Source: Lingula anatina (lineage: Eukaryota > Animalia > Brachiopoda). Taken from it: a stretch of DNA of 64,000 nt. Made by a program: the position numbers and the translations under genes. Under the pieces are notes generated by a model, which saw nothing but the letters and a program-made list of their open reading frames with translations, was not told where the DNA came from and did no database searches. The stretch covers positions 2,046,001 through 2,110,000 of the forward strand of contig CM120647.1 in assembly GCA_051362555.1 (NCBI GenBank), given 5' to 3'. Every line of letters starts with the position of its first letter. The first letter of the stretch is position 1. Positions 1 to 64,000 of the stretch are shown here, one piece after another.

Positions 1-27
1 TATATTTATATATACATGTATATATAC

Positions 28-183
28 CTCTGTCCACCATGTTAGATACTTCCACGGCCCTCCGTAGCTATTCCAGCTATAATTATTACGAGGCCTGCAT
101 ATAAAGTAGTCGTAATAGACAGAGAACGCTTGAATCACCAGCACTGTTAGATGTACCGCAAGTGGAACAGCCTTGGATGCCAT
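28..183 (-). CDS. AIG1/ADTRP-family gene, alternative first coding exon C (52 aa)
   Basis: Reverse strand reads MASKAVPLAVHLTVLVIQAFSVYYDYFICRPRNNYSWNSYGGPWKYLTWWTE then GTATAT (phase-0 donor). YGGPWKYLT matches the AIG1 motif YGGSWKFLT that carries the catalytic Thr. Not in the ORF track. Confidence 0.85.
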
Positions 184-1449
184 TTCACCACATACAACAC
201 ATATATAACTTATACCAGTATAGTAGTTGTGCTGGCAACAATATGTCTTCCTTTATCTCTTTTCTGATCAGTAATTTGCCTAAATTCCAGTCTCTCTTCA
301 CTGTGCTAAACAAGTTCTCTCTTCACTGTGCTAAACAAGTTCACACGTCTGAGTTATTTGTACACCATCTTCACAAAGTCAACAACAGGATACAGACATA
401 CACTAATGGGTTGATGACTTCTCCTTTAAGTATTTGATGTATACGTGTAATTTCTGTGACTCGATCTTTTCGTGCAGTAATGGAGAGACACCATGTGATG
501 TCAGCACGTTTCTTTTTCATTCAAATCACTTTCCTTATATAGTCTACTTCCAAGCTGTAAAACAATCTGATAGTTTCTCACTGTCTGTGGACTCTTTTTC
601 ACTACTTTTCAACTGCTAAGAACTTCCCGCATGAAAATATGTCATATCCTGACCAAACCTCATCAATGGTTTCAAGTGCCCATCACATCAAGCATGAAAT
701 TATGTAATACCAAACTGCTTTATTTTTCCAATGGTTGTGCAACATCAACAGTCTTCAATGCCTGCCACAGTAACAGTCAACTGTATCAGTAATTTCCACA
801 GCAGTGCACAACAGGTGACTTTTAACAAGTCTATGCAACAAAGTTGACAAATTTCTCCAGTTGATGTGTTGTGCAGACACCCCGCCTATATTACAGTTCT
901 AGTCAAGACTGTCTTCATGTACATGTACTCGTAGTTGATACTGTAATTCTCAGATCATCCTCTCTCTTATTATCAGTTATCACGGAATGCAACAATCAAA
1001 GTTCCTTCAAAATCTCAGAAATTCCTAATCTCCCTGTCTCACTGCTCCTGAGATATATACTGCATATACATATATCTAAGCTACCTGGACAAGCTATCGT
1101 CCACCTCAAGTCACTGTATTGTAACACTTGACTGCCCTGCCTGCATGTCTACATATATTACTGTCCAACCACAATATATACATATCACCACCTCATCTGT
1201 ATTATTTATACCTGTGGAGGTAGTGAGCAAGTGGTGCCACTTGTTTGTATTAGGAAGTAACTGACCTAGATCAATAAACCTTAATTATCCTATATATAAA
1301 ATACCTCTCTGGGTCCTGGAGACAGTCAATACACCCCAAAACACAAAACCACGTGGGAGAACATTAAAGCCTCCTCTCTCCCCCCCCCCCCCCCCCTTCA
1401 CACAGCTCAGTGCAAAACAATTATATACGTATTTGTGATTTCAATGTTA

Positions 1450-1686
1450 ACCCTTCACCATGTGGATCAAGGTCTTCACCCAACACCCTGTGGATCAAGG
1501 TGTTCAGTCCCTGCACCCTGTGTATCAAGGTGTTCAGCCCGCACCCTGTGTATCAAGGTGTTCACCCTGCACCCTGTGGGTCAAGGTGTTCAGCCTGCAC
1601 CCTGTGGGTCAAGGTGTTCAGCCTGCACCCTGTGGATCAAGGTGTTCAGTACCTGCACCCTGTGGGTCAAGGTTTTCAGTCCCTGT
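1450..1686. repeat. Minisatellite, 29-31 bp unit, about 8 copies
   Basis: Repeats of CCTGCACCCTGTGGATCAAGGTGTTCAG(T) starting about 15 bp inside the intron after exon B; explains the overlapping repetitive ORFs at 1410-1821. Confidence 0.9.
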
Positions 1687-1701
1687 ATTACTAGTACTCA
1701 C

Positions 1702-1848
1702 CAGGCCCCAGACTGTCAGATAGCGCAGCTTGTGCCAGGGGTTGTAGTCCTCCCAGCTGCCAAAATACACGTAGAGGAAGTCATAGATAGTTCCCCAGAG
1801 CTGAATCAAGAACAGGGTTAAATGAACTAAAAACGATGTAGCTGACAT
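1702..1848 (-). CDS. AIG1/ADTRP-family gene, alternative first coding exon B (49 aa)
   Basis: MSATSFLVHLTLFLIQLWGTIYDFLYVYFGSWEDYNPWHKLRYLTVWGL then GTGAGT (phase-0 donor); TM helix, YD, then K..YLT.W. Confidence 0.8.
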
Positions 1849-2349
1849 CTTCTTCAGCTCCTCCTACAATCCTGGTGTGATATTTGAAGTCAAGCTGCCT
1901 GCAATTGATTCTTGCTATTTTATCAACTGCAATACTATGTTATATTGATTAAAGTATTGCCTAGTCAATTATGATGTACTTGAACTAGTAACTGTATGGA
2001 TATCATATATGCATCATTTCACATACAGTGTGAGTCCCTTTCCACCAGATATGTCAGTATAACCTTGCCCTTTAGCCCTCAGAGCTTCAGTATACAGTCA
2101 GTCTGCCACCAAGACTCACTCTGATTGTCACCACCTAGCTTGCCTCCTTACTGACCAAAGTCCACTATCAGCACCTATATAATCATGTGTTCAATCTTAT
2201 CAATGGCTCTGCCCACACCTGCTGGCACTGTGTGTACACATATACTAGCTGGCTTTGTGTGTGTGTACATAGGCCTATATATAGTAACACATATATACTA
2301 GCTGTTGTATTGTCCACATGCAGTAAGCTGAGCTAATCCCCTCCTTCCT

Positions 2350-2492
2350 ACTCATGGCCAATATCCAATCAACCTTGATATACTGGCTGCTTACACAGTG
2401 TAGCTGTTAACTTTATGCATAGAACCATGTACTTGTGTCTCCATTCAACTGATTGGTTGGCTGACTCAGTTTGGATTGGATTGAATTGGCTA
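2350..2492 (-). promoter_or_regulatory. Candidate promoter/enhancer upstream of AIG1-like exon B
   Basis: Several CCAAT/ATTGG boxes and an AP-1 consensus TGACTCA at 2462-2468, about 600 bp upstream of the exon B ATG. Confidence 0.3.
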
Positions 2493-3076
2493 GAGGCAGT
2501 ATTTATTATCAAAGAGAAATTTATTGTCTGCTTTCCTTAATCGGAACACACAAGCCATATGTATAGCTGTATAGGGGGCTATAGTAAATTTATACTAAAA
2601 ACAAGTATTAAATACCGAGTATGTAAAAATAAATTAATTAAATCAGCAATATTATTAACATGAATTCATGAATTCCTATTAAATAAAATAGAATTTATCT
2701 AGTGCAAATATATGAAATTGAATAAAAATAAATAATGCATAAAAGTAGAAAGGAAAAAAAATATATTCATATTGGATAAGGCATGCATGCAAGAAGAAAT
2801 GAAATAAAACTCAGTGCATGCTGTATGTATGTTTTGTTGCACAGTAATTTATGCATTTTTGTGACATATATGAATTTACATGTGCACAGTATAAAATATT
2901 ATAAAAATGAAATATATAAAGGGAGAGCATATGGTGTGAATATTTCTGTATTAATAAATGAAACAAAAGTTGCAGTAGCAAATTTTGAAAAGAAGAGCAT
3001 GTGTTGCCTTTATTTTTTATATAAATAAACAATTCTCATGCAAACAGTGCTGGACCATGCATATAAATATACTTAC

Positions 3077-3208
3077 CATCCCCCAGTGGGTAAGAAACGC
3101 TAATTTTGGCAGTGAGGACACTTTGATGTACATGACGTCGTACACTAACGCGTACAACTGAACTAAAAACAGCATTAAATGAATTAAGGCTACAATGACT
3201 GTCGACAT
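3077..3208 (-). CDS. AIG1/ADTRP-family gene, alternative first coding exon A (44 aa)
   Basis: MSTVIVALIHLMLFLVQLYALVYDVMYIKVSSLPKLAFLTHWGM then GTAAGT (phase-0 donor); same HL..L..Q, YD and FLT.W pattern. Confidence 0.8.
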
Positions 3209-4300
3209 CTTTAATTTGCAACCCCAGACACCTAATGCAACTGTTTGAGAAACCCTGGCGGTCACGTGAATGGGATCACCTCCATGTAAATTGCACTGGG
3301 AAATCCTGATATTGGTCCGCGAAGAAAAAATAGATTTGTCATAAGTTAAACACAGTTTTACCAATCATCAAGCCCATGACGCTGCAGAGATGATTTAATT
3401 ATATATTGAAGGAGATAGTTTTATGTTACACGTAATCTTGCCAGGTTTTAGGTATGTTTTATACAAGCGTATTTATTTTTCCCCCGCCATAAGTCTGCGC
3501 TGCGGCTGGGATCTCCGTCATGGCCTCGATATGGGGGCGAATTACGCGGTAGTCCATGACGTCATGGAGGATTGCTTTGTCGAAGAAGAAATTCCCCTGA
3601 ACGGTACAGAAGAATTCCCCAGGATTACTCGACCAAAACACCGGCGTTTCCCCACAAAAGGTGTACCAATGTGAAGATAGGATATCCTTTGTGTTACAAA
3701 CATTGTTAACAGATATAGATACAGCGATTTTTGTCGACTTTTCGAGGCAAAACAACACCCCTTGAGCGCGATGCCACGTCGAAAAGCCGTGTTTCCCCAG
3801 TCCAGCAAAAGTAAGTGAATATTCGCATAAAATATGTCTTCGTCATTCGACATTTTTATTGTCAGTATCCCTGTCATCTGTAGATATGCGAGGATATTTC
3901 TGATAAGATAGATGTTGTTCTTGGGAAGCGCATTGGCCGACATTCCAGTCGGTTTGGGTGGGTTGGCCTTTTGGGATTCTCCTCCGTGAGGGGATCCTCA
4001 TTTGTATGCAGGGTTTTTCGCGCAAGGATTCCCTCACGCGCCCCTTCTTCCTCTTCCATATTCTTAACCTGGGCTAATTTATTATTTTAAGAAGATTAGT
4101 TCAAAGGTGATAATTCCGACTTCATGTCGTATTATTACACCGCAGAAATAGAGAGAAAATAGGACGTATGTTTGGGGGAATCTCGAGATTTTGATGACAA
4201 ATATGGCGAGCCCATGGACGGGTCCACCACGCCGATCTGGATAGGGGTGATGGGTTGTTCAAATGTTTTCCTGTTCTAATCACGTCGATATTTAGTGCGA
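3209..4300. promoter_or_regulatory. CpG-rich divergent promoter region between AIG1-like exon A and Schnurri exon 1, extending into Schnurri intron 1
   Basis: Divergent ATGs at 3208 (-) and 3771 (+); CpG retained locally; GTCACGTGA E-box 3261-3269; perfect 16-bp palindrome TCCATGACGTCATGGA (CRE) 3553-3568; kB-like decamers at 3298, 3588, 3611, 3973, 4175. Confidence 0.65.
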
Positions 4301-7300
4301 TTGTGTGACAATGTCATCATTCGATAATGACAGTTTTATTAACATGGACATTTGTTCCAGTATAACATGGCTTGATCACCAGTGACATTGTTGTTTGGCG
4401 TGAGGAATGTTTTGACCTTCTAATGTGCGCATTTCATAACACAGACGGGGGTCAAAGTCTGAATGTTTACTTTGGTTCTCGCTTTAAATACGGAGCTCTA
4501 GGACAATATTATCACTTTATCCTGTTGCAGGATGTTTATTTAGGGAAATACCTCATATATGTCTCACACTGTGTGGTATCCATCTGAGCCATTTTCATAT
4601 TATTTACAATTTACTAGTAAACAATCTCAAATGATTAACACTTTTGACAAGATTTGTCAAACCATTTGTGACAGTTTTATTATTGTGAGTAGTTTTGTCA
4701 ACATCATTAGTATGATTTAGTTCATCAATTTATTATAAAAACTAGAATTTGCTACAGAGGGGAATCACAGTTCAAGTATAGAGGTAGGAATCTACTCCTT
4801 CTAATGGACTCCTCGATCTTCAGTGTAGCTGTGGTTTTTCTAATCCAAAGGTTGTCATTCTTCACCACCACTAACAATGGAGTCAGCAGCTATATTTAGA
4901 ATAAGATCAGTGACACAAAAACTCCCAGTTTATCGTGAAGAGAAGTGGTTTTACTTTTTGGGCATGTTTTACTCTCAGGGATCCTGGACTGCTCTTTTTT
5001 TCCTTTGTCTTATTGCAAATATATCTTTGAGTATTTAAAAAATTAAATATTTTAATTTTCTTAAAAACTTTTTGCAGTAATGATTACATGGAACATATTT
5101 CATTGTGTCTCAGTGAATTTTTAAAAAAAATTATTTTAGAGGGGGGGGGGGCTGAATCGGCCATTTTGCCTAGGACAGGGATTCTTTTTTGATGAAATCC
5201 AATGACTAAGCAGAAAATAAAACACCAGGTGCAATTTCAGCATTAACCTACATAAAGCAAACTTCAGCCTTCAATATTGGAGATGGAACATCTAACATCT
5301 CCCAGACTGCACACTCTGTGTGGTGTAATTGATTATCTCACAGGCAGACTGACTGGGTATAACATCATAGTACAGGTCAAGGAAGAGATATAAAGTTATG
5401 AGAGTGAATCAGAGGTAGAATTTCACTATTGATTTGGGACCATTCAACTCCACGCTGCCATCAATATTAAAGCACTTGCTAGTACTAGTACTCCTAGTTT
5501 TAGAAGAATAATCTTCTTTTTTTTTTTAGCATATCATAATCCTGATTTCATAGCAAACTTACTTTTTAGAAACGTCCTATTGTTAATTAAATTATTTCAA
5601 AATTTGGTAAAATTGTTTAGGTGTCCAAGTTAAAATCATATAAAGTGGATCTAAAAATAAACTGTTATCAAGTTCTGCAGGATGCTTTGAGCTTTAAAAG
5701 GATTGAATAATTTCTGTCATAGGTTCCCATCTTAATTTAAGTTAAAATCAGCTTCAGCTTAACTGTGTTTAAAGGTCTCTTCTTGCATTTATCCCAATTG
5801 TTTTCAGTATCTCTTGCTGTAGAACTCCCGTTGATGTACTTAAATTAGTGATTGTGTTTCATCTAGTTTATTAGTATGTAAAGAGAAAGATATTGTATCA
5901 TATGTTCATTAGAGTTAAGTCAGGTGTACCCTGGGCTGATTTACACAAGCTGTCATGAGAGATTCCATCCAGAGAAATAAATATGGAGATCAGTCAGTTT
6001 GTAGTTGATTTCTGGAAACGTTAAGTTCTGCGTCGTTGTGTGATTTGTACACTGTAGTAAGCCCATTTGTATCTACTTGTTAAAATATATGCTATCTAGA
6101 ACATCTGTCTACAGTTTGACTAAATGACTTGTTAACACCTTAATACTAGTAAACATTTTATGACTTGTTAAATCACCCGAGACATCCACCAACAATTTGG
6201 CCATGTTACAGGCAGTGAGACTATTATCTCTATGAAGTATATTACCACACTGATTAGAGCTGACCATCCATGCACAATGACACTGTTGTACTAGCTTGAT
6301 TGATCCAACTGTGCAGGGACTTCAGCAGCACACTAAGACCCCATTTCCAGAGATTAGATCGATCTAATTTAGATCGACCTCACTCCCTGGGGGTTCACGC
6401 TAAATAGCTGTCAGCCGGGCGGACACGAAAGTTAATTACCCCCTTACAGCTTGTAGTAGGCGGGATGGACATTTAAGCCGGATTATCTGACAGTAATCCA
6501 GTGAGACTTCCCGCGGGGATAGATTGTTCTAAAAGCTCTGGGAATACAGCCTAAAGTTAATCCCCCCCCCCAGCTGCTTGTGGAGGTGTGTCATTCTGAT
6601 TGCATTCAGTGAGAGTTCCCCACAGAGTTGGATCGATCTATCTAGTCTGATAGCTTCATTGTGAATGCATCCCTACACAGCAAATACAATGACATAACAG
6701 TGGAGCTTATTGCTGTGGTAGCAGAGATGAGCTTTTTCCGTGGAAATGCAGAATTTCGCATTTTTTAATTCATTTCTGATGGTTCCTGAGATTTGTCAAG
6801 ATCTGCAATAAAAGTTTTGGGGAGGAGAGACAAATGTTCAGAATTTTTTTTTTTTTTTTTTTTTTAACAAGGCTCATGTCTGATGGAAGCAGAGTTTACT
6901 CAACAGTCCTGATTCATGATGTAGAAATTATAGGGAAAATTATTAAAAAGGCACTAGACAGAGATGGGGCTTGCTTTGATCACGGTCGATTCATGCTGTG
7001 TAAGCACCGTCGTGATTACAATGCCTTGCTATAGAAAGCAGAAGCCGTTTTCCGAGTCTTGCAAAAGATGGTCAAAATTTTTTTAAGTTTACATTGATGG
7101 ACATCTAATTTTCTCTGTGGGAAGACTGTCAAAAATGGAGGATGGTGCATAATGGGGAACATTTTGGAAGACTCACTGTCAAAAAATCTGTGTATGGATT
7201 CACCCCTGAATAGTGTCCTGTTTACAATGATGTAACCATACGTGTCTAAGTAAGCCGACTGTCTGTTCAAAACTTTACCTTTACAATTATTTATCCAAAC

Positions 7301-10300
7301 CTTTACAATTATTTATCCAGTGACCAATCCAGAGCATCATTTTCCTCAAATCAACACATCCAGGGTATTGTGAATTGATTTTCTAGCAGACTAACAGGAA
7401 GAGCTCCTGGTTTGCACACTGTATGCAGGGAAAATCAATGGTACAGGAATGAATTGTGCTAAATATTAAAAATGGCTTATGATTACAATTTTCAGTCTTG
7501 CTGAAGGAGCTAGACTAGCGATGGAGATAGCTGTACTACTGGGGGGGGGGGGGAACGCTGGAGGTACCTTGGATTTTACCTGGCACTTGCCCTGCCTCAT
7601 CTGCCTGATACAAAGCCTTCTCAGTGCTATTCGTTATACACCACAGGGGCCTTTCAGTCACTTCAGGGGGCCCCATATGATCTCAGCTTAATTCAATCAG
7701 ATTTTGGGGTTGATCTTTGCATTTGTATGTGATGATCAAAGCAGTGCATGTTTGTAAGAGACTTTCAAAATTACCTGAAGTTAAAGGGATAATAACTCTT
7801 CGTATGATATCTTTATTTTACAATAAAAACATTGTGAACAACTCATAGAAATATAATATATTGTGTTGTACCACAAAAACAGCAGTTATAGCTATTATTC
7901 TGATATCTGAGCTTGTCTTCAGATCAAGTGACTTCCATTGATGGCTGTACTCTGTTAAAATCTCTTAAGAGATTTTAACAAAAAACGAAACTTTTTAGAA
8001 AAAAAACAGGGACTAACTTAGAATGTAAAAATGGATTCATTAAGCATTGGTAAGTATGGGAAAATTGTTGTTTACTCCAGGAAAATTCATTTTTTGGCCA
8101 AAACAAAGAGTTTTTATCCCTTTAAAGTCAGTATAGTTACTACAGAAGTGGAAAAAGAAGTCTTATGGGTAGAATTCAGATCTGACCTTTTGGTTTGACC
8201 TTTGATCCAGATTTCAAGGTCAAGTATGGTTTTTGCATTTATATTTGCTAAAAATGATCTTATTTTGACTGCATTTTATAAACTTAAAGAGAAGCATGCA
8301 TGAATGAAATGGTATACAGTCATATCTAAGGTTTCCCTTGTATTCTTCAATTTGAGGTCAGAAGGTACATTTTCACAGTTATGTCAGATATCTTGCTAAA
8401 ATCGAAAACTCGATAGAACCTGTAGCTATATTTCTGTGCCTAAACTATAGTGGGTGGTGCATAACCTGCGGGCAGTTACGCCTCTCTGAGCCTCGTGTTA
8501 TGATTGTGATTGAGATAAACTGTCACCCTGAAGGTCAGAGGGTGTGTTTGATACACAGCAAGGGAGTTTATTGTTAATATTGTGATATACTGTTACTCTG
8601 AAGGTCAGAGGTTGGATACACAGCAAAGGTTTAATGTGTTGCTTAGTGCCCACACCTGTGATTATAATTACAGCTGCCCTGTGAGTCATGGGTCTATTTG
8701 TGCAGTGCATATGTAGTGAGGGGGGGGGGGGTGCCCATGTCACTAGAATAGAATATACATATTATCATCAATATATATGATTGCAGAAGACTACCCCCAT
8801 TGGCACCTGACAATATCTTTAAGACATGTGAACTAAGGGCTTATAATGGAGTCCACACTTCCACAGTGACAGATGGATATACTGTATGTGAATGATAAGT
8901 TCTAATAATTTATGTAGAGGTAGTTATCCCATATATCTATATTTGTTTACTGCCACACTGCTAAGAGACAGCTGTCATTTATATCCTCAGCAAACCCTTG
9001 ACAGCATGAAAGAGTAGAGACAATACAGACAACCTCATGTCAAGATGTGATTTATGCCCCCAGTCACTATTTAATAGGTGTACTAGTATTTGTCCACTAT
9101 AACAGCTCTGTTATTCTTGTCATAAGTTAGAATTAAAATAAGAAAAAAAATTGTCTACTCCTAAGTCAGTTGCTCAACCTGCCCCTGCAATCGAATTTGA
9201 TGTTTTACACCAGTTCTGATTAAATTATTGAGTTTTAAATGCATAACGGTTCACCAAAAGATTGAAGTGTGTTCTTGTACATTTCAGAAGGAATAAAATG
9301 AAAACATTGACACCAGGATCTTATTTAATGATATTCATTCTCGAACTAAGATCCATTTTTGAAGCAATAAAGGCCTGCTTTTAATTTTTCAGCTGGTTGA
9401 GAAGTATTCATTATCTTTTGATAATATCTCTCATTGATTCTCCATACTGTATGTTAAAAACACAACATAGAAATAACATTTATATGCTGTTATGAAGTTA
9501 CACTGTTGCCAGCAACATATCTAAAAGACCCTGGCTGTAATTCTATGAATAAGAAAAGAAAAATACGGTGTTTTTTATTACATTTCAGAGTCTGACTCAG
9601 ATGTCCAAGGTCAGGTTGACCTGGAAGGCCCCGGGTCAAAGGTCAGCAAGACAGAGGTCACTTCAGGTAATAAAATAAATAGATAAATAAAACAGATAAA
9701 TGTGGGCAACATTTTGTGCCATTTTGCTTTGTGTCCCAGTTGATTTAGTTTCATCTTATAATAATTGTACCACCAGCGTATCCAGAATTGTGCAATAGAT
9801 GATAAAAGCATGAAACTTTCCCCGATGAATAACCATTGGGTGTTCATCTATTTTGGATCAGGGGGTTGACAAACCCCCAATGGTCATTCATCGTGGAAAA
9901 TTTCATGCTGTTATCATCTTTTGCACAATTCTGGATAAAATTTGGACTGAGCCGCCTGACTACTTTTCACCATGAACTAAACTTTGCATATTTTGCTTCC
10001 CTTTCATATCCAAAACTGGCAGAGATAGGTCCATAGTTACTATTGGACTTGAATAGGAAGTCATATACTGGCAATCTAAATGTGACCTTGAAATTGACCT
10101 TTGACCTACTTTTCACCATGAACTAACCTTTGCAAATTTTGTTTCCCTTTTATCTCCAAAACTGGCAGAGATAGGTCCATAGTTACTATTGAATTTGAAT
10201 AGGAAGTCATATACTGGCAATCTAAATGTGACCTTGAAATTGACCTTTGACCTACTTTTCACCATGAACTGAACTTTGCAAATTTTGCTTCCCTTTTATC

Positions 10301-13300
10301 TCCAAAACTGGCAGAGATAGGTCCATAGTTACTATTGAAGTTGAATAGGAAGCCATACACTGGCAATCTTAATGTGACCTTAAAATTGACCTTTGACCTA
10401 CTTTTCACCATGAACTGAACTTTGCAAATTTTGCTTCCCTTTTATCTCCCAAACTGGCAGAGATAGGTCTAAAGTTACTTTTGAAGTTGAATAGGAAGTC
10501 ATATACTGGCAATCTTACTGTGAAATTGACCTTTCACCTACCTTTTGATGAACTTTTGATATATTTTTTTGCATATTTTGAAAATTCTTGTTGATTGCAT
10601 TTTTACAGCTTGTCAAGCAAAAAACTGGTGGCTGTGTCCCTTATTTTGTGTATGTGGGGGTCTATACGAATGCACTTGCTCCAGCTGGTGGTACAATATT
10701 CGGAGGCGGTATCGCCTCTCTGATCCTCTAGTTTAATGATGCTATTGGAATGGATGTTGAATATTAAATATTTAAAAAAATCCATGTAGATTGTAGTACA
10801 TAAAGTTTGGCGTTCGGTAGATTGAAAGAGTAGTTTTCTGAGATGAAAAAGACAACCATTTAGAAATCATTGCATTTTAAGATTGAGCTTTTCAGTTAAC
10901 AGGCAGTTTATTTTATTTTTTTAAAAATATTAATTAATTAATTTAATGATTTATTTATTTCTTTGTTCTGATAGACTTTTAAAGAAATAGAAGTAAAATT
11001 AAAATTTGAAAAAACATGACAAAGACAGATGATGTGGAAACATTGTATTTACGATTGAACATTGTCTGTGTTAGGTATGGGAACCAGGAGAAGAAGAGCT
11101 GTGAAGAAAGAAACAGAAAAGGCTGTCACACCAGGTGATGCAGATGTAATAGAAGAAAGTCCTGTCACCAAGGCAACCTCTGTAGTATACCTAGCTGAAG
11201 ATGGGTGTCAGGCAGTGAAAGGTCAGTGTTTAGCCAGTGACTCTTCAAATGGAGCTGTCACAGTCATAGTATTCCTGAAAGTTTATGTTGGTCTTCATTG
11301 TAGTAAAAATTGCTTGAAATGATTGAAACTAATATTTCATTGTCTTTGTGAGAGTAAGTGGCAATACTTCTTTAATGTTTTGTGAAAGTAGTTCTTAAAA
11401 CATTTTCAGTTGTTCCCACCCTGCCAAAGAAAGGAAGACCCCCTAAGAGTGATGGAAAGCGGGTTCGACCAAGCAGAAAAGGGAAGGCCCCCTCCCCAGG
11501 CAGTCTGGAAAAGAGGAACCTGTCACTGGAAGCCCTGCTGGAGGTTACAGGATCCGAGCTACAGAAAGTGAAACAAAGCCAGGACATTCAGACTGACTCC
11601 TCACCACAGTCTCAACCAGCTACACAATCTCCTGCTCAAGGTGGGGCTCAACAAACGCAATCAGCATTAGGAGCACAGCCAGCACAACCAGCTCAACTAA
11701 CACAATCTGTCAGCCAGCAGCCCTCTCAGCTGCAACAAGTGAGTGGTTCTATTGCCAAAAGAGTCGCTGGTCAAGCGGCCAACCCTCTGATGAACCAGAG
11801 ACCAGTGGTCAGTGCCATTCAGGCCAAGTTGATTGTGGACGCAGCATCCACCAACTCCAGCATTCCGGCCACCATGCCCCCTCCAGTGTCCACCAGCGTC
11901 CAGCAGGTAAGAGTGACCCTTGTCCAGTAGAATGACCCTGAGACTAAATGTCCAGGGTACTTTAAGGATCCTAGATTTGGGATACTCTAAGTCAAAGGAT
12001 TCCTGGATTTAAGGATTTTTTTGTACTGACCCACTTAGATCTTTGGTCATTATTTCGTATCATGTGTAGTACAAATATATGATGAGCTTGTCAGGATTGT
12101 GAATTACTATAAGAACTTCTATTTTAAAAGCATATATGTATGTATGTTGGCTGTTTTGTCAATATTGTCATTGCTGATACAGTTCATGTTTTGAAGCATA
12201 TTTGTCTTAAAAGAGCAGCCATGGGTTGCAGGTCTTACACTACAGTTTTAGACACACTTAAAACCATATTTTCAATATTACATTTTTCTAGGTTGTAAAA
12301 ATACAGACAGGAGAAAGAGGCGTAGAGAAATACGAGCTGAAGTCAGAGACCCTGGAACAGCAGGGGCTGAAGCTGATCTACACCAAACACACTGCAGATG
12401 AGCCAGGGACCCCTTTGGCTCCCCCTGGACACCCAAGGAATGACATCATAGGGATCAGGCCCATGGTCCCCCTAGGGCAGTCTCCTGGCCCTGGTCTCCC
12501 GCCAGCTCTAGGTAACTAGTCTATGATGATATGTGACTTTTACACTGCCGAGAATAAGCTCTTAATTTGTCACAAGCAGCACAGTGATGGATGGGAATCT
12601 GTGTGTGTAGGAAAGAGTTCATATTCCTGACATTGTCTACTAAATGAAGCACTGTGGAAGTGTTTTACAGATTCTAAAGACGGAAGTTTACTTAACATAA
12701 GTTATCATTATATGGTTCTTAAACAGAGATAAGAATTCAGATTCCTGGCATTGTCAGCCACAGGGTGGTCTATAAAAAATGACCTATTCAAAATTGAGGT
12801 GGAAAGTAAAATCACTCTTTTCTTATGGACCACCCTGCAAATAAAATCATGTCTGATTCACTGTAAGACTTTCATTTCTTCCTTTCCCAGAGACGCCCAG
12901 GATAGGGCCAGGCAGGAAGAGAAAGCACCCTCCCAAACCAGGTAAACATATCTGTCCATACTGTGGCCGCGGATGTGCCAAACCCAGTGTGCTACAGAAA
13001 CATATCCGGGCACACACAGGAGAGAGACCATACCCTTGTGTGCCGTGTGGCTTCTCCTTCAAGACAAAAAGTAACCTCTACAAGCACTGCAAGTCCCGCT
13101 CACACCTGGTCAAAGCAGGCAATGCTCCTCCGTCTGGAGACGGGATGAAATTAGAGGATGGAGACAACATGGAGGATGACAACATAGAGAGTGATGAAGT
13201 GGAGAGTGATTCTGAAGGTGACTCCGCCGGAGATGATAGCCTGGATACCAGCACAACCAGTGAGACTTCGATATCAGAGACAAGAGTTTCTGGGCTGACA

Positions 13301-16300
13301 TCAGGTGTCACCGTGGAAACCAGTGCCAAAGAGAGGCTGCAGCAGATGATTCAGCAACACAGGGCCGCAGTTGCCGCCGCAGCAGGAACACAGCAGAGCA
13401 TTCCGCTGGGGCGGAGTTTGTCCAGTCAGGGAAATGAAGTTATGTCAGGTCACAAGCCTGGAAACGACACTTTGACTGGTCAAAGGTCAGAGGTAAAGCT
13501 TACAAACTCTAACAACCCATCTCTGTCCACCCGCGTGGTCATGACAGAGAGGCAGTACTATGACATTGTGAACCCTGGAAAACCTTCACCCCAGACTGTC
13601 TTGGCAAATGCACTGCCATCTGGTGAAGGTCTGGAGATGCAGTATAATGTGTATATCCCACAGAGTGCAGGTGGGACAAATTATCAGAAAATTGAAAAAA
13701 CTTTTTTGAAATATGAGAATGACTCTGTGAACAGTATGGGGAACTCTGAACATTTAATAAGTCAGCCCACTGCTGCAGGAGGACTTGACAGTGGGGAGAA
13801 AGCTGCCGAGAAATTGCTCACAAGTTCAGTGGAAACATTACCAGATAAAACTGTGAAAGTCACAATTCAAGTTGCTCAAAAACCAGGAAGTGGGGGGAGT
13901 GGCAGAAGCACACCCAACACAATCAGGCAGGACTCCTCTAACACAATCAGACAAGACTCCAGTTCTTCATTACCAGAGTCCAATCTTGACACCACATATG
14001 CTGTGTCAGAGTCTCAGATCACAGAGATCCTGCCTGCAGCCAGTAAGGACCCTAAAGCTTCAAGGCCGGTGGACCACAAAAACATGACCCCTGAAATGCT
14101 CAGCGAGCGAATTACTCAGCTTATGGCTGCCAATCAGGAGATTGTTAACCAACCAATGGTGGAAGGGCCACGCCCAAAGATATCCCGACAAAATAGTGTG
14201 TCTAAAAGTGGGGGGTCCACCCCCCTGGGGTCTAGTTCCCCCAGGGTGTTACAGCTGCAGGGAGGGGCTCATCCTCTCTCAGTGTCTACTTCCAGTCAGA
14301 TGGCTGGGGCGGGCTCCCCCAGGGTGGTCCACATACAGCCAGGGACACACCCCCTGAGTCTAAATACACCAACTCACATTCCACCTTCCTCAAACGGCAC
14401 CACAGCACCCAGTGCCCCAATAGTTAAACCTCCCACTGGAAACCCTCCCCAAACCCTGGAACCACATCATTTTTTAGGGGTGGGCGGGGCCTTGGGGCGA
14501 CCTCCGGACAAACTGGGTCAACCTGACCCTCAAGGCAAGCATTCTCATGGAGTGCCCAGTTTGCTGGATCCTCAACAGATACAGCAGAACCTCCTCCAGA
14601 CTATGGAGACTGCAGGCAGGAGTGGCGCTGAGACACACACATCTGATGTTCTCTCCACAACGCCACAGGAGATCAAAATTCAGATTAAACTGGGGAAATC
14701 TGTGGTATCCTGCCAATCAGGAGGGGGTGTGGCATCAACCAGCCAATCAGGAGGAGGCGTGGTGTCAGCTAACCAATCAGAAGGGACCAATGTAGTGATT
14801 AGTCAGGTGGGAGGACGGCTGTCTTCATTATCCGAGTGTCAATCAACAGTTCTTCCTTCTGCGAGTGTGTATTTAACCAAGCAGGCAGCAGGATCCCCAT
14901 CTCTCCTAAGCTCAATGATAGCTCAGCCAGGATTGGTCACTCCTGCTCTGTTACAGACAGCCAAGAGTGCACTAGGACAAGGTCAAGGTCAAAATATGAA
15001 TACTGAAGCCCAAGGTCATTTCATGGCTGAATCGTGTCAAAGTCAAGTGATGACCCAGATTCAGGTTACTCCAGATTCACTAAGGAAAGGTCAGATGACA
15101 AAACCACAAGTTATATGCCCCAGCCATGTTCAAGGTCATGTGTCAGAGCAGCATCACCCAGTTTCAGTCGCTGTCAGTGTGAGTTCTTCTAATAATTCTG
15201 ACTCTGTAGTCACCAGTGGTGGTGGTGGTGGTGGTGGTGTTATGAGTCCAGACCCTTCACAGGGGAGTGTTATCAAGGACCTTCTTCTCAAGGGCAGGAA
15301 CACGGCGGCCCATTGGGTGGCGTCCAGCATACGGCAGAGTGGTACCACAGTGCCAGTCCAGCCATTGGGGGAGGACGTGACCAGCAGTGGAGTACACACC
15401 CCTCTGGACAGCTTTGGGCCCTATCACTGCACAGGCTGCAACACTTCATTCCGTAAGCCAGAGACCCTGGCCATGCACCGAGGCAACTACTGCACAGGTG
15501 CCAGCATGCCCCAAGATGGCGGCATTCCTGGGAGCATGGGACTTGTGAGTTTGGGAGAACAAGGGAGAGATGCCACTCTTGCCTCTGAACAGAGGGTGGC
15601 CAGAGAAAGGGCAATAATTCAACGGTTTTTTCCAGAAATTACTCCAACTCAGGGCATCGTACCCCCTGTGTCTACCTCGGCACCTGCAGCATCAGCCACC
15701 AGTACCACAGCAGTGCCATCTGGTGAGGATTCTGGTGTTGCCGATGGAAGTGCACCCAGGAAAAAGGGAAGACCTAAAGGTTCTAAGAATAAACCAAAGG
15801 ACAAGGATGGAAATAAAATAAATGGGCCATTACAGATATCAGTGGCTCCCTCTAGTGGCGGGTGTGGTGTGAATCTGATTGGGCAGTCCTATGTTCAAGG
15901 TGAAGGTCAGGGATGTGTTATAAAGTCGGTGGACACTACAGGTGTCACAGCTACAATAGCGCGCCAGGATTCCAAAGAAGGGACACGTCCTCCGCCGCTT
16001 AATATAGCACTGGCACAGGTTGCAAGGGATGCTGGGATAGCAAGTAACACAAGCTCTCCTGTTACACCCAACACGGGAGAAGGGACTCCACAAGCTCTGT
16101 GGAAGCTTAGGTTGAAGGGAAAACTTTTAATGCGAAGGTCGATGAGTGTTGAAAGAATGCTATCACAAGAAGGTGATAAAAGTGCCAATAATACTCCAAC
16201 ACCAACCAAAGTTGTCAGTACCTTGACATGTCCACTGCCACCTGAGGCACCAAAGATACATGCAGTGTCATCTTTAATGGGACATGGTTCAAAAACCCTT

Positions 16301-19300
16301 CCATTGTCATTTTCTTCTGATTCAGTAACTTCAGATGGTAACAAGGGCAATACTAGTGACAATACAAGATTAACTAAGGTCATAGAACATAGCCGCAGTA
16401 AACATTGCCCAGGGACTGACAGCAGAGATGATTCTATTACAGACTCCATTCTGGTCAGTGCAGGTCCACTGTCTTCACAGAGACGGAGACTGAACAGTGT
16501 GTCCCAGGTGGCCAGTCCCATGATTCCTCTGGCTCAGGCAGGGCTCATGCCCCTCCGTGCTGGACGGTTAGTACAGGGCGGTGAGAGCACTTCTGTGAGA
16601 TCTGTCTCTTCATCTCCTAACATGAGTTCTTTAAACATTGCGACAAATAGCGGCAACCAGTTGTCGTTTCCTGCACTTCCTCTAACGACGCCTGTGGCTC
16701 ATCCCCCATTGCTACCCCAAGCTATGATGATGCCGCCTATAGGCCGTGCACGATGGCGCCCTGATTCAGCAACAGCAGAATTACATTCTCTGTCTCCAGG
16801 AGCCGCTGCAGGTCAGAGGTCACAGGTGACAGGTCAGAAGTCACCAATTACAGGTCAAAGGTCACCTGTGAAGATTTCTAACGCGGGCACCCCAGTTACT
16901 CCTACTACCCCAGTGACAGGTCAGATGTCACCAGTAGAGGGCACCACATCAGGTCAGAGGTCAGTGATAAGGTCACCAACAGAGGGCACCTGTGGAGAAG
17001 ACAGCCCCAAGAAGTCATCTCCACAGGCTGCTAACTTACTTCTTGTGTTACTGGGTCACAGTTACCCCAGTCTGCGGGCAGACACACACACCAGCTTCTG
17101 CTGCGTACAGCGACCACAACCAATGTACGTGAAACAGGGACATAAGAAAATATCCATGTATTCCAACTGGCAGACGGCCTCCATCAATCCTATCCCTGCA
17201 GGCCTCACTACTGCTCAAATGCTTGCTTTATATGACTCACGTCAGTGGATTATCTCCACTCCGACTTTCATGATATCTGCACTGTCAGAACCAAAGAAGG
17301 GGTTGCTAACACATTCCAGTTACTGGAACTTCTACAGCAAGCAGAGAGAGGAGATGACACAACAGGTGGAGACACTGTCACAGCACAGTCAACTGACTCC
17401 ACAAACCGTGGATCCACATAAAACTCAGCCTGAAAACCAGGGGGAGACACTTCAGCAAGATAAGCTGGTAAAGGCTGTGACTACTGAAACGTCTGTGAAG
17501 AGAAATGGAGATTTTGACACTGGCAGAGATTCCACTGGCGATACAGTTGAAATTAAGATGGAGGTCACTACACCTGTCAAATCAGAGACTTCAGAGTCCT
17601 CATCACAAAGCCTCAGTAGTGGACATTCTGGCCATTCTGGTGACCTTGACATGACCCTGACCCCTGCTAGCTCCAACAAGTCATTCACTGGCGGCTACGT
17701 GTCCAAGGAGGAGTATGTGTACATCAGGGGGAGAGGCAGAGGGAAATATGTGTGCGAAGAGTGCGGAATTCGCTGCAAGAAACCCAGCATGCTGAAGAAG
17801 CATATTCGGACGCACACAGATTTCCGTCCCTATCACTGCCGCCATTGCAACTTCTCGTTCAAGACCAAGGGGAACCTGACCAAACACATGAAGTCTAAGA
17901 CACACCATAAGAAGTGCATGGAGCTGGGCATTGTCCCTGTCCCCGTCACCGTGGACGACTCCCAGATTGACCCCAGGGCACTGGCCAAACAGATTGAGGT
18001 CAGTAACAGTTTCCTTATACAACATAGTACTAATCTAAAGACAAAATATATTAAGTCTCACACTGGACACTTATGTTTTTTAAATGAATTTTTCCTTTTG
18101 AACAACACATCTAGGTGAATTGTAATTTACATTTTGATGTAGCTCTATGTCCATATCACAGTGTATTGTACTCTCAAGGGTCCTGTGCAAAGGATTTCTT
18201 AAGTCACCATTATGCCCCCATATTGCAGACTCTAGAGACCTTTACCACTCTTTAATGTAAAGTCTTAAAATAATCACAACTTGAACCTGCTAGGTTTTAG
18301 GGCCAGTTAGTGCATTTGTGTGGGTGTGGCACTCATAAAAATGTTAGGAAAATTAAGGTGAAATATCTCCTTGATGAAAACATGGAAAAAGTTACTGAAG
18401 AAGTCCGATCTGAAATCATTTGTGGAGGTTTTCATTTTCCTTGGATATATCCTTTGACCCATTTTTCAGAGTCTATTGGGGGATTTGATTTCAAGTTTAG
18501 GGTTAGCAATTTTGCTCCAGCTTTGTTTCCTAAAGGTCATGAAACTATGCACTTAGTCCTTTATTGTGATGTTACCTAAATTGAAAACTCTTTAGAACTC
18601 AAAACTGAACTAAGGGAAATGTGTTTTTGCTGAAAACTTTTGGATCACGAAGAACAAAAAAAGACCACATGTTCATTTTTTTTTTAATTTTTCAGATTTC
18701 CAAAGAAAGTAAAATCATTGAAGAGGAGAATGGTTCAGATGAGGACGGTACAGACAATGACGAGGATGATGAGAGTGACGAGGAGGAGGAAGACGAGGAC
18801 TCCAGTGACTGCGATGGTCTCCTCATTGATGAGGAGCGTGAGGATGAGGATGTGCGAGGAAGACAGCATGAGAGGAAGATTGGAGTAGTGAAGAGGCCAC
18901 GGAAGAGAGTGGAATCTGAGAGCAGTGTTGGGAGTATGCCCAAGTGAGTATCAGTGTGTATTACACAGGGGGGGGGGGGGGGGATATTCAGGATTATACA
19001 GTGCCCGATTTCAGGATTTTCATTCTTCATTTTGACCTTTTTTTAAAAGTCTACATGCCATGAGGAATTGCAAATGTGTGTGTTCAGGATTTTCAGTTTT
19101 TACAAATTTCACCCATGGTATTGATTGTATGGTTATTCACACTTCATTGAACCTACCCTGTCCTGCTGTGCCGTGTATCATGGTCACTTATACATGTACA
19201 TATGCAGATGTATACATTCATGTGACCCCCCTCTTTCTCACTGATGAGGAAATTTGAGGTTTTTAAATCCTTTTCAATGGATTTCAAACTATTTAGGGAG

Positions 19301-20829
19301 AAAAGGATTCATGCCGTCTTTCTCAGCTTTTCAGGCTAAACTAAGTTCATAGTCTTTTACGGGGTCAGATTTGAAAATACTTTCTGACAGTCTTCCAAAT
19401 TATCTTTGTTGACCCATCCTCCAATTTTGATTGTCTTTTAACAGATTGAATTAGATGCCCATCAATGTAAACTTAAAAATTCTGCCTGTCTTCTGGAAGA
19501 CCCAGAAGACTGTCTGCCACGGTTTTATCAACTTCTCTCTTTTATCAAAATCCTTGGGTAGTTTCCCTTTCTTTTTGAGTAAATTAACAACAAGATTAAA
19601 ACTTAAGGTGCATAGACTATGTCCTGACTAAAATAATGAATGACAAATAAAAGTATTAGAAAGACAATTTGGAAAGGTACCACACTCATATACCTGTAGA
19701 GATGTACATAGATTGCTTGTGCATTCTGGCACAGTGAAAGAACAAACCAAAGACCAGAGAGAGAAGTACCAGATATCCCACTCCCCCCAGACATCTTAGG
19801 TCATCATGTCCATGGCATAATTGGTCTTTAGGGTGAGATAAGTGAAAAGAAAGAGATAACAGGAGTGGTGTCTGTTGTAATGTCCAGATAATGACCAGTA
19901 GCTGTGGACTATCTGCTGACCACACAGGTGCCACCATGATTGAACTGGGAAGACAGGAGACATAGAGACTGGACAACTTGGGGTCAGGTGGGGTGCGGGG
20001 GGGGGGGGGGGGCTACCTGGTAAAATCAGGGAATAGACATAAACTGCTGTAGAGGCTCTTTTCCTACTCACCAGGCTGGTGAACACCAGAAGGCAGCATT
20101 TAAAAAATGGACAGTGTCAGTTTGTATTTTTACTGCATACCTTGTCTTTAGATTAGGAAGCCAGATTTGTGGGAGAAGGGGGGGGGGGAGAGAGGGGGGT
20201 GCTGTCCATTGATGCCTGATACAGGGACGGTAGATACCCCTAGAGTTATTTATCTGACACACTTAAATTTATTTTTAAAAAAGTATTTTATTTACATCTG
20301 TAGGTACTTGGAGATTGATAGACATTTTTCAATGTTTTGATAAACATTTTACGATAAATTAGCACATATTTATTTATTTATTTATTAACTGTCATTTTTA
20401 GATAAATCAAAATCAGAATATCTTAATTCCATCATATCAAAGTATTGGAATAATGAAAATGTTTTAAATCTGTGGACCAAACTCTACTAACCACCGAGCA
20501 CAGACAGTCGTCTGCCTCATGGCAGTGAGGGAGGCAGAAGTAATGATCTTAAGGAGCTAGGTGCCCAATTATGTCCCTGCCATTCCATTATCACCCCTCT
20601 ATCAGTTATTAGTTAACAAGGATAATGAGCTGTTTCCCATTGCATGTGATGATTATTTAATTATGACATATAGAAACACAGGAAGGCCACGGTGTGAGAG
20701 AGGGCTGTCTGGAATTATTATTATCTGGAGATTAGATGATCCACTGGCTTGAACAGAGAGACAGGGAGAGAGAGAATGCTAGAGAGAGGGAGGGAGAGAG
20801 AGAGCTAGAGAGTGCTAGAGAGAACATGC

Positions 20830-20874
<45 letters not shown>

Positions 20875-23800
20875 GGGGAGAGAGAGAGAGAGAGAGTGCG
20901 AGAGAGAGAGAGAGAGAGAGAGTACCAGCAAAAAGAGAGATAGGTCAGTGTATGTGTCATGTTTTAACCCGTGAAGCTGACCTGCAGAAGTAAAGAAATC
21001 ATCTATGGATAGTAAAAACATTTGTTTTGATAAGAAAAAGAATCTTCGGAAAATATAAGGAAGATATAAGATCAAAGAAATATATAAAAAAGGAAACAAC
21101 ATGATGTGATCAGTAGTGAAACCTGGAAACTCAAGCAACAGGAGACTGAATAAAACCATAAAAGGATAAAAATCATTCATAAATTGTGTCCTGTGAGATA
21201 TAATAACAGTAGCTGGTTGTGCCATTGTAAACGCTCTAGTAAACAGAAGACACCACAATAAGGAACATTTAGGAAGGTAGATATTGAGTAGCTGGATTTG
21301 AAACTCTGTTCTGGTACAGTATTTATTCCATGGAGCCTGCGTATCCCAGTCCACCTGCACTATATGGGGAGTTTATGGTTTATAAGATGTCTGTGTGGAG
21401 GAGCCCCAGGTAAGCAGTGACAGGGAGGGTGAGAGGGGAGTGGAGAGAGAGAGAGAGAGGGAGACATGGGGACAAGCACTATATGGGGAGTTAATGGTGT
21501 ATAAGATGTCTGTGTGGAGGAGCCCCAGGTAAGCAGTGAGGGGGGGGGGGGAGGGGAGTGGAGAGGGAGAGAGAGGGAGACATGGGGACAAGCACTATAT
21601 GGGGAGTTAATGGTGTATAAGATGTCTGTGTGGAGGAGCCCCAGGTAAGCAGTGAGGGGGGGGGAGTGGAGAGAGAGAGAGAGGGAGACATGGGGACAAG
21701 CACTATATGGGGAGTTAATGGTGTATAAGATGTCTGTGTGGAGGAGCCCCAGGTAAGCAGTGAGGGGGGGGGGGAGTGGAGAGAGAGAGAGAGGGAGACA
21801 TGGGGACAAGCACTATATGGGGAGTTAATAGTTTATAAGATGTCTGTGTGGAGGAGCCCAAGGTAAGCAGTGGGAGAGAGAGAGAGAGAGAGAGAGAGGG
21901 TGAGGAAACGAGTGACGTGGGGACAAGGGTAGGTGCCACCAGGTGCTGTGTTGTGATTTAGAGATTAAAGGGATGACAGATCTCAACTTCATATAAGATT
22001 CAAAATTCCACAATGAATACATTGTAAACAACAGACATTTTACGACCAAAACAGCAGTTACTGCAATAATTCTCAAACCTGTGCTTGCCATTGGAGCATA
22101 TGCCGACTTTCATAAATGGCTAAACTCTGTAATAATCTCTTAAAAGATTATTAAGAAAAAATTACAATAAAAAAAAAAAAGAAACAATCGACTAACTGTG
22201 ATTATAGGAATAGATTTACTTAATGTTGGTTAGCATCGGAACATCATCAACTACCCCAGGAAAATTTGTTTTATGGCAGTTTTCCTACCAAAATGAAGAG
22301 TTGTCATCCCTTTTTAATGTTAGCTGAATTTTCAATAATGATGTGGTTTAGTTCAAACATTGACTTCCTTTTTTCATTCCAAGGTGTTGCCCTCTACCAG
22401 GGCCATAGTTTGATTTTTCAATATAGATATTTAGAGATTTGTCTCTGGCCAATTCTTTACATATTCCTCTTCTGTCCTAAAATATAGAGTACCAAAGTAT
22501 TAAGTGATGCACCAAACTAAGACTATTTGGGTAGATATTTAATGGTGCAATGGTCCCTCTCTGCAATGGACACTTTTTATGCAACAGTGCTAAACATGTA
22601 GAAATACTTCATTGTCAGTAGATATTTTCCTATTCATATCAACACCACTGGAATAATATAGAAACACAGCTGCCTTTGTTAAAACTATATGCAAGAAGAA
22701 TACCACAGAAGTTGTCAAAAAAAATTCTTGAACTGTGATTGATATTCCGCCGACAAGACGTGAAGTAAGAAATCAATTATCTATTCCGTCTGAAGCTGGT
22801 TCTCAGACGCCCATTACCCCTACCAGTGCCATCTATAATAGATGACACATTTAGAACCTGAATCGGCCGATTGCGTAGACACTGGCTTTGATGTGGTGGA
22901 GGCAGATTGACAGTCATAGTGTAGAGATCTTTATTGCCAAAGAATTAAAAGAAATAACTTGAAAGATGTACTACATGCAGATTGTGAACAGGAGTGTTCC
23001 TTGGAGACTTAACTGTCAAAGTTGATTTTGAATTGGATGGCTCAATATAGCAAGTTGTAGCCATACTAATAGACTAAGTGATTAATAAACCACTTATATT
23101 TAAACAGGCTCGTAGCCAGAGGGGTTTGGGGGGGGGGCTAGAAAGAACCACCCTTTTTGTCAGAAAAGGGTCCATTCTGGGTAAAATTCAATCTAGATAC
23201 ACAAAGGTTTCACTGGAAAAGGTCCACTTTTCTTCAGAAAAAGAACCCCCCTTTTGAAATTGCTGGCTACAGGCCTGTTTAAAATATACATGTGAACATA
23301 TCTAACACGAGGTCAGTGTCTGCCTGTGGAGAGGTAGGACATGGGCTTGACCCCCCTCCTGCTGCCACTCAGAACTTAAGGGTTAAAGTAGGGGTAAAGT
23401 TCCTGGTCTGGTAGTGAAAGATATTGTTGTTTGTTAGCACTGAACCCCTTATAAGCATCCAGGGTGTATTCTCCCCAGGGAGCCGAGAGGGTCAACACCC
23501 AGTGTGTACATAGATAAAAGAATGACCAGGTGTCAATCGTAAACCGTGTTGAAATATAAATAATGGAGTGTGGTATATAAGAGCCAAACTTTTATTATTA
23601 TTTTTTTATTATTATTATTTTGCTATATTATCACTTATTATCACTCTTTCCTTGAGAAAAAAGGAAATAATGACCCATACCTACACTCATTTGCCATGAT
23701 TTGGTAATCCTTTCCATGCTCATTATTTTTAATGTACTAAGTGTCAGAGAAGCAAAATGCCAAACTTGTCCATCTCCTCAGTGTACACCTGAGGTCAACA

Positions 23801-26800
23801 CACATGTTAAATGTCAAAGTACCAAGATGCTGTTCCTTCTCTTGGACATAAAATTCTCAACCTGAAAATGTAGTTGTAGAGTCCAGCCAGATTTATACAG
23901 CACTGGCGTGATCATTTCAACCAGGAAAATTTTGAATTTTACAGACACTGTCATTTTTTAAGTGAGAAATTCTTAAAATAAGAACACTCCTGTTAAGTGG
24001 TAGCAACAAAGTTGAAAAGCTGACTACCTAATAGTTCCATCCTATACCGTGGAAGCACCAAAATACGACATAAAAATATTTATTTAATGATTCCACAATT
24101 ATGTATCTGAAAAATTGATCATTTTTTCCTGGTTCATATGATTGAACAATTAGTGTATACTTCAATATTGATTTACATATGAATACTATGTCTTGTTCTT
24201 GCAGATATGTCAAGCTGTCTCCAGGAATAGCCATGAAAGTCTCCACTAGTGAATCTAAAAGGAGAAGTAGTGCTCAAAAAGCTCTGAAATTTGAGAAGTC
24301 AGAAGATGAGGGCAGCAGCCATTCAAGGTACATTGTGTGTGCAATCAGCTGGTTCCCTCCTCAGCTCGTGCTGTGGGCTGTTTGATGATTTTCAGTCTTC
24401 TTTCCCTTGGATTACTGCATAATCAGCATTTGTAATTAATTTTTTTTTTTTTTGCTTTTCTTTTTGGATGATTCCAAAAATTTCTATGGTAAAAGTATGT
24501 TTCCAAAAGTCATGCAAGGATATTGATATGTTTGATCTGTAAAAATAATTAAAAAATTGAAACATGAAAGTATTATTTTCTGACAAACAATAGATGTCAA
24601 AGCAATACTGTATGATAAATGTTTGTTCTATTAGGTTGGGAACAGTGTATGGCTTCCATCGTCAGCCGTCTGTTGTACGCCCTGAAAACACTGGAGACAA
24701 ATCAACAGGTGAGTCACATCCAACATATTTATCTTAACTAATTCCATAGTTCAGTGTAGAGTCTACCAGACACTTACTTTGAAGATTGGCTCTGTATTTT
24801 ACCTGGCCAGTGATGTACTAGCTGCTACTAACAATTATTTGCTTGAATACATTTGTCTTATTTACTGTATTTATCATAGTTTTGAAACAACTTGCTTCTC
24901 CAAATTAAATAATATTTAATGTTTTTGATGTGTTGACTTTAGTGATTCCCACGATAGCATTTTTTTCAGACAGAACCAACATATATTATGGCAATTTTTA
25001 AATCCACTCTTTTAAGATTTTTAAAACCTCTCTTTAAAGATTCCCTGTCAAAATATATTTTGGTAGATCTGATGTCTGATGTAGTTTTGTTGAAATTAAT
25101 TGAAGAATTACTGTTTTCCATATGTATTCTGTGTATTGCAATGATGTAAAATGCCTGAGATGTTGTATTTCCTCTCAGACCCTGGGACTGGGCAGAGGAC
25201 AGACATTGATGCAGAGGTTGCCAAGAGCTTGCTGGACCTGTCCAATCAGGGGTCAGTGTCCAGAGTGGTCCATGTCCAGGGAAATCACCAGGGAGTGGGG
25301 GCAGAGAGTGACCTCAGGGTGTCGCAGAGTGACCTCACAGCATCGCAGAGTGACCTCACGGCGTCGCAGAGTGAACAAAATGTGCCAGAAGTTGACACTG
25401 ACAACAGACAAGGTATGGTGATTTTATTAGCCCTAATTATTTTGAAAATATTGCCCCTCCCAAAAAAAAAAAAAGAAAAAGAGAGAGAGAGGGAATGTTT
25501 ATTATTACTTAAACAAATATCTTAACGTAGGATCTATAATTGCTAACATAATGGTTCCACAAGATTTTAAAAATTAACTGTCATTATTGGACAAAGTAGG
25601 CAACAAATTTCAAGATTTCCAAAGTGGAAAATTGTTCTTCTCCAAGCTTATTTAATATTAAGATAACAGAAGATCATGGAATTTTATTCTAATTAACTTC
25701 ATGAAAAAAAAACTACCACTTGATAAGACATAATTTTCTTATATGGTGGAGGCACCCAATTTCCTTCATTATCAACTAAAAATAAAATATAGACAAAGAT
25801 ATTGGAAGTTTCTCCATATTTGTTCCTTGATTTACTAGACCCAAGCTACCAGTATCCGTATGCATTATTCACAAGGTTCCTGTATTTATTAAAATTCTTG
25901 CCACTTTCGGCACAGTTGTTCTAGCTAGAGAGATAAACTAGAGACGGCACTAATTGCCCTCGGTATTAGCACTAGTCTTGGCAGCATAGTCGCCAGTGTT
26001 TTGGCTCCAGTGTTAAGGCCAGAAGAACTTATATTTCCCCAATAGCTGGCTAGGTCCCCCGCGGCATGTTAAGGAGATTTACGGGAAATGTTATCAAGCC
26101 GTGAGCACAGCAGTGCCAGTGCGTAGCATGTGGCAACTGAACTTTACATTGACCTGACACTTTATGTATGAGCAGGGAAGAAGGGACAGGAGAAATTGAT
26201 CACTTTGGCTAGGATATTTTAAAAAAAAACTGAATGACTGAATGATTTTTGTATTATTTTGTATGTGGCTGGTGGCTATTGTGGTGGCAGCCTTGACATA
26301 TGTGGAGAAAATAGAAGGTCGAACTACTGTTCCCAATACAAGACAATTAACAAAACCTTAAGAACTGAATATTGTTCCGAATCTTGACCATGTTTCCTTA
26401 TTACTACCCAGCTGACCGTCTGTGTGGACGCAGTGGTGCCGTCAGTCTGCAGCTGTCCCATGCCTCCTCCTCACAGCCCGCGCCCCAGGGGGCCGCCATG
26501 GTGGACACGTATCGTATACGCGCCATTCACCAATATGACGGGGAGAGGTCGTTTATGACAACATCGGAGGGAGGAGTGGTGGAGAGACGACGGAGGGGAC
26601 AGAAGAGAAAGGATCTAGAGGGTGTCGGTGGGAGTCCACAGAAGGTAGTTATGATGATTATTTAAAAAATTCAAAGTAGTCATGTTTTATGAATGGTACA
26701 GATACTGTATTTTTCTTTCAAGGTACAGATTTCTAAAATTAAAACATTATCATAGAGAGGTATCAGCCAAACTGAAAAGCAGGCTTTAGTTTTATACAGC

Positions 26801-27440
26801 AAAAACATTACAAATGCTACTAGTGTTTAAAAATATATCATATTTAGCAATTTGAAAATTTTGATTTGATTTGAATGACTTTATTGAGTACAAAATTATA
26901 TACAAGAACTTAAAAGATCATAATTAAAGCAACTATGTACATCACTTTAAAAAATGGAAAAATTAGTACGACATCACTTTAAAAAATGGAAAAATTAAAA
27001 TTTTACCCAAAAGGTTTTGCCTAAAGGGTCAAAGACCCATGAATGGGCACCCCCCCCCCCCCTCCCCAAAATAAAAATATACAAAAAGTAAAAAAAAAAT
27101 CTACATTAGAACTAAAAATGACAATTTTATATCTGAAAGATTGATAATTTTCACCCAATGAACCATTTTGAATCATAATAATATTTCCCAGAGAGGTGAG
27201 ATTTTATTAGGATTAAACAGACCCATGAAGACCTTATATCAACTGTAAAACAGTTTCATTAGCCATGTTATTGTAATAGACCAGTGAAGATTCTTTTTTC
27301 TATAGCTACTTATATCTGTAATATCTGATGAAGTCTGACTGCAAGCAGACCAAATATTGGCTGATAAGACCAGACAAATAAAAGTAGCTATAGAAAAAAG
27401 AATCTTCACACAAGTCTATTAAAACTGGATGTGCTCTTAC

Positions 27441-27488
<48 letters not shown>

Positions 27489-28808
27489 CAAAGTATCTGT
27501 TTAATTCATTTAGGAAAAGTGCTCTACCCATGGTGATAACTGGGGAGCTGACATAGAAAGAGAAAAATATATTGAGGCTATCAACCTATAAAAGTTTGAT
27601 TCTTAGCTGTCTATGATAACTGTATTGAAAATGTTCCCAGTCCTGTGCCTGTGATCTCTGCCTAGCTCAACAAACCTCCATTTCTTCAATGTAACACAAG
27701 TCACAACCAAGTATTTTATTTAAAATTCATATTTGACTATCACAGTCTTAAGTCTTGCACTGTTTAAAGGCATTCCAATTCTATTTAATAGACCTATATG
27801 CTAGGGCAGGTTCCTCTGCCTAGAACAGGTTCTGATAGCTGTCAAAAATTTGGTTGTTCTTTAGCCGGGGGAACTTTCTCAAAGTTACACTCGGCTATCT
27901 GTAAAGCGGATATGAGCGCACTTGTGTACAAATTCTTAGGTTTCATAGAACAGTCTCATTCAAATAATCCAGTTTTGACAACAGAAAGAAGCATAAACAT
28001 TCAGTCACAAAATGCTAGAAGGATGGTTGGAATAGTGTGCTCAGTGTTTATCATTTAATTTAAAAATGATAAATTTGAGTGGTTTGATGTTTCAGGAAAT
28101 TCCGAGATTAAATTGATCAATTTTAAAACTGATTAGCATCACAGAAGAGAATTTCAACCTTAAAATGCTAAGGTGTTGACCATCATAGCTTCTGTAGCAC
28201 TGAACTAGAAATATTAATAATTCTGGATCTTTTTTTCAAAAAAGTTATAAAAATAAATTAATTAATTAATTAATTAAGCAACCACATTTTCATATAAAAC
28301 AAATTACAAGAAAGACAAGATACGCCAAATAGAAATAACTCTTCTTTTAAGTTATCATTTGATTTAATTTAGTAGATTTCACCAGGTAACCTGTACCATT
28401 CTATTGTACCAGTAGACTGAAGTACAGGTATAATGACACAGATCAAATAGCAAGGTAAAAGTACATACACCAGGAGTAGAACAACAAAGAGAGAGAATAA
28501 AAAAATTAGATTTAGTTTTTTTTTTTCTATTTTCTATGGGTATACCATCTCTGTGTTAACTATGGATAGAATTGCAGGACAAAATATAGTAGATAATTTG
28601 TATATAAATAAATATGTTACACTTTATTTAAAAAGAACTCCAAGTGAAACCCATCCAGTAAGTCAGTAAGTGATACATTTTTCTAAGAAAAATTCTGGAA
28701 ATGAAACTGTAATGTATTTAGTTAAAATGACTTCTTATTATTTAATAACCTTCTGGCATTGCGTAGCATTCAGAAAGGTTAAATTGGTAAGCCAAATCCG
28801 GCAGCCTG

Positions 28809-28840
<32 letters not shown>

Positions 28841-29549
28841 TAAGACTTCAGTACTGTGCATTTTTAGGCCAGGATGCAATGCACAATACACATAACTAAA
28901 GCATAGGTTTGTTTTAATTTTAGGAAAGGTGTAATAAGATTCATGTGGTCGCATGTGGCCTTGATTTAAGAGAGAAGGCAGTCTTCTTTGTCCTCACTTC
29001 AGCTATGGCTGCATGTATTAAACTTGCCATGTGGGTAGTTAAACTTTTTAATTTTAAATGTAAAGATTGTGCAGTGAGATCATGAGAAAATGGATTTCAA
29101 TACTGGGTCTTTATTTGGAAAGAAGATCATAACATTTCAACCTTTTTCTTCCGGTTTGATTTGAAAATGTCAGTATAATTTAACACGATAAATCAAAATA
29201 TTCACTTTGATATTAAATTGAAAAGATAACAATATAAGTTGCATGTAAGGGATTCACAGCTTTCCTGCCAGCAAGTAAATAGTGTGATATTGAAAATACT
29301 TCCCAGTCAAAAATAATTTGGTCAGGGCAATTGAGAAGTCTGAATAGTTAAGTAACTTGTGGTGGCTTACGAAGGCGAAAGTCATATAAAATATCATTGT
29401 GGAATGAAAAATACCATTCATATTTTATAAGTTGAGGTATTTTACTGAGCCAGAAGGTCTATACACCGGGCCGTGTTGAATACCTGGGCTTCGTGTCTGC
29501 AGAAATTAAAGTACAACAATATCTTTTTAAATATATAGAAATGTATGAA

Positions 29550-29612
<63 letters not shown>

Positions 29613-32600
29613 TGATCATTGCATCTGTCCATGCCATCACCATCTACATCCAGCATAAATGTTTGTTATGCTCTGACTTCTAAACTGTTTGTATGTATAT
29701 TTCAGTTTTCGTTAAACTTAATAAAGCTGATGAATATTCATAAAATACAGTTCCAGTTTTAAAATCAACTTGATGGGACTTTTTTCTCGAAGTTGTGCTT
29801 TTTTCAACAATACAGATAACTAATAAAGTGGAAAACCATTTGACGTATTGTCTTCAAACTTACAGGATGGATGGATATTACTAAAATACGGCTCGAGGTT
29901 GAAAACCAGCATCATCAGATCATTTTTGTTGAAGTAATATGCTTTCTTTTGAGGAATATTCATTTCCCACGTATTGGCATTTTCAAGGTTGTGTGACTTT
30001 GAACAACTATGGGCTTAGAGACTTTTGTTAGTCACATCTTCTGATTGTCCATGTTACTTTAAAATGGTGGTGATTATGTTGACCATTAAATGAAAACCAC
30101 TTAACCTATGATTCCCAGATGCCCACAAAAATCAGCATGACTGAATTATATGAGAATTACAGATTTATCTTTTGTATGTATTTTGATGATACTTGGCCCA
30201 TGCCGAAGTGCATTCTTGTTATTTGTTCCACTTCATATTTTTCTGTGTTTTACTTCGTTTGGTAATGAGGTAGGTTTCTTTTTGAAATCATCTTGATTAT
30301 TTGTCCAGACACGCTGTGTCTATGCAAACAGTCATCACCTGCATCAGGCTTTGGCATTTTTATAATGTCACCACACTGTGACCACAGTGTACTTTTTGCA
30401 GTTGCAATATATGGAAAATTCTGTGACTAATTGTCCTTTAACTTAGTGGAAAGGATTATAGCAATAAAACAAATTATTAAAAAAAACTATTTTGTGCTCT
30501 GTCAGCTTTAACTAAATCATATTGTCAGTGTTAAATAAATTGTTGTGTTCAGTTGATAACAGCTTAGAATGCTACTAGTGAATCAGTAGTGTGTGTTGAT
30601 GGTTGGTTTGAAAACCAAAAGAGCTTGTGAAGAATGGAAAACATTTAGTTCTTTCAGACAGGGCATTCCTGATGCTGAGGTGAAAATTTTCAAATTTATT
30701 ATGATTATCATTATTAGTATTATGAAATTTTCAAAACTCCTTGTCTTGTAACTTGCCTAGATGTCATTGAACTTTTTTTTTTAATTTAATTGGTTTAATC
30801 TTCGTAAATATTCCATATTTGATGTTTGGTTTCTAGAATTATATTTAAGTCATAAAAGACAATGTGAAATAATCAAGGAGTAATTTTCATATTTCAATAA
30901 AGATATACCAATGGAAATTTTTCCTTTCAGAGCCCTCATAGACGTCCCGTCCCCCCCAGCAACCTGCCCCTCCACACAGTGCAGCAAAGCAGTGGCAGTG
31001 ACTTGGCCCTGATGTCTGGGTTTGCACCTCCCATCTACCCATATGGTCTGGAATCGCCAGTAACCCCAGGAGACGGTTCCTCTTACAAGTTCATCCCCGT
31101 CCCCCTGCCAAGTCCAGTGGTCAGTTCTAGGAGTCCACTCCGCACTGGGGGTTCTGGACATCAGCTATATCCTTATCATGCCTCAGCGTTTTCTTTGTCC
31201 TCCTCTGTGGGCAGTTGTCCAGTGCCCAGTAACAGTGTAGGTCAAGGTCAACAGGTGTCCAGTTCACTGACCACTATACATCATCCTGTGTCCACAGTGG
31301 CCACACACAGCGGGAGACTTCTCCACAGTAATCATTTGGTTTCTACAGGAAAGCTGGGTCATGGCGGGGTTGTTATCCCAGCTACCACGTCAAACAACTT
31401 GCCTCCCAGCATGCAACAGTTGGTCCACGTGGCAGTTTCTCAGAAGTTATTGTCACAGTTTGCTCCAGGTTCCGCCATGGCACAAACACTGGATGACAGT
31501 GGAACGCGGACGGGAGATGCAGGATCACATGACCTAGGATCACATGACCAGCCCATTGACCTCAGCATGCACGATGAGAAGAAATCATCTGTGCAGAAGT
31601 TACAGACGATGGTTTCAGACATAGCGGTGGTGGCAACATCCCCTCTTTCACCAACATTGAACCCAGAGAGGCAACCTTCTGAGAGCAAGGCCAAGTGTCA
31701 GACTTCATCGTCACAGGTCACTTATGTGAGTGGAGACAACAAGGCCCCCTATGAGATAGTTCCTATCCCTGGTCAAGTCATTGATAACTCAGATTCCTTG
31801 GTTGATGGTAAATATGTGTGTGCTGTGTGTAACAAGAGCTTTCCACAGCAACACCAGCTGACGCTTCACAAGAACATCCACGCCATAGAGCGCCCACACA
31901 AATGTGACGACTGCTCTATCTCCTTCCGCACCTTGGGTCACCTTCAGAAACACCAAAGGTCAGAGAGTCACCACAAGTCTCACTCCATTAACAGGCAATT
32001 TGGTACCCCGACGACCGATAACCCGCGCCCCTTCAGGTGTGAGGACTGTAATATAGCCTTCCGTATCCACGGCCATCTTGCCAAACATCTGCGCTCCAAG
32101 GCACATATTGCCAGTCTGGAAAGGCTTGCCAAGATTCCGCCGGGGGCCCTGGTGCTGCTGGAGAAGAATGATCTCAGCCTGATAGATGCCACTGATGGGC
32201 AGACGTCATTGGAGAGCATTCAGCAGATGTTGAGTGAACACGAAGAGGGCGCCAGAGGAACTGGTGTCCAGTCTTTGGTCAAACAGGGGCCGAGTGGCAC
32301 GCCTACCTCCCAGTGGTCGACTCCTCATTGCCAAGGCTCATCTCTTAATGTACCCACATCCTTACCTCAACCTATCCCAGCAACCCACAGCCAGAATATC
32401 CCATCATCCTCTGCTCAGTTTCTCCAGACCCATGCTATCCCACAATCCCATGTTTGGCATAATCCCTCCAGTACAGTCCAACATGTCCCTGCGTCCTTCC
32501 CACCACCGCCCCTCCTGGTACAGACAACACAGGGAGCACCAGCCACAGGAACTCTGCCTCAACATGTGAACTCCGCTTCAGTTTACGAGAATGTTCAGTC

Positions 32601-34835
32601 ACAGGGTATCCCAACTACAACAATGGCGAGGCAAGGGTCAGCTGAGAGCCAGCAGGTGGTGCCAGAGGTGCTGGAGCAGCGCAGTCCCCAGAGTGACTCC
32701 AGAGAAGATGGTCTAGTGTTTGCATTCTGCGGCAGGGAGGGCTATAGGCCGAACCCTCTCAAGTCCAACGCCAATGTCAGCGTGGAAATCAAGAGTGAGC
32801 CAATAGAAATGCATGATATAAAGACTCAGGAGGCTGGCTATGGCGACCGGCACCACTCCGAATCCTGCGTCTTGAAGTGTCAGCTTTGTGGGAAGGAGTG
32901 CATCAGTCAGGAAAGTCTACGCTATCACTTAGGTAAGACATTAGAACAATGACTCGGTCGTTTCAGTGGGTAAAAACGGGGAATTTTACAGATACTGCAT
33001 TTCTTTAAGTGAGGAATTATTCAAGTTTGAATATTCCTATTGAGTGGAAGCAACAGGGCTGAAAAGCTGGCTATGTAATAGTTTTATTCTATACTATAAT
33101 AGTAAAAACACCAAAATTTTCTTGATTGCTAAATTATGCATCTGAAAAATTGATAATAGTTTCCCATTATAGAAAAAAAGAGACATTAACGCACTATATG
33201 AAAACACCAGCTTTGATCAAGATAATTTAAAAAAATTTTTTTCTTATTGTACAAAGATTTTCTAAGCTATAAATTGCTTACTTTATTAACTTCAAATCCA
33301 TCTCTCCATTCTACAGTGTTAGATATTCTGTGGAAATGATATTTCTCAATATTTATTTTTCTATATATTTCAGTGGAAAGTCACCATGCAGGTGCCCCAA
33401 GACAAGCTGGTCCCTTGCCAGTGTCAGCGCCATCTGCTGGGTCATCAATGGCAGCAGGCCCCCCACTGAGAGAATGTAACATTTGTTACCAGACGTTTGG
33501 AAGCATTTCTGCTCTCAAGGTGAACAATTAAAATGGAGATTATTTTAAATGTTTATTAGTGTTATCATAGACATGTGCATACATATATTATCTATTGTTT
33601 ATTATCTACAGCAGAAGTACAAAAAATAAAAATAAGGCAAGCAGTTATTTGTACATCCTAAAAAAGAAATAAAAGGTGTCACATATCCCCGCACATCCTC
33701 ACATTGCTAAGAGTAGCTCACACTCAGAGACCCTGTACTTTTGTTATCTATGACAATGCCTTGGCCCTATTAGGAAGATTTTTGCAATGATCTTTATAAT
33801 AACAGCATAAACTTATGTGTGAAAAAAATGTTCAGTGCTAAAAAAAGAATTATCTACCTACTCCCGCTCCCCAAGGACCCCCCCCCCCCCCCTCCATACA
33901 CACATAAATTATGTCTGGTCATTCCACATCCCTTTTTATAGGTCTATCAATCCCAAAAAGTCTTAAATTCCCCATTTTAATGGCCAAGAAGGAGATAGCT
34001 GAAACTACAATGTAGAATATTAAAATCAGCCAACCCCCAGGGACAGCCCTACCCAAAGTCGCTCTAAAATCACAAAATGCCCATGCACTTCTTTGATGAT
34101 AGGTTTACCATTTCCCTAAATTTCAACTTCCTCACTCAAATGGAAGAGATAGCAGAAATTACAAAAATTATGTAAAATAATCATAAGAATCATCCACCCC
34201 CAACAGACAGCCAAACCCTCTGTTACAAATTGTGAAGTGCTTGTGAACATGCCTGATGATAGATCTATCAGTCCCCAAGGTTTCGAAATTCCTAACTCTA
34301 GTAGTCTAAGAGGAGATAACAAAATAAGTAACACAGAACACATGTGTGAGATAACATGATCCCCAAGTTTTGTCCCAAAAGGACAGGGATGAAGAATAGT
34401 TAGGGTTTGGTACAGAGCCTCAGGCTTGAACCATTTAAAGCTTAAACTGATACAGTTACATCTCAAGTTAAACATTGTTATTTTGTGCTTTTTTTACTTT
34501 CATGAATGATATTTGAATGAGTAAGAAAGTGTACAAATGCTGCTTGCTACAAATCCATATACTTTTCAAATCTCACAAGATACAATTTCTGAACAAGATA
34601 TGGGAATTGCAGCAGAATTTGTTTGAAGGAGTGGCAAAAAATGAGATCCTATGTATTTCAAGTGATGAGGACTAAATTGTGATTTCAGCAACACCTGGTG
34701 ACCCACGCAGAGCTGAGGCCATATATATGTGAGTTCTGTGACGCTGGCTTCACCACCCCCCACAATCTGAAGACGCACCTGAAAACACACACACAGGTAA
34801 TGTGGGGCTGATCAGTGAAGACTGGGGGACTTCTA

Positions 34836-34879
<44 letters not shown>

Positions 34880-35760
34880 TAATCCTCCTCTGCACGTAAA
34901 TTGGCAAAATAACCTCCTATGTGCATCTTTATTTTCTGCTTTTTGTCTGTACATTTGACAGCTTTGCTGCTTTGTTTTTTATCGTCCATTGTGAGAGCAA
35001 TCTTCTGCAAAGCAAGTTAGCATCATTATAGTTTATTATTTATTTGTAATTTATTGAAAAAATGAACATTGAAAAAAATACAGGATAATTCCTTTCTGCT
35101 TGTGCTAAGTTATACACAGTTTGATTTCTAAATTATTGTAACTGCTCTAAATTTCTAAATTATTGTAACTGCTCTTAAAGTTGAAACATCTTACTTTTTC
35201 CAGTGGTGTTATCATTTCTTTACAACATAAAGCATTGTGCTTAAATCCAGTGCATTGGGTACTTTAGGCCAATTACTTGCCTCTGGGCACCCATTCAGTT
35301 ATATTCAGATTCAGTTTAGTAACTGTAGTCGTAACTGAACTCGTATTTTCTTCTCCACCAGGAGAGGCCATATGTGTGCGGGTGGTGCGGAGAGCACTTC
35401 ACGAATTCAGACGAGCTCAAAAACCACCTGCTGCTCCATGTGGAGGAGACCTACAAAACCAATGCCTTGCCAGGGACTGCCTCGGACACTGGACCTGCCT
35501 GTATCCCCCAAGGTCAAGGTCATATCAGTCAAAGCACAGATCCAAGTGCTGCTCAGCAAAGTGGGTCATTTTCTCAAAAAGAAACTGTCCACCAAGACCC
35601 CAGTAGAAGTATTACCGATGATAAGCAAATGTCGTGTCCTTCTGGGGCAGCGGATAGAACTTCAGACAATAATAATAAAGGAGGCCACCAGAACATAACT
35701 GTAGATGGCACCACTGTGACTACTGCAGGAGATCAAAGACTATCAAAGATGGACTCCTGA
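3771..35760 (+). CDS. shn: Schnurri/HIVEP (ZAS-family) zinc-finger transcription factor, 15 coding exons, about 3218 aa
   Basis: Phase-consistent GT-AG exons: 3771-3810, 9589-9666, 11075-11221, 11410-11906, 12292-12511, 12891-17998, 18696-18943, 24205-24327, 24635-24708, 25179-25412, 26412-26644, 30931-32932, 33374-33519, 34689-34796, 35362-35760 (sum 9657 nt). Diagnostic ZAS fingers [38 protein letters not shown] and [32 protein letters not shown]...[14 protein letters not shown] followed by an acidic tract; N-terminus MPRRKAVFP resembles HIVEP1 MPRTKQIHP. Small non-finger exons are less certain. Confidence 0.93.
6334..6553. mobile_element. MITE family A, copy 1 (about 220 bp, imperfect TIRs, TA ends)
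   Basis: Near-identical to 48678-48896; ends AGACCCCATTTCCAGAG ... CTCTGGGAATACAGCCT with TAGATCGATCTA-type subterminal palindromes. Confidence 0.85.
9764..10733 (+). mobile_element. HINE/Helentron-like (DINE-1-type) non-autonomous element with four 146-bp core repeats
   Basis: Subterminal inverted repeats ATTGTACCACCAGC (9764) / GCTGGTGGTACAAT (10684), 146-bp tandem units starting 9961, 10107, 10253, 10399, 3' hairpin GAGGCG-gtat-CGCCTC and CTAGTT end. Confidence 0.8.
9779..9937. mobile_element. Hairpin (MITE-like) segment nested in the HINE-like element
   Basis: About 60-bp inverted arms TATCCAGAATTGTGCAATAGATGATAAAAGCATGAAA... / ...TTTCATGCTGTTATCATCTTTTGCACAATTCTGGATA, TA at both ends. 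Confidence 0.75.
12891..17998 (+). CDS. shn: Schnurri giant exon (5108 nt): ZAS-N finger pair, C2HC finger, AT-hook, ZAS-C finger pair
   Basis: Acceptor TTTCCCAG ending 12890, donor GAG/GTCAGT after 17998; covers ORF 12989..18118; [24 protein letters not shown] (C2HC) and RKKGRPKG (AT-hook). Confidence 0.95.
20754..20940. repeat. (GA)n compound microsatellite
   Basis: Long GA runs; source of the ERERER/SLSLSL ORFs. Confidence 0.95.
21320..21409 (+). CDS. Candidate 90-nt cassette exon of Schnurri (phase 2-2)
   Basis: TTCTGGTACAG acceptor and CCCCAG/GTAAGC donor; open in the required phase ([29 protein letters not shown]); matches the phase-2 intron 18944-24204. Confidence 0.45.
21357..21927 (+). 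repeat. Minisatellite, 108-120 bp unit, 5 copies, each with a 5' splice-site consensus
   Basis: Units GCACTATATGGGGAG...GGAGCCCCAG/GTAAGCAGTGA-(G)n-(GA)n-GACATGGGGACAA starting near 21357, 21476, 21592, 21700, 21810. Confidence 0.92.
23104..23278. mobile_element. MITE family B, copy 1
   Basis: TIRs ACAGGCTCGTAGCCAG / CTGGCTACAGGCCTGT; reverse-complement match to 54212-54389. Confidence 0.8.
23305..23625 (+). mobile_element. Degenerate SINE-like element
   Basis: Decayed tRNA-like head, central GGGTGTATTCTCCCCAGGGAG segment resembling conserved metazoan SINE cores (from memory), (TTA)n tail. Confidence 0.4.
29552..29610. repeat. (TA)n microsatellite
   Basis: Uninterrupted TA run; similar runs at 37597-37660 (TA), 37433-37460 (TG), 37819-37855 (CA), 52840-52875 (TTA), 61808-61850 and 63898-63945 (TTTA). 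Confidence 0.95.
30931..32932 (+). CDS. shn: Schnurri exon with PIDLS motif, three-finger cluster and start of a further finger
   Basis: Acceptor CCTTTCAG, donor G/GTAAGA; YVCAVC..H..H, HKCDDC..H...[26 protein letters not shown]; in frame with ORF 30979..32952. Confidence 0.93.
35362..35760 (+). CDS. shn: Schnurri terminal coding exon (last C2H2 finger and tail)
   Basis: Acceptor CTCCACCAG; [26 protein letters not shown] continues the HTQ/ERPY linker from exon 34689-34796; TGA at 35758-35760. Confidence 0.9.
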   Translation, partial: ERPYVCGWCGEHFTNSDELKNHLLLHVEETYKTNALPGTASDTGPACIPQGQGHISQSTDPSAAQQSGSFSQKETVHQDPSRSITDDKQMSCPSGAADRTSDNNNKGGHQNITVDGTTVTTAGDQRLSKMDS

Positions 35761-36772
35761 TGAACCGGTTCAATTGAAATACAGCAACATGAAACTTTGG
35801 CATGTTAGCAAAGGCTTTATATATACATCATCATTTGATTTGGTTGTGAATTAATGTTGGACTTATCATCAAGACAATAAGATCAATTTCAAAAATGCTA
35901 CCAGTAAAAAAAATTAATAAGCTAGCAGCATGAAAAAAATATTTCGGTTCTGTTTGATAATTATCAAATATGATCCAACTACCAAGCTGATGAACATATT
36001 TCCTAAGTTTTATCAAGTTTATAATATTTCTTACACTGAGCTATGCTTATGCAATGCACTATACTCAGTTTTTGAAAAACAGTTTAAAGGCATGGTGATT
36101 TTTAGTTTCTGGAGGTACTAGCAGGGGTGAAGATAGTTTGTTTTGGGGTGTGGTGATATTACCTAATATTTGCTCAGTTAATCTGAAGAAAGCGGTATAT
36201 GTGCTCTGGCTCTCTTACTGTATGAAAGATAAATTTATGAAAAGAATGATGACGTAGAGGGCAGTGATACATGCATATTTTGATGGGTAACTTTAAATAC
36301 TTCAAGGATATCAGAATAACCCAGATAGCTTGTTGAAACATGTTAGAACATATCTATTAACCAGTGAATTTGCGTGCTTTAACTAATTGTTAAATTGGCA
36401 TTCCAAAGCAAAATGTATCCAGATAATTTTGATCATTGACAGGCCTACTCCAAATGATTGAAGATTGTTATATGTCCCTGTATGTCCAGGCATGCTTTAC
36501 TTGTAATAATTAATTGTTGGTCATTAAGCAGTTATAACAGATAACTTTATATAAAATTTAATATAATTTTTGGTGGGATATCTGAAGAGATAAGATCAGT
36601 TTACTGGACAGGGTGCATAAGACCATGGTGGCAGGCTGCACAGTGATTTCAGCAATACTACTGGGGGAGGGGGGGGGCGTCAGGGGGATTGGTAGGATAA
36701 CTTAACAAATGGTTCATTGGAATTTATAGCACATTGTAATATACATGTAAATGGAATGTACATACCAGGAGG

Positions 36773-36778
36773 AATAAA
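36773..36778 (+). terminator. Candidate poly(A) signal of Schnurri
   Basis: AATAAA about 1 kb after the stop codon followed by T-rich sequence; ATTAAA alternative at 36831. Confidence 0.35.
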
Positions 36779-37257
36779 TATATGTCTCTTATTAGAGATT
36801 ATGAATTGTGTACCTTTGATTTGATTTTTTATTAAATATGCCATCTGCTAACTTTGATAAATTTAAAAGCTTTAGATTTGTACCTGTATGCCTTTCCCCC
36901 CCCCCTCTCTCCCCCCCCTCCCTCTCTCCCTCTCTCTCGCTCTCTCTGGACTATCACCGGTGTACCATGGAAATCTGACCCCCCTAAAAAGTGACTCCCC
37001 AGTCAGATTTTCATTATGAAAATGTGACTCCCCCTATGAAATTTTGACTCCCCCCCCCCCCCCAAAAAAAAAAAACATTCATTAACCTCATTTAATTTGA
37101 GTAAATGACTATGATCTTGTAGTATGCATAATGGAGGGTACACATTATGTGCACATTTTTAATTTTCTTATCTTTTCATGAAAATTTTCACCTGCAAACT
37201 ACAAAAAAATGCCAATGGATCCTCCATTTTACATACTGTTCTTCCGCGTACTTATTT

Positions 37258-37430
37258 CACTGTGTGTGCAAGCTCTCGCCCTACTTGGGCAGCAAGCAGT
37301 TATAATTAAGAAGGATTTTTGTGTGTGCGGGCGGCGTGTTTGTGTTAATATGCTTGAGTATGTATGCTTGAGAATTGAACCAGGGTTTGTGCTTGTGTGT
37401 GTGTGAGCGTTCGCACGTACGTGCACGCGC

Positions 37431-37461
<31 letters not shown>

Positions 37462-37591
37462 ATGTAGAGCCTATTTTTCCATTTGGTGCCGTATTATTAT
37501 TTGCATCTTATCATCTTTATTGCGCTTTGATAACAATATATCAGATAACATAATCAAATCTCGTCAATTTATCTTATTATTCCACAAATAA

Positions 37592-37666
<75 letters not shown>

Positions 37667-37813
37667 AAATACAAATTCACACAAAAGAGGCAAACTCAGA
37701 GTAAACGTGTTCACTTAATTAATATTAACAAAAGTAGAAAAGAGCATTATACAATTTGCTAAATTGATAATAATAGTTTTAGATAGATATACACAAAACC
37801 ATGTTGCTTACAT

Positions 37814-37858
<45 letters not shown>

Positions 37859-39855
37859 CACTGGCTTAATCGCACTATGTGATATTTCCCCATTACTGAC
37901 AGATATAAAGGAATAAACGGACATGTATATACTCTGGTCCTTATACACCCTCAATGTAGAAGCGTCAGTGTACATTGGCATACATGCACTCAGGGAGAAA
38001 TAAAATGCTTTAAACATGTTCAAAACAATGTTTTGCGCTGCTTATATCTTCGTTTTAACACGTTGGAATCGAGTGTTGGGAGATCGAATATAGCAATAAT
38101 AACGGTTTAGAGAACAAATAATATTTGATAAATTTACTTCAGTAGAGAAGGGGTAAAAAGGATATTGATTGAAGTTGCTGTAAGCCCCCGTAGAGGCGTT
38201 CAAAAATTGTGCTACCGTCGGTATTTCACGACGTCAGCACGGGGTATTGGGTATAGTTTTCAACTAGCAATAACCACGCCTCGGATAAACCTCATTGGCT
38301 ATGGTACCGCCACTGCGCAAAGCTGATGAATATGGGTTTCTTCTACGTTTTTATACAAACGCAAGCTACCTTTCACAATGGTGTTTCATGACTACAACGT
38401 AAGAGAAGCAACGCGTATAATTTCACATTGTATTCAAACAGAATAATGGTAACAAATATCAGACAGAAAACTATTTATTCTTAAAATTGATTTCTGACAA
38501 AAAAGCTCTTTTAAAACAAACATTAGAAAATTCATGACAGACGTCCTGTTCTTCATGAAGTGTTGGTTCGCTGCAGTCTGACTAGTTATTCTCCTGAGCC
38601 TGGAGCCTGCCATCATTGGGACAATTAGACGCACAGAACTCTCTTTACGTCTAATTGGTCTAATGGCTTATTCAGATCGACAAAGGATAGAAAACCAACC
38701 AAGGTGTGTTCATTAATTTAGGTCTCGTGTCTGGAAAAGTGAAGCGGGAGCAGGCTCTCAGTAGCTGTTCGTACCGCCTTTACTTGTACCGATACCCAAT
38801 GATCAAGTGAATTTCCACGCTGACGCCTGCAATATCCCGGAAGTCAGATCTTGCAAAATTCGAGAGAGATTTTTTGCGATTGTTACAGTGTAATGCCCCC
38901 AATAATGTCCTGTTCCGGAGAGAATAATGTACTTAGTAGTTATGGTCTGTCATTCGTACTTTGCAGAATGTAATTTTTCTTAATCTCCCAGAGTGTCGAA
39001 ATCATGTTCACAATCTTTTTAAAGAATAATAAAATAATAACAATAGAAGGATGACATAACGGGCTACATGTACAAGGCAAAAATGTTGATCTTTATAAAG
39101 TGAAAACGTTTTATTTTTACCTAATCCATACTCTTCTTCCAGCCTGTGCCCATATGCGTATTGCAGGCGGTACGAAAAGCTACTCTGAGCCTACCTCGCT
39201 TCATCAGACACTTTTCCAGGTATCTTAAGAGGTATAGAATTGACTTTTTTATAAGCACGTTGGACATTAGGAACCATAACATGTCAACGTAAGCAATGAT
39301 AAATCTTATTTCATATTAATTTTAAGGAAAAAAATATCCTTATATCAAGCGGGTTATTGCTGGGATATTTTTCTGGATGTATTCGTCTCCTTATCCCGGT
39401 GATAAGATGATATACCGGTATTAAGAAAGAAGTCCACTTTCTGTTCCAAAAATTATATTATTTCTCATTCAGTCATCGCACTGCCAATACGATTCTCAAT
39501 TGAAAAGTACAATTAAAATCTTTCAGGTAACTGTCTTGAAACTCTGGAGGAAACTGCCCGAAAGTAATAACTTGAAAATAGCTACTTGAAATTATCTGTA
39601 GCTGACAGCAAGTGAATTTAGGGACTGTTCACATGGAAAATCTATTTTCTAAAAATCTAAAAATCTATTTGCGGTATCTTGTGATCACGGTCTGTGCCCT
39701 GAATACCCCACGGCGTAATTACTGGCAGCGCTAGCCAGTTACTTCCAAAGCTGTAATTAATCATCGGCGCTGTGGGTTAGTATATAGGACGAACCTGTAC
39801 AATGTAATGGGAAGCGGACTACGGTTCCTAGCGGACTTCCATTCCCGTTTCACCG
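37258..39855. repeat. Local duplication block A (collinear with 52390-59353)
   Basis: 37931-38700 ~ 53052-53820; 38811-39275 ~ 57456-57921; 39277-39620 ~ 58546-58983; 39774-39855 ~ 59258-59353; same order and orientation. Confidence 0.85.
38730..39220. mobile_element. About 490-bp non-autonomous element with imperfect TIRs
   Basis: CTGGAAAAGTGAAGCGGGAGCAGGCTCTCAGTAGCTGTTCGTACCGCCT versus AGGCGGTACGAAAAGCTACTCTGAGCCTACCTCGCTTC...CACTTTTCCAG. Confidence 0.55.

Positions 39856-64000: not shown

Follow-up and report, generated by a model that had tools for sequence, protein, structure and literature searches.

An AIG1/ADTRP-family gene of Lingula anatina with alternative first coding exons that carry the predicted catalytic threonine

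The window analysed here is a stretch of 64 kb of Lingula anatina DNA, in which three small minus-strand coding exons, spaced 1.23 and 1.52 kb apart and designated A, B and C, belong to an AIG1-type gene that lies head-to-head with a HIVEP/Schnurri-type zinc-finger gene (3560-35760, plus strand). The positions of the main features are given in Table 1. Each of the three exons runs from an ATG to a phase-0 GT donor located exactly four codons past a threonine codon (Thr40 of exon A, 3091-3089; Thr45 of exon B, 1716-1714; Thr48 of exon C, 42-40), and the exon/intron junctions read ATG/GTAAGT, CTG/GTGAGT and GAG/GTATAT, respectively. This arrangement was the core of the original prediction, and it was confirmed at these positions, with all three frames intact. 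The peptide of exon A comprises the first transmembrane helix (TM1), a short loop and the start of TM2. At the DNA level the exons are 55-63% identical, and all three peptides share M, H-L, Q, Y-D and L-T-x-W; the motif HL..L..Q, which had been ascribed to all of them, holds for exons A and B, whereas exon C has Val at the Leu position.

Table 1. Main features of the analysed window (positions are those of the window)
Feature	Position	Strand	Remarks
Variable first coding exon A	3077..3208	-	44 aa, head of RefSeq isoform X5
Variable first coding exon B	1702..1848	-	49 aa, head of RefSeq isoform X4
Variable first coding exon C	28..183	-	52 aa, head of RefSeq isoform X3
CpG-rich stretch	3301..4500	.	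observed/expected 0.92-1.22
First exon of divergent transcript	3560..3810	+	start approximate
Large open frame of HIVEP/Schnurri-type gene	12857..18118	+	PDB match 1bbo

The pattern used as a chance control (ATG, [YF]LT.W, two codons, GT) occurs three times in the window, solely at exons A, B and C, and twice in total in 1181 block shuffles. A tblastn search of the 64 kb with 191 AIG1-family proteins gave strong matches at the same three exons only and detected nothing of the constant body of Lingula, in agreement with the earlier reading that no constant AIG1 exons lie between the heads, as the peptides of the variable exons are called below. The heads are tandem and homologous and share one donor phase, as in a first-exon cluster. 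In a Pfam search, the exon C peptide alone matched Far-17a_AIG1 over profile positions 2-41 (E 0.0012), its 18.8 bits being below the curated PF04750 cut-off of 24.5, and the exon A and exon B peptides alone gave no match.

Some peculiarities of the individual exons were also observed. Exon A encodes a His directly after its Thr (3086-3091, minus strand), which is the case in 4 of 254 heads and resembles Cys123-His124 of TMEM164; it also lacks the usual Gly ahead of the K-F-K motif, and it is the one exon that was covered in every RNA run. A minisatellite with units of about 29 bases (1480-1680) begins just past the exon B donor.

A profile made of the three peptides retrieved one longer protein among 210 candidates, isoform X3 of the Lingula anatina androgen-induced gene 1 protein-like, and isoforms X1, X2, X4 and X5 were retrieved via the cluster of isoform X3 and a second search (RefSeq proteins of the locus, XP_013383835-39). 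Isoform X5 starts with exon A, isoform X4 with exon B (two residues different) and isoform X3 with exon C (one residue different), and all five isoforms end in an identical suffix of 186 residues that includes the His of the catalytic position, so that the three heads are annotated on one constant body, as had been proposed. The full-length isoforms X2-X5 matched PF04750 with 183-212 bits (cut-off 24.5; E 7e-54 to 1e-62) and isoform X1 carries a precomputed Far-17a_AIG1 domain; together with the match of the exon C peptide, the scores of isoforms X2-X5 bear out the family assignment. The five heads share 25-49% identity in pairs. Two of them, those of isoforms X1 and X2, also bear the Thr and are absent from the window; since the 61 kb on the right are devoid of any match, they most likely lie to the left of it, where further variable exons had been anticipated. 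Almost certainly, then, the locus represents one AIG1/ADTRP-family gene with alternative Thr-bearing first coding exons on a shared body. For the exon A protein there is a further RefSeq accession, XP_013409416.1, on another contig, which may represent a second locus or an uncollapsed haplotype. The constant body has Asn at the position Thr+7, where 108 of 115 relatives have Gln.

Eight of nine RNA runs, with coded labels, each read in part (6-26%) and giving low depths, were examined; runs X7 and X8 come from animals more divergent than the others. Reads spliced from the exon A donor to exon 2 were present in run X1 (8 reads), run X2 (4+3), run X3 (5) and run X8 (7), and their part beyond the donor encodes LINTFYFGIA, with which the shared body begins. 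Eight junction reads of run X8 connect exon C to the same exon 2 sequence. The exon A and exon C junctions of this run bear an identical silent letter, different from that of runs X1-X3, which fits a single exon 2. Thus, the expectation that transcripts join each exon to the same exon 2 was confirmed by reads for exons A and C, and for exon B it has the support of RefSeq isoform X4, no exon B junction being among the junctions listed for the eight runs; the joins of the isoform X1 and X2 heads come from the RefSeq proteins as well.

Reads covered exon A in 8/8, exon B in 7/8 and exon C in 6/8 runs, and they reach upstream of the ATG in each exon; those on exon B might stem from introns of transcripts that start with exon A. 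In run X1 the depth was 10.9 on exon A and 0 on exon C, and in run X7 it was 0.9 on exon A and about 12 on exon C. Tissue-specific use of the exons is suggested by these values, and it is left at a suggestion because of the low depths, the coded labels and the greater divergence of runs X7 and X8. Neither joints between exons A, B and C nor start-site peaks were among the features listed for this low-depth RNA. The variants listed for exon C comprise seven silent and four replacement changes and no stop, as compared with 22% silent sites (p = 0.003). Run X2 alone has a depth of up to 7 on the AIG1 strand at 1060-1320, between exons B and C. In runs X7 and X8, positions of about 250-1000, on the upstream side of exon C, are covered. 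The reads in these two places might come from a long leader, from a repeat or from an exon that is not coding.

The CpG-rich stretch extends over 3301-4500 only, and exon A is the one head beside it, for which reason a two-way promoter likely serves both exon A and the neighbouring gene. In the stranded runs, reads fall on opposite strands on either side of about 3400-3500. The loose ends of the divergent reads at 3810 match the window at 9594, the next exon beginning from about 9588, and we infer that the first exon of this transcript is the 5' end of the HIVEP/Schnurri-type gene. The best single-stretch PDB match of the large frame of this gene was 1bbo, MBP-1 (E 4e-31). According to passages of the AIG family phylogeny (PMC8394805), AIG genes adjoin HIVEP-like genes in lamprey and cartilaginous fish, and the AIG1-HIVEP pairing is therefore likely old.

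The recurrence of the switch in other animals was followed in protein records rather than in genomic DNA. Twenty protein clusters picked for containing several records yielded 28 species sets, a sample biased to multi-isoform loci, and in 27 of them a body that is identical from Thr+5 is combined with two to six different heads that bear the Thr, the exception being Mizuhopecten with one head. When Lingula is left aside, the switch occurs four residues past the Thr in 26 of 27 species sets. Besides Lingula, the sets include bivalves, gastropods, Owenia, two hemichordates, Patiria and the beetle Agrilus, and nine further sets, each within one insect species, came from another search (beetles, mosquitoes, orthopterans and a gnat). 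Heads less than 70% identical were found in 34 of 38 shared-body groups (254 of the 300 proteins had a usable head). In other species the pattern recurs under single locus tags, and we infer from the records that the other genomes may also carry tandem first exons. A variable-head set was not found in one lizard cluster, which was the vertebrate cluster examined. The original prediction treated the architecture as an isolated case; the same swap is widespread in invertebrate protein records and was already implicit in RefSeq. In bed bugs, 14-31 FAR-17a/AIG1-like genes are described, nine of them in a tandem cluster (in the part of PMC11824892 that was available).

AIG1, ADTRP and AIG-L (PF04750, Far-17a_AIG1) are described as Thr/His membrane lipid hydrolases in the available parts of PMC8394805, 10.1101/2022.07.06.498872, PMC11139994 and PMC8123165, and T43A and H134A are catalytic mutants of mouse AIG1 (PMC11139994, same part). 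T40 and H128 of isoform X5 align with T43 and H134 of lizard AIG1, and in 115/115 aligned proteins the Thr and two His are conserved without exception. The model of isoform X5 (pLDDT 94.2) has a six-helix membrane core in which exon A makes up the helix 3-27, the loop and the first turns of the helix 39-60, including the Thr; in the model of isoform X2 (pLDDT 92.1) the loop is longer. Most outward positions of helix 1 vary freely across the 115 proteins. We know of no natural substrates of AIG1/ADTRP outside mammals.

The best structural match of the isoform X5 model in a VIA search was TMEM164 (9lw1; Z 14.1, rmsd 3.3, 185 aligned residues, 8% identity). PDB sequence searches revealed no AIG1 relative, Foldseek yielded no match with an E of 0.001 or less, and no solved AIG1/ADTRP structure was found in the PDB searches. 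Like AIG1, TMEM164 has a dyad of a nucleophile and a His in the same fold as the isoform X5 model; unlike AIG1, it is an acyltransferase with a Cys nucleophile and seven helices that belongs to a different Pfam family. Its catalytic and metal centre consists of Glu106, Cys123 and His124, its dimer interface is TM2, and 7 of the 8 residues named for the bound acyl chain are located well past the nucleophile (available part of PMC12830759). Mapped by alignment end points and not residue by residue, the swapped exon would correspond to the part of TMEM164 with the catalytic group, and the constant body to most of the acyl-chain residues. By this analogy, the location of the acyl residues on the constant side would argue against a choice of the acyl chain by the head.

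Mollusc heads fall into two classes, short and long, both of which persist across bivalves and gastropods. In the short heads (22/22) the distance from the Asp/Glu that closes helix 1 to the Thr is exactly 19 residues; in the long ones (n = 30) the corresponding distance is 25-30 residues, and 23/30 have Asn in place of the acidic residue; a Fisher test of loop length against Asp/Asn was set aside, the rows being related. Profiles of the two classes assigned all 32 held-out mollusc heads to their own class. The head of isoform X2 scored 79.7 bits on the long-class profile vs 37.1 bits on the short-class one, while held-out long heads scored 57.9-75.9 bits on the former. Deuterostome, insect and vertebrate heads were assigned to neither mollusc class (43 bits at most), and with insect and deuterostome heads fitting neither, the class profiles lend no support to a single origin for all phyla.

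In a tree of 93 rows, which uses 53 columns only and leaves out five short or truncated heads, isoform X2 joins 34 long heads of bivalves and gastropods (support 98/91), and inside Lingula exon A pairs with exon B (99/96) and exon C with isoform X1 (98/89). An AU test rejected the grouping of bivalve heads as one clade (p = 0.005), and a Lingula-only origin of the five heads was not firmly rejected (p 0.127 and 0.057). In the first tree, three of four per-species AU tests were not significant, with two of the three mollusc species borderline or negative, and in smaller trees the long/short split was weak or open. Since isoform X2 groups with the mollusc long heads, the array, and with it the long class, likely predates the split of brachiopods and molluscs, with local duplications coming later. 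Such an array may evolve by birth and death of exons atop at least one exon class older than this split.

Taken as a whole, the locus is probably best read as one gene with swappable Thr heads, likely with separate promoters and likely encoding differently tuned lipid hydrolases. Each head would supply the first predicted membrane helix, the loop and the predicted catalytic Thr, and would join the one shared body, the choice being made at the start of transcription; separate promoters for the heads are a favoured component of this reading, and a biochemical difference between the isoforms is a plausible one, held with less assurance. The Thr-His chemistry and the acyl pocket would be kept. What would differ around the nucleophile are the loop, the Asp/Asn that closes helix 1 and the residues directly following the Thr, so that swapping of heads may tune the access, the head-group side or the rate. 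A broader version is put forward tentatively, at somewhat below even chances: throughout the invertebrate phyla, the choice of promoter would exchange an active-site cassette that arose before brachiopods and molluscs separated and that may even go back to the origin of animals, with long-loop/Asn and short-loop/Asp heads serving different lipid substrates or reactions.

The invariance of the Thr and His might also be reconciled with an entirely regulatory role, in which the exons are modules of a promoter and a start for each tissue or stage, the heads have drifted within the limits of the fold and the enzymes are equivalent. The mostly C-terminal acyl pocket of TMEM164, the differing exon use among the runs (mostly exon A in run X1, mostly exon C in run X7) and the CpG-rich stretch that adjoins exon A alone would agree with this. 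It is considered unlikely, since drift alone is a poor explanation for the persistence of two head classes with a fixed loop length and a linked Asp/Asn; the AU rejection of a single bivalve clade also speaks against it, and the runs in question have coded labels, low depths and, in the case of X7 and X8, more divergent animals. Still less probable is that the heads bear on how the protein assembles or where it is located, and not on catalysis, helix 1 being a surface for a dimer or a partner and the isoforms pairing or trafficking differently: by alignment end points the dimer interface TM2 of TMEM164 does correspond to helix 1, the outward positions of which mostly vary freely, but TMEM164 is only 8% identical and the word 'dimer' does not occur in the available part of an ADTRP review (PMC8123165).

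Finally, automated annotation might have merged tandem or haplotype copies with near-identical bodies, or included exons that are not functional. RefSeq models are computed and not curated, the constant exons lie outside the window, and the second accession of the exon A protein on another contig would be expected of such copies. Set against this are the lack of a body exon between the heads, the three intact frames, the reads of run X8, which lead from both exon A and exon C to one exon 2 variant, and the recurrence of the pattern under single locus tags in other species, which make an origin from several genes highly improbable, and one gene with swappable heads is the reading retained here.

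The Lingula gene is similar to the described AIG1/ADTRP genes in its Pfam match, six-helix model, Thr/His at the positions of T43/H134 and HIVEP-type neighbour, and differs from them in having several Thr-bearing first exons on one body. Clusters of variable first exons with constant exons are known for UGT1, UGT2A, GCNT2 and clustered protocadherins (available part of PMC1885805), and chelicerate Dscam is a 5'-cassette system (available part of PMC4835542). As in UGT1, UGT2A, GCNT2 and the protocadherins, tandem homologous first coding exons lead to one constant set here, with birth and death of the variable exons; unlike in UGT1-type clusters, the small variable exon of AIG1 has about 45-60 codons, which specify a membrane helix and the nucleophile and not a whole domain. 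UGT1 variable exons also carry a catalytic His, and thus a catalytic residue in a variable exon is not unique to AIG1. The Ugt1, Gcnt2 and Ugt2a organisations have been called vertebrate-specific (PMC1885805, same part), in contrast to the AIG1 layout, which is spread over invertebrate phyla.

Both the AIG1 family and the variable/constant design are known, and the Lingula isoforms are already in RefSeq; new in this analysis are the read junctions of Lingula, the comparison with further phyla and the two ancient classes of heads. No description of alternative first exons in the AIG1 family was found in literature searches, subscription papers and supplements being outside their scope, and none of variable first exons in the passages of the AIG family phylogeny, for which alternatively spliced sequences were left out before analysis (PMC8394805). 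Genome-wide exon lists may include the fly AIG1 gene; CG3625, CG11601 and CG6149 are not mentioned in the main text of PMC3228551.

A handful of clusters with homologous variable first exons are known, the enzyme examples having been described as vertebrate, and the protein records examined here reveal the same design in brachiopods, molluscs, an annelid, hemichordates, a starfish and insects, one class of heads being traceable across two phyla. If the proposed reading is true, an enzyme cluster similar to UGT1 has been hidden in plain annotation, and its heads amount to a mutational map of the AIG1 active site made by nature. With five such heads on a single body, the roles of helix 1, of the loop and of the residues next to the Thr could be tested directly. 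Family surveys with one isoform per gene overlook this diversity of heads.

Several other features were observed in the remaining part of the window. Two pieces of a voltage-gated potassium channel gene (BTB_2 and Ion_trans) are located at 39828-42292 on the minus strand. A Cys-rich open frame (60126-60524, minus strand) had no Pfam match at E 0.001; it presumably recalls prokineticin- or Dickkopf-like domains. A 68-base satellite in about 38 copies and 20-base tandem arrays occupy 45912-48500 and 55218-57222, and the 20-base arrays form opposed inverted arms with a spacing of about 1.5 kb.
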